Shown: piece by piece, positions 1 to 64,000 of the stretch
Layout of the letters: every line of letters begins with the position of its first letter
How positions within the stretch are numbered: position 1 is the first letter of the stretch
Assembly (NCBI GenBank): GCA_947629765.1
Contig: CANREW010000002.1
Coordinates: 2,737 to 66,736, forward strand
DNA from: an uncultured Clostridia bacterium
GTDB taxonomy: Bacteria; Bacillota; Clostridia; TANB77; CAG-508
Direction: 5' to 3'
DNA: 64,000 nt
Program-made: the position numbers and the translations under genes
The notes under the pieces: model-generated
Told to the model about the DNA's origin: nothing
The model's input: only the letters and a program-made list of their open reading frames with translations
The model's database searches: none

Positions 1-359
1 AACAAATAATATTATACATTGTTGTAGGTTTTGCGATAGCATTTACTATTAGTTACAGATATTCTATGATAGATAAAACTTATTCGAATCTTCAAGCTTT
101 AAAGGGATCTCTTGCAGCAACCCAAAAAGAAATTGCACAATTACAAGCAAATATGGAAAGTACATTGAATTTAAGCGATATAGAAAAACAAGCTGAAGAA
201 AAACTTGGAATGAAAAAATTAGGAACAGAGCAGATAGTATATGTTACACTTCCTAAAAGTGACCATGTAGAAACAAGCTCAGAAGAGATAGAAGAAGAGG
301 AAGAAAGTGACAACTGGTTTATGAAAATAATAAACAAAATAATGGGAACTTTAAAATAA
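1..359 (+). CDS. FtsL/DivIC-like cell-division protein, 5' end cut by window edge
   Basis: Frame is open from nt 3 (QIILYIVVGFAIAFTISY, a TM helix) into the 66..359 ORF. A TM helix, a coiled coil and '..IEKQAEEKLGMKK..' resemble Firmicute FtsL-type proteins. Confidence 0.4.
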   Translation, partial: QIILYIVVGFAIAFTISYRYSMIDKTYSNLQALKGSLAATQKEIAQLQANMESTLNLSDIEKQAEEKLGMKKLGTEQIVYVTLPKSDHVETSSEEIEEEEESDNWFMKIINKIMGTLK

Positions 360-454
360 TTATTTAGTTAATTATAATAATAAAATTTAAGACATATATT
401 TTGCAGAAAATAGAGCAAAAACGTTGACTTTCTGCTATAAAAATGATAAAATAT

Positions 455-495
455 ATAACGTTGATTTAAAATAAAAATCAACGTTATATTTTATT
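455..495 (+). terminator. Hairpin plus U-tract between the ftsL-like gene and rpsL
   Basis: Perfect 11-bp arms ATAACGTTGAT (455..465) and ATCAACGTTAT (477..487) followed by ATTTTATT. A TTGACT-17-TAAAAT promoter-like site (424..452) overlaps it, so the role (terminator or leader hairpin) is ambiguous. Confidence 0.35.
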
Positions 496-551
496 GTTAT
501 TTTGACAATAATCTAAAATGTAAAATTTAAAAAAACGGAGGTGAAATTTAA

Positions 552-965
552 GTGCCAACAATTAACCAATTAGTAAGAAAAGGAAGACAATCTTCTAAGG
601 CTAAATCAACTGCACCTGCTTTACAACACGGATTTAACTCTAAAAAGAACACAACAACTGACAACAGATCTCCACAAAAGAGAGGTGTTTGTACAGTAGT
701 AAAAACAGTTACTCCAAAGAAGCCAAACTCAGCTTTGAGAAAAGTTGCCAGAGTTAGACTTTCAAACGGATATGAGGTTACATCTTATATACCAGGAATA
801 GGACACAACTTACAAGAGCATAGTGTTGTTTTGATAAGAGGTGGAAGAGTAAAAGACTTACCAGGTGTTAGATACCATATTATAAGAGGAACACTTGATA
901 CTGCTGGTGTAAAAGACAGAATGCAAGGTCGTTCTAAATATGGAGCTAAGAAACCTAAAAAGTAA
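552..965 (+). CDS. rpsL: 30S ribosomal protein S12
   Basis: 137-aa ORF '[20 protein letters not shown]..' with GTG start and upstream GGAGG. Confidence 0.97.
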
Positions 966-966
966 T

Positions 967-1091
967 AAATTCAAAAAATAATCAGCATCTTACGTCGTTG
1001 CTCTTCGGTAAAAAATCCTCGACGTACAAAAAGTACGCCTCCGGTATTTTACCTTGAGCGCCTAGTAATATACTAATTCTTTTTTGAATTT
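967..1091. repeat. CpG-rich palindromic intergenic element P1
   Basis: Terminal inverted repeats AAATTCAAAAAA (967..978) and TTTTTTGAATTT (1080..1091) enclose a CG-rich core (..cgacgtacaaaaagtacgcc..) that is atypical for this AT-rich DNA. Confidence 0.5.
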
Positions 1092-1312
1092 AGAAATTTT
1101 AGTAGAATCTACTGATAGGAGTAAATCTACCAAAATTTTAAAAGGTGCTAATAATACTTACTACAATTTAAGAGGTACTTAAATTTAGGATAGATTTATA
1201 TAGCACTGACGGGGAATTTAATTTTCCGAGTAACTTTAGATATTTATATAAATATCTGCGAAAATTTGCTTAGAGAAAATTTCTCTAACATATAGAAAAG
1301 GAGTGAAGAATA

Positions 1313-1783
1313 GTGCCAAGAAAAGGATATATAGCAAAAAGAGATGTTTTACCAGATCCAATATATAATAGCAAAGTTGTTACAAAATTAATTAACAATA
1401 TAATGCTAGATGGTAAAAAATCTGTAGCTCAAAAAATAGTTTATGATGCATTTGATATCATAAAAGAAAAAGAGCAAAAAGATCCACTAGAAGTTTTTGA
1501 ATCAGCATTAGACAATATTATGCCAGTCCTTGAGGTAAAAGCTAGACGTGTTGGTGGTGCAACATACCAAGTACCACTAGAAATTAGACCAGAAAGAAGA
1601 CAAACTTTAGGTTTAAGATGGCTTGTTATTTATGCAAGAAAAAGACATGAAAAAACTATGTCTGAAAAATTAGCTGGTGAAATAATTGATGCTATTAACG
1701 GAAATGGTGGAGCATTCAAGAAGAAAGAAGATACACATAGAATGGCAGAAGCTAATAAGGCTTTCGCACACTATAAGTGGTAA
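1313..1783 (+). CDS. rpsG: 30S ribosomal protein S7
   Basis: 156-aa ORF '[23 protein letters not shown]..' with GTG start and RBS AAGGAG. Confidence 0.97.
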
Positions 1784-1859
1784 TAAACAAATAAAAAGAA
1801 CAAAACTAAAATTAAATGCAAAGTTTTTCATTTAATTTTTATAAGGAGGAAAAAATAAA

Positions 1860-3944
1860 GTGTCAGAGAGAAAATATTCATTAGAAAAAACAAGAAATAT
1901 AGGAATAATGGCACATATTGATGCAGGAAAAACTACAACTACTGAAAGAATTCTTTTTTATACAGGAAAAACTCATAAAATAGGAGAAGTTCATGAAGGT
2001 GAAGCAACTATGGACTGGATGGTTCAAGAGCAAGAAAGAGGTATAACAATAACATCTGCTGCAACTACTTGTTTCTGGTTAAACCATAGAATCAATATAA
2101 TTGATACTCCAGGTCACGTTGACTTTACAGTTGAGGTAGAAAGATCTTTAAGAGTACTTGATGGTTCAGTTACTGTATTTTGTGCTAAAGGTGGAGTTCA
2201 ACCACAATCAGAAACAGTTTGGCGTCAAGCTGATAAATATCAAGTTCCAAGAATGGCTTATGTTAATAAAATGGATATAACAGGAGCTGATTTCTATAAT
2301 TGCGTAGAGCAAATGAAAACTAGATTAAATGCAAATGCTATTCCAATTCAATTACCTATTGGTGCAGAAGACACTTTCAAAGGTATAGTTGATTTGATAA
2401 AAATGAAAGCATTTATCCATAAAGACGATTTAGGAAAAGATATTGAAGTTACTGATATACCAGAAGATTTAAAAGCTAAGGCAGAAGAATATAGAGCAAA
2501 AATGATAGAGGCTGCAGCAGAACAAGATGATGACTTAATGATGAAATACCTAGAAGGAGAAGAACTTACAGAAGACGAAATTAAACTTGGTCTTCGTAAA
2601 GGAACACTTGCAAATAAATTAGTTACTGTTTGCTGTGGATCTTCATACAAAAACAAAGGTGTTCAAGAGTTATTAAATGCTATTGTAGACTATATGCCAT
2701 CACCATTAGATATTCCTGCTATAAAAGGAAAAAATCTTGATGGAGAAGAAACAGATAGAAAGCCTTCAGATGAAGAACCTTTCGCAGCATTAGCATTCAA
2801 AATTGCAACAGACCCATTCGTTGGAAAACTTTGTTTCTTAAGAGTATATTCAGGAACATTAGATTCAGGATCAACAGTTTTAAATGCAAATAAAGATAAA
2901 AGAGAAAGAATTGGTAGATTACTTCAAATGCATGCAAATCACAGAGAAGATATTGACAAAATATTTGCTGGTGATATCGTTGCAGCAGTTGGATTAAAAG
3001 AGGTAACAACAGGAGACACTTTGTGTGATCCAAATCATCCAGTTATACTTGAATCTATGGAATTCCCAGAGCCAGTTATTGATATAGCTATAGAGCCTAA
3101 GGATAAAGTTGCACAAGAGAAAATGGCTATAGCATTAGCAAAACTTGCAGAAGAGGATCCAACATTTAAAACATATACAGATCATGAAACAGGTCAAACA
3201 ATTATAGCAGGTATGGGTGAGTTACACCTAGATATAATTGTAGACAGATTAAAGAGAGAATTTAAAGTTGAATGTAACGTAGGTAAACCACAAGTTGCAT
3301 ACAAAGAGACAATTAGAAAACCAGTTAGAGTTGAAGGAAAATTTATTCGTCAATCTGGTGGACGTGGACAATATGGTCATGTTTGGATAGAAATGGAACC
3401 ATTAGAGCCAGGTAAAGGTATTGAATTTGAAAGCAAAATCGTAGGTGGTGTTGTTCCAAAAGAATACGTTAAACCAGTTGAGGAAGGAATTAGAGAAGCA
3501 GCTGAGTCTGGTGTACTTGCTGGATATCCAGTTATCGACTTTAAAGCAACATTAGTTGATGGTTCTTACCATGAAGTCGACTCTTCAGAAATGGCATTCA
3601 AAATTGCTGGATCTATGGCTTTCAAAGAGGGAGCTAAACAAGGTGGATCAGTAATCCTAGAACCTATAATGAGAGTTGAAGTAACAGTTCCAGAAGAATA
3701 CATGGGAGATGTTATTGGAGATATTAACTCTAGACGTGGTAGAATGGAAGGAATGGAATCAAGAGCAGGAAACCAAATAATAAGAGGATTTATTCCACTT
3801 TCAGAAATGTTTGGTTATGCAACAGATTTACGTTCAAAAACACAAGGTAGAGGAACTTATGCTATGGAACCAAGCCATTACGAAGAAGTTCCAAAATCTA
3901 TACTTGATACAATAGTTGCATCAAGAGCTAAAAAGGAAGAATAA
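1860..3944 (+). CDS. fusA: Elongation factor G
   Basis: 694-aa ORF with G-domain motifs [17 protein letters not shown] and NKMD. It sits in str-operon order. Confidence 0.97.
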
Positions 3945-4105
3945 TTCAAACAATAATTCCAGTTTGAATTAGAAAATATTAAATAACACTTGCATTTTTT
4001 ACAAAAGTGTTATAAAATGCAAGTGTTAGAAATTTAGTCATTAAATTTAAAAAATAAAACAAAAAGTCAAATTAAATTGACGAAATTTAAAGGAGGATTT
4101 TTAAA

Positions 4106-5308
4106 ATGGCAAAAGCAAAATTTGAAAGAACAAAACCACACGTTAACATTGGTACAATCGGCCATGTTGACCACGGAAAAACAACAACAACAGCTGCTAT
4201 AACAAAAGTACTAGGCTTAAAAGGTCAAGCACAATATACAGCTTATGATCAAATCGATGGAGCACCAGAGGAAAAGGCAAGAGGAATCACAATTAATACA
4301 GCACACGTTGAATATGAAACAGAAAAGAGACACTATGCACACGTAGACTGTCCAGGACATGCTGACTACGTAAAGAACATGATTACAGGTGCAGCTCAAA
4401 TGGATGGAGCAATACTTGTAGTATCAGCAGCAGATGGACCAATGCCTCAAACAAGAGAGCATATATTACTTGCTAGACAAGTTGGTGTTAAATATATAGT
4501 TGTATATTTAAACAAATGTGATCAAGTTGATGATCCAGAATTACTAGAATTAGTTGAAATGGAAGTTAGAGACTTACTTACAAGCTATGATTTCCCAGGA
4601 GACGAGATTCCAATAATAAAAGGATCTTCTCTAAACGTATTAGAGTCAACATCTACAGATCCAAATGCACCAGAATATAAATGTATTTGGGAATTATTAG
4701 ATGCTGTTGATAATTATATACCAACACCAGACAGACCAACAGACCAACCATTCTTAATGCCAGTTGAAGACGTATTCACAATTACAGGTAGAGGAACAGT
4801 TGCAACAGGTAGAGTAGAAAGAGGAACAGTAAAAGTTGGAGACGAAGTTGAAATAGTAGGACTTTCTACAGAAAAGAAAAAGACAGTTGTAACAGGTGTA
4901 GAAATGTTCAGAAAACTATTAGACCAAGCAGAAGCTGGAGATAATATCGGTGTTCTATTAAGAGGTATCGATAGAAAAGATATCGAAAGAGGTCAAGTTT
5001 TAGCTGTACCTGGATCAATTCATCCACATACAAAATTCAAATCAGAAGTATATATCCTAACAAAAGAAGAAGGTGGAAGACATACTCCATTCTTCAATGG
5101 ATATAGACCACAATTCTATTTCAGAACAACTGATGTTACAGGTGTTATTGACTTACCAGAAGGAACAGAAATGGTTATGCCAGGAGATAATGTAACAATG
5201 ACAATAGAATTAATTACTCCAATAGCTATCGAAAAAGGATTAAGATTCGCTATTCGTGAAGGTGGAAGAACAGTTGGATCAGGAATCGTTTCAGAAATAA
5301 TGGAATAA
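4106..5308 (+). CDS. tuf: Elongation factor Tu
   Basis: 400-aa ORF with [17 protein letters not shown] and NKCD motifs. Confidence 0.98.
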
Positions 5309-5327
5309 TATATAAATTAATCTAAGT

Positions 5328-5354
5328 AAAAGAGACCTTAAAGGTCTCTTTTAT
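5328..5354 (+). terminator. Intrinsic terminator after tuf
   Basis: AGAGACC-TTAA-GGTCTCT hairpin followed by a T-run. Confidence 0.8.
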
Positions 5355-5432
5355 TGTTATAATTTATAGCATCTAGCATAAACTCAGGTATTGGTAATTT
5401 TAGATTTTTTAGAATCTTTTGCTTGCATAAAC

Positions 5433-5606
5433 TATTGAAAATAACATAATAATGTGATATAATAAAATTTAACTGCCTCTAGTTTGAGGTAAATATCAAA
5501 AAGGAGGTCCCCTAATAATGAAAGGGACACGGAAAACCAGAAACATACTTGCAGTGCTACTCTTGGTAGTGATGGTATTTTCAGTCATCATTGCATTTGG
5601 GGAAAA
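5433..5606 (+). repeat. Copy 1 of duplicated promoter, leader and signal-peptide unit
   Basis: About 170 bp is near-identical to 6231..6402. It contains TTGAAA (5435..5440), a 17-nt spacer, TGaTATAAT (-10 at 5458..5463), the leader hairpin CCTC-TAGTTT-GAGG, the RBS and the first ~28 codons. Confidence 0.8.
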
Positions 5607-6096
5607 ATCTGCCGAAGATTATGATGCCTCATTTAGAAAAGGCATTGCGCTAGGGATTAAAAGAGCTATTGCCGACTACGGCATTTTGTTAGGGGAAATT
5701 CCTAACAAAGAGTATGAAGAACTCGGAAACAAAGAAGATGAAATGATAGCAGAATTTTCTATCCAAAAGGTGCAGGAGTTTAATAAATATCTAAATGGAC
5801 TGACTGGATTATCAGACGAGGATTTATACGAGGAGATACCAGATGGGGATACATTTATCACAGGATACATGATTCAGATACAGAAAAACCTAATTGATAT
5901 GAGTTGGGGTGCAGGAATTATTGAAGAACAGTTCTATTGGGATATTAATGATGTATATGAAGAGTTCGTATCCAAGAAAACAATAACATCCAATGATGTC
6001 CAAAAATATCTGGAAAAAGTAGCAAAAATAGTAGAGGAAAGGTTAGAAACAGAAGGGGATAGCGATTTTAGCTATCCCCATTTACTTAAAAAATAA
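5518..6096 (+). CDS. Hypothetical signal-anchored/secreted acidic protein
   Basis: 192-aa ORF with RBS AAGGAGG and an N-terminal hydrophobic helix (ILAVLLLVVMVFSVIIAF). G+C is visibly higher than the neighbours and it contains an in-frame CGG (5530..5532). Confidence 0.6.
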   Translation: MKGTRKTRNILAVLLLVVMVFSVIIAFGEKSAEDYDASFRKGIALGIKRAIADYGILLGEIPNKEYEELGNKEDEMIAEFSIQKVQEFNKYLNGLTGLSDEDLYEEIPDGDTFITGYMIQIQKNLIDMSWGAGIIEEQFYWDINDVYEEFVSKKTITSNDVQKYLEKVAKIVEERLETEGDSDFSYPHLLKK

Positions 6097-6104
6097 ATCA
6101 TATA

Positions 6105-6232
6105 TAATATATAATATATTGCTTTTTTAAGAATTAATGATAAATTAAAAGGTAAATGAATTTTATAAAAAAGATAATATTAAGTTACTTGCGGACAATA
6201 TAGAAATACATGACATAACAGAAACAATATAA
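6105..6232 (+). repeat. Internally deleted duplicate of the plsX promoter and 5' coding fragment
   Basis: 6105..6142 resembles 6488..6538 (plsX upstream) and 6143..6232 resembles 6708..6796 (inside plsX). The two parts are joined at a shared AAAAGG. Confidence 0.7.
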
Positions 6233-6402
6233 TTGAAAACAACATAATAATGTGATACAATAAAATTGAATCGCCTCTAGTTTGAGGTAAATATTAGAAA
6301 AGGAGGCTCAAAACAATGAAAGAGAATAGGCATACCAAACTTATTTTATCATTGCTGTTGTTTGCAATTATGGTACTCTCAATCATTTGTGTGGGGAAAT
6401 AG
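6231..6402 (+). repeat. Copy 2 of duplicated promoter, leader and signal-peptide unit
   Basis: Matches 5433..5606 and carries TTGAAA-17-TACAAT (6233..6261). Confidence 0.8.
6316..6402 (+). pseudogene. Truncated paralog of the 5518..6096 gene (28 codons then stop)
   Basis: MKENRHTKLILSLLLFAIMVLSIICVGK* aligns to the first 28 aa of the 192-aa protein. It is followed by the hairpin AAGATAGGATAG..CTATCCTATCTT (6432..6465). Confidence 0.55.
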
Positions 6403-6579
6403 TAAAAACGCTAAAGAGCCCAAATAAAATTAAGATAGGATAGTTTGATTAACTATCCTATCTTAGTTTTACTTAATAACCTTTATAAAATTTATAAAAT
6501 ATATTGCTTTTTTTAAGAATTAATAATAAAATTAAAAGGAATTAAATATAACTATAATAAAGTGAGGGAAACTTAAATT

Positions 6580-7622
6580 ATGATAATACTAGTAGATGCA
6601 ATGGGAGGAGACAATGCACCAGATGCGGTAATTAAAGGTGCTATAAGGGCAGCAAAAGAGGTAAAAGCTACTATATGCTTAATTGGAAATGAAGAAATAA
6701 TAAAGCAAAAGGTAAAAGAATTTTACAAAAAAGATAATATTAAGGAACTTGCAGAAAATATAGAAATACATAACACAACAGAAACGATAGAAATGGAAGA
6801 TATTCCAACAGTTGCAATAAAGCATAAAAAAGATTCTTCTATGGTTGTTGGATTTAATATGCTAAAAGAAGGCAAAGGTGATGTATTTATATCAGCTGGA
6901 AATTCAGGAGCTTTGCTTACTCGGTGCAACACTTATAGTAGGAAGAATAAAGGGAATAGATAGGCCGGCACTCGCTCGGAATACTTCCTGCATATAAAAG
7001 TAGACTTTTATTAATAGATGCAGGCTCAAATACAAATTGTAAGCCAATAAACTTACTTCAATTTGCTCAAATGTCTAGTATATATCTAAAAAATACATAT
7101 AAAATAGAAAGACCAGCAATAGGACTTTTAAATATAGGAACAGAGGAAACAAAAGGAAATGATTTAACCAAAGAAAGTTATAGATTGTTAAAAGAAAAAG
7201 CAGAAGAATTAGATATAAATTTTGTAGGAAATGTTGAGGGAAGAGATGCTTTTTCAGGAAATATACATGCACTTGTTACAGATGGATTTACAGGAAATGT
7301 ATTTTTAAAAGCTATTGAAGGACTTGGAAAATTTGTAAAGAGATCATTAACAGAAAGTATAAAGAAAAATATATTATCAATGATTGCAGCAGTGCCTTGC
7401 CTTCCAGCGATTAAAAGGGTTGCTAAATCTATGGATTATAAAGAATATGGCGGAGCATTATTCTTAGGGGTAAAGAAACCTGTTGTAAAGGCTCATGGAA
7501 GTTCGGATGAATATTTATTTTATTTTACAATAAAACAAGCAGAAGAATTCGTTGAGAATAAGGCAGTTGAAAAGATGAAAGAAGAATTTGAAAAATTCAC
7601 TAAAAAAGACTTGACAAATTAG
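6580..7622 (+). CDS. plsX: Phosphate acyltransferase PlsX, interrupted by two apparent +1 frameshifts
   Basis: ORFs 6580..6963 and 7071..7622 are the N and C parts of PlsX (DAMGGDNAP..ISAGNSGALL..). Skipping C6922 and C6977 restores ..GALLT|GATLIVGRIKGIDRPALA|GILPAYKSRLLLIDAGSN.. in one frame. Confidence 0.9.
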
Positions 7623-7683
7623 ATAATATATAATATTGTTAGTGTAACAAAGTTAATGTTAAATATAAGGAGGGTATATAGAT

Positions 7684-7923
7684 ATGAACACAGAAGAAAT
7701 TTTTAATAAAGTTAAGGACATAATCGTTGAGCAACTTGGAGTTACAGAAAGTTCAGTAACATCTGAGGCATCTTTCATAGATGATCTAGGAGCTGATTCT
7801 TTAGATATAGTTGAATTAATAATGGCTTTAGAAGAAGAATTTGATATGGAAATTCCAGACGCAGATGCTGAAAAAATAGTTACTGTGAACGACGTTGTAG
7901 AATATATTAAAAATAATCAATAA
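7684..7923 (+). CDS. acpP: Acyl carrier protein
   Basis: 79-aa ORF with the DLGADSLD phosphopantetheine-attachment motif, directly downstream of plsX. Confidence 0.95.
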
Positions 7924-7933
7924 GAATAAAATT

Positions 7934-7959
7934 TTCCTCCCATTAGGGAGGTTTTTTTA
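7934..7959 (+). terminator. Intrinsic terminator after acpP
   Basis: CCTCCC-ATTA-GGGAGG followed by T7. Confidence 0.85.
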
Positions 7960-8125
7960 TTGTATTAATAATTAAAAAATATCAAAAAATTTTATCATAA
8001 AAATTTTTTAACTAGCATATATTTATAATATAGAATGTAAAATATTAACAAACATGTAAAAATAAAGAAGTATAAATTGACAAACAAGTTAAGCATAGAT
8101 ATAATGAAATTGTTAGGAGAATGAT

Positions 8126-8973
8126 ATGTTATATGAAATGAACAATCCAAGTGATAAAAAATATATAAGTCAGTATGGAAAAGCATATGGAACAGTTCTA
8201 TTAAGTAATTGGTTACCTGATATTAGTAGGACTAAGAATTTATTTGTATTAGATAGTTATGAAGAATTTGAAAAAATAGAGGACAAACTACCTGAAATAT
8301 TTTCTTGTAGGGCTGATGCAAAAGTAGGAGATTCACCTACATTGCGGAGTAGAAGGAAATTTTGTAAGAAAATCTGGTGTAAAAGATTATATATTCAGGG
8401 TAAAGCAAAGTAATCCCAAAGGAGTAGTTCTTATCTTAGACACAGAAGAAGGAACACAAGAAAAGGTAAAAACAGATGGTGCCTTTAATGTATATTTTGA
8501 AATGGGACACAAAGTATATGTTGATTTTCTTGGCAAGGGATTTGATATGGGTTTTATTACCAAAGGCAAAGAAAATCATGAATTATGGAGTATAGACTGG
8601 GAAGATGTATTATTTGTAACTCCTAATAATATGAATAAATATAGGCAATATATAATATCAAATAATGATTATTTACAATCAGCGAGAAGAAGATTGCAAC
8701 ATTTGCTTAACATAGGATATAGTGCAGAATACATAAAAGGAAAAATTCCTAAGACATATTCACCAATGCCACCATCAATTAAAGAAATGCTATTAGACGA
8801 AATAGTATTTCCAATGTATAGTAAAGAATCTGCTTTAAAGCATGATGGATTGACATCTTTTCGGAGTTCAAGGGATGATTATAGATGGAAAGCTATTTCC
8901 AATAGAAATAAATAGGCGAGAAAGATTTGCTGAAAAAAGTTTTTTAGATAAAGATAATGGAACTGAAAGATAA
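8126..8973 (+). CDS. Hypothetical protein, interrupted by two apparent +1 frameshifts
   Basis: ORFs 8126..8413 and 8502..8915 plus a tail join into one ~280-aa frame if C8345 (..SPTL|GVEGNFVRK..) and C8862 (..LTSF|GVQGMIIDGK..) are skipped. The stop is at 8971..8973. I do not recognise the family. Confidence 0.55.
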
Positions 8974-9004
8974 GAGCAAAATTTATATAAAAAGGGGAAT
9001 CGAT

Positions 9005-9442
9005 ATGGAGATTATTGTTGGATGTGCTATTTTAAAAGATAATAAAATATTAATGGTAAGAGAATCTAAGAAGAAATGCTATGGAAAGCTATCATTTCCA
9101 GCAGGACATTTAAAAGAAAATGAAACTGTATTCGAGGGAGCAATAAGAGAGACACTTGAAGAAACAGGATATAAAGTAGAATTAAAAAAAGCTTTTCCAA
9201 TATTTGTTCATAATGATAATGATGGAGTAATGTTAATGCATTTTTTAGCTGAATTAGTTGAAGAAGGCTTTAAATATAATACTGATGAAATATTAGAAAC
9301 AAAATGGTTAAGTATTGAAGAAATTAAAAATATGGATAGAGAAGAATTTAGAAGTTATCCAGTAGTAGAAAATATAATTAATAGTCTTGAAAACAATAAT
9401 TTATACAATCTTGAGATGTATAGAAATTTACCTAGTGTTTAA
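9005..9442 (+). CDS. NUDIX hydrolase
   Basis: Nudix box GHLKENETVFEGAIRETLEETGY. The ATG at 9005 has RBS AAGGGG, so the longer 8957 start in the track is probably an artefact. Confidence 0.85.
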   Translation: MEIIVGCAILKDNKILMVRESKKKCYGKLSFPAGHLKENETVFEGAIRETLEETGYKVELKKAFPIFVHNDNDGVMLMHFLAELVEEGFKYNTDEILETKWLSIEEIKNMDREEFRSYPVVENIINSLENNNLYNLEMYRNLPSV

Positions 9443-9492
9443 ATCAAAATTTTAGCTAACTATGATATTAAATTAAGAGGGGGAATGTCCAT

Positions 9493-10434
9493 ATGAAAAC
9501 CAAAATGAATTTAAACGTAGTAGCAGAAAATGAAGAAGAAAAAGAAATAGAAAAGTTCTTAGAATTGTTGCATTCAAGTGATGAAGTAGAAAAATTTTTA
9601 GAAACTATGAGGCAAGAAGCAAAGAAAAGGAGTATATATAAATATAGAGAGAGGATAAAAGACTCTAATTCGGCAATTAGAACATATAGAATTAATAATA
9701 AAAAGCTAGAAGATGTACATGATTATGTTGGAATATCATTTATAACAAATAATGAAAAAGAAATTTATCCAATAATAGATTATTTAAAAGAAAAATTATC
9801 AAATGCAGAATATATTGATTTTGTTGATGAAAAGTATATATATTCTCCACTTGTATATATAAAATGGGTTCCACCATTAGGTTACAATGTATTTGCAAAA
9901 GAAAAATTAATTACAAATGCAATGGAAGTACCAATAGAAATAAGAGTATGTTCTAAGGAAGGATATATTTCTGAACAATCAGCCTATTATTCTGTTCAGA
10001 AAAATGATATGACTAATCTGCCAAGAGAAGAAAAAAATCAATTGAGAAATATTGCACAACATATTACATACAAATTTGCATTATTAAATATGAGGGAACT
10101 CACTGAAAAGGAAAGAAAAAAACATATTAAAGAATTAGATTCTATAATTCAAAAAAATTCGTTATTTTTAAGAGAAAATTATGATTTGTGCAAAGATGCT
10201 ATATTAGATTTTGGTAGATTAACATATAGATGCAAATACGATAAAGAAATGACCGAAGATCAAGGTGAACTTACAAAAGAAGAGATAGATAAAATAGATG
10301 AATTTATAAAAAATAAATTTAGTAGCCTTCTTGAAAATGGTGGAAAAGATATAGTAGAAAAGGTATCTATTGCAGTTGAAGAAATACAAAAAATAGAATA
10401 TAAAAGAATAAAGGAAGAATTAAATATAAATTGA
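9493..10434 (+). CDS. Hypothetical protein with divergent RelA/SpoT-like nucleotidyltransferase motifs
   Basis: 313-aa ORF. 'RIKDSNSAIRTYR', 'HDYVGISFI' and 'PIEIRVCS..YYSVQK' line up by eye with the RxKxxxS / DxxGxR / ExQxRT..YK blocks of small alarmone synthetases, but several catalytic positions differ. Confidence 0.35.
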   Translation: MKTKMNLNVVAENEEEKEIEKFLELLHSSDEVEKFLETMRQEAKKRSIYKYRERIKDSNSAIRTYRINNKKLEDVHDYVGISFITNNEKEIYPIIDYLKEKLSNAEYIDFVDEKYIYSPLVYIKWVPPLGYNVFAKEKLITNAMEVPIEIRVCSKEGYISEQSAYYSVQKNDMTNLPREEKNQLRNIAQHITYKFALLNMRELTEKERKKHIKELDSIIQKNSLFLRENYDLCKDAILDFGRLTYRCKYDKEMTEDQGELTKEEIDKIDEFIKNKFSSLLENGGKDIVEKVSIAVEEIQKIEYKRIKEELNIN

Positions 10435-10442
10435 AATATATG

Positions 10443-10478
10443 AAGAGCGGTATAAAAGAATACTGCTCTTTTGTTTTG
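10443..10478 (+). terminator. Intrinsic terminator
   Basis: AAGAGCGGTA..TACTGCTCTT hairpin followed by TTGTTTTG. Confidence 0.7.
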
Positions 10479-10600
10479 CTTTAAAAATTTTTAATTTTTT
10501 TTATTGCTATAAATAAATTATAGATGTATAATTAAAGTGGCAAAAAGTGTATTAATATTTAAAAATTTCATATACTAAAACAAAGGAGGAACGAAAGAAA

Positions 10601-13203
10601 ATGGCAAAAGAAATAAGTAAAGAGGAACAAGCAAGAATTGATAAGATGATAGATGACTTAATAAAAAGGGCAAAAATTGCATCTGAAAAATATATGGAAT
10701 TAGATCAAGAGACAATAGATAATATAGTAAAGAAAATGGCAATGGCGGGACTAGAAAATCATATGAAACTTGCCAAAATGGCAGTAGAAGAAACCAAAAG
10801 AGGAATATATGAAGATAAAATCACAAAGAATATGTTTGCTTCTGAATATGTATATCATAGTATCAAATATGATAAAACAGTTGGAGTCATAAGAGATAAT
10901 GTAGAAGAAGGATACGAAGAAATTGCAGAGCCTATTGGAATAATTGCAGGAGTTACACCAGTTACTAATCCTACATCTACAACAATGTTCAAATCATTAA
11001 TTTCAGCCAAAACAAGAAATGTTATAATATTTGGTTTTCACCCATCAGCTCAAAAATGCAGTGTAGAAACAGCAAAAATTTTAAGAGATGCTGCAATCGA
11101 AGCTGGTGCACCAGAAGATTGTATATTATGGATAGAAGAGCCATCAGTTTATGCGACAAGAGCTTTAATGAATCATCCAGATGTTAATCTTATACTTGCA
11201 ACAGGTGGAACAGGAATGGTTAAATCTGCATATTCTTGTGGAAAACCAGCACTAGGTGTAGGACCTCGGAAATGTTCCTTGCTATATAGATAAAACAGCA
11301 AAACTTAAAACAGCAGTTACAGATTTAGTATTATCTAAATCTTTTGATAATGGAATGATTTGTGCATCAGAACAAGCAGTAATAGTTGATAAAGAGATTG
11401 CAAAAGAATTTGAAAAACTTATGAAAGAAGCTGGATGCTATTTTCTAAATAAAGAAGAAACAAAAAAACTAGAAATAAGCATGTTTGTAGAAGGAGATTT
11501 AAAATCAGAAATAGCAGGCCAAAGTCCATACAATATAGCTAAAAATGCAGGATTCGAAGTACCAAAAGATACAAAGGTATTGGTAGTTTCACAAACAGGA
11601 GTAGGAGATGGATATCCATTTTCACAAGAAAAACTTAGTCCAGTACTTGCATACTATACTGCTTCTAGCTCAGATAGAGCAATAGACCTTGCAGAGAAAC
11701 TAATAGAGTATGGTGGTCTTGGACATTCTGCTGTAATTCATTCTGAAAATCAGGAGGTAATTGACGAGTTTTCAAATAGAGTAAAGGTTGGAAGAATTAT
11801 AGTAAATTCACCATCTACTCACGGAGCAATAGGGGATATATATAATACAAATATGCCATCATTAACACTTGGTTGTGGCACATTTGGAGGAAATTCAACA
11901 ACAGCAAATGTTTCTTCTGTAAATCTTATAAATATTAAAAGGGTTGCAAAAAGAAGAGTAAATATGCAGTGGTTTAAAATCCCTGAGAAGATATATTTTG
12001 AAGCGGGCTCGATTGAATATCTAGAAAAAATGCCTAATATTACTAGAGCATTTATTGTTACTGATGAATCTATGGTAAAACTCGGATATGTAGATAAAAT
12101 ATTATATCATTTAAGAAAAAGAAATCAATATGTACACTCTGAAATATTTTCAGATGTAGAACCAGATCCTTCATTTGATACAATCAAAAATGGAGTAGAG
12201 GTAATGAATAAATTTAATCCTGATGTAATTATAGCACTTCGGAGGAGGAAGTCCAATAGATGCAGCAAAGGGTATGTGGCTTTTCTATGAACATCCAGAT
12301 GCTGATATAGAAGGACTTAAACTTAAATTTATGGATATCAGAAAACGTACCTATAAATTTCCAAAACTTGGAGAAAAAGCAAAACTTGTTGCAATTCCTA
12401 CGACATCTGGTACAGGGTCAGAAGTTACTTCATTTGCAGTTATAACAGATAAAAAGAAAAATATAAAATATCCACTTGCAGATTATGAATTAACTCCTGA
12501 TATTGCAATAATTGATCCAGACTTAGTAATGTCACTTCCAAAGAAAATAACAGCAGATACAGGTATGGATGTTTTAACACACGCAATAGAAAGTTATGTT
12601 TCAAATATGGCATCTGATTATACAGATGGATTGGCAGAAAAAGCAATAGAAATTGTATTTAACTACCTACCAATCGCGTATGAAGATGGAAGTAATAGAC
12701 TCGCTAGAGAAAAAATGCATAATGCAAGTTGTATAGCAGGTATGGCATTTACAAATGCATTTTTAGGAATAAATCATTCACTTGCACATAAGCTAGGGGG
12801 AGAGTTCCATATAGCACATGGTAGAGCAAATGCAATATTACTTCCTTATGTTATAAAATATAATAGTACAAAACCTACAAAATTTGTTTCTTTCCCTAAA
12901 TATGAATATTTTATAGCAGATGAAAAATATGCAAATATAGCTAAGAGATTAGGATTAAAATCTTCTAATACTAAGGAAGGTGTAAATTCTTTAATAAATG
13001 CAATAAAGGATATGAACAAAAAGTTAGAAATACCATCTAATTTGAAAGATGAAGGAATAAATGAAAAAGAATTTTTAGAAAAGCTAGATATGCTTGCAGA
13101 AAAAGCATTTGAGGATCAATGTACAACAGCAAATCCAAGACTTCCACTAGTTGCAGAACTAAAAGAGATATTAATAAATGCATATTACGGAAAAGAAGAG
13201 TAG
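10601..13203 (+). CDS. adhE: Bifunctional aldehyde/alcohol dehydrogenase AdhE, interrupted by two apparent +1 frameshifts
   Basis: The three track ORFs (10601..11293, 11355..12290, 12274..13203) are collinear aldehyde-DH and Fe-ADH parts. Skipping C11267 restores GVGP|GNVPCYIDK and skipping C12240 restores IIAL|GGGSPIDAAKGMW, giving about 866 aa. Confidence 0.92.
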
Positions 13204-13232
13204 TAATTGCGTGAAAGTTATGTTTTGTGCAA

Positions 13233-13270
13233 AAAGAGTATAATATTGTTTAAAATATTATGCTCTTTTT
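13233..13270 (+). terminator. Intrinsic terminator after adhE
   Basis: 14-bp stem AAGAGTATAATATT / AATATTATGCTCTT followed by a T-run. Confidence 0.75.
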
Positions 13271-13390
13271 CTAATGTATATTAATTTTTTACAATTTAAT
13301 TCACATAAATATTGAAAATTATGTAAATTTATGATATAATCATAAAAGTGTGATATTTATAGAAATTAATATATAAGGAGAAATGAATAT

Positions 13391-14212
13391 ATGAGTATAC
13401 CAAATGGTGAAAGATTAAAGCTAAGGGTATTACAACAATTAGAAAGAAGAGGAACTTATGGACCTAGAACATATAAATCTATAGCAACTAGTACAGGCAT
13501 AAAAAGTTCTACAGTAAAATATCTTGTAAAACAATTAATAGCCGAAGGAAGAGTTAATACAGCTGAAATTAAACCCGAAAGTGTTGGAGCATTAGAAGAA
13601 AATCCAACTAAAATACCAAATGAAATAAGGGAACAATCTAAAAATGATGGATTACCTATATCTAATGATGGAGAAATAGGAGAAGTCAATACAAAGGATA
13701 TAGCTATACAAACTATAAAAGGCTATATCAGAAAAATGCTTAAAGGAAGAGCTGCAAAAAATCTAGTAATGACAACTTCATATATAAATTATTGTAAACA
13801 AAATCTTAATACTAAAAACTTAACATTAGAAGATTTTGAAATGTTGGGTAGATTAATAGAATCTGATGTTAGTTTAATGACTGCTGAAAACATAAAGCTA
13901 GGAATACTTGGATTTATCAGGGTTAATAAAATACATCTAGCAAAAAGATTTTATGAAGATTGTAGCTTAGAAGTTCTAAAACATTTAAAGGTGGCAATGT
14001 GTACTAAAGAGGAGCTAAATGAAATGGAAAAAGAATTAGATGACTATGAGCAAAAACTTAAAATATATGCAAAACTAAGACAAGGATATCCTGTTGAGGT
14101 TATATTAGAAGAAACTACTGTATCAGAAACTGTTGTAAGAAGAATAGCCAGTTCAGTTGAAAAAGAAAGACAAGCTAGACAAAATAAAGAAAGAGAAGAA
14201 GAGGAGCATTAG
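13391..14212 (+). CDS. Hypothetical protein with an N-terminal winged-helix-like segment
   Basis: 273-aa ORF with RBS AAGGAG. The N-terminus 'LQQLERRGTYGPRTYKSIATSTGIKSSTVKYLVKQLIAEGRV' looks HTH-like and the C-terminus is charged. Confidence 0.5.
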   Translation: MSIPNGERLKLRVLQQLERRGTYGPRTYKSIATSTGIKSSTVKYLVKQLIAEGRVNTAEIKPESVGALEENPTKIPNEIREQSKNDGLPISNDGEIGEVNTKDIAIQTIKGYIRKMLKGRAAKNLVMTTSYINYCKQNLNTKNLTLEDFEMLGRLIESDVSLMTAENIKLGILGFIRVNKIHLAKRFYEDCSLEVLKHLKVAMCTKEELNEMEKELDDYEQKLKIYAKLRQGYPVEVILEETTVSETVVRRIASSVEKERQARQNKEREEEEH

Positions 14213-14233
14213 AATATATGTAAATAAAAAATA

Positions 14234-14274
14234 GTAGCAAAGCAGATTAAATCTTACTTTGCTACCGTTTTTTT
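14234..14274. terminator. Bidirectional terminator between the convergent 13391 gene and purA
   Basis: GTAGCAAAG..CTTTGCTAC hairpin flanked by an A-run and a T-run. Confidence 0.75.
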
Positions 14275-14286
14275 ATATTTATTTAA

Positions 14287-15582
<1,296 letters not shown>

Positions 15583-15656
15583 TCAACAATATATATTATC
15601 GTACAAGTGTCAAAAAAAGTCAATAGAGATTGCAAAAAGTATTTGTGTGTGATAAA

Positions 15657-15685
15657 ATAAAAATATAAAACTCCTGCGTTTGGCT
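15657..15685. repeat. Solo arm of palindromic element P3
   Basis: AAAATATAAAACTCCTGCGTTTGGCT is identical to 23304..23327, and lies in the purA/purB divergent promoter region. Confidence 0.6.
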
Positions 15686-15719
15686 AGTATAGTATAAATT
15701 TAAAAAATAGGAGGATATA

Positions 15720-17150
15720 ATGGAAAAAATATATGTAACTCCATTAAGTGGAAGATATGCAAGCAAAGAAATGAACGAAATATGGTCTCAGGATTCAAGA
15801 TATAGTACTTGGAGAGAACTATGGGTAGCATTAGCTGAAACAGAAAAAGAGCTTGGCTTAAACATAACAGATGAACAAATAGCAGAAATGAAAGCACATA
15901 CACACGATATAGATTATGATGTAGTAGCAAAAAGAGAAAAAGAATGCAGACATGATGTTATGGCACATGTTTATGAATATGGAACAAAATGTCCATCAGC
16001 AAAAGGAATTATACATCTAGGTGCAACTTCTTGCTATGTAACTGATAATGCAGAAATAATACTTATGAGTAAAGCTTTGGAAATTATAAAAGAAAAATTA
16101 TTATTAGTTATAAATAATCTAAAAGAATTTGCATTAAAAAATAAAGATGTAACTTGCCTCGGATACACACATTTCCAACCAGCACAACTTACAACAGTAG
16201 GGAAAAGAGCAACACTTTGGATACAAGATTTACTAGAAGATTTAGAAGAACTAGAATTTGTACAAGAGCATTTAAAAATGCGTGGATGCAAAGGAACAAC
16301 AGGTACCCAGGAAAGCTTTATGAAATTATTTAAAGATGAAGAAAAAGTAAAAAAATTAGATAAATTAGTTGCTGAAAAAATGGGATTTGACAAGGTATTT
16401 GCAGTATCTGGACAGACATATACAAGAAAGTTAGATTCAAGAGTATTAAATGTTTTAAGTTCTATTGCACAAAGCAGTGCTAAATTTGCAAATGATATGA
16501 GATTACTTCAACATGAAAAAGAATTAGAAGAGCCATTTGAAAAAGGACAAATCGGGTCATCTGCAATGGCATATAAGAGAAATCCAATGAGAAGTGAGAG
16601 AATAAATTCACTTGCAAGACATGTAATAGCACTTAGCCAAGATCCAGCAATTACAGCATCTACTCAATGGTTAGAAAGAACACTAGACGATTCTGCAAAT
16701 AGAAGAATCTGCATCCCAGAAAGTTTCTTAGCAATAGATGCAATACTTATCCTATATGCAAACATAGCATCAGGTATAGTTGTATATGAAAATGTAATAA
16801 GGACAAATTTAATGCAGGAATTACCTTTTATGGGAACAGAAGAAATACTTATGAATGCAGTTTTAAAAGGTGGGGATAGACAAGAATTACACGAGAAGAT
16901 AAGAGTACTATCAATGGAAGCTGCAAGAGAGGTAAAAGAATTTGGAAGACCAAATGATTTAGTAGATAGGATAGCAAATGATAAGAGCTTTGGACTTACT
17001 AAAGAGGAAATTTTAAAAGTTCTAAAACCAGAAGGACTTTGTGGAAGAGCAGTACATCAGGTAGAAGAATTTATAGAAAATGATGTAAATCCAGTACTTG
17101 AAAAAAATAAGAATCTATTTAAAGATATAAATGTAGAAGTTAATGTATAG
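15720..17150 (+). CDS. purB: Adenylosuccinate lyase
   Basis: 476-aa ORF with the fumarate-lyase signature '[11 protein letters not shown]'. Confidence 0.95.
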
Positions 17151-17155
17151 TAAAT

Positions 17156-17303
17156 AAAAAGAAATAATATTTATTTTTCAAGAGGTTTGTCGTTTGCAAC
17201 CTACAAATTAAATTTTAATAAAGTAGGTTGCAAAAGTCGCACTTCGCTTCGCTACGTTTGGTCGCTGGGACGCACCTCTTTTAAATAAATATTATTTCTT
17301 TTT
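17156..17303. repeat. Palindromic intergenic element P2 / bidirectional terminator between purB and purC
   Basis: Perfect 21-bp outer arms AAAAAGAAATAATATTTATTT (17156..17176) and AAATAAATATTATTTCTTTTT (17283..17303). An inner hairpin GTTTGCAACCTAC/GTAGGTTGCAAA is followed by a CpG-rich insert gtcgcacttcgcttcgctacgtttggtcgctgggacgc. Confidence 0.6.
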
Positions 17304-17321
17304 TTATATAATAATTTAAAT

Positions 17322-18170
17322 TTAAAATTTATTTCCAGTTAATTTTTCATAAGCCTCAATATATTTTGCTCTTGTTGTCTGAATAACATCTTCTGGAATA
17401 GGGGTAGGGTTTTCAGCATCCCAATTATTTTTCTTTAACCAATCACGCATATATTGTTTATCAAAACTTTTTTGAGATCTTCCAATTTCATAATCAGATG
17501 CTGGCCAAAATCTACTTGAGTCAGGAGTTAAAACTTCATCAGCTAAAACTAAAGCACCATTTTCATCTAAACCAAATTCAAATTTTGTATCAGCTATAAT
17601 AATTCCTTTTGTTCTTGCATATTCAGAACATTTTAGATATATTTCAATTGTTTTATTTCTAACTTTTTCTGCTAAATCTTTTCCTAAAAGGTCACAAACT
17701 CCATCAAAATCGATATTTTGATCATGACCAACTTCAGCCTTAGTTGTTGGTGTAAATATTGGTTCAGGCAATTTTTCAGATTCTTTAAGACCAGAAGGTA
17801 ATTTTATTCCACAAACTGAACCTGTTTCTAAATAGCTTTTCCAACCAGAACCTGTGATATATCCTCTAACGATGCATTCAATAGGAAGCATTTTTAGTTT
17901 TCTAACTAACATACTTCTATCTCTAAATTCTTCTTTTTGAAATTCCTCAGGAAATTCTTCAAATTTAGTTGTAATTATATGATTTGGAATGACATCTTTT
18001 ACATAGTCAAACCAAAATGTAGATATTCTATTTAACACTTTTCCTTTATCAGGAACAGGGGTTGGAAGAATAACATCAAAGGCGGAAATTCTATCAGAAA
18101 CAACCATCATAAGTTTATCATCATCTACTTCGTAAATTTCACGAACTTTTCCACTACTAATTTTTTTCAT
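17322..18170 (-). CDS. purC: SAICAR synthetase
   Basis: Begins 'MKKISSGKVREIYEV..' with GGAGG 5 nt upstream. The first ATG in the track (18182) lies inside the RBS. Confidence 0.93.
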   Translation of the reverse strand: MKKISSGKVREIYEVDDDKLMMVVSDRISAFDVILPTPVPDKGKVLNRISTFWFDYVKDVIPNHIITTKFEEFPEEFQKEEFRDRSMLVRKLKMLPIECIVRGYITGSGWKSYLETGSVCGIKLPSGLKESEKLPEPIFTPTTKAEVGHDQNIDFDGVCDLLGKDLAEKVRNKTIEIYLKCSEYARTKGIIIADTKFEFGLDENGALVLADEVLTPDSSRFWPASDYEIGRSQKSFDKQYMRDWLKKNNWDAENPTPIPEDVIQTTRAKYIEAYEKLTGNKF

Positions 18171-18201
18171 AAAAACCTCCAATAATTACTTTATTTTAAT
18201 A

Positions 18202-18727
18202 TTATTTCATTTGTTTAAGATATTCCTCATATCCTATTTTTTGTAACTTTTCATTTTTTGCTAAAACAGCATCATTTAATGATTTCTTGTAATCGCATAT
18301 CTTTTTATGCAATTCCTCATTTGAAGTAGAAAGTATAGTTGCAGCAAGTATACCAGCATTTTTTGCACCATTAATTGCAACTGTTGCAACAGGTATGCCT
18401 GATGGCATTTGAACTATTGAATACAAAGAATCCATTCCTGCAAGTGATTTAGATAAAATTGGAACCCCTATAACAGGACAAGGAACCTTTGCTGCAAATA
18501 TACCTGGAAGATGTGCTGCTCCACCGAGCTCCTGCAATAATTACTTTTATGCCTCTTTCTTTTAAGCTTTCTGCATATTCAAAGGCTTTTTCTGGACATC
18601 TATGAACAGAAAGGATAGTCATTTCATAAGAAATACCCATTGTATCTAAAAATACAGCTGCATCTTTCATAATAGATAGATCAGAATCACTTCCCATAAT
18701 AATTGCAACGTCAACGTTTTTTTCCAT
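18202..18727 (-). CDS. purE: N5-carboxyaminoimidazole ribonucleotide mutase PurE, interrupted by one apparent +1 frameshift
   Basis: ORFs 18449..18727 and 18202..18537 overlap. Skipping the coding-strand C (plus-strand G18526) restores ..GIKVIIAGA|GGAAHLPG.. Confidence 0.9.
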
Positions 18728-18741
18728 ATTACCCTCCTTTA

Positions 18742-19317
18742 TTAAACTTGTTTATCATCTGCAAATGATTGCAAAACTCCAATAAGTTGTATTTTTTCAG
18801 CAGCTTGCACCCTTTCGGCTAAATCTTCTGCTGTATCTGTTGGAAGTACTTTAACAACTGTCTGCATAATTATAGAGCCTCTGTCATACTCAGAATTTAC
18901 ATAGTGAATAGTAACCCCGCTATGTTCTTCTTTTGCAGCGATAACAGCTCTATGCACATTCATTCCATACATTCCTTTTCCACCATATTTAGGCAAAAGA
19001 GAAGGATGAGTATTTATTATTTTGTAATTATCTAAAAGTCTATGACCTATTAATTTTAAATATCCTGCAAGCACAATTAAGTCTATATCAATTTTAGATA
19101 AAACATCATATAGTTCAACATCTCTACTTTCTTCATCTTTTGACTTAATAATATATGTTGGAATATCAGCTTTTTTAGCTCTCTCTAATGCAAAGGCATT
19201 TGGATTGTCTGATACAACAAGAGCAATATTTGCATCTAATTTTTTTTCTTGAATTGCGTCTATTACAGCTTGCAAAGTAGTTCCATTTCCAGACGCAAAA
19301 ATGACCAAATTATACAT
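18742..19317 (-). CDS. purN: Phosphoribosylglycinamide formyltransferase
   Basis: 191-aa ORF with 'VIFASGNGTTLQAVIDA..NTHPSLLPKYGG'. Confidence 0.93.
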   Translation of the reverse strand: MYNLVIFASGNGTTLQAVIDAIQEKKLDANIALVVSDNPNAFALERAKKADIPTYIIKSKDEESRDVELYDVLSKIDIDLIVLAGYLKLIGHRLLDNYKIINTHPSLLPKYGGKGMYGMNVHRAVIAAKEEHSGVTIHYVNSEYDRGSIIMQTVVKVLPTDTAEDLAERVQAAEKIQLIGVLQSFADDKQV

Positions 19318-19445
19318 AAAAACACCTTTTCTTTCAAGAAAATTATATTACTAAAAAAATATAAAGTCAAGAAAAAGTACTTAGTAGCTATTTAAATTAT
19401 AATTAAAAAAAGACAGTAAAATTAATTAAAATTTTGCTATCTTTT

Positions 19446-20534
19446 TTAATCATTTTTAATTTTTGCATAGCCTGAATTAAATCCAAATAGTGTTTTAATC
19501 TTTCTAAACAATGTAGATATAAAGTTATGTTTAACAACAACTAAATCTGTAATTTCTGTGTTATCAGATTCATATTTCTTTTCAAGCTCAATCATTTTAT
19601 CAATGTAGTAATCATTATAAAATGTATCTCCATCGGCTTGACCAATATAATTTTTAAATAAATATAATTTATTTCTATAATTTTCAATAGTTTTTGAAGT
19701 ATATGCTAGTTTTATAGTGCTATCAAAATAGCTAGTAAGTATCAATTTTTGAGTATCTAAGAATAATTTTTTAATCTTAGATTTTTGTTTGTCAATTTCT
19801 TTGTTAGATTCTTTTATAAAATATATATCAGTATCAAACTCTTGCAGAGAAGCATATATAGATGCTAATCTTTCTTGAGTTTCTACTAATAAATCTATAT
19901 TTTTCTCAATTGTATAAAATGTATTTTTTGAAGTTAAAGAAATAAATTGTTCCTTAAACTTATCATTTGAATTTAATGTACTATCAAATAGAATATTTTC
20001 TCCAACAACATAAGCCATTTGATTAACTAGTGCACATTCTAATGTATAATAACTTGGACTATTCGTAGGAATATCTATTCCAAAATATTTTACATTTTCA
20101 TATTGTTTATTCAAACATTTTGAGGCCATTAACTGAACAGCAGCTTCATTTATACCAATATCTGGAGAATGCTTAGATGTATAATCACAAAGACCCAATC
20201 GAATAATATTTCCGTTATTATCACAAACTTCTTGCAAATAGTGAATACATTCATGCATAGCAACAGCTGTTAAATTTTTGCTATCAACTGTATTACTAAA
20301 ATATATAGATTTATTTTTGTAAAAATATTTTGCAGAAATTCCTTGAGGAAGTCTAGCATAATACATATTGAGTCTAGAAATATTTCTAAATAAATCATTT
20401 GTATTTAAATTAAGTTCTGGAAAAGTTTGAGAAATTATACTGGAAATATTTTTTGCTAAAGAATTTATTGTAAGAGTATCAAGCTTTCCAATTACTTCAA
20501 TTCCCTCTCTTTTCAAATCTTTTTTAATGCTCAT
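19446..20534 (-). CDS. Hypothetical HExxH (zincin-like) protein
   Basis: Carries an 'AMHECIHYLQ' motif. The start is probably the MSIKK.. ATG at 20534 (GGAAGGA RBS, TATAAT upstream) rather than 20570. Confidence 0.5.
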   Translation of the reverse strand: MSIKKDLKREGIEVIGKLDTLTINSLAKNISSIISQTFPELNLNTNDLFRNISRLNMYYARLPQGISAKYFYKNKSIYFSNTVDSKNLTAVAMHECIHYLQEVCDNNGNIIRLGLCDYTSKHSPDIGINEAAVQLMASKCLNKQYENVKYFGIDIPTNSPSYYTLECALVNQMAYVVGENILFDSTLNSNDKFKEQFISLTSKNTFYTIEKNIDLLVETQERLASIYASLQEFDTDIYFIKESNKEIDKQKSKIKKLFLDTQKLILTSYFDSTIKLAYTSKTIENYRNKLYLFKNYIGQADGDTFYNDYYIDKMIELEKKYESDNTEITDLVVVKHNFISTLFRKIKTLFGFNSGYAKIKND

Positions 20535-20627
20535 ACGTATAATCCTTCCATTATCCTTAGTATTAGACAATAGAAATTATACTATATAAAGATTACATAC
20601 AAATAACAAGAGTGTTACATTTTTGTT

Positions 20628-20657
20628 ACAAAAAGAGCTCCAACCTTGTGGAGCCCT
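20628..20657 (-). terminator. Intrinsic terminator after leuS
   Basis: On the minus strand: GGGCTCCA-CAAGGT-TGGAGCTC followed by TTTTT. Confidence 0.75.
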
Positions 20658-20660
20658 AAA

Positions 20661-23075
20661 TTATTTTACAACTATATTATAAATTTTATTCTTTATATAA
20701 ATTTCTTTTACAATAGTTTTGCCATCAAGTAAATGAGAAATTTTGTCATGAACTAATTTCTTTACAGTTTCTTCATCGCTATCAAGAGCAGTAGTTACAG
20801 TAGCTTTTAATTTACCATTTATCTGCACTGGAATTTCAATTTCATCATCAATGGTTTTAGCCTCGTCAAATGTAGGCCAAGAACTTTCAGCTATTGTTTT
20901 TGTATTTCCAATTACGTTAAATAATTCTTCCGTAATATGTGGAGCAATAGGATTTAACAATATTAGAAATGTATTAAATTCAGCTTTATTAATTTTTTTA
21001 GCTTTGTAAAATTCATTTATTAAAGTCATAAATGTTGCAACAGCTGTATTAAATTTCATACTCTCATAATCTTCGGTAACTTTTTTGATAGCCTTATGCA
21101 TCATTTTTTCAAACTCTTTTGAATAAGTATCTCCTTCTTGAAGAATATCTTTTAAGTTCCAAACTCTATCTAAGAATTTATGACATCCTCTTAGACTTTC
21201 CATAGACCAAGGTGTTGATTGGTCAAATGGACCTATAAACATCTCATAAGTTCTAAAAGTATCTGCACCAAATTCAGCAACTATCTCATCAGGGTTTACA
21301 ACATTTCCTTTAGACTTAGACATTTTTTCACCATTGTCACCTAATATCATTCCATGAGAAGTACGTTTTGCATAAGGTTCTTTTGTTGAAACAACTCCGA
21401 TGTCATATAAAAACTTATGCCAAAATCTTGAATAAAGAAGGTGAAGTGTAGTATGTTCCATACCACCGTTGTACCAGTCTACTGGGCCCCAATAATCAAT
21501 AGCTTCTTTTGAAACTAAGGCTTTATCATTATGAGGATCCATATAACGTAAGAAATACCAAGAAGAACCAGCCCATTGAGGCATAGTATCAGTTTCACGT
21601 TTAGCTTTTCCTTTGCAATGAGGGCAGGTAGTATTAATCCAATCGGTCTCTTTTGCAAGAGGAGATTCTCCATTTTCACCAGGTAAAAATTCCTTAACTT
21701 CTGGTAATGTTAAAGGTAAATCTTTTTCATCAAGAGGAACCCAACCACATTTTTCACAATAAACCATAGGGATAGGTTCACCCCAATATCTTTGTCTAGA
21801 AAATACCCAGTCTCTTAGTTTAAAGTTTACTTTTGATTTTCCAATATGTTCTTTTTCAAGATAATCAATAACTGCTTTAATTGCATCTTTAACACTCATA
21901 CCATTTAAAAATCCAGAATTTATTAAAATTCCATCATTTGTATCTGTATATGCTTCTTGTTGAATAGATGCTGTATTTTCTTTATTAGTTATTACTTGTT
22001 TTATAGGGAGATTAAATTTAGTTGCAAATTCATAATCTCTAGTATCGTGTGCAGGAACAGCCATAATTGCTCCTGTTCCATAGGTTATAAGTACATAGTC
22101 AGAAACCCAAATAGGAATAGTTTCTCCACTAAGTGGGTTTATAGCTTTAATTCCTTTGATTTCAACACCAGTCTTTTCTTTTGAAATCTCAGTTCTTTCA
22201 AAATCAGATTTCTTAGCTGCTAAGCTCTTATATTTTTCTATTTCATCTATATTTGTTATTTTATCTTTTAGCTCAGATAAGATGCTATGCTCAGGTGCAA
22301 CTACCATATATGTAGCACCAAACATAGTATCAGGTCTAGTTGTGTAGATTAAAAGATTTTTATCAGTTCCTTCAATTTTGAAATTTACCTCTGCACCTTC
22401 ACTACGACCTATCCAATTTTTTTGTTGAGTCTTAATTTTCTCTAAGTAATCAACTTCGTCTAAATCGTCAATTAATCTTTGAGCATATTCTGTGATTTTA
22501 AGCATCCATTGACTTTTTTCTTTTTGGATAACTTCTCCACCACATCTTTCACAAACTCCATTTACAACTTCCTCGTTTGCAAGACCAACTTTGCAACTTG
22601 TGCAATAGTTAATTGGCATAGTGGTTTTGTAAGCAAGGCCTTTTTTAAATAATTGTATAAATATCCATTGTGTCCATTTATAATAATTAGGATCAGTTGT
22701 ATTTATTTCTCTTGACCAGTCAAAAGAAAAACCAATTGATTTTAATTGTTCTCTAAAATGATTTACATTTTGTTCAGTTACTATGCTTGGGTGTATATTA
22801 TTTTTTATTGCATAATTTTCTGCAGGAAGCCCAAAAGCATCAAAGCCGATAGGGTAAAGAACATTATATCCTTGAAGTCTTTTCATTCTTGCAATTATAT
22901 CAAGAGCTGTATAACTTCTTGGGTGTCCAACATGCAAACCTTGTCCAGATGGATATGGAAACTCTATTAAACCATACCATTTCTTTAATGAATAATCATT
23001 CTTTGCATTAAAAGTTCCTTCTTTTTCCCATTTATTTTGCCATTTTTTTTCAATCTCTTTAAAATTATATGCCAT
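20661..23075 (-). CDS. leuS: Leucyl-tRNA synthetase
   Basis: 804-aa ORF with the class I motifs '[12 protein letters not shown]' (HIGH) and 'KMSKSKGN' (KMSKS). Confidence 0.97.
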
Positions 23076-23193
23076 AACTTCCTCCTAAAATAAAAACTTA
23101 ATATCTATTATATAATAAAAAAAGCAAAAAATAAAGCAAAACATTGAAAAAAGTGGCAAAATATTATAAAATAATAATATAAATATCTATACA

Positions 23194-23330
23194 GTAAGCC
23201 AAATCTCGTCGGAGATTTTATATTTTTTATTTTCAAGAAAATTTCGAAAGGTCAAGGAGTAATCCGTAAGCAGAAGGCCGTTCGAACATTTTCTTTCAAA
23301 AAAAATATAAAACTCCTGCGTTTGGCTTAC
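23194..23330. repeat. Palindromic intergenic element P3
   Basis: Long imperfect palindrome GTAAGCCAAA..GGAG(A)TTTTATATTTTTT....AAAAAATATAAAACTCC..TTTGGCTTAC, with nested arms TTTCAAGAAAATTTCGAAAGG / CCGTTCGAACATTTTCTTTCAAA and a CpG-rich centre. Confidence 0.6.
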
Positions 23331-23340
23331 TTCAAAATGG

Positions 23341-24198
23341 ATGAAGGGAAGAAATTTGGATTTGGATACTTTAAGTGAAACGAAATTTTTAATGAAGAAA
23401 TATAATATCAAGGCTAATAAAAGTTTAGGACAAAATTTTTTATTAGATGGAGATATTATTTCTAATATTGTAAAAAGTGCTGAAATCGGAAAAGACGATG
23501 CAGTAATTGAAATAGGACCAGGACTTGGAACTCTAACAAATGAGATAGCAAAATTTGCAAAGAAAGTCATTTGTGTAGAGTTAGATAAAAGGATGATTCA
23601 GATTTTGCAAGATAGATTTTATTTATTTGACAGTGTTGAAATAATAAATGAAGATATACTAAAATTAGATTTAAATAAAATTATAGAAAAAGAGAAGGAA
23701 AATATAAAAATTGTTGCAAATCTTCCATACTATATAACTACGCCAATAATAATGAAATTATTAGAAGATAGATTAAATATAGATAGTATAACTGTAATGG
23801 TGCAAAAGGAAGTAGCAGATAGATTATGTGCAAAAACCGGAACGAGAGAAGCAGGGGCTATAACATATAGTATTGAATACTATACAACTCCACAAAAACT
23901 ATTTACAGTTCCAAATACATCTTTTATCCCAATGCCAAATGTAGAATCAGAAGTGATTAACTTAAAAATAAAAAAGGAAAAAAACGAAGAAGTTAAAGAT
24001 GAAGAAAAACTATTTAAGGTTATAAAATATGCATTTATGCAAAGAAGAAAAACCTTACTAAATGCTTTGCAAAATACAGATATAGGAAAAGACAAAGAAC
24101 ATGTAAAAGAAGTGCTAGAAAAACTAAATATAGATGAAAAAATTAGGGGAGAGGCACTTACTTTAAAAGAATTTATAGATATTTCAAATTTAATATAA
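23341..24198 (+). CDS. rsmA: 16S rRNA (adenine1518/1519-N6)-dimethyltransferase
   Basis: 'KSLGQNFL' and 'VIEIGPGLGTLT' SAM motifs. The start could instead be the internal ATG about 16 codons downstream. Confidence 0.92.
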   Translation: MKGRNLDLDTLSETKFLMKKYNIKANKSLGQNFLLDGDIISNIVKSAEIGKDDAVIEIGPGLGTLTNEIAKFAKKVICVELDKRMIQILQDRFYLFDSVEIINEDILKLDLNKIIEKEKENIKIVANLPYYITTPIIMKLLEDRLNIDSITVMVQKEVADRLCAKTGTREAGAITYSIEYYTTPQKLFTVPNTSFIPMPNVESEVINLKIKKEKNEEVKDEEKLFKVIKYAFMQRRKTLLNALQNTDIGKDKEHVKEVLEKLNIDEKIRGEALTLKEFIDISNLI

Positions 24199-24229
24199 TT
24201 ATATAGAAAAAGCAAGTATATTTACTCAT

Positions 24230-24276
24230 AAAAAATGAACCCATTGTTAAACGTTTTTGTCTAACAATTTGGGTTC
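24230..24276. terminator. Hairpin between convergent rsmA and glmS
   Basis: GAACCCATTGTTA..TAACAATTTGGGTTC, with the T-run on the glmS (minus) side. Confidence 0.6.
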
Positions 24277-24308
24277 AGTATATTAAATATAAATGCTCTT
24301 TTTCTATA

Positions 24309-26150
24309 TTATTCCACAGTTACAGACTTAGCCAAATTTCTAGGCTTATCTACATCAAGTCCTTTTTCCTTAGATACATAGTAAGCTAAAAGTTGAAGAG
24401 GTATAATAGAAAGTATAGGAGAAAGGAGAGGATGAACTTTTGGAATATTTATAACATTTGGAAAAACATCCTTATCTACATTTTGATTTGTTACAAGAAG
24501 TGTTTTGGCACCTCTTGTTATAACTTCTTGCAAGTTACTTACAGATTTATCAAGAAGTCTTCTATCTGTGATAATACCAACAACTGTTACATCATCTTCA
24601 ATTAAAGCAATAGGACCATGTTTCAATTCTCCTGACTGATATGCATCAGAGTGGATATAAGATATTTCCTTTAACTTCAAAGAAGCCTCTTTTGCAACAG
24701 CAAAGTCAGTTCCTCTTCCTAAGAAAAATATGTCTTTTTCTTTATAAATCCTTTTTGCAAATTCTTTTATTAAATCTGTATTTTCCAAAGTAATACTTAC
24801 TTTAGAAGGTAACTCTAAAATTTCATTTTTTAAAGCAGAAATTATTTCTTCATTTTCTATTCCTAAAACTTCTGCAAAATAGATTGCAAGAAGTGAAAGT
24901 ACAGTAATTTGACAAGTATATGCTTTAGTTGAGGCAACAGCTATTTCTGGACCTGCATGAGTGTATATAGTATAATCTGCTTCTCTTGTTATAGAACTTC
25001 CGATAACATTAGAGATTGCAATAGTTTTAGAACCAATTTGCTTTGCATTTTTTAAAGCAGCAATGGTATCAGCAGTTTCTCCAGACTGGCTAATGCAAAT
25101 TATCAAAGTGCTTTTATCAATTAGTGGCTTTCTATATCTAAATTCAGATGAAATATCAACCTCTACAGGAATAGATGTAAGCCTTTCTAAGATAGGTTTT
25201 ACAGCAAGGCCTGCGTGCATAGCAGTACCACAAGCTACAATGTATATCCTAGAAACTTTTGACAAATATTCTTTTGGAATAGATATATCATCAAAATTAC
25301 ATTTTGTATCTTTTACTAATCTAGTACCGATTGTTTCTCTGATAGCTGTTGGCTGTTCATATATTTCTTTTAGCATAAAATCTTCATAGCCATTTTTATC
25401 AGCTGATTTTGCATCCCAAGTAATAATTTCAGGTGTTCTTTTAACTACATTTAAATCCATATCATAAAAAGTTACAGATTTCTTTGTTATTTGAACTAAA
25501 TCACCATCATTTAATATATAAATGTTATTTGTATAATCTAAAATGGCAGGGATATCTGATGCTACAAATTTTTGATTATCTTTAATACCTATAACTAATG
25601 GACTATCTTTTCTAGCAACAATTATTTTGTCAGGCTCAAGAGAAGAAATAACCTCAATTGCATAACTTCCTTTTAAATCTGAAACAGTTTTATTTACAGC
25701 TTTAACAAACTTAAGATTATCGTTTTCATCTTCTTTACAATAATAGTAATGTATTAAATTAGGAATAACTTCTGTATCAGTTTGAGATACAAAATGATAT
25801 CCAGCATTAATTAAAAAATCTTTTATTTGACTGTAATTTTCGATAATTCCATTATGTACTACTGCAAAGTTTTTGCTTTCATCAAGATGTGGATGAGCAT
25901 TAATACTAGAAGGTTTTCCATGAGTTGCCCATCTAGTATGAGCTATTCCTATATGACCTTCCAAAGAATTAATCTCAGGCATATTTTGCAATTCCTTTAC
26001 TCTTCCTTTGTGTTTTAAACATTTTATATGTGGCCCTTCAATAGTTGCAATACCGGCTGAGTCATAACCTCTATACTCTAACTTTAAAAGACCATCTATC
26101 AATATTGGACTTGACTTAGTATTTCCAATATAACCTACAATTCCACACAT
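24309..26150 (-). CDS. glmS: Glutamine--fructose-6-phosphate aminotransferase
   Basis: 613-aa ORF with 'MCGIVGY..' and a C-terminal '..LAKSVTVE'. Confidence 0.97.
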   Translation of the reverse strand: MCGIVGYIGNTKSSPILIDGLLKLEYRGYDSAGIATIEGPHIKCLKHKGRVKELQNMPEINSLEGHIGIAHTRWATHGKPSSINAHPHLDESKNFAVVHNGIIENYSQIKDFLINAGYHFVSQTDTEVIPNLIHYYYCKEDENDNLKFVKAVNKTVSDLKGSYAIEVISSLEPDKIIVARKDSPLVIGIKDNQKFVASDIPAILDYTNNIYILNDGDLVQITKKSVTFYDMDLNVVKRTPEIITWDAKSADKNGYEDFMLKEIYEQPTAIRETIGTRLVKDTKCNFDDISIPKEYLSKVSRIYIVACGTAMHAGLAVKPILERLTSIPVEVDISSEFRYRKPLIDKSTLIICISQSGETADTIAALKNAKQIGSKTIAISNVIGSSITREADYTIYTHAGPEIAVASTKAYTCQITVLSLLAIYFAEVLGIENEEIISALKNEILELPSKVSITLENTDLIKEFAKRIYKEKDIFFLGRGTDFAVAKEASLKLKEISYIHSDAYQSGELKHGPIALIEDDVTVVGIITDRRLLDKSVSNLQEVITRGAKTLLVTNQNVDKDVFPNVINIPKVHPLLSPILSIIPLQLLAYYVSKEKGLDVDKPRNLAKSVTVE

Positions 26151-26245
26151 AAGCTCCTCCGTTCTAAGTAATAACTCAAATTTTGTAAATTATTATATAA
26201 TATTATCACAGCTTGGAAAAAGTAGCAAGTCCTTTTGAATTCAAA

Positions 26246-26506
26246 TTAAATAAATAATTTTATGATTGTCAAAAGTATAGCTCCTGGTATGCCCAAAATA
26301 CTTACAAAAATTATTGTGAAAAAGTTTAGTCCTATATGAAAACTAAATAATTGACCAATAAAATTAATTATAAGGATGATTAAAGCTCCAATTAAAGAAT
26401 TAATGAAGAGTTTTATCATAAATTTTAATGGAACGATAAAAACTCTACATAGTACAAATATTATACATAAACCTGAAATATATGTTAAAATATTAATAAG
26501 TTCCAA
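26246..26506 (-). CDS. bofA: Pro-sigmaK processing inhibitor BofA
   Basis: 86-aa polytopic membrane protein with '..ILGIPGAILLTIIKL', next to a yaaL-like gene as in Bacillus synteny. Confidence 0.75.
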   Translation of the reverse strand: MELINILTYISGLCIIFVLCRVFIVPLKFMIKLFINSLIGALIILIINFIGQLFSFHIGLNFFTIIFVSILGIPGAILLTIIKLFI

Positions 26507-26581
26507 ATCTTAATCACCTCGTCCTTACCTTGTACATCTTATGATTAAGAAATGGAATTTATTCTATAAATTATGAAAAGA

Positions 26582-26863
26582 TTATATTACATCCGATAAT
26601 TCTTTTATTTTAAGAATATCGTACATATTTGCAAAAAGTCCAGATTTTTTTGCTTTTTTAATTAGATAATTATATTTAGATTGAATTGCTTTTATTTGAT
26701 ATAAGTAGTAATCAACAAGATCTCCTTCTGCAAATTCATAATTTTTATTAGCATTGACTAATTCTTCGTATGTTTCTACAATACATCTAATGAGTTCAGT
26801 GTTTGGATTTTCTTGTTTTTTTTGAAAATAAGGATTTTCTTTTACATATTTTTCATAAATCAT
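26582..26863 (-). CDS. YaaL-like protein (DUF2508 family)
   Basis: 93-aa ORF with '..SKYNYLIKKAKKSG' resembling the YaaL pattern, placed upstream of bofA. Confidence 0.6.
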   Translation of the reverse strand: MIYEKYVKENPYFQKKQENPNTELIRCIVETYEELVNANKNYEFAEGDLVDYYLYQIKAIQSKYNYLIKKAKKSGLFANMYDILKIKELSDVI

Positions 26864-27032
26864 ATATAGCCCCCAATACTATAATTACTAGAATTTCAAA
26901 AATTTAGTAATATTCTATGCAAAATTAAAGTAGAATATACAGGGTATTGATAAGAAAATATAAACTACACTTAATAATGAAATAAAAAGTTTTAGTAAAT
27001 ATCCAAATTGCTACAAATTTAAAAAAATGCTA

Positions 27033-27061
27033 TTGACAGTAGTCGCTAAATGTGCTAATAT
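27033..27061 (+). promoter_or_regulatory. SigmaA-type promoter for tRNA-Leu
   Basis: TTGACA (27033..27038), a 17-nt spacer and TGcTAATAT (-10 at 27056..27061), ending about 19 nt before the tRNA. Confidence 0.55.
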
Positions 27062-27079
27062 ATATACTGTTCAAGATAT

Positions 27080-27163
27080 GCGGGTGTGGCGGAACTGGCA
27101 GACGCGCTGGTCTTAGGAACCAGTGCCAAAAGCGTGGAGGTTCGAGTCCTCTCACCCGCACCA
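27080..27163 (+). tRNA. tRNA-Leu (anticodon TAG) with encoded CCA
   Basis: Acceptor stem GCGGGTG/CACCCGC, anticodon stem-loop CTGGT-CTTAGGA-ACCAG, a long variable arm and T-loop GGTTCGAGTCC. Length is 84 nt. Confidence 0.93.
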
Positions 27164-27198
27164 TAGACAATTTTCGTCGAACTTTTTGAAAGTCTTGA

Positions 27199-27594
<396 letters not shown>

Positions 27595-27781
27595 ACATAG
27601 GACGGCAAAGCATTTTAGAGATTTAAAAATTATATCGTATTGATTTATTTGTGATATTAAAAATATAATAATTATATATAATTTATAAAATCTCAAAGTG
27701 CCAAATATAGCCAAAACTATGTTATGTGGCACTTTTTTAGTTGCCTTTCTATTCATAAATGGAAGGAGGAAAATTGTAAAA

Positions 27782-29541
<1,760 letters not shown>

Positions 29542-29559
29542 GCAATTTCCTATACAAAA

Positions 29560-29854
29560 AAGTAATCGTATTGTGGGCGAAATTCGTATAAAAAAACGTG
29601 CGAAGGCTTGCTAAAAATTTGTATAAAATTTGCAAAATTTTATACAAATATCGACGCAAAACTGATAAAAATTGTATCAATTTTTATTAGTTTATTTTAT
29701 AAAAAATGAGTGATTTTTTTTATAAAATAATGCATCGATAAAGCCTCGCAGAGCCCCCGAGTTTTGATAGAATGTCAAAACTCATAGGGGGTTAGGAATT
29801 TTGACATAGGTCAAATTCCGTAGCTAACGAAGTAAATGCTAAAGGAGCTTTTCA
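29560..29854 (+). other. Candidate oriT / mob control region
   Basis: Non-coding stretch directly upstream of the MobV gene with three inverted repeats: 29619..29647 (TTGTATAAAATTT-gca-AAATTTTATACAA), 29754..29791 (CCCCCGAGTTTTGA..TCAAAACTCATAGGGGG) and 29795..29819 (GGAATTTTGAC-ata-GGTCAAATTCC). The nick site was not identified. Confidence 0.45.
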
Positions 29855-31249
29855 GTGAGTGAAGAACTCGCCTACTCTATTCATTTAGGAAACGATAAAA
29901 ATAAAACAAATAAAGCAAGAGAAATTGCAAAGAAAAATTCATCAGGTACAACATCATTTTCTAATAATGCTATTCAAAATGCACAATGTTTATCAAAAGT
30001 AAATAAACACAATTTGCGTGATTATGATAATAATAAAGAAATGATAGAAGTAATTTATGGAAGTAATAATCTTTATAAGGATGTTCAAAAATTATATCTT
30101 CAAGAATTTGAACAATCACGAATTGAATATAATGAAAAACAAACTCGTGAAGATAGAAAAATTGAAAACTATTTTAAGCATATATCAGATAGCAAACTTT
30201 GGGACTTGGCTTGTGAATTTGTAATTGAACTTGGAGATATGGATTTTTGGGAAAACAAGACACAAAATTTTCGATGTAAAATGGTACAAGTTTATAAAGA
30301 GCAAGTACGAGATTTAATGAAAATTGTACCTCAATTTAAAGTAGCTAATGCAGTAATACATTTTGACGAAGTATCTCCTCATCTTCATTTAATAGGACTG
30401 CCTATAAGTGATAACAACAAAAGAGGTATGAGAAAACAAGTAGCAAAATCAAAGATATTTACAAAGGAATCTCTATCAAAAATACAAGATGAAATGAGAA
30501 GTTGTTGTATAAAATCGTTCAATAAATTTTACGAAAGAAATTCTAGTTTGAAACAAAAGCAAAAAGGCAGAAATCAAGATATAAATGTAAATGATATGCA
30601 AAATTATAGAGAATTAAAAAGACAACAAGAACAAAACGCTAAAAGACTTGCACAAGCTAATAGTAAATCAGAAAGGCTTGATATAAATGCAGATAAAGTA
30701 AATAGCATACTAGCAGACCTAAAACCTACTAAACTTAATAAAAATAATATGCTTATTTCAAGCGAGAATGTCGCAGAAATAAAAAAACTAACTGAAGAAA
30801 TAAAAGATACAACTGAAACTGTCAGAAGTGTTAATGACTTAAATCTAGCAATAGAAGACTTTGAACATTGTGTATATGATATAGAAAAAGAAAATAGTTC
30901 ATTAAAATATACGTTAGAGCAAAAAGATAAAGAAATAAATTACTTGGAAAGTGAAATAAATGCAAAAGACAAAATTATTAGCAAATTACGAGCTGAAAAA
31001 GAAGTATTAAAAGAGCAACTGCAAAAATTTAAGGGCTTTTGGCACAGTCTTATGAAAAGATTTCAACATAGGTTGGGACTGGACAAAAATGAACATTATA
31101 AGTATGTTGCAGATGACTTATTCGACGCAAGAGTGTTTGACAAGAATGAGCATCAAATTGCAAATGATTTTGGACGAAAGATAAGAACACAAGACGAAAT
31201 TGACTTATCAAAAAGTAGAAAGAAAAATAATAATGATTTAAGATTTTAA
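29855..31249 (+). CDS. mob: MobV-family (Mob/Pre) relaxase
   Basis: 464-aa ORF with GTG start after AAAGGAG, the HxDExxPHxH motif 'HFDEVSPHLHL' and a long coiled-coil C-terminus. Confidence 0.85.
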   Translation: MSEELAYSIHLGNDKNKTNKAREIAKKNSSGTTSFSNNAIQNAQCLSKVNKHNLRDYDNNKEMIEVIYGSNNLYKDVQKLYLQEFEQSRIEYNEKQTREDRKIENYFKHISDSKLWDLACEFVIELGDMDFWENKTQNFRCKMVQVYKEQVRDLMKIVPQFKVANAVIHFDEVSPHLHLIGLPISDNNKRGMRKQVAKSKIFTKESLSKIQDEMRSCCIKSFNKFYERNSSLKQKQKGRNQDINVNDMQNYRELKRQQEQNAKRLAQANSKSERLDINADKVNSILADLKPTKLNKNNMLISSENVAEIKKLTEEIKDTTETVRSVNDLNLAIEDFEHCVYDIEKENSSLKYTLEQKDKEINYLESEINAKDKIISKLRAEKEVLKEQLQKFKGFWHSLMKRFQHRLGLDKNEHYKYVADDLFDARVFDKNEHQIANDFGRKIRTQDEIDLSKSRKKNNNDLRF

Positions 31250-31261
31250 GGAGGAAAAGAT

Positions 31262-31645
31262 ATGAATAATAAATTATCAAAAACAAATGAAGAAAACGGA
31301 ATTGAGTACAATTTAAAAGGAGATTACTATTTCCCAAATCTAACTATTCCAAAACAAGAGAAAATTATTTTAAATAAATATGGTAGAATGAGGCTTAAAT
31401 ACTTAAAAGAATACAAGAAAGCTGAATATACTATAATGCTTATGGACGGAACATTAAATGCACACTTGAAAGAAATACAAGAAATTGCTGAAAAGCAAGT
31501 TAAACAACTTATCTGTGAATTAAAAGCTAAAAGTAACTTGACGGAAGATATGAAAAATACTGATATACTTTATTGGGTAGGCACAATGAACTCTATTAAA
31601 GTACAAGCAGAGGAAGTCGTATGTCGTGAATTAATTTATGTATAA
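31262..31645 (+). CDS. tnpV: TnpV-like transposon protein
   Basis: 127 aa: 'GDYYFPNLTIPKQEKIILNKYGRMRLKYLKEYKK..GTLNAHLKEIQE..WVGTMNSIKVQAEEVVCRELIY' follows the TnpV pattern of Tn4451-type elements as I recall it. Confidence 0.7.
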   Translation: MNNKLSKTNEENGIEYNLKGDYYFPNLTIPKQEKIILNKYGRMRLKYLKEYKKAEYTIMLMDGTLNAHLKEIQEIAEKQVKQLICELKAKSNLTEDMKNTDILYWVGTMNSIKVQAEEVVCRELIYV

Positions 31646-31652
31646 ATACTAT

Positions 31653-31690
31653 AAAAGCAGATTATTGTATTGAAAATAATCTGCTTTTAT
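31653..31690 (+). terminator. Intrinsic terminator after tnpV
   Basis: 14-bp perfect stem AAAAGCAGATTATT / AATAATCTGCTTTT. Confidence 0.8.
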
Positions 31691-31728
31691 AATATAATAA
31701 AAAGTATAATGAAAGGGGAATCTAATAT

Positions 31729-33111
31729 ATGGAGGTTAATAGTAAACAAAATAGCGTATATATAACAACTGATGGAGTAAGAGTTGATGATAATGATAAT
31801 GAAAGTATTATTATTTATAGACCTATTTCTAAATATATAACATTAGAAGATGTAAAAATTATAGATAATGCTGAATTACCAAAATTAAAAACTGAAAATT
31901 TAATTTTGAAAAAAGATGAATATTGCTGTTTTATTGATAATTGCAATACATTTGAAACAACTACAAAAACAGTTGGTTATACTGGAAATAATTCTGGCTT
32001 TTCTTATAGAGTTGGGAAAGGATTAACGGTGAATTCAGGAGGCAGAAATAGTACGCCTATTAGAGAAAATTATACCAATTATTATAGTGGTACTATTTAT
32101 ATAACAAACAAAAGAATAGTATATACATCTTCTGGAAATGACAGCTTTGATAAGCCAATAGAAAAAATTACATCAGTAAATGAATTTCAAGAAGGAATAA
32201 TTATACAGATAGGATCAAAAAAACATATAATTGTATTTGATACTCATGCATTATTTATGCTAGTTTTAGGAATTGTTAGACATAAAGAATTTGGTACAGA
32301 ATTACCAGAGGCATTAACAAATAAAAATGTGCATTTTACTTGTGATCCTTACATATTAGAACTACAAAATAAAAAGAAAAAAAATAATAATGTCGATAGA
32401 AATAAAGTGAAAAAATCTAACAATACATCAGTAAATAAAGTGATTTTAACAATTTTTGCTATATTTTTTGGACTAATCATAATTGGAGCAATAGGAATGT
32501 CTTCAATTAATTCGAATTATGAAAATTATACAGATAAGCAAATTGTTAATTTAGAATCTCATCCTAAAATATTTAGCAATTTTGAAGAAGCCGTATCTTT
32601 TTATAAAACAGTTGATAGAAAGAAAGTAAAGGTATCTAAAAGTCATGTTTATTATGAAGATGATGAAAAACACTTAATTTATATGGAAATAGATACGAAT
32701 AATATAGGCTTAATAGATGATATAAGAATCTACTTGAATACTTCTAGTGAATATACAGGAATAGATTTGAATGATGCAATTAAAATAGCAATAGATTACT
32801 TACCTATTGATACCATAAATACTTATTATGATTTTTACGACTCATTCAAAGATATAAAACAAAATTCAGATACTGCTTTAACAGCATATTACTATCATTG
32901 GAAAATAAACGAAAATGGAATAGATTATGCTAAAAATAATGGAACACATTTATCAAATGAAATCGGATTCAAAATATTTTATAATGAAACTAATAAGACT
33001 TGTAGGATTTATATTGGTAGTACAGCAATTTCTATTGATGAACATGTAAGATACTTAGATAAAAAATGTGAAGATTGGAATATCAATATTAATGATTATA
33101 TTGAAAATTAA
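31729..33111 (+). CDS. Hypothetical membrane protein: N-terminal bacterial PH-like domain, one TM helix, C-terminal extracytoplasmic domain
   Basis: 460-aa ORF. 'GTIYITNKRIVYTSSGNDSFDKPIEKITSV..GIIIQIG' resembles bPH/GRAM-like folds, and the TM helix is VILTIFAIFFGLIIIGAIGM. Confidence 0.5.
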   Translation: MEVNSKQNSVYITTDGVRVDDNDNESIIIYRPISKYITLEDVKIIDNAELPKLKTENLILKKDEYCCFIDNCNTFETTTKTVGYTGNNSGFSYRVGKGLTVNSGGRNSTPIRENYTNYYSGTIYITNKRIVYTSSGNDSFDKPIEKITSVNEFQEGIIIQIGSKKHIIVFDTHALFMLVLGIVRHKEFGTELPEALTNKNVHFTCDPYILELQNKKKKNNNVDRNKVKKSNNTSVNKVILTIFAIFFGLIIIGAIGMSSINSNYENYTDKQIVNLESHPKIFSNFEEAVSFYKTVDRKKVKVSKSHVYYEDDEKHLIYMEIDTNNIGLIDDIRIYLNTSSEYTGIDLNDAIKIAIDYLPIDTINTYYDFYDSFKDIKQNSDTALTAYYYHWKINENGIDYAKNNGTHLSNEIGFKIFYNETNKTCRIYIGSTAISIDEHVRYLDKKCEDWNININDYIEN

Positions 33112-33136
33112 TTTAAAATAAATTAGAGGTTTAGGT

Positions 33137-34306
33137 ATGGGATTCTTAGATTTTTTTAGAAATAAGAAACAAGTAAAACAGGATAAGCAAGGAATTAATA
33201 ATAAAATTGTAAGATTTGCAGGACCATTTGTAGATTCAAGAACAATATCAGCAGATGAAAGACCTTTTTATCAACCAGATGAATATTATACCTTAGAATC
33301 ATATTCAGGAACTCCTATGGCTCAACGAGTAATTACATTTGAAGAAAGAAAGAAAACTACTTTTCCGTCAAAAAATGGGCTATTTATTGGAGAAATAATG
33401 CTGTTGGAATATTGTAATAGTGGAACATATCCAAAACCACAAAATGGATATCCTGGATTTTGGTGGTTTAAGTATGGTATAAGAGATATAGGTCATGCAT
33501 TAGAGTCCCTCGAAAAACGTGGATTTATAAGATGGGGAACAAAACTGGAACTTTTAAACAGCTTAAAAGTAAATGAATTAAAAAGTATAGCTTCTACTTT
33601 AAATTTAAAAAGTAGTCAGAGTAAAGAAAAATTAATAGAAGATATAAAAAATAATGTTACAGAGGAAAAATTACCTAGTACATATTTTTCAAAAAAATAT
33701 GTATTAACAGAACTAGGTAAAAAAGAATTAAAAGAAAATGAATATGTTGTTTATATGCATAAAAATAAATATACAACGAGAGATGATGTGCCAGAGAACT
33801 TGAGTTTTACGGTTTGGGACGTAAATAAAATACTCACCAATAATGATAAATCAAATTGGAGAACGATAGTTGCTGATTTAGAACAGAAACGTATTGGTAT
33901 TAGAGTTGCTGATAAAAAAATAGAGATTAGCGAAAATAAACCAAAGAATGAAATTTTATATACAAAGGAGGAAATTTCATCTTATATTCAATCTATAATT
34001 CCAGAAATTAAAGAAGCAGCAAGAAAAAGAGGAGATGGGCTTAAAGAAGAATTAGAAGGATTAACTTATAAAGGACAAGACAATAAAAAGGCTTTATATT
34101 ATTTTTATATAGCTATGGAGAAAAATTTTGATGCACCTGCTCTATATAAAGAAACAGCTAAAATTTTAAGAAAATATAAATTATATGAAGAAGAATTAAG
34201 AGTTGTAGAGAAAGGATTAAAAAATATGAACATAAATAGTTCAAAAAGAGAACTACTTGAAAGAAGGGAAAAATTAAAAAGCATTATAGCTAAAGATAAA
34301 AATTAA
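33137..34306 (+). CDS. Hypothetical protein with a SAP-like motif
   Basis: 389-aa ORF with RBS AGAGG. 'LKVNELKSIASTLNLKSSQSKEKLIEDI' looks like a SAP DNA-binding motif. Confidence 0.45.
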   Translation: MGFLDFFRNKKQVKQDKQGINNKIVRFAGPFVDSRTISADERPFYQPDEYYTLESYSGTPMAQRVITFEERKKTTFPSKNGLFIGEIMLLEYCNSGTYPKPQNGYPGFWWFKYGIRDIGHALESLEKRGFIRWGTKLELLNSLKVNELKSIASTLNLKSSQSKEKLIEDIKNNVTEEKLPSTYFSKKYVLTELGKKELKENEYVVYMHKNKYTTRDDVPENLSFTVWDVNKILTNNDKSNWRTIVADLEQKRIGIRVADKKIEISENKPKNEILYTKEEISSYIQSIIPEIKEAARKRGDGLKEELEGLTYKGQDNKKALYYFYIAMEKNFDAPALYKETAKILRKYKLYEEELRVVEKGLKNMNINSSKRELLERREKLKSIIAKDKN

Positions 34307-34418
34307 TCGAAACATAAATATAAAATTTAGAATGTTATTTTAACAAACAATTAAGAGTAACATTTTACCAAAAAAAGGTTTCTTTATAATTGATATAATT
34401 TGCAGAGGAGAGAGTATT

Positions 34419-35519
34419 TTGAAGTGTTATAGTGAGTTAGAAGAATATTTTGATACTAATAAAATAGAAAAATTTAAGAAAATGAAAGATATCGAAGGTA
34501 AACATATAAAACATCCAATATTGTATTTGATAGAAAATTCTACTCAAGAGTCAAAATATAATACGCAGAAAGCATTCTTTTTATTAAATGATAAAGATAA
34601 TAATTATTTTGAAAGTAAGAAAAAGAAAATTGAAAACGAAAAAAATTTCAGCAATATTAATGGCTATTTAGGGGAAATGAGATGTTATGGGTGTTTATTA
34701 GATGTATTTACTGATAATATTTTAGTAAACCCAATAAAAACAAAAAAAGACAATCAAACAGCAGATTTTGAAGTTGTTAATAAAAAAAATGAAGAAAAAG
34801 TTTATATCGAAGTAAACACAAAGCAATGTAACGGTAATGAATCTAAAAGATTCAAGAATAGTCGTGATGATATACAAAAAAAAATAAAGGAAAAACAACA
34901 AAATAATAAAAATATTCGCAAGCCTAAAGTGGATATATATTTTTCATGTATAGCTCCATTCGGAGTAGGGAAAAATTGTATTGAAACTAATATCAATGTA
35001 ATACAGAAAATTGCTCAAATAAAGAAGGAAAAAAATCAAATACCAAAAGGAGAAAAAGGCATACTATGGCTAGATTTTCAAAGTGAAGGTATACAAGGAC
35101 TACTAAACCTAAATCAAGTTCAGCCACTATGGTATAATAAAAATTATGGAATGTTTTCAGGTCTTATTTGGTATGCTCTATATGGAAAAAAGAAATTACC
35201 AATATTTAGTTCTACTCAATTTAATGATGCTTATAAAGGATTAAGAAAATCATATAAAATGGAACATGATGGTTTATTCTTTCAAAGAAAGGACATTTCA
35301 GCAGCAATAATTTCAAGCGATAAATATGCACTTTATTTTGAAAATCCATTTTGTAAAGAAAAGATACCAATATGGTTTTTAGAAGGAATTTTAAACATAC
35401 CACAATTTTATTATGAATATTCAATAATGCCATTTCCTGATTATAATGTAAAAAAAGAAATCAAAAATAGATATAAAAGAATAAAAGATTTATCTAAAAT
35501 CACCAATATGAATTTTTAA
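34419..35519 (+). CDS. Hypothetical protein
   Basis: 366-aa ORF with TTG start after GGAGAG. 'TADFEVVNKKNEEKVYIEVNTKQ' is faintly reminiscent of a PD-(D/E)xK core, which is speculative. Confidence 0.4.
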   Translation: MKCYSELEEYFDTNKIEKFKKMKDIEGKHIKHPILYLIENSTQESKYNTQKAFFLLNDKDNNYFESKKKKIENEKNFSNINGYLGEMRCYGCLLDVFTDNILVNPIKTKKDNQTADFEVVNKKNEEKVYIEVNTKQCNGNESKRFKNSRDDIQKKIKEKQQNNKNIRKPKVDIYFSCIAPFGVGKNCIETNINVIQKIAQIKKEKNQIPKGEKGILWLDFQSEGIQGLLNLNQVQPLWYNKNYGMFSGLIWYALYGKKKLPIFSSTQFNDAYKGLRKSYKMEHDGLFFQRKDISAAIISSDKYALYFENPFCKEKIPIWFLEGILNIPQFYYEYSIMPFPDYNVKKEIKNRYKRIKDLSKITNMNF

Positions 35520-35564
35520 TAAATTACACAATTTGTATAGAATTTGAAAAAAGGAGGTAAATGT

Positions 35565-35810
35565 ATGGTACCAATACCTAAAAAATATATTAAAGAAATT
35601 AGGAGTGGGAAATTTCCAAAAGAAACAAAAGAATATTTCGTTAATATGGTAAGCAATAGCGAGAAATTACATATTACTAATTGTAAAAATTGCAATAGTT
35701 CTATTTCTGCATCTCAATATATTGATTTTGATGATGTAGATGAAGCATTTAAATTTTTTAAGATATATGGTAAAGATATATCAAGATGTGAGCATTGTTT
35801 TAAAAAATAA
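35565..35810 (+). CDS. Small CxxC...CxxC zinc-ribbon protein
   Basis: The ATG at 35565 follows AAGGAGG. The 81-aa product carries CKNC...CEHC. Confidence 0.5.
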   Translation: MVPIPKKYIKEIRSGKFPKETKEYFVNMVSNSEKLHITNCKNCNSSISASQYIDFDDVDEAFKFFKIYGKDISRCEHCFKK

Positions 35811-35922
35811 TTAGTGCAATATTACATGTTCTGTTACTAAATAGCTATTATTTTTAAGTAGTAATGATACAATCAAAAAATTAACATTTGACAAATCTAT
35901 TAAAAGTGTGTATAATAAAATA

Positions 35923-36008
35923 AAGAAATGAGAATCCACGAAAGTGGTTGCCGTAAAAGTGTAAATAATCATTCTGGATTGGGCAAAAAGCAGAATGATT
36001 ATTTTTTA
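35923..36008 (+). ncRNA. Candidate antitoxin sRNA, copy A
   Basis: TTGACA (35888..35893), a 17-nt spacer and TATAAT (35911..35916). The ~85-nt transcript has a GNRA hairpin CCAC-GAAA-GTGG and the terminator AATAATCATTCTG..CAGAATGATTATT plus T-run. It converges on and overlaps the 3' end of the peptide gene. Confidence 0.5.
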
Positions 36009-36119
36009 TTGCCTATGTAGTAAGAAACAAATGATGATTAACAAGGCAAGGTTTATAAGTGTTATTCCTATCATTCCATAGAACAATAGGTAAGTTATTA
36101 ATAATAAAGCATTTTCCAC
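36006..36119 (-). CDS. Candidate type I toxin, 37-aa hydrophobic peptide, copy A
   Basis: GAGGGGGTGG RBS then GTG: MENALLLITYLLFYGMIGITLINLALLIIICFLLHRQ*. Its own promoter is TTGTAT-17-TATAGT (minus strand, 36258..36230) with a ~100-nt 5' UTR. It is below the ORF-track size cutoff. Confidence 0.55.
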   Translation of the reverse strand: MENALLLITYLLFYGMIGITLINLALLIIICFLLHRQ

Positions 36120-36598
36120 GTTAACCACCCCCTCATAGTCAGTCTCACAAGCTAAACAGCTGTGGAGTAGTTTGCAACATCAAAGAGCAAAAGGGGCAAC
36201 ACACTCCGCTTATTCTCATTTCATTTAACACTATACTACAAGTTTAACTAAAATACAAGCGAACAAAACAAATTTTTGTGATTTTTCATAAATTTTTATC
36301 TAACTATTGCAAAGTATAAAAAGTTATGTTAATATAAGAATGTCAAAAAAAGCCAACATTGTATATACACTTTTAGCAAGGCTTAGAGCCTGTTATATTT
36401 AAGAGTTGAAATAGATATTTTTTTGCCTACTAGATTTCGCAAACGTGTCTAGTTAGGGCACCAACGACGTATCTGTCCGAACTTTATAGAACAGATAGAT
36501 ATAAGTATCATTCTGAAAAAAGATGGTATTTTTTTTATTTTATTTTGTTATTTTCAGTATGTACTGTATTACCCCAAGTTTTACACTATTGGTCAAAA

Positions 36599-36662
36599 AT
36601 CATATGGGGGTTAGGCATCTTGAGATAAGTCAAGTTTCTATGTTACGAGACAAGTTTAAATG
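36599..36662 (+). other. Orphan second copy of the oriT-proximal hairpin region
   Basis: atCATAtGGGGGTTAGGcATcTTGAgATAaGTCAAgTTtC..TAACGAG..TAAATG aligns with 29781..29838 just upstream of mob, but no relaxase gene follows. Confidence 0.45.
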
Positions 36663-36726
36663 TAAAAAATAAAGTATAAATTTAATTAAATATATGTTAT
36701 AATATTTTTATAGAGGTAAAAGTATT

Positions 36727-37221
36727 ATGAATCTTATATTTTTAGATGTAGATGGAGTTATAAATTCAGTCAACAATTTAATTAAGGTATATAATGAGAC
36801 ACATAAACCACACTCCGGATATTCGTATCCTTTTGACTCCAACTGTTTAGAAAATTTAAAAAAATTAGTAATAGAAACAAACTCTAGTCTAGTAATTTCT
36901 TCTACTTGGAGACTTTCTGAAAAAGGAAGAGACACACTGCTACAAGAATTAAAAAAATATGATCTAGACAAATTAGTAATTGGTTATACTCCTTTTTTAG
37001 GTTCTAGTAGAAAAGATGAAATTAAAGATTTTTTATCTAATTTTGAATCTAGTTTTACTACAAATTTTATTATATTAGACGATGATTCTGACATGGGTGA
37101 TTTGCTGCCTTTTTTAGTAAAGACCAATCGTCAAGTAGGTCTTACTGAGGAAAATGTACAACAAGCAATTAAAAAATTAACAAAATCTATTATTAAGGAG
37201 AATGATGACTTTGAAAAATAA
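36727..37221 (+). CDS. HAD-superfamily phosphatase-like protein
   Basis: 164-aa ORF with 'IFLDVDGVIN' (motif I), 'ISSTWR' and 'ILDDDSD'. Confidence 0.65.
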   Translation: MNLIFLDVDGVINSVNNLIKVYNETHKPHSGYSYPFDSNCLENLKKLVIETNSSLVISSTWRLSEKGRDTLLQELKKYDLDKLVIGYTPFLGSSRKDEIKDFLSNFESSFTTNFIILDDDSDMGDLLPFLVKTNRQVGLTEENVQQAIKKLTKSIIKENDDFEK

Positions 37222-37305
37222 TAGATAATAAAAAATAATTGGCACAAAAACGTAAAATAAATTTTCAAAAAATATTTTTATAAATTACTTAGATAATAAA
37301 TATTA

Positions 37306-37332
37306 GAAAAAGCTCTGCTTTCAAGCAGAGCT
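37306..37332 (-). terminator. Terminator of the 37391..37846 gene
   Basis: AGCTCTGC..GCAGAGCT hairpin with the T-run on the minus strand. Confidence 0.7.
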
Positions 37333-37390
37333 AATCCTTATTCCACATCTTTGTCTTTCTGAAAAATGGTTTTCTTTTTGCTTTTGGTAC

Positions 37391-37846
37391 CTATACAAAT
37401 TCAGGAAAAGGCATTTCTCTCTTGTGATGTTTTACTGCATAAATTTCATTCAAGAAATTCAGCATATATCCAAGATTTTCGTGCTCCTGCAGAAGATTAG
37501 TGTTTTGTTCTCTTTCTTCTCCCGACATATTGTTCCATTTTTTGGCAACTTCATTTGCTTTAACAGCAAGTTTTTGACCTTCTTCTTCTAACTGTTCATC
37601 GGTTAAGTCTTTGTACTTGGCATAGTCAATAACAAATTCTAAATCTCTGAAGAAACTTACTTCATGTTCTTCATCAAACCTTACAAAATCAAACCGATTT
37701 GAGTCATTGACAATAGTTACACCTGTAAATACCTTTGTATAGATAGATACAGGTACTGGCAAGTCACTCTGATTAATCAAATGCATGATATCCTGCATCT
37801 GAACGTAAACAACTTCTTTACCATTTTCTGTGTGGAATAATTTCAT
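37391..37846 (-). CDS. Hypothetical protein
   Basis: 151-aa ORF with RBS AAGGAGG. G+C is visibly higher than the surroundings, and it contains an in-frame CGG (37694..37696) that reads through. Confidence 0.5.
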   Translation of the reverse strand: MKLFHTENGKEVVYVQMQDIMHLINQSDLPVPVSIYTKVFTGVTIVNDSNRFDFVRFDEEHEVSFFRDLEFVIDYAKYKDLTDEQLEEEGQKLAVKANEVAKKWNNMSGEEREQNTNLLQEHENLGYMLNFLNEIYAVKHHKREMPFPEFV

Positions 37847-38170
37847 ACAGATTCCTCCTTACAATTGTTATGCGAGGTTTTTAAAATTGCTATTTTTGTT
37901 TATTTCGCATAGCTACGAATGATGTTAAAAGTATAGCATATTTTTATGCTAATTTCAAGTTTATGTATATTCTATTGTTATTTTTATTTAAATTTCAATT
38001 TTTGAATAGTTTGATTTTTTTAAAATTATTTGATATAATATTTTCATAAAACCTCATCTTTTCTGGGAGATATTTTGTTTTCGTTCAAAAAATATTATAT
38101 CACTAGGAGTTTGAGGTTTCAATTTTCATTTAAGTTAACAGATTGATATTTTTATAAAGGAGAGAATAAA

Positions 38171-38758
38171 ATGAATCTTAATATTCCACAAGAATTTAAA
38201 AAGATGAACTCAATGCCAGAAGATCAAAAAGATTCTTCTGCATTTGAAAAGCAAACAGCATCATCAAACTGTTTTTTGATGATATATCCAATAGACAATC
38301 AAAAAGCAATGCCATATGAAAATGAAAAAGCAGTTGTAGATGGTATTCATGGAGCACTTACAGATACACAGGGATTAGTTGAAGTTAAAACTGGAACAAC
38401 TAAAAATCAAAAAAGATATGTTTATAGTATTGTAAAATCAAAACTAGAGCCAAGTGGTGTACAATATATTTTAACAATGCATATTGATATGCAAGATTAT
38501 ACTATTAATGTTCAAGCATTTTTTAATGAAAAAGGTATAACTGGTGGTAGAGATACTGCAATAATGAATAAAATGATTAATGAAGAGAAAATAGCTCTTC
38601 CAAATCTTAATGGATGGCTTAAAGACCCATATGATGAAAACTACAAAAGAGGGTTGCTTATGAATTTATCAGAACAATCTCAATATGATGAATTGTTTCC
38701 AGAACATCCTTTATCAGAAGCAAGGAAATTTATTGAATATGTGGTAGAAAGTAATTAA
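38171..38758 (+). CDS. Hypothetical protein
   Basis: 195-aa ORF with RBS AAGGAGAG and no motif I recognise. Confidence 0.5.
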   Translation: MNLNIPQEFKKMNSMPEDQKDSSAFEKQTASSNCFLMIYPIDNQKAMPYENEKAVVDGIHGALTDTQGLVEVKTGTTKNQKRYVYSIVKSKLEPSGVQYILTMHIDMQDYTINVQAFFNEKGITGGRDTAIMNKMINEEKIALPNLNGWLKDPYDENYKRGLLMNLSEQSQYDELFPEHPLSEARKFIEYVVESN

Positions 38759-38857
38759 AGTTGAAATATAGGTTATCAAAAAATAACTATGTCATTACAA
38801 AGTATTATAAAATTTATTATAATGTATCAAATAAATAATTTATAGAATGGAGTTCAT

Positions 38858-39328
38858 ATGGAAATTATAAGATTAGAACATAGTAATAACTATATTTTTG
38901 ATAAAATATGTGAATGGAATTATAATTGGTGGGGAATAAGAAATAATAATAGTTTTGAAGAAGTAAAATGTAATTTAGAACATTGTCTTTGCAAAGAAAG
39001 ACTGCCTCAAACTTTTGTGGCTTTAATTGATGGAGAGCCAGCAGGTATGTATCAATTGTCAATGTCTGAGGATTTAATTAGTAGACCAGATATTTATCCT
39101 TGGCTTATAAATGTATATGTTGATGAGAAATTTAGAGGAAGAAATGTTTGCAGAAAGTTGATGAATACAGTAAATGAAAACGCTAAAAAAGCAAATTTAA
39201 CAGAATTATTTTTATATACAAAGCATATAGGATTATATGAAAAATTTGGTTGGGAGTTTGTTGAAGAAATAAAGACTTTTAAAGATGATTCGCCAATAGA
39301 AAGATTATATAGATTAAAAATAAAGTAA
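38858..39328 (+). CDS. GNAT-family N-acetyltransferase
   Basis: 'VYVDEKFRGRNVCRKLMNTVNENAKKANLTELFLYT..LYEKFGWEF' matches the acetyl-CoA-binding motif A pattern. Confidence 0.75.
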   Translation: MEIIRLEHSNNYIFDKICEWNYNWWGIRNNNSFEEVKCNLEHCLCKERLPQTFVALIDGEPAGMYQLSMSEDLISRPDIYPWLINVYVDEKFRGRNVCRKLMNTVNENAKKANLTELFLYTKHIGLYEKFGWEFVEEIKTFKDDSPIERLYRLKIK

Positions 39329-39415
39329 GGCAGAGGTAAGGAGCTTTTGTACTAGTCTCGTAAGTATAGGCTAATATAATTTGACAAAACTAACAAAAGT
39401 GTGTATAATAAAAAT

Positions 39416-39508
39416 AAGAAATGAGAAACCACGAAAGTGGTTGCCGATTTAAAAGTAAATAACCATTCTGTATTTTATTTGTCGTACAAAGCAGAATGGT
39501 TATTTTTA
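39416..39508 (+). ncRNA. Candidate antitoxin sRNA, copy B
   Basis: TTGACA (39381..39386), a 17-nt spacer and TATAAT (39404..39409). It keeps the CCAC-GAAA-GTGG hairpin and has the terminator AACCATTCTG..CAGAATGGTT plus T-run, with compensatory changes relative to copy A. Confidence 0.5.
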
Positions 39509-39619
39509 TTGCCTATGTAGTAAGGAACAAATGATGATTAACAAGGCAAGGTTTATAAGTGTCATTCCTATCATTCCATAGAACAATAGATAAGTTATAA
39601 GTAATAAAGCATTTTCCAC
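39506..39619 (-). CDS. Candidate type I toxin, 37-aa hydrophobic peptide, copy B
   Basis: MENALLLITYLLFYGMIGMTLINLALLIIICSLLHRQ*. It differs from copy A by 2 aa changes and 2 synonymous changes, with identical length, RBS and GTG start. Confidence 0.55.
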   Translation of the reverse strand: MENALLLITYLLFYGMIGMTLINLALLIIICSLLHRQ

Positions 39620-39960
39620 GTTAACCACCCCCTTATAGTAAGTCTCACAAGCTAAACAGCTGTGGAGTAGTTTGTAACATCAAAGAATAAAAGGGGCAAC
39701 CAATTCCGCTAATTCTCATTTCATTTAACACTATACTACAAGTTTAACTAATATACAAGCGAACAAAACAAATTTTTGCAAAAAATTAAATTAATTTAAA
39801 AATTTTATAAAGGTTAATTGTATATAGATTTATAATATGATAAAATATAAATAAATTTCCAAAAATTGTAAAACTTAGAGTGAAAGATTCTTTAAAATAT
39901 AAGAAATTATTGTATAGAATAATAACAATTTATGTATAAATAAAAGGTGAAAAGTAAAAT

Positions 39961-40959
39961 ATGGAATTAATTAAGAAAAAATTTAATGAAACAATCTTTT
40001 ATAAAAAAGATAGCCAATTAGAATATCAAATTGAAGCATTAAAGAAAATACAAAATGAGTATCCAGATAGTAATAAAATAAAGCAAAAATTAAAACTATG
40101 TGAATTAGGATTAAAAGGAGAAAAAGAAATAGAATTTGAACTAAAAAATGCTGATATTGGTATGTATGTTTTACATGATGTCAATTTAGAAATAGACGAT
40201 ATGAAAGCACAAATTGATTACATAGTAATTACTCCAGTATATACATATTTTATAGAAAGCAAAAACTTAATTGGAAATATAACTGTAAATGACAGAGGAG
40301 AATTTATAAGAGAATATTTTTATGATAATAAAAAAATAAAAGAAGGGATATATTCACCACTAAGACAAGTAGAAAGGTATATTGAAATTTTTAAAAAAAT
40401 ATGGAAACAAAAGCATACAGGAATAATTGATAAGGTACTTAGATATAGGACACTTGATACATGGTTTAGACCATTAGTAGTAATGGCTAATCCTAAAAAT
40501 ATTCTAAATGTAAAATATGCGCCAAAAACAATAAAAGATAAAATAATAAAATCAGATTCTTTAGTAAATTATATAAAGAATGATATTAAAAATACAAACA
40601 AAGAATATATAAGCAATCAAAAAACGATGGAAGAAAATGCTTTTAATCTTATGCAAAAATACAATGTAAATATAAATAGAGATTATGAAAAAGAAATAAG
40701 AAAATGGATAAGTGAGGATATTAAAGAAAATAACCTGCCACAAAATATAGATGCAATAAAAAAAGCACTTTTAGAGTATAGAGCTAAGAAATCAAAAGAA
40801 AAGAATATACCAGCATATTATATTTTTAATGATGACGAATTAAAAAGCTTAATAATGTATTTGCCTAAAACTAAAAATGAATTAGAAAAACTAAAAATAT
40901 TAACATCAGTAAAAATCAGACTTCATGGTCAGGAAATAATAGATATAATTAACGCATAA
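39961..40959 (+). CDS. NERD-domain protein with a C-terminal HRDC-like domain
   Basis: The 'GLKGEKEIEFELKN..VLHDVNL..QIDYIVITPVYTYFIESKN' pattern is typical of NERD. The C-terminus 'IPAYYIFNDDELKSLIMYLPKTKNELEKLKIL' is HRDC/RecQ-C-like. Confidence 0.65.
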   Translation: MELIKKKFNETIFYKKDSQLEYQIEALKKIQNEYPDSNKIKQKLKLCELGLKGEKEIEFELKNADIGMYVLHDVNLEIDDMKAQIDYIVITPVYTYFIESKNLIGNITVNDRGEFIREYFYDNKKIKEGIYSPLRQVERYIEIFKKIWKQKHTGIIDKVLRYRTLDTWFRPLVVMANPKNILNVKYAPKTIKDKIIKSDSLVNYIKNDIKNTNKEYISNQKTMEENAFNLMQKYNVNINRDYEKEIRKWISEDIKENNLPQNIDAIKKALLEYRAKKSKEKNIPAYYIFNDDELKSLIMYLPKTKNELEKLKILTSVKIRLHGQEIIDIINA

Positions 40960-41003
40960 TAAATATTATTACATTTGCAAAAAATAATATAAAATTAAAA
41001 ACA

Positions 41004-41047
41004 AAGCATAATTTTACAAATATTGTAAAATTATGCTTGATTTTTTC
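41004..41047 (+). terminator. Intrinsic terminator after the NERD gene
   Basis: 15-bp stem AAGCATAATTTTACA / TGTAAAATTATGCTT followed by GATTTTTT. Confidence 0.8.
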
Positions 41048-41299
41048 AAGATAATATGCTAATATATAGCAGTATCATTCAAAAAAATTTTTTTCAAAAA
41101 ATTTTAAAATCAAAAAATTCAAAAATTTCTAAATTTTACCAAATTAAAACTAAATTAGAAATTAAACAGGCTCGTATATTTGTATATTTTACAAATTTTA
41201 ATAGATATGAGAGAAAGGAGGAATTTAAAAATAACCAAGGATTAAATGATAAAAATACTAGAGATAATATACTGAAATTTAATTAAGAAAGGAAAAATT

Positions 41300-43435
41300 A
41301 TGACTAAAAAAATATTTATAATATTGGTTATTGCAATAGCTTTATTTGGCATACAAAAAACTTATGCAATGACTAAGAAAGACGAGATAAATCTTGAAGG
41401 AGAGGAAAAACTAGAAACTCTATTAGAAGTAAACGAAGAAGAATGGAAGGACTTAGAAATCCTCAAATATAGCGAAGATAATGGAATCATATATAAGCTA
41501 GGTAGCAATGAAGGAAATACTAATATAACTATTTCAGATGAGATACAAGATACAGCAATAATTACAATACTTGCGAATGGTTATAGTAAAAAAGATGCTC
41601 AAACACTTGGTGTTAGTAATTCAAATGATGCATATATTGCAACTAAAATTGCACTAGACTGCGCAAGTAAAGGAATAGACAAAGATAGCATTGAAAATTA
41701 TTTTAGAGTAAAAGAGAATTTAGAATCTCCATTAAAAGAAAGAGCAGAAAATATAATAGAAACGGCAAAAAATCTTTTAGGTATAACAAAAAATGACTAC
41801 TTTGCTAGTGGTATTGAAATACAACAAACAGGAAATATAGAACTAGATGAATTTAATGAAGAATATTGCTCACAAAAATATAAAATAATAACAAGTAATT
41901 GTATACCTAAGAAATATAATATATCAGATTATAGCAATTTTATAAGTGAAGTATTTTCAACAAATAATGAAGGAGTAAGAAAAGACAATTTTTCTATGGA
42001 AGAAGATTCTAATATATTTAGAATAACAATGCCAAAGGAATATAGAACAGAGGCATTTGAAGGAAAATTTAAGCTTGAATTAATATACGAAAAAAATACA
42101 GCATATTTTGGAAAAAATGGAGATAGCACATACATAATTTTTACTGATAAAGAAGAAAGAAAATCATTTAATGTATATCTTCTTAATAAAAAATCTTCTA
42201 TATCTATAACTGTAAAAGATAAAGATAAACCAAGAACAGTTATAGAAAATGTAAAAATAAAAATCAAAGATGAAAATAATTTAGTAAATGATACTTATAC
42301 AAGCAATAGTCGTGGATCAATATTTGTAACAAGGCTTGGGAAAGGCAATGTTCAAATGGAAGTTTTAGAAGTTCCGCAAAGTTATGTTTTAGAAGAAACT
42401 TTATATAATAAGAATCTGGATTACAGTGAGTATTGTGAATATACTATAAGTTTGAAATATAAAAAAGGTAGCTTACACATAAATAATAATGCAAAAGGAG
42501 CAATGTTTGAGATTTATGATAAAAATTCAGCTTATATTGGAACATATCAAACTAATGAAGATGGTGAGATTCAAATAGATGAAATTAATATAGGCGAAGA
42601 TTATATCTTGAAACAGATAAGTGTACCTGACGGATATAAAATAGTAGAAGATAGCAAATTTTCAATTCTATACAATGAAACAACAACTATTGATATTGTA
42701 AATGAAGAAATAATAAAAGAAAACCAAAAAGAAGAAGGAAACGAAAAAGGCAATGGTGAAACAGATTCTGACGATGATGAAAATAGTAGATTGCCAAGTG
42801 TAGATGGTGGAAACGGACAAGTAGAAGATAATGATAATAAAGCAAAACAAGAGCAAGAAGATAAAAAAGAAACACCAAATATAGGGCAAGAGGAAAACAA
42901 GGAAAACGAACCAGAAAAACAAGAAGAACCAAAGGAACAAGACAAAATAAATAAAACAGAAGAAGTTATAGAAAACAATGAAACAAAAGAAGAGGAAAAT
43001 AAAGAATATGAACCAGAAAAACAAGAAGAACCAAAAGAACAAGACAAAATAGATAGAATAGAAGAAGATATAGAAAACAATGGAGCAAAAGAAGAGGAAA
43101 ATAAAGAAAACAAACCAGAGAAATCAGAAGAATCAAAAGAACAAGACAAAATAGATAGAATAGAAGAAGTTATAGAAAATAACGAAGAAAAAGACATACA
43201 AAAAGAAAATGAATCAAACCTTGAAAACCGAAATAATGCAGATAGTAAAGAAGACACAGACAAAAATAGTATTTCTAATTCAACAAATGATAATATTAAA
43301 ACCGAAAATGCAAGTCCAAATAAGTTACCAAGAACAGGATACGATTTTCCAGAAATTAAACCATGGCACATTATACTAATAATATTTATACTCTTATACA
43401 TATTAAAAAGGACCGCTAAATCGCAGTCCAAATAG
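41300..43435 (+). CDS. LPXTG-anchored surface protein with SpaA/Cna-B-type prealbumin-fold domains and an acidic repeat stalk
   Basis: Signal peptide MTKKIFIILVIAIALFGIQKTYA, '..NEDGEIQIDEINIGEDYILKQISVPDGYK' type domains, and a C-terminal LPRTG followed by a hydrophobic helix and KRTAKSQSK. Confidence 0.8.
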   Translation: MTKKIFIILVIAIALFGIQKTYAMTKKDEINLEGEEKLETLLEVNEEEWKDLEILKYSEDNGIIYKLGSNEGNTNITISDEIQDTAIITILANGYSKKDAQTLGVSNSNDAYIATKIALDCASKGIDKDSIENYFRVKENLESPLKERAENIIETAKNLLGITKNDYFASGIEIQQTGNIELDEFNEEYCSQKYKIITSNCIPKKYNISDYSNFISEVFSTNNEGVRKDNFSMEEDSNIFRITMPKEYRTEAFEGKFKLELIYEKNTAYFGKNGDSTYIIFTDKEERKSFNVYLLNKKSSISITVKDKDKPRTVIENVKIKIKDENNLVNDTYTSNSRGSIFVTRLGKGNVQMEVLEVPQSYVLEETLYNKNLDYSEYCEYTISLKYKKGSLHINNNAKGAMFEIYDKNSAYIGTYQTNEDGEIQIDEINIGEDYILKQISVPDGYKIVEDSKFSILYNETTTIDIVNEEIIKENQKEEGNEKGNGETDSDDDENSRLPSVDGGNGQVEDNDNKAKQEQEDKKETPNIGQEENKENEPEKQEEPKEQDKINKTEEVIENNETKEEENKEYEPEKQEEPKEQDKIDRIEEDIENNGAKEEENKENKPEKSEESKEQDKIDRIEEVIENNEEKDIQKENESNLENRNNADSKEDTDKNSISNSTNDNIKTENASPNKLPRTGYDFPEIKPWHIILIIFILLYILKRTAKSQSK
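42887..43192 (+). repeat. Three tandem 102-bp (34-aa) repeats inside the LPXTG gene
   Basis: The unit EENKE(N/Y)(E/K)PEK(Q/S)EE(P/S)KEQDKI(N/D)(K/R)(T/I)EE(V/D)IENN... occurs three times head to tail. Confidence 0.85.
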
Positions 43436-43444
43436 TCTATAAAC

Positions 43445-44923
43445 TTAGAGAATGATGCAAATAAGTCCACCACTTCCTTCGTTAACAATACGCTCTAAAG
43501 TTTCTTGAAGTTTCATTTGAGCATCTTCTGGCATTCTAGATAATTTATTTTGCAAACCTTCATTAACAAGCTCATGTAAACTTTTACCAAATATATTAGA
43601 TTCCCATATTTTTTTAGGATCGTTTTCAAATTCAGATAACAGATAAGTCACTAATTCTTCAGATTGTTTTTCAGAACCAACAATTGGAGAAACCTCAGTT
43701 GTGATATCTGCTCTAATTAGATGTATACTTGGAGCTTTTGCTTTTAGCTTAACACCAAACTTTGAACCTTGTTTAACCATTTCTGGTTCATCTAAAATAA
43801 GCTCATCTATAGTAGGTGTAACTATTCCATAACCTTTGGCTTTAACTTCTTCTAATGCATAAGCAATCTTATCATACTCTTTTTTAGTAGTTGCAAGAGA
43901 AGTCATAGTTGAGAATAAATCACCTTCATTTGCAACATTTACCCCAGTCATTTCAGTTAAAATTTGATAAAATAAATTATCTTTAAGAGCAATAGTGATA
44001 TTTACATTACCGTCACCCAAATTAATCTCATTTAAAACGGTATTTTGAATGACATCAGTACTCTTGATAGAAGAAAGACTATCGTCAACTTCTTTAAGAA
44101 CAGAAATATTGCTAAATGCTGTTTTAATCTCAGAATAAAGTTCTTGTTTTAGCCAATGTTCATCATTTAAAGAATCAACCCATTTTGGTAAATTTATATT
44201 CATTTGCTCTATCGGAAATTCATATAGAAGTTTGCTAAACATATTGTTTAAATCATCAATAGATAGATTAGAACAATCTGTTGGAAGTACTGCAACTTGG
44301 TATTTCTCCTCTAATTTTTCAGCTAGTTTTTTAGTATATTCGCTGTATGGATCTTCACTATTAAGAACAATTACAAATGGCTTATTAAGTTCTTTAAGCT
44401 CAGAAACAACTCTCTCTTCGGCAGATATATAATCCTCTCTTGGAATATCTGTTATACTACCGTCAGTTGTAACAAGTACTCCAACAGTTGAATGTTCAGA
44501 AATAACTTTTTTAGTTCCAACTTCTGCTGCTGTTTCAAATGGGATTTCTTCATCTGACCATGGAGTTTTTACCATTCTTGGAACATCATCTTCTAAATAC
44601 CCAATAGCATTATTTACTAAGTAACCAACACAGTCTACTAATCTAGTTTTAAAACGAATATTATCACCTAGTGTGATTTCAATAGCCTCATTTGGAACGA
44701 ACTTTGGCTCAGTGGTCATAATCGTACGACCAGCAGCACTCTGAGGAAGTTCATCCTGAGCCCTCTCTCTTTTATATTCATTTTCAATATTTGGAATAAC
44801 TAATAAATCCATAAAATGTTTAATAAAAGTGGATTTACCAGTTCTAACAGGACCCACAACGCCAATATATATATCCCCATCAGTTCTTGACTTAATATCC
44901 TGATACAAACTTAAATTTTCCAT
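43445..44923 (-). CDS. spoIVA: Stage IV sporulation protein A (spore-coat morphogenetic ATPase)
   Basis: 'MENLSLYQDIKSRTDGDIYIGVVGPVRTGKSTFIK' holds the Walker A motif. Length is 492 aa from the ATG preceded by GGAGG; the track's extra 10 N-terminal residues are rejected. Confidence 0.93.
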   Translation of the reverse strand: MENLSLYQDIKSRTDGDIYIGVVGPVRTGKSTFIKHFMDLLVIPNIENEYKRERAQDELPQSAAGRTIMTTEPKFVPNEAIEITLGDNIRFKTRLVDCVGYLVNNAIGYLEDDVPRMVKTPWSDEEIPFETAAEVGTKKVISEHSTVGVLVTTDGSITDIPREDYISAEERVVSELKELNKPFVIVLNSEDPYSEYTKKLAEKLEEKYQVAVLPTDCSNLSIDDLNNMFSKLLYEFPIEQMNINLPKWVDSLNDEHWLKQELYSEIKTAFSNISVLKEVDDSLSSIKSTDVIQNTVLNEINLGDGNVNITIALKDNLFYQILTEMTGVNVANEGDLFSTMTSLATTKKEYDKIAYALEEVKAKGYGIVTPTIDELILDEPEMVKQGSKFGVKLKAKAPSIHLIRADITTEVSPIVGSEKQSEELVTYLLSEFENDPKKIWESNIFGKSLHELVNEGLQNKLSRMPEDAQMKLQETLERIVNEGSGGLICIIL

Positions 44924-45077
44924 CACATACCTCCATAAAAAATGTTTGTACAATTAACTTTATTAATGTATATTAAGGAAAATCTTTAAATATTACAAAA
45001 AAGATAAAAAACCTAAAATTGCATTATCTCCATTAATATTATATAATAAGCATAAATAGGAAAGGAAATACATTAAT

Positions 45078-46343
45078 ATGAAAGTTGTAATAGTAGGTGG
45101 AGGAGCAGCAGGAATGCTCGCAGGTATTGCTTCTGCAAGAAGCGGAAATGAAACCGTTATTTTGGAAAAAATGAATACACTTGGAAAAAAGCTCAGGATA
45201 ACAGGAAAAGGCAGATGCAATATTACTAACAATATAGATATAGAAGAATTCATAGAAAATATTCCAGGAAATGGAAGGTTTCTTTACAGTGCATTTAAAA
45301 ATTTTACAAATAGGGATATTATAAATCTTCTAAAAGAAGAAGGTCTAGATACAAAAGTAGAAAGGGGCAATAGAGTATTTCCAGTAACAGATAATGCCCA
45401 AAGTGTGATAGATGCCTTGTATTCCGTTTTAAAAAAATCAGGAGCAAAAGTAATATGTAATGCAAAAGTTCTGGACTTAATTGTAGAAGAAAATAAGGTA
45501 ACAGGAGTAAATTACATATTAGATGGTAAATGCGAAAACATAAAAGCAGATAAAGTAATACTTGCAACAGGAGGAGTTAGCTATCCTCAAACAGGTTCAA
45601 CTGGTGATGGACAAGAAATCGCTAAAAAATATGGACATACAATAAATGAATTAAGACCAGCACTTGTTCCAATCGAATGTTATGAAAAAGATATTTGCAA
45701 AGATTTGCAAGGATTAAGCCTAAAAAATGTATCAATAAAACTAAAAGACAAAGAAAGGAATAAAACAATATATGAAGATTTTGGAGAAATGTTATTCACT
45801 CATTTTGGAGTTTCAGGTCCTATAATTATAAGCAGTTCTTCACATTTAATTAGATATAAAAATGTAGAAGAATTACTGAAAAAGAGAAATATAGAATTAA
45901 GCATAGATTTTAAACCAGCACTAAGTGAAGAAAAATTAGATTTAAGGATAAGAAGAGATTTTGAAGAGTATAAAAATAAAGATTTTAAAAATAGTTTAGA
46001 CAAATTATTACCTAAAAAAATGATAGAAACTGTTATTAAAATGTCAAAAATAGATCCAGACAAAAAGGTAAATATAATAACAAAAGAAGAAAGAATTAAT
46101 CTTGTAAGATTGCTAAAAGATTTCAAACTAACAGTCAAATGTTTTAGAGGAGTGGAAGAGGCAATCGTCACAGCAGGAGGAATTTCTGTAAAAGAGATAA
46201 ATCCAAAAACTATGGAATCTAAAATAATAAAAGGGCTATATTTTGCAGGAGAGATAATTGATGTAGATGCATATACAGGAGGATTTAATTTGCAAATTGC
46301 ATATTCTACGGGTGTTACTGCTGGAAGAAATATTGAAGAATAA
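45078..46343 (+). CDS. FAD-dependent oxidoreductase, HI0933/YhiN-like family
   Basis: 'KVVIVGGGAAGMLAG' dinucleotide-binding motif and 'ITGKGRCNITN'. Confidence 0.8.
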   Translation: MKVVIVGGGAAGMLAGIASARSGNETVILEKMNTLGKKLRITGKGRCNITNNIDIEEFIENIPGNGRFLYSAFKNFTNRDIINLLKEEGLDTKVERGNRVFPVTDNAQSVIDALYSVLKKSGAKVICNAKVLDLIVEENKVTGVNYILDGKCENIKADKVILATGGVSYPQTGSTGDGQEIAKKYGHTINELRPALVPIECYEKDICKDLQGLSLKNVSIKLKDKERNKTIYEDFGEMLFTHFGVSGPIIISSSSHLIRYKNVEELLKKRNIELSIDFKPALSEEKLDLRIRRDFEEYKNKDFKNSLDKLLPKKMIETVIKMSKIDPDKKVNIITKEERINLVRLLKDFKLTVKCFRGVEEAIVTAGGISVKEINPKTMESKIIKGLYFAGEIIDVDAYTGGFNLQIAYSTGVTAGRNIEE

Positions 46344-46356
46344 TATGGAGGTATAG

Positions 46357-46980
46357 ATGTTTAAAACTATAAAAGAAGATACAGAAGCAATTGTTATAGA
46401 AAAAAAGTCTAAGTTTATTGCAAATGCTTTTTATGTAGAAAGTGAAGAACAAGTCGCTCAAATACTAAATAAAATACGTAAGAAACATTATGAAGCGAAA
46501 CATCATTGCTATGCATATAGAATACAAGATAAAGACAATATCATAAAAAGACAAAGTGATGATGGGGAGCCTTCTGGAACAGCAGGAATGCCTATTATGA
46601 ATATATTAGAAAAAAAGGATTTGACCAATATACTTGTCATAGTAACAAGATATTTTGGAGGGATACTTTTAGGAACAGGAGGACTATCTAGGGCTTATTC
46701 AGAGGCAACTAAAAAGGCATTAGAGGTATCTTGCGAAGCAGAAAAAGAAGAAGGATATATTGTAGAAGTTATATTAGATTATAACTATACAGAAGAGCTT
46801 GAACATTTTTTAAGATATAACAATATAAACATAATAGAAAAACAATATGATGAAAAAGTAAAAATGTTATTAGAAATAAATAAGACAAAATTCGACAAAT
46901 TATTACAAAAAAATTCAAACGAAAATTTACAAAAATTGGAAATAAATATTAAAGAAGAAAAATATATAACTAAGTCATAA
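46357..46980 (+). CDS. YigZ/IMPACT-family protein
   Basis: 'KSKFIANAF..AKHHCYAYRI....DDGEPSGTAG.PI..VTRYFGGILLGTGGL' conserved blocks. Confidence 0.8.
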   Translation: MFKTIKEDTEAIVIEKKSKFIANAFYVESEEQVAQILNKIRKKHYEAKHHCYAYRIQDKDNIIKRQSDDGEPSGTAGMPIMNILEKKDLTNILVIVTRYFGGILLGTGGLSRAYSEATKKALEVSCEAEKEEGYIVEVILDYNYTEELEHFLRYNNINIIEKQYDEKVKMLLEINKTKFDKLLQKNSNENLQKLEINIKEEKYITKS

Positions 46981-47138
46981 AATGTCGAAAAGCCACGATT
47001 ACGGCAATAAAACCGAAAAATAAGAAGACGAAAAAACCAAAAAATTTAAAATAAAAAGTAAAAAACTATTGCCAAATTTTGGAAAATAGAATATAATACC
47101 AAAATGTAAAATATTTACAAATTTATTATAAGGAGGAT

Positions 47139-47964
47139 ATGAGTGTGAGGGAAAAATTGTCGATTTTGGTGGCAGATGATAATGTAGACTTTGCAAATAA
47201 TTTAACTAATTACGTTGAAAAAGAAGATGAAATGGAGGTAATCGGAATTGCAAAAGATGGAATAGAGGCAGTTGAAATGATAAAAAATACGAAACCTGAT
47301 ATTGCAATAATTGATGTGATTATGCCTCGTTTAGATGGGTTAGGAGTTTTAGAAAAAATAAATGACTTAGATATGACTAAAAAGCCACTTTCTATTGTAC
47401 TTTCAGCAGTAGGACAAGATAAGATAACATCAAGAGCACTAGAACTTGGAGCCCAGTACTACATTGTCAAACCATTTGACATCTCTCTTTTAATCAAGAG
47501 AATTAAGGAGCTTAAATTCTATAAGCCTACTCGGAATAAAAAATGTAGGAATAAGTAAAGATTTCAAAACTCCATACATTGACATTTTACCAGAAAAGGG
47601 AAATGATGGAGAAAATTTAGAAGCTTTAGTTACAAACATGATTCACGAGATAGGAGTGCCTGCACATATTAAAGGATATCAATATTTAAGAGAAGCAATA
47701 ATGATGGTAGTAAATGATATAGATATAATTAATCAAATAACGAAGCAACTTTATCCAGACATCGCAAAGAAATTTAAGACGACACCAAGTAGAGTAGAAC
47801 GTGCAATAAGACATGCGATAGAAGTTGCATGGGGAAGAGGACAAGCAGACGTAGTTGAAAGTATATTCGGCTATACAGTATCTGCAACAAAAGGAAAACC
47901 GACGAATAGTGAATTTATCGCAATGATAGCAGATAAGTTAAGATTAGAATTAAAGACTGCATAA
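47139..47964 (+). CDS. spo0A: Sporulation master regulator Spo0A, interrupted by one apparent +1 frameshift
   Basis: A receiver domain ([16 protein letters not shown]) in ORF 47139..47558 and the Spo0A C-domain '[19 protein letters not shown]' in ORF 47638..47964. Skipping C47532 (KFYKPT|[11 protein letters not shown]..) joins them into about 274 aa. Confidence 0.93.
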
Positions 47965-48100
47965 AGAAAAATATGTGAATTTAAAGTGAACTTATTAATT
48001 TGAACAGATTTGTTTAAATTAATGGGTTCATTTTAGTTTTATGAATAGTTAATAAAAAAACTGGTGCAAGTCAGTATGACTTACACCAGCGGGGTATTAA

Positions 48101-48730
48101 TCATTCGAGGAGATCTCTATCGATGATTTCAAAGTTTGCTCTGTGAATATACAAAGCTTTGCCATCAATCATCAATTTTGTCATTTTAGGGAGATCGTCA
48201 GGAATTTCCCAATAAACACTTTCTCCGCTATAAGCACAAATAGGAACTCCTAACTGAGACTGAATGACAACAACCTGAGGTTTTCCAAAGTAGTTTTTGT
48301 ACTTGTTCACAACCTTAGCGACAGATGTTAAACTAGTAAGTGCGTTGCTTTCGGTCCCTTCAATATCGTGCAAACTGAAATCTACATCAGGCTGCAACCC
48401 AGACTCTGCGAAGATAATTGTATTACCACAGCTTTCCATCTGCTTACCATCAATGGTAATGGTTATAACAGAAGATAGAGAATAAGTCGTAGTGTAATGT
48501 CCATCGCTGTCCAATCCAATCTCTTTAGTGCGATTGCCCTGAATATCGATACGTTTGCCAGATGCGTTTAGAAAGTTTGCCCCATAGTTGTCATAGAAAC
48601 TGACGTTATAATAAACACCTATGAGGTCTCCTTTTAGTGAATTTACCTTGCTTCCAAAGAAGTCACATCCAGTTAGTGATACAATAAAAAGTACCACCAA
48701 GACTAACAACAATACCCGCTTTGCTTTCAT
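48101..48730 (-). CDS. Hypothetical lipoprotein
   Basis: Signal peptide plus lipobox 'VSLTGC'. G+C is visibly higher than the neighbours. Confidence 0.6.
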   Translation of the reverse strand: MKAKRVLLLVLVVLFIVSLTGCDFFGSKVNSLKGDLIGVYYNVSFYDNYGANFLNASGKRIDIQGNRTKEIGLDSDGHYTTTYSLSSVITITIDGKQMESCGNTIIFAESGLQPDVDFSLHDIEGTESNALTSLTSVAKVVNKYKNYFGKPQVVVIQSQLGVPICAYSGESVYWEIPDDLPKMTKLMIDGKALYIHRANFEIIDRDLLE

Positions 48731-48937
48731 TATAAAGTCCTCCTATAAATAAAATATTTACTTTGTTGCATATCCTATGAAGCTAAAATTAGGAAAACAA
48801 AAAGTATTTATATAAATATTGTACCATATTTTACATAAAAACTCAAATATAATATGAAAAAACAAGCATTCACACTTGTTTTTTTTCTGCATTCGTTATA
48901 TAATTAACAATTATATAAAGTTACGAGGAGGAAACTT

Positions 48938-49225
48938 ATGAAAGTAGAAAAAGAAGAACTTTTGCATATTGCAAAACTTGCAAATATAAAAATTAATGAT
49001 GACGAAATAGATAACTACTTATTAAATTTGCAAGATATATTAAACTTTGCAAATGTTGTAAATAAGGCTCCAGTAGAAGGCTTAGGAGAAACAATTGGAA
49101 CAAATAATAACTATAATGTATTTAGAAAAGATGAAGTAGTAGAATTTGAAGATCAAGAAAGTTTATTACAAAATGCACCAGAAAAGGAACAGCATATGTT
49201 TAAAATTCCAAAAGTAATTAATTAG
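48938..49225 (+). CDS. gatC: Asp/Glu-tRNA amidotransferase subunit C
   Basis: 95-aa ORF immediately upstream of gatA-gatB, with 'HIAKLANIKINDDE'. Confidence 0.9.
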   Translation: MKVEKEELLHIAKLANIKINDDEIDNYLLNLQDILNFANVVNKAPVEGLGETIGTNNNYNVFRKDEVVEFEDQESLLQNAPEKEQHMFKIPKVIN

Positions 49226-49288
49226 AAATATTTTATAAAAATCCAATGAACTTGGTTGTAAACGATAATTAAAATAGGAGGAAAAAAT

Positions 49289-50771
49289 ATGGATATCACA
49301 GAACTTACAGTGCATGAGTTAAAAGAAAAACTTGATAAATGCGAAATTACATCTGAAGAAATTACTAAAAGTTATTTAAAAAGAATAAATGAAAAAGAAT
49401 CTGATATAAATGCTTTTGTAACAAGACTAGATGAAGATGCAGTAAACAAAGCAAAAGAGATAGATAGTGCAAAAAAAGCAAATAAGAAATTAGGAAAATA
49501 TGCAGGAATTCCAATAGGAATAAAAGATAATATGTGTACAAAAGGAATAAAGACTACATGTTCTTCAAAAATGTTAGAGAATTTCATATCACCTTATGAT
49601 GGAACAGTTGTTAATAAACTATTAAATGAAGAAAATATGATAAATTTAGGCAAACTAAATATGGACGAGTTTGCTATGGGAAGTTCAACTGAAAACTCAT
49701 ATTTTAAGAAAACAAGAAATCCTTGGGATATAGAAAGAGTACCAGGAGGATCATCAGGAGGATCTGCTGCGGCAGTTTCTGCAAATATGGTACCTTGGGC
49801 ACTCGGCTCTGATACAGGAGGAAGTATTCGTCTGCCTGCAGCTCTTTGTGGTGTAGTTGGGCTAAAACCAACTTATGGACTAGTTTCAAGATATGGCTTA
49901 GTTGCATTTGCTTCATCTCTTGATCAAATAGGTCCTATCACAAAAGACGTAAGAGATAGCGCAATTTTACTTTCATTAATTGCAGGAAAAGATGAGAAAG
50001 ACACAACATCTATAGATATACCTAAAAAAGATTATACAGTATTTTTAAAAAATGATGCAAAAGGATTAAGAATAGGAGTGCCAAAAGAATTTTTTGGAGA
50101 AGGTATAAATGAAGAGGTAAAAGATGCTTTATATAAAGCAATGGAAAAATATAGAGAACTTGGTGCAATTGTCGAAGAAACTTCTTTAGACATCGCAGAA
50201 TATGCACTTGCCGCTTACTATATAATTGCTTGTGCAGAAGCTAGCTCAAACCTAGGAAGATTTGATGGCATAAGGTATGGATATAGAACTAAAAATTATG
50301 AAACATTAAAAGATATATTCGTAAATTCAAGAAGTGAAGGATTTGGCCCAGAGGTAAAAAGAAGAATAATACTTGGAACTTACGTATTAAGTTCTGGATA
50401 TTATGATGCGTACTATAAAAAAGCACAACAAGTAAGGACATTAGTAAAAAATGAATTTGCTAAGAATCTAAAAAAATATGATATTCTTCTTACTCCTACA
50501 TCACCAACAACAGCATTTAAAATTGGAGAAAAGTCTGAGAATCCATTAGAGATGTATTTAACAGATATATGTACAGTTTCTGTAAATGTAGCAGGACTTC
50601 CTCGGAATATCAATTCCTTGTGGTTTAGACAAAAATGGTATGCCTGTTGGAATGCAATTAATTGGAAACTATTTTGAAGAAGGAACAATTCTTAATGCAG
50701 CTTATACTTATGAAAATGCAGTGCATTTTAGGGAGAATCATAAACCTACATTTAAAGGAGGTAACAATTAG
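49289..50771 (+). CDS. gatA: Asp/Glu-tRNA amidotransferase subunit A, interrupted by one apparent +1 frameshift near the 3' end
   Basis: Amidase signature '[20 protein letters not shown]'. Skipping C50603 gives VAGLP|[27 protein letters not shown].., ending at TAG 50769..50771, which abuts the gatB ATG. Confidence 0.93.
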
Positions 50772-52208
50772 ATGGCAAGAGATGATTATGAAGTAGTTAT
50801 AGGACTTGAAGTACACGCAGAATTATCTACAAAAACAAAAATATTTTGCTCATGCAAAACAGAATTTGGTGGAGAACCAAACACACATTGTTGCCCAGTT
50901 TGTATGGCAATGCCAGGAGCATTACCTGTTTTAAATGAAAAGGTGCTAGAATATGCAGTTAAAGCAGGACTTGCTATGAACTCCTCAATATCAAGAGATA
51001 GCAAAAATGATAGAAAGAATTATTTTTATCCTGATCTTCCAAAGTCATATCAGATATCACAGTTTGATAAGCCACTTTGTGAACATGGATATGTTGAAAT
51101 TGTAAAACCAGATGGAGAAAAGAAAAAAATAGGAATTACAAGAATTCATATAGAGGAAGATGCAGGAAAATTAAATCATGACGATTATGGAAGAGGAAGT
51201 TTAGTAGACTTAAATAGAGCAGGAGTTCCACTAATAGAGATTGTATCTGAACCAGATATGCGTTCAGTTGCAGAAGCGGACATATATTTAAAGAAGATAA
51301 AATCAATACTTGAATATATAGAAGTATCAGACTGTAAAATGCAAGAAGGTTCTTTGAGAGCAGACGTAAATATATCTGTAAGGAAAAAAGGACAAAAAGA
51401 ATTTGGTACTAGAACAGAAATGAAAAATATGAACTCATTTAAATCTATTTCAAGAGCACTTGAATATGAAATAGAAAGACAAATAGATGTTATAGAAAAT
51501 GGTGGAATAATAGAACAAGAGACATTGAGATGGGACGAGGTTTCAGGAAAAACATTTTCTATGAGAGATAAAGAAGATGCACAAGATTACAGATATTTTC
51601 CAGAGCCAGATTTAGTACCAATAAGACTTTCTGAAGAATATATAGAAAATATTAGAAAAAATCTTCCAGAACTACCTGAAACAAGAAAGCAAAGATATTT
51701 AAGTGAGTATAAACTCACAGAAAAAGAAGCAAATACATTAACAGCATCAAAGTATTTATCAGATTTCTTTGAAAAAGGAGTAAAGATTTCAAACAATCCA
51801 AAAGCAGTATGTAACTGGCTATTATCAGATGTAGCAAGAATTTTAAATGAAAAAGAATTTGAGCCAGAAGATATACCTTTTACACCAGAAGATTTAGCAG
51901 AACTAATTGGATTAATAGATAAAGGTACAATAAGCAGTAAGATTGCAAAGGATGTACTTGAGGAAATGTTTGAAAATCCAAAGAATCCAAGCAAAATTAT
52001 AGAAGAAAAAGGTTGGGTACAAATATCTGATGAAAATGCTATAAAAGAAATTGTTTTGAAAATAATAAGCGAAAATCCTCAATCTGTTTCAGACTTTAAA
52101 AATGGAAAAGATAGAGCATTAGGATTTTTAGTTGGTCAAGCAATGAAAGAAACAAAAGGAAAGGCTAATCCTCAAATGCTAAATACAATGTTTAAAGAAT
52201 TAATGTAA
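50772..52208 (+). CDS. gatB: Asp/Glu-tRNA amidotransferase subunit B
   Basis: 478-aa ORF with 'YEVVIGLEVHAEL.TKTKIFC' and a C-terminal YqeY-like tail. Confidence 0.96.
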   Translation: MARDDYEVVIGLEVHAELSTKTKIFCSCKTEFGGEPNTHCCPVCMAMPGALPVLNEKVLEYAVKAGLAMNSSISRDSKNDRKNYFYPDLPKSYQISQFDKPLCEHGYVEIVKPDGEKKKIGITRIHIEEDAGKLNHDDYGRGSLVDLNRAGVPLIEIVSEPDMRSVAEADIYLKKIKSILEYIEVSDCKMQEGSLRADVNISVRKKGQKEFGTRTEMKNMNSFKSISRALEYEIERQIDVIENGGIIEQETLRWDEVSGKTFSMRDKEDAQDYRYFPEPDLVPIRLSEEYIENIRKNLPELPETRKQRYLSEYKLTEKEANTLTASKYLSDFFEKGVKISNNPKAVCNWLLSDVARILNEKEFEPEDIPFTPEDLAELIGLIDKGTISSKIAKDVLEEMFENPKNPSKIIEEKGWVQISDENAIKEIVLKIISENPQSVSDFKNGKDRALGFLVGQAMKETKGKANPQMLNTMFKELM

Positions 52209-52212
52209 GAAT

Positions 52213-52260
52213 AAAAGCACACTCTTAGAGTTATAAAATAAACCCTAAGAGTGTGCTTTT
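52213..52260. terminator. Bidirectional terminator between gatB and the XRE gene
   Basis: 16-bp perfect stem AAAAGCACACTCTTAG / CTAAGAGTGTGCTTTT. Confidence 0.85.
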
Positions 52261-52263
52261 ACT

Positions 52264-52488
52264 TTATGATTTTTTCTGAACTTCATCATCTGGTATGTAC
52301 TCTAAAAGTTCTGAAACTTCACAATCTAGGGCTTTACAAATATTATTAATTTGACTAATTTCTATACGTTTTGTTTCTTCGTAATACATTTTTGAAACAG
52401 TTGCAGGTCTGATATTAGCAAGCCTAGATAAAGTCTTTTGATTCATCTTATGTTTTCCGAGTAAATCAGAAAGTTTAATTCTAATCAT
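52264..52488 (-). CDS. XRE-family helix-turn-helix transcriptional regulator
   Basis: 74 aa with the HTH segment 'MNQKTLSRLANIRPATVSKMY'. Confidence 0.8.
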   Translation of the reverse strand: MIRIKLSDLLGKHKMNQKTLSRLANIRPATVSKMYYEETKRIEISQINNICKALDCEVSELLEYIPDDEVQKKS

Positions 52489-52745
52489 AAATTGCCCCCA
52501 TTTCTATAAATAAATTTATGAAAATATATTATTTGTTGTATTTTATCATTTTATGCATTAAAATTACAGAAGAAGGGAGAAATATAACGATAGTCGTAAT
52601 AAAAAGCAACTTTTAAGTAAATTTAGTGCAACCAATGGGTAAAGTATAATTAAAGAGTAAAGAAAATATGAAGAATAAATAAAACAAAATTATCCAATAA
52701 TATAAATAAATGTATTTTATGCAGTTTTTCTGAGAGGATGATATA

Positions 52746-53108
52746 ATGCTTAAAAAAATAATTATTGGAATATTTGCTGGAATTATTACTGGTCTTTTTG
52801 GTTCAGGAGGCCGGGATGATACTCGTTCCAGCTTTTACTTTTTTACTTAGTTTAGATGAGAAAAAAGCGAGAGCAACTTCAATAGTATGCATACTTCCAA
52901 TGGTTTGTGCAAGTTCGATTTTTTATTTTAATTCATCATATATAGAACTAGAAACTAGCATAATGTGTGCTATTCGGTGGAATTATCCGGAGGATTTATA
53001 GGTGCAAAACTTTTAAATAAACTTTCAGATAAATATTTAAAAATTTTTTTCACAGCTTTTTTGATTTATGTAGCAATTAGGCTTATTATTCAAGGAGCTA
53101 GCAGTTAA
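52746..53108 (+). CDS. Half-size TSUP (TauE/SafE) permease, interrupted by three apparent +1 frameshifts
   Basis: Skipping C52812, C52975 and C52988 gives MLKKIIIGIFAGIITGLFGSGG|GMILVPAFTF..IMCAI|GGII|GGFIGAKLLNKL.. (about 119 aa, 4 TM helices). Confidence 0.75.
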
Positions 53109-53127
53109 GTTTTTTTAGGAGGTAGAT

Positions 53128-53497
53128 ATGCTAAATATAATTATTGGAATAATCTCTGGAATAGTATCAGGAATGGGAATGCGGTGGAGGAACAATATTA
53201 ATACTTTGTTTAGCACTATTTCTTGGAAAAGATCAACACATAGCACAAGGCGCAAATCTTGTATTTTTTGTACCAACTTCTATAGTTTCTACAATTATAA
53301 ATATAAAGCAAAAATTAGTAGATTGGAAAACAGGAATAACGGTTTCAATTTTTGGAGTAATAGGTGCAATTATTGGCGCAAATGTTTCAGTAAATTTAGA
53401 TACAAATCGATTAAAGCTATATTTTGGTATATTTTTGTTATGCATTGCTGCATTTGAAATTTATTCTATTTTTTTGAAAAAAGAAAAAGCAAAATAA
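53128..53497 (+). CDS. Half-size TSUP (TauE/SafE) permease, interrupted by one apparent +1 frameshift
   Basis: Skipping C53182 gives ..GIVSGMGM|GGGTILILCLALFLGKDQHIAQGANLVFFVPTS.. through the stop at 53495..53497. It has its own RBS, AGGAGG. Confidence 0.75.
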
Positions 53498-53564
53498 GTA
53501 TAGAATTATCCAAAAAAGTTATAATAATATTAATAAATTTTTATTAGGAAGGAATGTGAAATTT

Positions 53565-53705
53565 ATGAAATTTGTAAAAGGTATGGTTATCGGAACTATG
53601 GTATCAGCAGGAATTGCTCTTATGTATATGGAAAGCACAAATAGAACTAAAAAAACAATAATGAAAAAAGGGAAACAGATGGCTAAAAAAATGGGCATAG
53701 TATAA
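53565..53705 (+). CDS. Small membrane protein (46 aa)
   Basis: MKFVKGMVIGTMVSAGIALMYMESTNRTKKTIMKKGKQMAKKMGIV*: one TM helix and a basic tail, with RBS GGAAGGA. It is below the ORF-track cutoff. Confidence 0.4.
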   Translation: MKFVKGMVIGTMVSAGIALMYMESTNRTKKTIMKKGKQMAKKMGIV

Positions 53706-53756
53706 TCACATAAAATAAAAATGTAGAATAGACTAATGTATATGAGGTGACTAAAT

Positions 53757-54111
53757 ATGATAGACTTTATACTTAATACATTAGTCTATATACTTGCAAT
53801 TTACGGACTATTAGAGATTATAAAAACTATTATGTACATAATGAATTATACAAATTTAAGTGAAGACCGGAATATATATAATAGTTGCAGTTAAAAACCA
53901 AGGAAAGAAAATAGAAGGTGTACTTCGTTCAATTTTGTTTAAGATTATGTATGGAAAAGAAGAGATTATAAAAAAGGTAATATTGACTGATTTAGATTCC
54001 AAAGATGACACATTAAAGCATCTAAAAAATTTTAAGAAAGAGAATGACTATGTAGAGGTATCAAAATGGAGAGATTGCAAAGAAATAATAGATATGATAG
54101 ATGATACATAA
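53757..54111 (+). CDS. Hypothetical membrane-anchored protein, interrupted by one apparent +1 frameshift
   Basis: The ATG at 53757 (RBS GAGGTGA) gives MIDFILNTLVYILAIYGLLEIIKTIMYIMNYTNLSED|GIYIIVAVKNQGKK.. when C53868 is skipped, joining track ORF 53860..54111. Confidence 0.5.
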
Positions 54112-54180
54112 TTTATTTAAGGAATTAAGCTAGATAGTTTACAATAAATTAACAATTTTACATTATGTTTACAGAATAAA

Positions 54181-54209
54181 TTGACAAAATTTAGAAATGG
54201 TGCTATAAT
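54181..54209 (+). promoter_or_regulatory. Near-consensus sigmaA promoter driving the GC-rich RNA element
   Basis: TTGACA (54181..54186), a 17-nt spacer and TGcTATAAT (-10 at 54204..54209). Confidence 0.7.
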
Positions 54210-54215
54210 AAAATT

Positions 54216-54627
54216 ACATTACCGATAGGTAAGAGTAATAAAGAAAGGACGAAGGTAGATATGAGACGATGTAGACGCTTATATCATCATATCATGTTTT
54301 GATCTGAAATGCGCCGGCGGCAACGCCGCCAATGCCCCCGCAATCTGCGGAGGCCAGGGCAAGGGCTGCCATAGCCCATCTATCTCTTTCTGAGCAATTG
54401 CCATTAGGGCAAAATAAGATGTAGGAGGAAATACTGATGCTCAGGCGGTATAATGCTAGAGACCAGACCTAAGTAGACGGATCTCCCAAAAAACTGAGAG
54501 GAGAAAGATCATATGAGACCTGTAAAAAGCGGTTATCGGATTAGAGACCAGACTCCAACAAGGAAATAAAAAGTTGTTTCCTTGGATTCAAGAGAGCCGA
54601 CGTACTACGCCAGGCTCTCTTTTTTTG
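54216..54627 (+). ncRNA. Unclassified GC-rich structured RNA: either a 5' leader of the P-type ATPase or an independent ~410-nt RNA
   Basis: Bounded by a consensus promoter and an intrinsic terminator, with no ORF of 60 aa or more. It is strikingly G+C/CpG-rich against AT-rich flanks and has several hairpins (CGGCG-GCAA-CGCCG, CCCCCGCA..TGCGGAGG, GGGCT..AGCCC, TTGCC..GGCAA, CAAGGAAA..TTTCCTTG) and internal direct repeats. Confidence 0.5.
54591..54627 (+). terminator. Intrinsic terminator ending the GC-rich RNA, 130 nt upstream of the ATPase start
   Basis: AGAGAGCC-(14-nt loop)-GGCTCTCT followed by T7. Confidence 0.8.
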
Positions 54628-54756
54628 TGCCTTTTTATCCATTAAAACTGCATAATTAAAAATATAATGAACATATTAAAAATATTATTGATATAAATAT
54701 TTACTTGTGCTAAAATAATAGTTGTTAATTAGTCAAAGAAAAGGAGAAAATGCCTT

Positions 54757-57456
54757 ATGAATTATTTTAGCAAAAGCATAGAAGATGTAGAAAAAGAATT
54801 TGAGACAGATATAAAAAATGGTTTAAATAATGAAAGTGTTAAAGAAAAGATACAAAAATATGGATTTAATGAATTAGAAAGTAAGAAAAAAGAAAGTATT
54901 TTTGTTAAGTTTTTAAAACAGTTCAAAGATTTTATGATAATAATTTTGATAATAGCAGCAATTGTTTCTGCATTTATTGGTGTACAAGAAGGAGAAGGCT
55001 TTACAGACTCAATTATAATAATGGTTGTTGTAATAGTAAATGCAGTAATAGGTGTAATACAAGAAAATAAGGCGGAAAAATCACTAGAGGCACTCCAAAA
55101 ATTAAGTGCTTATGCTACAAAAGTTGTAAGAAATGGACAAGTCGAAGTGATTCCATCGAAAGATGTAGTACCAGGAGATATAGTTATTTTAGAAACAGGA
55201 GACTATGTTCCAGCAGATATTAGATTAGTAGAGGCTGTAAATTTAAAAATACAAGAATCAGCTCTTACTGGTGAATCAGTTCCAATAGAAAAAAATACAG
55301 AAAAAATAGATGACGAAACAATAGGAATTGGAGATAGGACAAACATTGCCTTTTCTTCAAGTATGGTAACTTATGGAAGAGGAAAAGGAATAGTAATAGG
55401 AACAGGAATGAATACAGAAGTTGGAAAAATTGCAGGCATGCTAAATGAAGTAGAAGAAGAGGAAACACCACTTCAAAAAAGATTAAATGGTTTAGGAAAA
55501 ACCTTAGGAATTGCTTGTCTCGTAATTTGTGCAGTTATATTTTTAATAGGACTTGTAGAAGGAAAAGAGCCAGTAGATATGTTCATAACTGCTGTTAGTC
55601 TTGCAGTTGCTGCAATTCCAGAAGGACTTGCTGCTGTATCTACAATAATTCTTGCAATAGGAATGCAAAGAATGGTAAAGTGCAATGCTATTGTAAAAAC
55701 ATTGCCAGCAGTAGAAACTTTAGGAAGCAGTACAGTTATTTGTTCAGATAAAACTGGAACACTTACACAAAATAAAATGGCAGTTAAAAAGATATTCTAT
55801 AACTCAAATTTGTATGATTTAGATAATGCACCTAAAAATAATGTCTTAGACAAAATAGTATATGCAAATATGCTTTGCAATGACACAAAAATAAATAATG
55901 AAAATGAACTAAGTGGAGATCCAACAGAAACAGCTTTAATAGATATGGGACTTAAATTACAATACGGAAAAGGGTTAATAAAAGAAAATATTAGAGTAAA
56001 AGAGTTGCCATTTGATTCAGAAAGAAAATTAATGACAACTGTAAATAAAGTTGGTGACAAATATATAGCATATACAAAAGGTGGAGTTGACGAACTTTTA
56101 GAAAGATGTACATCTTATGAAATGGAAGATGGTATTCATAATAATTTAGATGAATATAAAGTAGAAATATATAAGAAAAATCAAGAGATGGCAGAGAGTG
56201 CTCTTAGAGTTTTAGCGTGCGGATATAAAGTTTTGGATAAAGAACCAACAGACGAAGAAATGAAAGAGATAGAGAACAATCTAATCTATCTTGGAATGTG
56301 TGGTATGATTGATCCACCAAGAGAAGAAGTAAAAGCAGCTGTTCAAAAATGTAAGACCGCCGGAATAAAAACAGTAATGATTACTGGTGACCATAAAATA
56401 ACAGCGATAGCAATAGCAAAAGAACTTGGAATATTAGAAAATGAAGATGAAGCATTGACAGGAAAAGAATTAGACAATATTTCAGATGAAGAACTTACAA
56501 AAAATATAAGGAAATATAGTGTTTATGCTAGGGTTTCACCAGAGCATAAAGTAAGGATAGTAAAAGCTTGGAAAGCAAATGGCGAGATAGTATCAATGAC
56601 AGGTGATGGAGTAAATGATGCACCTGCATTAAAGACAGCAGATATAGGCTGTGCAATGGGAAAGGTAGGCACAGATGTTGCAAAAGAGGCAGCAGATGTA
56701 ATTTTGACAGACGATAACTTTGCAAGCATAGTAACAGCAGTAGAAGAAGGAAGAAGAATTTATGATAACATTTTAAAAGTTATCCAATTTTTGTTAGCAA
56801 GCAATATTGGAGAAATTATTGTATTATTCTTTGCAATACTACTTGCACCAGTTTTTGCAAATTGGTTTAATATAGTTAATGTAGGAAGTTTAACGCCACT
56901 TCTTGCAATTCACATACTTTGGGTAAACTTAGTTACAGACTCACTTCCAGCTTTGGCATTAGCAGTAGACCCAGCAGAAAAAAATATAATGAATAGAAAA
57001 CCAAGAGATAATTCAAAAGGAATTTTCACATCAGGAATGGTATATAGAGTAGTTTATCAAGGATTACTAATTGGAGTTATTACATTAATAGCATTTGGAA
57101 TTGGACTTAGCTCAACACAAGGATTACCAGAAGAACATAGAATAGAAATTGCACAAACAATGGCATTTACAGTGCTATCATTATCAGAACTTATACACAT
57201 ATTTAATATCAGGAATAATAAAGAATCAATATTTAAAACAGGAATATTTAATAATTCAAAATTAATTATGGCAGATATAATATGTGTAGCTTTAGTTCTT
57301 ATAATATTATTCGTGCCAGGATTAAGACAAGTATTTAGCCTAACAGAATTACCACAAGAAAATATTTTGGAAATAATTGCTTTGGTAATTTCTCCTATAA
57401 TAGTAGTTGAGGTATTAAAATTATTAAAATTAAATACACTAAAAAACGAGGAGTAA
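54757..57456 (+). CDS. Calcium-type cation-translocating P-type ATPase (P2, YloB/PMCA/SERCA-like)
   Basis: 899-aa ORF with 'ICSDKTGTLTQN' (phosphorylation site), 'MITGDH' and 'TGDGVNDAPALK'. Confidence 0.9.
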   Translation: MNYFSKSIEDVEKEFETDIKNGLNNESVKEKIQKYGFNELESKKKESIFVKFLKQFKDFMIIILIIAAIVSAFIGVQEGEGFTDSIIIMVVVIVNAVIGVIQENKAEKSLEALQKLSAYATKVVRNGQVEVIPSKDVVPGDIVILETGDYVPADIRLVEAVNLKIQESALTGESVPIEKNTEKIDDETIGIGDRTNIAFSSSMVTYGRGKGIVIGTGMNTEVGKIAGMLNEVEEEETPLQKRLNGLGKTLGIACLVICAVIFLIGLVEGKEPVDMFITAVSLAVAAIPEGLAAVSTIILAIGMQRMVKCNAIVKTLPAVETLGSSTVICSDKTGTLTQNKMAVKKIFYNSNLYDLDNAPKNNVLDKIVYANMLCNDTKINNENELSGDPTETALIDMGLKLQYGKGLIKENIRVKELPFDSERKLMTTVNKVGDKYIAYTKGGVDELLERCTSYEMEDGIHNNLDEYKVEIYKKNQEMAESALRVLACGYKVLDKEPTDEEMKEIENNLIYLGMCGMIDPPREEVKAAVQKCKTAGIKTVMITGDHKITAIAIAKELGILENEDEALTGKELDNISDEELTKNIRKYSVYARVSPEHKVRIVKAWKANGEIVSMTGDGVNDAPALKTADIGCAMGKVGTDVAKEAADVILTDDNFASIVTAVEEGRRIYDNILKVIQFLLASNIGEIIVLFFAILLAPVFANWFNIVNVGSLTPLLAIHILWVNLVTDSLPALALAVDPAEKNIMNRKPRDNSKGIFTSGMVYRVVYQGLLIGVITLIAFGIGLSSTQGLPEEHRIEIAQTMAFTVLSLSELIHIFNIRNNKESIFKTGIFNNSKLIMADIICVALVLIILFVPGLRQVFSLTELPQENILEIIALVISPIIVVEVLKLLKLNTLKNEE

Positions 57457-57462
57457 ATAACA

Positions 57463-58494
57463 ATGAAAATAATCGGGGAAGATGAAGAAATTGATCTCAA
57501 TTTGAATTTTGACAGAAAAAAATTTGCGAAGAAAATGCTCATTTTTGGAACTATCGCAATAGTTGTAATAGTAGCATCTTCAATAGCAGGAATACATGTT
57601 GCAAAATCATATAACAAGTATTTAATTGCAGAGTATTACGGAAATGAGATGGAAGAAAATGGAAACAGTGTAGAAAACAATTCAAAAAACATACAAGAAG
57701 TGAGAGTAGAAAATAATTTAGCAGAAGAAAGAATAAAAGAAAATCCAGCACAAAATCAAAAAGAAAGTCCAGAGGAAAGAGAAAAGAAAAAACAAGAGCA
57801 AGAACAAGAGGAAAAATTAAAAGTTCCTGTATATTCAGATGAAGCACAAAAAAGAGTAAATGATATATATAATTCAAATGATGGAGAAAAAATTGCATAT
57901 CTAACTTTTGATGATGGACCTTCTTCAAAAATAACTCCACAGATTTTGAAGATACTAGAAGAAGAAAACGTTAAAGCAACATTTTTTGTACTTGGAAATA
58001 TGGCAGAAAAAAATCCAGATATTCTTAAACAAGAATATGAGGCAGGACATTATATAGCAAACCATGGATATTCGCATGATTATAGTAAAATATATGTTTC
58101 AGAAAATTCAGTACTTGATGAATATAATCGTACAGAAAATATAATAAAAAGTATAATAGGAAATGAAAACTATTCAAGTCATCTTTTCCGTTTCCCAGGT
58201 GGAAGCCAAGGTGGAAAATATTCTAGCTTAAAAAATTCAGCTAAAACTTTACTTGCAAAAAATAATGTGGCATATATAAATTGGAATTGTTTGACAAATG
58301 ATGCAGTTGGAAAACCAACAAAAGAAAGTATAGTTGCAGATTTAAAGAAAACATCAAATGGAAAAGATAAAATTGTTGTACTAATGCACGATACAAACGC
58401 AAAACAATTAACAGTAGATACATTAAAAGAAAATATAGCATATCTAAGAAATGAAGGCTATGTATTTAAAAATTTTTATGATATAATGTATTAA
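57463..58494 (+). CDS. Membrane-anchored polysaccharide deacetylase (NodB homology domain)
   Basis: An N-terminal TM helix followed by 'IAYLTFDDGPS' and 'HYIANHGYSHD' NodB motifs. Confidence 0.85.
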   Translation: MKIIGEDEEIDLNLNFDRKKFAKKMLIFGTIAIVVIVASSIAGIHVAKSYNKYLIAEYYGNEMEENGNSVENNSKNIQEVRVENNLAEERIKENPAQNQKESPEEREKKKQEQEQEEKLKVPVYSDEAQKRVNDIYNSNDGEKIAYLTFDDGPSSKITPQILKILEEENVKATFFVLGNMAEKNPDILKQEYEAGHYIANHGYSHDYSKIYVSENSVLDEYNRTENIIKSIIGNENYSSHLFRFPGGSQGGKYSSLKNSAKTLLAKNNVAYINWNCLTNDAVGKPTKESIVADLKKTSNGKDKIVVLMHDTNAKQLTVDTLKENIAYLRNEGYVFKNFYDIMY

Positions 58495-58539
58495 ATTTGA
58501 AAAATAATCAGCATACTGCTTTGAAAGGAGAGGTAAATT

Positions 58540-59469
58540 ATGGGATTAGTAACCACTAAGGAAATGTTTGAAAAATCTATGAGAGAGCATTTTGCAATTG
58601 GAGCATTTAATGTAAATAATATGGAGATTGTACAAGGAGTTTTAGATGCAGCAAAAGAAGAAAATTCACCAGTAATCTTGCAAGCATCATCAAGTGCAAT
58701 AAAATATGCTAGAATAAATTATTTAATGAAAATGGTTGAAGCAGGAATAGAAGAAACTGATGTACCTGTCGCTTTGCACTTAGACCACGGCCCAGATTTT
58801 GAAACCTGCAAAATGTGCATAGATGCAGGATTTACATCTGTTATGATAGATGGTTCAAAATATGATTTTGAAGAAAATGTAGCTTTAACAAAAAAAGTTG
58901 TAGATTATGCTCACGAAAGAGGAGTAGTTGTAGAAGCAGAACTTGGAAAACTTGCAGGAATAGAAGATGATGTAAATGTTTCATCATCAGATGCTATGTT
59001 TACAGATCCAGATCAAGCCAAAGAATTTGTAGAAAGAACAGGCTGTGATTCACTAGCAATAGCTATAGGAACAAGTCACGGAGCATATAAATTTAAAGGA
59101 GATGCAAAACTCAGATTTGACATTTTACAAAAGGTAAAAGAAAAATTACCAAACACACCAATAGTTTTACATGGTGCATCTACTGTAATACCAGAGCTTG
59201 TAGAAACCTGCAATAAGTATGGCGGAAATATACCAGGAGCAAAAGGTGTACCAGATGAAATGTTAAGAGAGGCAAGCAAAAGCGGTGTTTCAAAAATAAA
59301 TGTAGATACAGATTTAAGACTTGCTATGACATCAGAAATAAGAAAAGTATTTGCGGAAGAACCAGAAGCATTTGATCCAAGAAAATATTTAACTCCAGCA
59401 AGAGAAAAAATAAAAGAAACAGTTAAGCATAAAATGAGAGATGTATTTTTATCAAGCGGAAAAGCATAG
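58540..59469 (+). CDS. fba: Class II fructose-1,6-bisphosphate aldolase
   Basis: 309-aa ORF with 'AIGAFNVNNME..PVILQ.S', 'LHLDHG' and 'AIGTSHGAYKF'. Confidence 0.93.
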   Translation: MGLVTTKEMFEKSMREHFAIGAFNVNNMEIVQGVLDAAKEENSPVILQASSSAIKYARINYLMKMVEAGIEETDVPVALHLDHGPDFETCKMCIDAGFTSVMIDGSKYDFEENVALTKKVVDYAHERGVVVEAELGKLAGIEDDVNVSSSDAMFTDPDQAKEFVERTGCDSLAIAIGTSHGAYKFKGDAKLRFDILQKVKEKLPNTPIVLHGASTVIPELVETCNKYGGNIPGAKGVPDEMLREASKSGVSKINVDTDLRLAMTSEIRKVFAEEPEAFDPRKYLTPAREKIKETVKHKMRDVFLSSGKA

Positions 59470-59485
59470 AAAAAAGGAAGATAAA

Positions 59486-60079
59486 ATGGAAAAAGAAAAG
59501 GTAAAAGGAATAATTGAAGCAATATTATTTGCAAGTGCAAGAATTGTAAGTTTAGATGAATTAGTTTTAAGTCTAGAAATAGATAAGGACGAGATTTCTA
59601 AAATAATTGAAGAAATGAAGGAAGAATACAAAAAGGATAATCGTGGTATAGAGCTTATAAGCATCAATAATGGATATACACTTGCTAGCAAAAAGAAACT
59701 ACACGAATATATTTATCAAATTATAGATAAGAGAGTAAAACCAAATTTATCACAGGCAGCTCTTGAAGTGCTTGCAATAATTGCATATAATCCAAGAATC
59801 TCTAGAGCAGAAATAGAAAATATAAGAGGAGTAAATTCTGATGCTTCTCTATATAGGCTAATGGAGCATAATTTAGTACAAGAAGCAGGAAAACTTGACC
59901 TTCCTGGAAAACCAATGTCATATGAAGTAACAGAGGAATTCCTAAAAAAGTTTGGACTAAATACTTTAAAAGATTTGCCAGAACTTCCTAAGTATAAAGT
60001 AGATGAGAATCAGCAAATTGTAATAGACGATTTAATTAAAGATGATGAGCAAACTGAAGAAATGCAAAAAAACGTATAA
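59486..60079 (+). CDS. scpB: Segregation and condensation protein B
   Basis: 'GIIEAILFAS..' and 'LSQAALEVLAIIAYNPRISRAEIENIRGV'. The ATG at 59486 has an AAGGAAG RBS, whereas the track's 59441 start overlaps fba. Confidence 0.88.
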   Translation: MEKEKVKGIIEAILFASARIVSLDELVLSLEIDKDEISKIIEEMKEEYKKDNRGIELISINNGYTLASKKKLHEYIYQIIDKRVKPNLSQAALEVLAIIAYNPRISRAEIENIRGVNSDASLYRLMEHNLVQEAGKLDLPGKPMSYEVTEEFLKKFGLNTLKDLPELPKYKVDENQQIVIDDLIKDDEQTEEMQKNV

Positions 60080-60160
60080 AAATGGTCTGAATTTTAATAA
60101 AGTTGCAAAAAAAGCAGAAATATGCTAAAATACAAATGCAAAAATATTAGGAGAGAAAAA

Positions 60161-60493
60161 GTGGAAATATTACAATTAATAGTTTTATTAATTTTTATAA
60201 TAATATCTTTAATTATATTTGCAGTAATGCAAATAAGAAGTGCTGGGATGAATATAAAAGATTTTGTTGACTTCATACAGGCAAACCAAGTATTAGATAG
60301 TCTTTATGAAGTGTCAAAAAAGTATGAAAAAATGTCACAAAATCAGCAGATAGTTTTTTTGATGGAAGCGGAAAAAGTATTCTCAGCTTTTGATAAAGTT
60401 CCAGATATATTATGGGAAGACGAATATCAGAAATATTCAAAAATACTTGATATATACAAAAATATCAAAATGATTCGATGGAACGAAAAGTAG
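60161..60493 (+). CDS. Hypothetical single-pass membrane protein
   Basis: GTG at 60161 follows AGGAGAG. The N-terminal TM helix is ILQLIVLLIFIIISLIIFAV. The alternative upstream ATG at 60122 lacks an RBS. Confidence 0.45.
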   Translation: MEILQLIVLLIFIIISLIIFAVMQIRSAGMNIKDFVDFIQANQVLDSLYEVSKKYEKMSQNQQIVFLMEAEKVFSAFDKVPDILWEDEYQKYSKILDIYKNIKMIRWNEK

Positions 60494-60541
60494 ACATAAA
60501 ATCATATAATAATATTATTACTTTTAACAGGAGGCAATGAT

Positions 60542-61801
60542 ATGGAAAATATAATTGCAATTGTAATGGCAGCCGGAAAAGGTACCAGAATGAAAACAAA
60601 CAAATCAAAAGTTGTACATAAGATATATGGGAAAGAACTAATTGCAAGAGTTGTTGAAACAGTTCAAAAATCAGGAATTAATGATATTATCGCTGTTGTA
60701 GGACATAAAAGAGATGATGTTCAAAATGTATTAGGAGACAGTGTAAAATATGCATATCAAGAAGAATTACTTGGAACAGGTCATACAGCTATGCAAGCAA
60801 TTCCTTATTTAAAAGGTAAAAAAGGAAAAGTAGTAGTATTATATGGAGATGTTCCACTTGTAAGACCAGAAACAATAAAAAAACTTATTGCAAAAAGCGT
60901 TGCAGAAAAAGAGAGCGCAACTATTTTAACTGCTTTATACAATAATCCAACAGGATATGGAAGAGTAGTAAGAGATGCATCAGGAAATGTAAAAGCAATA
61001 GTTGAAGAAAAAGATGCAACTGACGAAGAAAAAGCAATAACAGAGATAAATGGTGGAATATATTGTTTTGATATAGAAGAACTTATACTTGCACTAGAAA
61101 AAATAACTAGAAATAATGCCCAAGGAGAATATTATCTTACAGATGTGATAAAGATAATGAATGAAAAAGGATTAAAGACAGGGGCAATTATTGTAGAAGA
61201 TAATACAGAAATACTTGGCGTAAATGATAGAGCACAACTTGAAATGCTAACAAGAATACTTAGAATTAGAATAAATCAAAAACATCTAGAAAATGGTGTA
61301 ACAATAGAGGATATTAATAACACATATATATATGATGATGTAGAAATAGGAATGGACACAGTCATACATCCAAATACTACGATAAAATCGGGAGTAAAAA
61401 TTGGAGAAAACTGTGAGATAGGTCCCAATGCGTATATAAGAGAAGGATGCGAACTTGCTAATAATGTAAAAATAGGAAGTTTTGTTGAGATAAAAAAGGC
61501 AAAAATCGGAGAAGGAACAAAAGTACCACATCTATCATATATGGGAGATTGTGAGATAGGAAGTAAGACCAATATAGGATGCGGAACAATTACTTGCAAC
61601 TATGATGGATTTAAAAAGAGCAAAACTATTATAGGAGATAATGCATTTATTGGTTCAAACGTAAACTTTATAGCACCTGTAACAATTGGAGACAACGTAC
61701 TTGTTGCAGCAGGTTCTACAATAACAGATGATGTTCCAAAAGATAGTTTAAGTATAGCAAGACAAAGACAGATAAATAAAGAAGGATGGAATAAGAAATA
61801 A
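60542..61801 (+). CDS. glmU: Bifunctional UDP-N-acetylglucosamine pyrophosphorylase / GlcN-1-P N-acetyltransferase
   Basis: 'AIVMAAGKGTRMK' nucleotidyltransferase motif plus C-terminal left-handed beta-helix hexapeptide repeats. Confidence 0.93.
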   Translation: MENIIAIVMAAGKGTRMKTNKSKVVHKIYGKELIARVVETVQKSGINDIIAVVGHKRDDVQNVLGDSVKYAYQEELLGTGHTAMQAIPYLKGKKGKVVVLYGDVPLVRPETIKKLIAKSVAEKESATILTALYNNPTGYGRVVRDASGNVKAIVEEKDATDEEKAITEINGGIYCFDIEELILALEKITRNNAQGEYYLTDVIKIMNEKGLKTGAIIVEDNTEILGVNDRAQLEMLTRILRIRINQKHLENGVTIEDINNTYIYDDVEIGMDTVIHPNTTIKSGVKIGENCEIGPNAYIREGCELANNVKIGSFVEIKKAKIGEGTKVPHLSYMGDCEIGSKTNIGCGTITCNYDGFKKSKTIIGDNAFIGSNVNFIAPVTIGDNVLVAAGSTITDDVPKDSLSIARQRQINKEGWNKK

Positions 61802-61850
61802 AAGAAATAAAATAAAATGAGCAAAGTAATTGATGCTTTGCCCATTTTTC

Positions 61851-62570
61851 TTATATCCCAAGAATCTTTTTAGCCCTTTCTACATCATCATTTGTTGCAG
61901 GAGGAATATCACTTAATGGATATTCAAGATTTAAGTTTTCCCATTTAAATTTACCTAGGTCATGATACGGAAGAATTTCAACCTTTTCTACTGATTTTAG
62001 AGTAGATATAAATTCCTTTAATTTCAATAAATCATTTTCATCATCAGTTAGAGTAGGTACTAAAACTTGTCTTATCCACATAGGTTTATTTATACTACTT
62101 AAATATCGTGCAAATTCAAGCTCTAATTCATTTGAAACTCCAACCAATTCTTTAGATTTAGATGGAACAATATGTTTAATATCAAGCAAAAATAAATCAG
62201 TTAAATCAATTAATTTCTTCAAATTATCATTTATACGAAACATACCGGATGTATCTATCGCAGTATGTATGTTATATCTCTTTAATTCTGTAAAAAGAGA
62301 TATAAGAGAGTTAGTTTGTAATAAAGGCTCTCCACCAGAAATTGTAACACCTCCACCAGAAGGCTTAATATAGTTTTGATATTTAAGTATTTTATCTACA
62401 ATTTCGTCTATTGGGATAAGCATACCTTCATTTACATCCCATGAATCTCTATTTTGACAATATTTACATCTCAAAGTACAACCTTGAAGAAATATAACAT
62501 ATCTAATACCTGGACCATCTACTGTTCCAAAACTTTCAAAAGAGTGCACTCTTAAAAAATTATTTTCCAA
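61851..62570 (-). CDS. pflA: Pyruvate formate-lyase activating enzyme (radical SAM)
   Basis: 'GCTLRCKYCQN' CxxxCxxC cluster, directly downstream of pflB. Confidence 0.93.
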   Translation of the reverse strand: MENNFLRVHSFESFGTVDGPGIRYVIFLQGCTLRCKYCQNRDSWDVNEGMLIPIDEIVDKILKYQNYIKPSGGGVTISGGEPLLQTNSLISLFTELKRYNIHTAIDTSGMFRINDNLKKLIDLTDLFLLDIKHIVPSKSKELVGVSNELELEFARYLSSINKPMWIRQVLVPTLTDDENDLLKLKEFISTLKSVEKVEILPYHDLGKFKWENLNLEYPLSDIPPATNDDVERAKKILGI

Positions 62571-62582
62571 AGTAAACCTCCA

Positions 62583-64000
62583 TTAAATTCTTTCGTGAAT
62601 AGTCCTGTTTATTACATCTAATTGTTGCTCACGAGTAAGCTTTACAAAATTAACCGCATATCCAGAAACTCTAATAGTAAGTTGTGGATATTTTTCAGGA
62701 TGATTCATTGCATCAATTAAAAGAGATCTATCAAATACATTTACATTGATGTGATGTCCATCTTGCATAAAGAATCCATCAAGCATACTAATTAAATTAT
62801 TAACTTTTGACATATCATCTTTTCCAAGCGTATTAGGACTAATTGAAAAAGTGTATGAAATTCCATCTTCTGCATATTCATAAGGAAGTTTTGCAATGGT
62901 ATTCATAACAGCCAAAGCACCATTTGTATCTCTTCCGTGAAGTGGGTTTGCACCAGGACCAAATGGCTCTCCTGCTTTTCTTCCATCAGGAGTATTTCCA
63001 GTTGCCTTGCCATAAACAACATTTGAAGTTATAGTTAATACTGATAGTGTGTGTTTAGAATGTTTGTAAGTTGTATGCTTTTTAATTTTTCCCATAAATC
63101 TTTTAATAATATCAACTGCAATGCTATCTACTCTATCGTCATCATTACCATATTTAGGAAAGTCTCCTTCAACTTCATAATCAGTAGCAAGTCCAGTTTC
63201 GTCACGAATAACCTTAACTTTTGCATATTTTATTGCAGATAAAGAATCTGCAACAACTGAAAGACCAGCGATACCAGTTGCCATTGTTCTTAAAATATCT
63301 TCGTCATGAAGTGCCATCTCAATTGCTTCATAAGAATATTTATCATGCATATAGTGTATAGCGTTTAATGCTTTAATATATATTTTTGCAACATAGTCCA
63401 TCATTGTATCAAACTTGTCCATAACCTCGTCAAAGTCTAAGTATTCAGATGTTATTGGAGCAAATTTTGCAGTTACTTGTTTGCCAGAAAGCTCATCTCT
63501 ACCTCCGTTGATAGCATAAAGAAGTGTTTTAGCAAGGTTAGCACGCGCTCCAAAAAATTGCATTTGCTTTCCGATACGCATTGCAGATACACAGCAAGCT
63601 ATACCATAATCGTCTCCCCAAAATTTTCTCATTAAATCATCATTTTCATATTGTATAGAAGATGTCTTTATTGAAAGACTAGTTGTATATTCTTTGAAAC
63701 CTCTTGGTAATCTTACAGACCAAAGAATAGTCAAATTTGGTTCAGGTGCAGGACCTAAATTTTCAAGAGTATGCAAAACTCTAAAAGAATTTTTTGTAAC
63801 TAAGGTTCTTCCATCAATTCCCATACCACCAATGCTTTCTGTAACCCAAACTGGATCACCACTAAATAACTCGTTATATTCAGGAGTTCTCAAAAATCTA
63901 ACCATTCTAAGTTTCATAACAAAATGATCGATAATTTCTTGAGCTTCTTCTTCAGAAATTACATTATTATTTAAATCCCTTTCAAAATATATATCTAAGA
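62583..64000 (-). CDS. pflB: Pyruvate formate-lyase (formate C-acetyltransferase), N-terminal part lies beyond the window edge
   Basis: Glycyl-radical motif 'RVSGYAVNF' at the C-terminus and '[23 protein letters not shown]'. The frame stays open to nt 64000. Confidence 0.95.

Follow-up and report, generated by a model that had tools for sequence, protein, structure and literature searches.

Modules A and B

Two copies of a compact cassette, modules A and B, were found in the 64-kb window (the whole stretch of DNA analyzed, 64,000 nucleotides). Each carries a minus-strand open reading frame (ORF) for a 37-amino-acid peptide, the putative toxin, and a facing plus-strand gene for a predicted small RNA (sRNA), the putative antitoxin; the two genes meet at a common terminator hairpin (Table 1).

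Table 1. Positions of module features in the window
Feature	Position	Strand	Details
Module A, whole module	35886-36278		393 bp
Module A sRNA promoter	35888..35916	+	TTGACA-17-TATAAT; consensus match 12/12
Module A predicted antitoxin sRNA	35923..36008	+	~86 nt; ends inferred from promoter and terminator
Module A sRNA 5' motif	35925-35935	+	GAAAUGAGAAU; purine-rich, single-stranded
Module A sRNA hairpin 1	35936-35947	+	CCAC-GAAA-GUGG; followed by UUGCC, a variable linker and the terminator
Module A predicted bidirectional terminator hairpin	35963..36004	both	14-bp stem, 14-nt loop; region of sRNA/mRNA complementarity
Module A putative toxin ORF	36006..36119	-	37 aa, MENALLLITYLLFYGMIGITLINLALLIIICFLLHRQ; GTG start 36119-36117, TAA stop 36008-36006
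Module A Shine-Dalgarno sequence	36125..36134	-	GAGGGGGTGG / GAGGGGGUGG; 5 nt 5' of GTG, read from sequence
Module A leader elements, predicted to sequester SD and start	36164..36196	-	CCCCUUUU (36196-36189) and GAUGUUGCAAACUACUCC (36181-36164)
Module A 5' end of toxin leader	36202..36222	-	same-sense motif GAAAUGAGAAU (36222-36212), then AAGCGGAGUG (36211-36202)
Module A predicted toxin mRNA	35958..36224	-	~267 nt, ~105-nt leader; ends inferred from promoter and terminator
Module A putative toxin promoter	36230..36258	-	TTGTAT 36258-36253, 17-nt spacer, TATAGT 36235-36230; read from sequence
Module B, whole copy	39379-39778		92-95% identity to module A, sharp edges
Module B sRNA promoter	39381..39409	+	TTGACA-17-TATAAT; consensus match 12/12
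Module B predicted sRNA	39416..39508	+	~93 nt; terminator 39457-39505, loop longer than and different from A
Module B putative toxin ORF	39506..39619	-	37 aa; two residues unlike A (I19M, F32S)
Module B Shine-Dalgarno sequence	39634-39625	-	upstream of module B ORF
Module B putative toxin promoter	39730..39758	-	TTGTAT-17-TATAGT
11-mer GAAATGAGAAT, exact copies	35925-35935; 36222-36212; 39722-39712	+; -; -	predicted 5' ends of module RNAs
GAAATGAGAAT-like site	39418-39428		one mismatch

On the minus strand of module A, the original prediction had read a promoter, a leader of ~100 nt, a strong Shine-Dalgarno sequence (SD) and a GTG-initiated ORF of 37 codons, and all were present at the places it gave. 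The promoter was weaker than the one facing it and was missing from a promoter scan because its -35 element matches the consensus at only 3/6 positions; together with an upstream TTTGTTTTGTTCGC block, it was kept across the subfamily alignment. The SD lined up with GGAGGUGG of other subfamilies. A 40-aa version of the ORF starting at GTG 36128, taken from a mechanical ORF list, was dropped because this GTG falls within the SD and the ATG of homologues lies one codon before GTG 36119, where module A reads AAC. An upstream ORF from an AUG within the 5' motif was rejected as well, since the AUG was missing in modules L032, L040 and L041, was followed by an immediate stop in L019, and was put out of frame by single-base indels in L010 and L014. 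Residues A4 to L34 of the peptide form one unbroken apolar stretch, with E2 on one side and H35-R36 on the other. The predicted mRNA folded at -60 kcal/mol (z = -2.0).

On the plus strand, the antisense promoter that had been reported proved to be a full consensus match. Perfect TTGACA-17-TATAAT sites numbered 4 in the window (0.08 expected), two of them being those of modules A and B. The plus-strand RNA of ~85 nt, proposed to carry a GNRA-capped hairpin and a terminator, was recovered by folding as hairpin 1 plus a 14-bp terminator (-22.4 kcal/mol; z = -3.9). The terminator had also been described as overlapping the stop codon, which was right for the U-tail of the sRNA, whereas the stem only abuts that codon. 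Because the predicted sRNA and mRNA end in the same bidirectional terminator, their 3' ~50 nt (stem, loop and stop codon) are perfectly complementary, over ~51 nt.

Compared with module A, the terminator stem of module B contained one compensatory change (T-A to C-G). The 11-mer GAAATGAGAAT occurred exactly three times in the window, always at the predicted start of a module RNA, with a fourth site one mismatch away, and the earlier description of the promoters and 5' regions as an inverted duplication was correct. These repeats are inverted on the DNA, which gives the two RNAs identical, not complementary, sequence at that point. The repeats are internal to the module, between the -10 element and about +35, not terminal, and target-site duplications were not seen at the edges of modules A and B. 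When the 5' ends of sRNAs and mRNAs were compared, cognate pairs were more alike than noncognate pairs (permutation P < 5e-5). As a side observation, the same-sense motif opens both RNAs and evolves in concert within each locus.

Conservation across the family

A word-index protein search with the single peptide returned zero candidates; relatives were revealed by an exhaustive phmmer search (10) and then by a profile search (98 clusters). Modules were also present in many other genomes, from rabbit, human-gut and other metagenomes, from which 36 nonredundant modules were taken for comparison. After miscalled starts had been trimmed, the peptides were 36 to 42 aa long in nearly all clusters, and length and hydrophobic pattern were kept down to 45-55% identity. 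Conserved features were E2, G15-x-x-G18, N23 and a short basic or polar C terminus with only 1-2 basic residues. The ORF was intact in 60/61 complete DNA-level copies, a collection biased toward copies with intact 5' ends by retrieval patterns that contained the SD and start codon; conservation of the small ORF in related genomes and homologous repeats, on which the original prediction had hung its reading, was thus found. In the window's subfamily, pN/pS was 0.34 in the ORF's own frame, whereas the other two frames gave 1.06 and 1.24. Two other subfamilies gave 0.53 and 0.52, values that separate poorly from frame +1 (0.60 and 0.57, respectively), with frame +2 at 1.2-1.5. Decayed copies had lost the peptide side and kept the sRNA gene: L002 had a 38-nt frameshifting deletion in the putative toxin gene, and L012 had lost the putative toxin promoter.

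The peptide had been said to fall in no named family, and searches of Pfam and NCBIfam (both E <= 10), PHROGs and PDB sequences with the peptide or the family profile agreed, giving nothing significant. Phage and plasmid collections yielded no match to the module (blastn) or the family peptide (tblastn), in searches whose low-complexity filter may mask hydrophobic peptides, and a scan of viral contigs with the SD-start pattern gave 0 matches. Rfam gave nothing relevant at gathering score over the window or at E <= 10 over positions 35500-36800. The peptide motifs were not found in the literature searched, nor was a record of an 88-aa neighboring protein.

A TTGAC(A/T)-16..18-TATAAT promoter lay on the opposite strand, ~110 nt past the stop codon, in 35/36 nonredundant modules, and was kept even in members with 45-55% peptide identity and in unrelated chromosomal contexts. 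Module conservation ended at the -35 element of this promoter. Hairpin 1 was kept family-wide, with A-U/G-C and G-U variants; its covariation amounted to a single double-change pair. Every module had a terminator hairpin that forms on either strand, and the stems comprised at least six sequences unrelated to one another. The U-tract was better on the sRNA strand and weaker on the toxin strand (1-5 U in 8, mostly 3-5). Identity between copies was 0.47 in the loop, which starts with a conserved GCUU(U/G)G, and 0.40 in the linker; the corresponding values were 0.93-0.96 for the ORF, the sRNA 5' domain and the mRNA-sense 5' arm and 0.85 for the other terminator arm. The hypervariability of the loop could reflect neutral drift instead of selection for specificity.

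RNA structure and pairing

The SD/anti-SD helix and the terminator were missed by RNAalifold on MAFFT alignments because their arms are unalignable by sequence, and both were assessed by folding each sequence separately. In module A, CCCCUUUU occupies the anti-SD position used family-wide, and GAUGUUGCAAACUACUCC is an insertion found only in the window's subfamily; the minimum-energy fold paired ACUACUCC...GAUGUUG with GGGGGUGGUUAACGU. Across subfamilies the anti-SD element tracked the SD type (CCACC with GGUGG, CCUCC with GGAGG, and CCCC or CUACUCC with GGGGG). SD sequestration, for which the original prediction had suggested a folding check, was upheld with a moderate signal: the mean probability that the SD is paired was 0.85, against 0.63 with shuffled leaders (0.72 against 0.64 for module A alone).

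Pairing of the two RNAs at their 3' ends had been anticipated, and the cognate duplexes were predicted at ~-48 kcal/mol (ddG of -48.6 and -47.5 kcal/mol), against -5.6 and -7.3 kcal/mol for the A/B cross pairs. Each RNA folds its ~50-nt overlap into a stable hairpin, and pairing must compete with this intramolecular structure. RNAduplex energies of the sRNA 5' domain against leader plus ORF were no better than those of shuffled sRNA (z mostly -1.4 to +2). In each of the 21 distinct modules, the leader could pair, at constant positions, with a terminator arm of the same mRNA (-13.5 to -20.7 kcal/mol; z -1 to -3.5), in module A through AAGCGGAGUG and the 5' arm CAUUCUGCUU. This pairing was absent from the minimum-energy fold of module A, and its preference for cognate over noncognate partners was not significant (P = 0.11).

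Genomic context

Genes for tRNA-Leu, a serine recombinase, Mob_Pre and TnpV lie near the modules in the window. The recombinase, Mob_Pre and TnpV genes belong to a Tn4451-like mobilizable element adjoining tRNA-Leu, and both cassettes lie downstream of these genes with the element's cargo, a placement that agrees with a role in stabilizing this element. Neighbors of other copies included Mob_Pre, UPF0236, N6_Mtase and RhuM and also the core genes prfA, priA, ruvC and spo0A. No CRISPR or cyclic di-GMP riboswitch association was seen in the window.

Proposed system

On sequence evidence, each module is probably a type I toxin-antitoxin cassette of a previously undescribed family, and the parts of this reading that sequence can test held across the whole family, at more than one locus. 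Transcription from the weaker promoter would yield an mRNA of ~265 nt that encodes the 37-aa peptide, which would cross the membrane once. Newly made, this mRNA would be poorly translated, its SD and start codon being paired with elements of the leader. The facing consensus promoter would supply an abundant sRNA of ~86 nt, whose first contact with the mRNA would most likely be a kiss of the complementary terminator loops, spreading to a duplex of ~51 bp. The duplex would expose the toxin mRNA to double-strand-specific cleavage and decay and might also hold the closed leader shut. Were the cassette lost or sRNA synthesis stopped, the sRNA, presumed to be shorter-lived, would run out before the mRNA, allowing synthesis of the peptide. 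Since the differences between copies are concentrated in loop and linker, each sRNA is predicted to be specific to its own mRNA.

Relation to known systems

The layout matches that of known Gram-positive families, in which the antisense RNA overlaps part of the mRNA from its 3' side (PMC8594479). The new family most likely joins a par-like layout to 3'-overlap pairing of the kind seen in Bacillus systems. In par (Fst/RNA II of Enterococcus faecalis pAD1), the promoters are convergent and the RNAs begin to pair at the bidirectional terminator that they share (PMC7472228); the new family likewise has convergent promoters and a common terminator, with stem-loops as the likely first contact in both (PMC7472228, PMC8594479). 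Also alike are the intramolecular sequestration of the SD, the peptide of ~33-37 aa with one transmembrane helix and an ORF overlapped only at its end. Unlike Fst/Ldr, the new peptide has no Pfam match, no PXXXG and no proline in its transmembrane segment; the sRNA, unlike that of par, has no Rfam match. The likeness to par/fst drawn in the original prediction stands for the convergent layout and shared terminator and does not extend to the 5' repeats: DRa and DRb of par are complementary and block the fst initiation site, whereas the repeats of the new family are inverted on the DNA and identical in both RNAs. Outside the overlap, predicted pairing was nowhere significant.

The antisense overlaps of txpA/RatA and bsrG/SR4 span ~75-120 nt, and in the Bacillus systems 3'-end pairing is followed by decay of the toxin mRNA that depends on RNase III. 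Such decay after 3'-end pairing is the mechanism favored for the new family. Like txpA/RatA, bsrG/SR4, bsrE/SR5 and yonT/SR6, it is Gram-positive and combines a 3'-overlapping cis-antisense RNA with a small hydrophobic putative toxin, and the Bacillus systems are often on prophage or mobile DNA, as are the cassettes of the window. The Bacillus toxins are unrelated to the new peptide (no Pfam, NCBIfam or PHROGs matches). In T1TAdb those Bacillus families overlap the ORF (PMC8594479); the overlap in the new family is ~50 nt, equals the terminator and covers only the stop codon. Of the likeness to txpA/RatA and bsrG/SR4 that had been put forward, the 3' overlap is present, in a shorter form.

Type I toxins of Clostridioides difficile (CD0956.2/RCd10, CD2517.1/RCd8, CD0977.1/RCd11 and others) have 34-59 aa, a transmembrane segment and a charged C terminus, and several of these modules lie on prophages or mobile elements that they are proposed to stabilize (PMC6563280, PMC7699646). 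Compared by description, the new peptide largely lacks their charged C-terminal region (PMC6563280). The new family is outside the Fst and TxpA/BsrG families by searches and is set apart from the C. difficile families by these descriptions. In SprA1/SprA1AS, the 5' domain of the antisense RNA acts in trans on the SD and start; the new sRNA has an anti-SD-like element in some subfamilies, with predicted pairing that is nonsignificant and inconsistent. In hok mRNA, fbi and tac pair over a long distance. The complementarity, in every member, of the putative toxin leader to the mRNA's own 3'-terminal region recalls hok/sok and aapA1/IsoA1, from which the new family differs in that this complementarity shows no significant covariation, its mRNA is not known to be processed and the antisense RNA targets the 3' end, not the leader.

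Alternative readings

Regulation might instead run mainly through the nonoverlapping 5' domain of the sRNA, acting in trans on the SD and start to block translation in the style of par RNA II and SprA1AS, with the overlap serving for docking only. The 5' domain would then be a copy of the leader 5' motif plus an anti-SD-like GUGGUUGCC(AC) element, and the 5' half of the sRNA does resemble the anti-SD-bearing leader segment (in L032, AUGUGGUUACCAUC against AUGUGGUUGCCACC), while UACCAC or ACCAUC could pair with GUGGUG beside the SD in several subfamilies. Interaction outside the overlap also occurs in Fst/RNAII and SprA1/SprA1as, the two known families whose antisense RNA lies off the ORF (PMC8594479). 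We consider this unlikely, however, given duplex energies no better than those of shuffled sRNA, predicted sites that are inconsistent among subfamilies, a post-hairpin UUGCCG that in the window's subfamily reaches the GGGGG SD only by G-U wobbles, and repeated 5' sequences that are same-sense, not complementary. Quite unlikely, in our view, is a hok- or aapA1-like 5'-3' lock or antitermination switch, in which the leader AAGC(A/G)GAGUGUG pairs with the 5' arm of the mRNA's own terminator or, alternatively, the 5' motif of an mRNA isoform read through to the sRNA start site pairs with the complement of the sRNA 5' motif; 3'-end formation or processing would then govern expression of the putative toxin, with the sRNA competing as a leader mimic. 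The invariable position of the leader complementarity, the concerted 5' ends and the weaker toxin-strand U-tract speak for such a switch, as does the complement of hairpin 1 plus 5' motif in module B, which scores terminator-like on the toxin strand (39442-39427). Against it stand the nonsignificant cognate test and the minimum-energy fold given above, 5'-motif differences that are not biased to G-U-compatible changes (hand tally of aligned 5' ends), the G-U pairs of hairpin 1 in the sRNA, which turn into A-C mismatches when the mRNA strand is read, and a module that ceases to be conserved at the sRNA -35 element. The concerted similarity of the 5' ends is genuine, but a helix joining the start of the mRNA to a 3' extension made by read-through was set aside, being favored neither by the pattern of substitutions nor by hairpin 1, with its strand bias.

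That similarity could also mean that sRNA and leader are same-sense paralogues kept alike at each locus, with regulation by molecular mimicry, an idea we regard as doubtful. Being complementary to a terminator arm of the same mRNA, the leader resembles the 3' arm of the sRNA's terminator; sharing the 5' motif and GUGGUUGCC, leader and sRNA would compete for the mRNA 3' site or for the same protein or RNase. Mimicry, if true, would link SD opening with events at the 3' end of the toxin mRNA (termination, read-through or processing) and would amount to a hok-like 5'-3' lock on a par-like chassis, undescribed for Gram-positive type I systems. As for the product, antisense control does not by itself make a small hydrophobic peptide a toxin. 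A physiological small membrane protein, modulating for instance a membrane complex or stress response and tuned by a cis-antisense RNA, would suit the many members that lie between core genes (spo0A, ruvC, priA/addA, prfA) and not on mobile elements, and E2, G-x-x-G and N23 could equally serve specific helix-helix contacts. It is rather improbable, however, for a self-contained, multicopy cassette that moves among unrelated contexts with sharp edges, joins a strong antisense promoter, a weak sense promoter and SD sequestration in the pattern of genes kept off, and in its decayed copies drops the peptide side and retains the sRNA. Scarcely credible is a noncoding repeat or miniature mobile element with incidental ORF and promoters: the unit is multicopy, ~390 bp long and sharply bordered, with inverted repeats near both ends, but these repeats are internal and unaccompanied by target-site duplications at A or B, and the peptide is conserved to 45-55% identity with pN/pS below 1 and an ORF that is almost always intact.

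The toxin-antitoxin reading would add a candidate type I family where almost none are known, in mostly uncultured, spore-forming gut Clostridia of rabbit, human and other origin. Short genes of such size are usually missed by gene callers, and neither Pfam nor Rfam holds a model for the new family. If the peptide is toxic, the cassettes would help to explain the retention of small mobilizable elements and chromosomal islands. For the engineering of Clostridia they would also offer compact counterselection markers and RNA-RNA pairs that are orthogonal by nature, given the predicted lack of cross-reaction between modules A and B, as well as a clean system for studying how pairing confined to a terminator controls a distant ribosome-binding site. 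The concertedly evolving same-sense 5' motif of the putative toxin and antitoxin RNAs is a specific, testable oddity.

Module anatomy

Module A (35886-36278) is a candidate type I toxin-antitoxin (TA) locus in which a minus-strand peptide gene would supply the toxin and a convergent plus-strand sRNA the antitoxin, both roles being predicted from sequence. Both promoters, the SD, the GTG-initiated ORF, the sRNA, and the terminator of the original prediction were found in place. The terminator hairpin had also been thought to overlap the toxin stop codon; the stem only adjoins the stop, and it is the U-tail of the sRNA that overlaps it. The same hairpin also folds on the toxin strand. G+C content is 25-30% around module A, in an AT-rich window. 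Perfect TTGACA-17-TATAAT sites number four in the window (0.08 expected from shuffles), two of them belonging to module A and to its second copy, module B. The other two lie at 8077-8105 and 54181-54209. With a consensus-strength sRNA promoter and a weak toxin promoter, the layout would fit antitoxin excess. The module A sRNA folds at -22.4 kcal/mol (z = -3.9) into a purine-rich single-stranded 5' end, a CCAC-GAAA-GUGG hairpin (hairpin 1), and a 14-bp terminator.

Features of modules A and B and of the surrounding Tn4451-like stretch
Feature	Position	Strand	Remarks
Toxin promoter, module A	TTGTAT 36258-36253; TATAGT 36235-36230	minus	17-nt spacer; read from sequence
Toxin leader, module A	downstream of toxin promoter	minus	~105 nt
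SD, module A	36134-36125	minus	GAGGGGGTGG
GTG start of toxin ORF, module A	36119-36117	minus	
Toxin ORF, module A	TAA stop 36008-36006	minus	37 codons; product MENALLLITYLLFYGMIGITLINLALLIIICFLLHRQ
sRNA promoter, module A	35888-35916	plus	TTGACA-17-TATAAT; 12/12 consensus positions matched
Predicted sRNA, module A	35923-36008	plus	ends predicted from promoter and terminator
Terminator stem, module A	35963-36004	both	directly past toxin stop codon
Module B	39379-39778		92-95% identical to module A; sharp edges both sides
tRNA-Leu	27080-27163		start of Tn4451-like stretch
Large serine recombinase	resolvase domain 27879-28151; recombinase/zinc-ribbon part 28159-29541		two different frames
Mob_Pre relaxase	29855-31249		
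TnpV	31262-31645		

Peptide family

A word-index protein search with the single module A peptide returned no relatives; exhaustive phmmer against 1.84 billion representative proteins returned 10, and the profile built from these gave 98 clusters, down to E = 2.5e-5. Once entries with miscalled upstream starts were set aside, members were 36-42 aa long, with the consensus M(V/I)ExxLLxIxYLLFYGLVGxTIIN(V/I)ALIIxLxxxL followed by SK(QQ) or HRQ; E2, two glycines (as G-x-x-G), and a mid-membrane Asn are near-invariant. None of the 98 clusters has a meaningful name or, save one miscalled-start entry, a Pfam domain; Pfam, NCBIfam, PHROGs, and PDB searches with the peptide or family gave nothing significant, and the family motifs were not found in the literature searched.

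Alignment of relatives shows that the ancestral ATG is AAC in the module A subfamily and that the start is now the former Val2 codon, GTG, which settles the 37-aa reading. Of 61 complete DNA-level copies, 60 keep the ORF open, and the hydrophobic pattern is retained at 45-55% identity. In the module A subfamily, pN/pS is 0.34 in frame versus 1.06 and 1.24 out of frame. In two other subfamilies the in-frame values (0.53 and 0.52) barely beat frame +1 (0.57-0.60; frame +2, 1.35-1.55), so the case for coding rests mainly on the open ORF and the hydrophobic pattern. In the K37 and KQQ subfamilies (e.g., loci L048 and L016), the T-I-I-N-(V/I)-A-L codons ACTATCATAAAYRTTGCCTTRAT are near-invariant, synonymous sites included, and CUAUCAUA is complementary to the start region UAUG(A/G)UAG, a pattern that suggests extra RNA-level constraint, with a downstream box that would sequester the start codon.

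Conservation of the two-gene cassette

Genomes scanned with the SD-start pattern yielded 9 loci, all from rabbit-gut Clostridia MAGs of different species. Three more distant members were added via their encoding contigs (beside spo0A, ruvC, and priA/addA), and a metagenome scan with the distant-subfamily SD-start pattern supplied 24 more from human-gut and other samples, for a combined set of 36 non-redundant modules. An opposite-strand TTGAC(A/T)-16..18-TATAAT promoter lies ~110 nt past the toxin stop in 35 of the 36, and all predicted sRNAs share one plan (5' motif, small hairpin, GUU(G/A)CC, variable linker, and a terminator common with the toxin gene). Hairpin 1 is retained across modules; its variation includes several G-U pairs and a single A-U/G-C double change. 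The terminator hairpin is found on both strands in every module, built from at least six unrelated stem sequences, and the sRNA strand consistently has the better U-tract. Module B differs from module A by two peptide residues, one compensatory change in the terminator stem, and a longer, different loop. The leaders of three other copies (L004, L009, and L013) carry a ~69-nt insertion, conserved among them and flanked by the direct repeat AATAAGCGG, and are ~172 nt long.

Two copies are decayed, and each has lost the toxin side only. Locus L002 is the same element as that of the window, from another sample; its equivalent of the module B toxin ORF (3282-3377; window 39506-39619) has a 38-nt frameshifting deletion between GGAA microhomologies and reads as a natural toxin-null allele; no other part of the locus, sRNA gene included, has changed. 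Locus L012 (~5560-5790) lacks the toxin promoter and the leader's initial ~25 nt, yet has an intact sRNA gene in convergent orientation; the module sits 110 nt past an N6 DNA methylase gene of the same strand and may be silent or co-transcribed.

Contexts of other copies are mixed: some have Mob_Pre, a UPF0236 gene, an N6 methylase, or RhuM nearby, and others are flanked by core genes (prfA and a ZIP transporter gene, for example). Two MAGs hold two copies each on different contigs. No terminal inverted repeats or target duplications were seen at the edges of modules A and B. In its behavior the cassette is self-contained and moves from one context to another.

RNA pairing and proposed mechanism

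In distant subfamilies, leader GCCACCU is predicted to pair with GGAGGUGG at a probability near 1 (CCUCC-GGAGG takes its place in one lineage). The module A subfamily leader has CCCCUUUU plus an inserted GAUGUUGCAAACUACUCC, and its predicted pairing with GGGGGUGGUUAACGU extends over the SD and into the start codon. The mean probability of a paired SD is 0.85, versus 0.63 for shuffled leaders (module A alone, 0.72 versus 0.64); the predicted sequestration signal is real but moderate, and weak for module A alone.

Cofolding predicts a 51-bp intermolecular duplex between the 3' ends of sRNA and mRNA (cognate ddG, -48.6 kcal/mol for module A and -47.5 for module B, versus -5.6 for sRNA-A/mRNA-B and -7.3 for sRNA-B/mRNA-A). 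Within the module A subfamily, mean pairwise identity is 0.93 in the ORF, 0.96 in the terminator arm beside the stop codon, 0.85 in the other arm, 0.94 in the sRNA 5' domain, 0.47 in the terminator loop, 0.40 in the linker (between the hairpin 1 region and the terminator), and 0.34-0.51 in flanking DNA; the differences between copies thus cluster at the expected first contacts of the two RNAs. The sole conserved part of the loop, GCUU(U/G)G (5' side on the toxin strand), contains a YUNR-type sequence, which may be comparable to the U-turn at which pairing begins in par (PMC7472228).

The analysis demonstrates the anatomy, conservation, and energetics of the cassette, and the modules are most likely type I TA cassettes. 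In the scheme that we infer, which extends to transcripts, toxicity, relative stabilities, and nuclease dependence, the toxin mRNA would be made closed, an abundant sRNA would bind the terminator stem-loop complementary to its own, probably with an initial loop-loop contact, and the extended sRNA-mRNA duplex would result in the toxin mRNA being cleaved and degraded. Duplex-led decay of toxin mRNA has been reported for the Bacillus 3'-overlap systems. Duplex predictions gave no support to an sRNA 5' domain that acts on the SD in trans, in the style of SprA1AS or par RNA II.

Two features lie outside this simple model. Both RNAs start with the same-sense motif (A)GRAAUGAGAA; the inverted orientation of the repeat on the DNA makes the two RNAs identical there and not complementary. 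Its locus-specific variants are common to both RNAs (AAUGUGAA in L019, AAUAAGAA in L032, and GAAGUGA in L041), and the two RNAs of a cognate pair resemble each other more than those of non-cognate pairs do (ten lineages; 0 of 20,000 permutations as good), which the simple TA model does not account for. One source tested was a helix joining the mRNA 5' end to a 3' extension made by read-through: the hairpin 1 complement plus 5' motif is called a terminator-like site on the module B toxin strand, but hairpin 1 is better in the sRNA sense, module conservation ends at the sRNA -35 element, and a hand tally of aligned 5' ends found copy differences without bias to G-U-compatible changes. Gene conversion could have produced the shared motif, or the motif may be a protein or RNase site common to both RNAs. 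The second feature concerns leader AAGC(A/G)GAGUGUG: all 21 distinct modules show complementarity between it and the terminator 5' arm of the same mRNA (-13.5 to -20.7 kcal/mol). A hok-like 5'-3' lock or an antitermination switch would use such pairing; however, cognate pairs are not better than non-cognate ones (p = 0.11) and the minimum-energy fold does not contain it, and we give either role a low probability.

Comparison with known systems

In layout, modules A and B resemble Fst/RNAII and SprA1/SprA1as, for which T1TAdb describes a 3'-side asRNA with partial overlap that leaves the ORF essentially clear (PMC8594479). Their terminator hairpin on both strands recalls the par hallmark, a bidirectional terminator common to both RNAs (PMC7472228). 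The key difference is that par DRa and DRb are complementary, whereas the inverted repeats of the modules give identical RNA. The modules fall outside Fst on three grounds: Pfam and PDB searches found no toxin homology, the repeats are inverted on the DNA rather than direct, and the Rfam model was not matched. Nor do they belong to the Bacillus type I families, whose toxins show no homology; the overlap in the modules is also shorter. The C. difficile families are described as having no relation to other Gram-positive toxins and as carrying charged C-terminal regions (PMC6563280). We file the modules as a probable new type I TA family, set apart from those of C. difficile on the basis of that description.

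Genomic context

The stretch holding modules A and B looks like a Tn4451-type mobilizable element, in which the split serine recombinase is possibly a disrupted gene or else a sequencing frameshift. The host belongs to the spore-forming Clostridia; SpoIVA and Spo0A are encoded closely downstream on contigs with the same genes as the window.

A conserved intergenic block (36282-36463, on to ~36545) adjoins the module A toxin promoter. Its counterpart beside the module in L014 is 94% identical, with 84% in L005 and 97% in L006, and a 70-nt piece is found in L010, 4 kb from the module there. It carries a plus-strand promoter-like TTGCAA-17-TAATAT, a small hairpin (36379-36391), and, on visual inspection, a hairpin followed by a long T-run that resembles a terminator (~36507-36545) and is absent from the consensus scan list. 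Rfam gave no match to the block, which may be a further small RNA gene.

Between a convergent HAD-family gene (36727-37221) and a 151-aa ORF (37391-37846) sits a perfect 9-bp GC-rich palindromic hairpin (37311-37332; AGCTCTGCTT..AAGCAGAGCT), called terminator-like on both strands. Three tandem 102-nt repeats (42888-43193; 85-89% identical) lie within the gene of a 711-aa protein, an identical copy of which in L002 has a SpaA Pfam match. The repeat region is Glu/Lys-rich, and the C-terminus, LPRTG plus a hydrophobic tail, marks a sortase-anchored surface protein.

Follow-up and report, generated by a model that had tools for sequence, protein, structure and literature searches.

A strain-variable transcription unit upstream of a calcium-type P-type ATPase gene in uncultured gut Clostridia is a candidate array of micro-peptide genes

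Upstream of a Ca-type P-type ATPase gene lies a strain-variable cassette that, in a reading to which we give roughly even weight, is an optional, fast-evolving and self-contained transcription unit coding for an array of micro-peptides between GC hairpins. From a consensus sigma-A promoter to a strong intrinsic terminator, transcription would yield a polycistronic RNA of ~410 nt with three mini-genes (13, 11 and 18 codons), all of them preceded by a canonical SD site and with GC-rich hairpins between them. Synonymous substitutions together with preserved starts, stops and frames point to selection on the encoded peptides, which share a Y-x-x-R-D-Q-T core, and on their initiation sites. The functional output would be the tiny basic peptides or their translation, with the GC hairpins serving chiefly in RNA stabilisation and partitioning. 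Expression of the ATPase would not depend on the cassette; at most, read-through of the terminator would add to the activity of the pump's own promoter. Should the mini-ORFs be translated, the locus would represent a compact natural bacterial transcript for several motif-sharing peptides of 8-18 residues. Loci of this type are invisible to standard gene callers, with their minimum of ~30 aa, and to RNA-family searches alike.

Results

The cassette was found in the window, by which we mean the whole 64-kb stretch of DNA that was analyzed, and was delimited by comparing the upstream regions of orthologous ATPase loci from relatives, with alignment to the window block 54112-54662 (Table 1). On one side it is bordered by a gene for a small membrane protein, on the other by the promoter of the ATPase gene. 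According to blastn and alignment against empty-site genomes (L012, L007/L002, L108-L111 and others), the shared flank stops at the TAA of an 83-aa ORF (54111) and restarts at TATAATGAAC (54663). Where the cassette is lacking, the stop codon of this ORF directly adjoins TATAATGAAC, which is followed by the ATPase promoter. L001 and L113 carry the same block without any change (0 differences in 645 nt). It is cleanly missing in L012/L109, whose ATPases are 99% and flanks 96% identical, as well as in L007/L002 (ATPase 93%, flanks 93% identical). Further loci that lack it are L108, L110, L111, L009-L011, L045, L054, L081, L082, L105 and L107, and every relative with an ATPase identity of 77-80% is likewise without it.

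Table 1. Features of the cassette and its downstream neighbor, in window coordinates.
Feature	Position	Strand	Details
Strain-variable cassette	54112..54662	+	551 nt; blastn and alignment against empty-site genomes
Sigma-A type promoter	54181..54209	+	TTGACA (54181-54186), 17-nt spacer, TATAAT (54204-54209), extended -10 TG (54201-54202)
5' hairpin UUACC-GAUA-GGUAA	54219..54232	+	Predicted; L008 counterpart UCACC-AAUA-GGUGA
Mini-ORF 1, MRRCRRLYHHIMF	54261..54302	+	13 aa; RBS AAAGGA..GAAGG upstream
GC-rich core	54310..54377	+	Three short GC hairpins including GGCG-GCAA-CGCC; predicted folds; not in L008
Pyrimidine tract	54377..54395	+	Possible anti-SD pairing with mini-ORF 3 RBS; predicted; tract not in L008
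Hairpin UUGCC-AUUAG-GGCAA	54398..54412	+	Directly 5' of mini-ORF 2 RBS; predicted
Mini-ORF 2, MLRRYNARDQT	54437-54472	+	11 aa; RBS GGAGG 54424-54428; 8-nt spacer
Mini-ORF 3, MRPVKSGYRIRDQTPTRK	54513-54569	+	18 codons; RBS AGGAG 54499-54503; 9-nt spacer
Hairpin around mini-ORF 3 stop codon	54559..54584	+	11 bp; -12.2 kcal/mol
Intrinsic terminator	54590..54627	+	Stem 54590-54598 / 54613-54621, 9 bp, 14-nt loop, T7 54620-54626
ATPase's own promoter, outside the cassette	54688..54716	+	TTGATA-17-TGCTAAAAT (-10 TAAAAT with TG); sequence only
Type II (Ca-type) P-type ATPase	54757..57456	+	NCBIfam profile matches

The ATPase has a candidate promoter of its own, which sits between the terminator and the gene in all genomes compared, whether the cassette is present or absent. 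Since the cassette is lacking in the nearest relatives, and since both a terminator and an independent conserved promoter intervene, we conclude that it is not a riboswitch or obligatory leader of the pump. The original prediction had preferred a riboswitch or attenuator leader of the ATPase, and this part of its interpretation does not hold, as the cassette is missing upstream of orthologs, the conserved ATPase promoter intervenes and no riboswitch model matches; its alternative, a stand-alone small transcript, fits the cassette's own promoter and terminator. A GC-rich island running from promoter to terminator ahead of a transporter gene in an AT-rich genome need not be a riboswitch, a question that the comparison of presence and absence among near relatives resolved fast in this case.

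Among NCBIfam profiles, the best match of the ATPase is the PMR1-type Ca ATPase at 754.6 bits, under the cut-off of 798, and the protein clears the cut-off of the PMCA-type profile (527.9 vs 507). Its orthologs come from uncultured Clostridia of the gut, with many rabbit MAGs among the sources. The neighborhood comprises gatCAB, a 74-aa HTH_26 protein, small membrane ORFs, the ATPase and a polysaccharide deacetylase. The HTH_26 protein is the nearest regulator, at a distance of 1.7 kb, and occurs also in cassette-less genomes; no receptor, exporter or modifying enzyme was seen among the neighboring genes, nor was a RopB/Rgg-type receptor gene found beside the cassette. In more distantly related genomes, the corresponding position is occupied by genes for RNase P, tmRNA or tRNA, none of which the cassette matches. 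Two contigs break at the cassette edge, with L104 beginning at the equivalent of 54661 and L115 within the terminator region, which suggests that alleles may co-exist in those samples.

All that the original prediction had read from the DNA itself was borne out. The near-perfect promoter scores 12/12, includes an extended -10 element and is the sole such site in the 64-kb window. Transcription would probably start near 54216, and the promoter with the first transcribed bases (TGCTATAATAnAAnTACAT) is common to L008 and the L004/L091 allele family. The stretch of ~410 nt was correctly described as devoid of a long ORF: between 54112 and 54756, no ORF of at least 60 aa is present, the longest being 41 aa (minus strand) and 30 aa. 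Likewise, the strong terminator stands 130 nt ahead of the ATPase ATG (54757), with a free energy of -16 kcal/mol (z -3.6), a stem that is 100% complementary and a loop that holds an inner 3-bp stem; a simple terminator scan overlooked it only because of the 14-nt length of this loop. The central GC-rich part reaches a GC fraction of 0.60 (100-nt windows, step 50) to 0.64 (step 10) vs a window mean of 0.29, making the cassette the top GC island of the window (a tRNA reaches 0.58), and the GCAA-tetraloop hairpin noted there is present in the predicted fold. The hairpin reported just 5' of the terminator was also recovered.

Folding energies were compared with those of shuffled sequences. Folding of the GC core does not rise above composition-matched shuffles (z -1.4), and the element as a whole folds similarly on both strands (z -4.6 vs -4.3). 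As the antisense strand folds equally well and the GC core resembles its shuffles, fold stability alone is no evidence of a functional fold. A partition-function fold assigns an unpaired probability of ~0 to both the pyrimidine tract (54377-54395) and the region 54496-54509, and the RBS of mini-ORF 3 is accordingly predicted to be paired, which counts against the micro-peptide reading. The same fold gave no support to the notion that hairpins make the initiation sites accessible, with an unpaired probability of 0.34-0.51 in initiation regions vs a mean of 0.39. The predicted hairpin at 54398-54412 is placed like UGCC-AAAG-GGCA ahead of GAAGGAGGG-ATG in L004, L091 and L106.

Two internal direct repeats had been pointed out in the original prediction and do exist as exact copies; what had been missed is that they constitute start codons and a peptide motif of SD-led mini-ORFs. 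The first, ATATGAGAC at 54259 and 54511, forms the start of mini-ORFs 1 and 3, and the second, TAGAGACCAGAC at 54457 and 54542, codes for a common R-D-Q-T motif within the Y-x-x-R-D-Q-T core that is common to mini-ORF peptides. Compared with dinucleotide shuffles, SD-led ORFs of 5-25 codons are enriched in the window allele (3 observed vs 0.31 expected, P=0.005), and corresponding counts are 6 vs 0.31 in L004 and 5 vs 0.23 in L091 (P<0.001). This enrichment is confined to the sense strand, the antisense strand having 0 SD-led mini-ORFs, and across ~1.1 Mb of related loci, clusters of at least three SD-led mini-ORFs occur almost exclusively on these elements. All ORFs, whose lengths are 11-18 aa in the window allele and 8-14 aa in L004/L091, have SD sites and are predicted to be translated into Arg/Lys-rich, polar peptides.

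The alleles available for comparison are few, at 2-3 independent sequences per family, and MAGs or metagenome contigs are the source of every one. L008 (ATPase 92% identical) has a shorter allele at the identical site, in which the same promoter and 5' hairpin are followed by MLSYRIRDQTM, MRPVKSGHRIRDQTPAWK, a hairpin and a terminator. It is without a 176-nt module (54264-54439) that corresponds to mini-ORF 1 and the GC core. Between mini-ORF 2 and MLSYRIRDQTM, R-D-Q-T is kept with synonymous changes in 3 of the 4 codons (AGA/CGG, GAC/GAT, ACC/ACT). Mini-ORF 3 and MRPVKSGHRIRDQTPAWK are separated by 8 nucleotide differences, of which none falls on codon position 2 and 4 are synonymous. Predicted structures have changed along with the sequence: relative to the window, the 5' hairpin has one compensatory pair change, the pre-terminator hairpin has two double compensatory changes (AA/UU to UU/AA) and one U.G to U-A change, and the terminator is restructured and equally strong (-18.9 kcal/mol).

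A second allele family is represented by L004, L091 and L114. ATPases of L004/L003/L114 and L091 are 78% identical to that of the window and 96% to each other. Their unit spans 680-740 nt from promoter to terminator at ~50% GC and has the same place and orientation as the cassette. Local alignment of the window allele with the L004/L091 alleles beats shuffles only at the promoter and 5' end; homology of the two families therefore rests on position and architecture. ORF1 of the L004 family encodes 13-14 aa, M(V/TF)RLRRMFS(A/V)FMK, with GC hairpins next to it. Mini-ORF 1 is like ORF1 of L004/L091/L114 (MVRLRRMFSAFMK), with equal length and a common RxRR[LM][YF]xx[IF]M pattern, a similarity that is suggestive rather than statistically shown. 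Four further SD-led ORFs, MN(RQ/HL)RFTSGFL, MRYTSG(FI/YT), M(RR/KL)FT(S/A)GF(Q/T) and M(Q/K)RWPTGF(S/T), end in [FYW][TP][STA]G[FY]x-stop.

L004 and L091 differ in a manner that resembles the divergence of coding sequences. Start, stop and frame are kept in all five ORFs, stops switch from TAA to TGA or TAG, the sole indel within an ORF is of 3 nt, and synonymous differences affect motif codons for T, P and F. Identity is 84% in ORFs and 87% in initiation regions (4 of the 5 are identical), vs 70% with 9 indels in spacers. L106 is a short degraded member of this family, with most mini-ORFs lost or degraded and with the promoter, some hairpins and the terminator kept; its degraded state means that an RNA scaffold or plain neutrality could outweigh the peptides. 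Yet another 3' variant, L112, has only the last ~40 nt in common with the window allele.

Database searches assigned the cassette to no known family. The original prediction had recognized no known RNA family, and the Rfam covariance search agrees, returning no match at the gathering threshold for the window, L004 or L008 alleles; this includes yybP-ykoY, M-box, tmRNA, RNase P, 6S, OLE, ROOL, GOLLD and raiA. At E<=10, only weak terminator-shaped sRNA models were retrieved, the best being McaS at 24 bits vs a cut-off of 42, and the yybP-ykoY covariance model had no match to the cassette even at this level. ARAGORN, which was applied since relatives carry tmRNA at the cassette position, detected no tmRNA in the window. 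By blastn, 0 matches were obtained in 50,697 phage and 72,556 plasmid records. An exact scan of viral contigs with two conserved 17-mers gave 0 and 2 matches, the latter two by chance within unrelated coding sequence. Scanning metagenomes with the shared promoter and 5'-end pattern gave 16 matches, among which the only relatives were L091 and the already known L004 contig; the remainder were ordinary strong promoters of protein genes. Sites with a perfect promoter in L051, L052 and L082 were considered as kin of the cassette and rejected, as they belong to unrelated genes or a different short hairpin RNA. Macrolide '+x+' arrest motifs (RCR, RIR, RLR) in the peptides were set aside, since Arg-rich peptides yield them by chance. 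Peptide-mediated macrolide resistance, for which peptides of 4-6 residues are needed, was set aside as well, the cassette ORFs exceeding this length.

Discussion

Descriptively, the cassette appears to fall within the class of small-peptide operons or dual-function sRNAs, having its own promoter and terminator and SD-led small ORFs that are apparently under purifying selection. At this single site, strains differ in having an empty, short or long allele or one with another peptide motif, a pattern typical of accessory loci such as those for peptide signals or competition. As a more tentative proposal, which we regard as possible and rather doubtful, the cassette could be a hypervariable single-site array of leaderless micro-peptide genes (8-18 aa) between a promoter and a terminator, and thereby a previously undescribed kind of bacterial locus. 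The motif difference between families (Y-x-x-R-D-Q-T vs [FYW][TP][STA]G[FY]x) would be pherotype-like, and the peptides might act as signals, inter- or intracellular, or as nascent-chain sensors that adjust how much transcription reads through into the calcium pump gene. Allelic diversity at one site in uncultured gut Clostridia resembles that of pherotype or competition loci, and the cassette could therefore mark social or ecological differences at the strain level.

The main rival to the micro-peptide array, in our view an unlikely one, is that the cassette acts as an add-on cis leader of the ATPase. Its strong distal promoter would then supply the pump gene only upon terminator read-through, with ribosomes that translate or stall on the mini-ORFs setting termination vs read-through by leader-peptide attenuation, like mgtL ahead of the Mg2+ P-type ATPase gene mgtA or antibiotic-responsive leaders. 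All alleles lie in the same orientation directly upstream of the ATPase, and this linkage has persisted in L004 and L114, where the gene on the upstream side is rearranged. The peptide motifs lie near stop codons, and in the window, L008 and L004 the last mini-ORF has its stop codon within a hairpin, at 21-23 nt from the terminator; short leader ORFs governing mgtA provide a precedent (PMC6460261). Against this stand the conserved promoter between terminator and ATPase in every genome, the many orthologous loci, indeed most, that are without a cassette, and the distance between stop and terminator in L091, which is 46 nt. In addition, neither inspection nor the minimum-free-energy and partition-function folds gave a convincing antiterminator pairing with the 5' arm of the terminator. 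Ribosome-coupled transcription attenuation is also uncommon in Firmicutes, which we counted against this explanation. A non-coding structured sRNA, functional through its scaffold as a protein or 30S sponge or as a base-pairing regulator, with SD/AUG pairs as binding motifs or incidental, seems to us distinctly unlikely. It would account for the strong promoter and terminator, the GC island in an AT-rich genome, the whole-element z of -4.6, the hairpins retained via compensatory changes and the scaffold parts that L106 retains without mini-ORFs, and it is in line with the stable RNA genes (RNase P, tmRNA, tRNA) that occupy this place in related genomes. However, no Rfam family matches, the antisense strand folds as well, the GC core is on a par with shuffles, and the spacers, several hairpins included, are the least conserved parts. 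A Csr/Rsm-type sponge in particular was rejected, as GGA motifs are unenriched (9 vs 8.1 expected in 415 nt). Substitutions of synonymous type, kept frames and a conserved SD-AUG spacing would be difficult to account for if the ORFs were not translated.

Two further explanations were considered. Evolutionary debris, meaning an insert that is decaying or neutral, left over from foreign GC-rich DNA or from a one-time stable-RNA gene, polymorphic through ongoing loss and of no present function, we consider improbable. The cassette is missing in the closest relatives, has many length variants including the degraded L106, has a GC content alien to the genome, and adjoins genes that appear fragmented in the window; yet decay is difficult to reconcile with the perfect promoter and the intact terminator and initiation sites retained across several diverged alleles, or with mini-ORFs and initiation regions that are better conserved than spacers, and the element has no likeness to tmRNA, RNase P, any Rfam family, or phage or plasmid DNA. 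Least credible, and in our estimate very improbable, is a miniature mobile element (a MITE or IS remnant, or a phage- or plasmid-derived insert) with an incidental promoter. Clean presence or absence with identical boundaries in several genomes, and the contigs L104 and L115 that break at the element edge, would suit such an element, but its ends have neither terminal inverted repeats nor a target-site duplication, no transposase or integrase was found nearby, and it occurs as a single copy at a constant site, both in the window and across ~1.1 Mb of related loci. Phage and plasmid records gave no match, and the viral 17-mer matches fall in unrelated coding sequence.

Several known systems resemble a micro-peptide array in part. 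Leaderless communication peptides (LCPs), such as SIP of Streptococcus pyogenes, are encoded by ultrasmall ORFs and are highly hydrophobic (PMC10518010). As is predicted for the cassette peptides, LCPs come from tiny ORFs (~8-11 residues), are without a signal or leader sequence and are allele-specific between strains. Their genes are, however, single-copy and beside a RopB/Rgg receptor gene, whereas the cassette would have 3-6 peptides per transcript between GC hairpins and has no adjacent receptor; moreover, the hydrophobicity of LCPs is aliphatic and aromatic, in contrast to the basic, polar cassette peptides. Several tiny motif-sharing ORFs on one short transcript are also a feature of the staphylococcal PSM-alpha operon, which encodes amphipathic helices of 20-26 aa with a dedicated exporter, and of the eukaryotic tarsal-less/polished-rice (tal/pri) gene of insects, with four ORFs of 11-12 aa and one common motif. 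A literature search turned up no published bacterial array in which GC hairpins separate ORFs of 8-18 codons. Dual-function sRNAs such as RNAIII/hld, SR1/SR1P and SgrS/SgrT combine one ORF of 26-43 aa with a defined base-pairing region. They share with the cassette a structured promoter-to-terminator transcript of a few hundred nucleotides with a small ORF, translated in those RNAs and predicted to be so in the cassette, in which no target-pairing region was identified.

Two other systems resemble the cassette in being linked to a P-type ATPase gene. The Salmonella leaders mgtL/mgtA and mgtM-mgtP/mgtCBR (PMC6460261) likewise place short SD-led ORFs in a structured RNA with a P-type ATPase downstream in the same orientation. 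The cassette differs from them in its terminator and the independent conserved promoter before the ATPase, in being dispensable, and in that no alternative pairing was found. The yybP-ykoY Mn2+ riboswitch of Streptococcus mgtA (PMC6649816) similarly consists of a structured RNA with a terminator ahead of a Ca-type P-type ATPase, whereas the cassette has no covariance-model match and is not conserved across orthologs. As this riboswitch controls a Mn2+/Ca2+ P-type ATPase, the earlier statement that calcium pumps lack any known metal-sensing RNA is outdated.

RNA genes upstream of the ATPase

In more distant relatives, whose ATPases are 65-70% identical, an RNase P, tmRNA or tRNA gene lies directly upstream of the orthologous ATPase, and strongly expressed RNA genes seem to settle habitually at this site in the clade.

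Positions of features in the window and in related ATPase loci (L-handles)
Feature	Locus	Position	Remark
Stable RNA gene upstream of ATPase	L014	2396-2740
Stable RNA gene upstream of ATPase	L035	2438-2793
Stable RNA gene upstream of ATPase	L053	2610-2965
tRNA upstream of ATPase	L019, L023, L031, L034, L047, L052, L077
Contig start	L104	1	equivalent to window 54661
Contig start	L115	1	within L004-type terminator region
Run of N (scaffold gap)	L114	990-1087	within L004-type element
Imperfect tandem repeat	window	54655-54694	20 nt
TauE/sulfite-exporter-like gene	window	52746-53457	split
45-aa and 83-aa ORFs	window	53757-54111	out-of-frame overlap
Extended -10 promoter and following segment	L082	847-960	immediately 3' of gatB
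CRISPR array	L014	5935-6360	immediately downstream of ATPase

Cassette boundaries and alleles

The right junction of the strain-variable cassette, together with the ATPase promoter's -35 region, is covered by an imperfect tandem repeat (ATTAAAAATATAATGAACAT / ATTAAAAATATTATTGATAT), whose microhomology might mediate cassette gain or loss. Two metagenome contigs start at the cassette edge, as would be expected if strains carrying different alleles co-existed in the sample and broke the assembly graph. Within the L004-type element, the second, non-alignable allele family at this site, the scaffold gap of L114 is flanked on either side by an identical 55-nt sequence, as if a module had been duplicated and the assembly had failed to resolve the copies.

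Neighboring genes and other elements

Upstream of the cassette, the TauE/sulfite-exporter-like gene is split into short overlapping ORFs (34, 78, 47 and 109 aa); in the relative L105, two ORFs (120 and 122 aa) carry TauE domains. The broken gene in the window could be a pseudogene or reflect low-coverage assembly errors; coverage of contig L001, whose cassette is identical to that of the window, is ~4x. In L091, L105 and L107, a single ORF (119-123 aa) takes the place of the 45-aa and 83-aa ORFs, and therefore an apparent frameshift has occurred in the window lineage. The protein of this ORF pair had no matches in Pfam or NCBIfam.

The L082 site is likewise a perfect extended -10 promoter, and the ~60-nt segment that follows it terminates with a hairpin and a T-run; it represents a separate small-RNA candidate, unrelated to the cassette. 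The CRISPR array of L014 (Candidatus Merdicola sp.) comprises seven repeats matching Rfam CRISPR-DR3.
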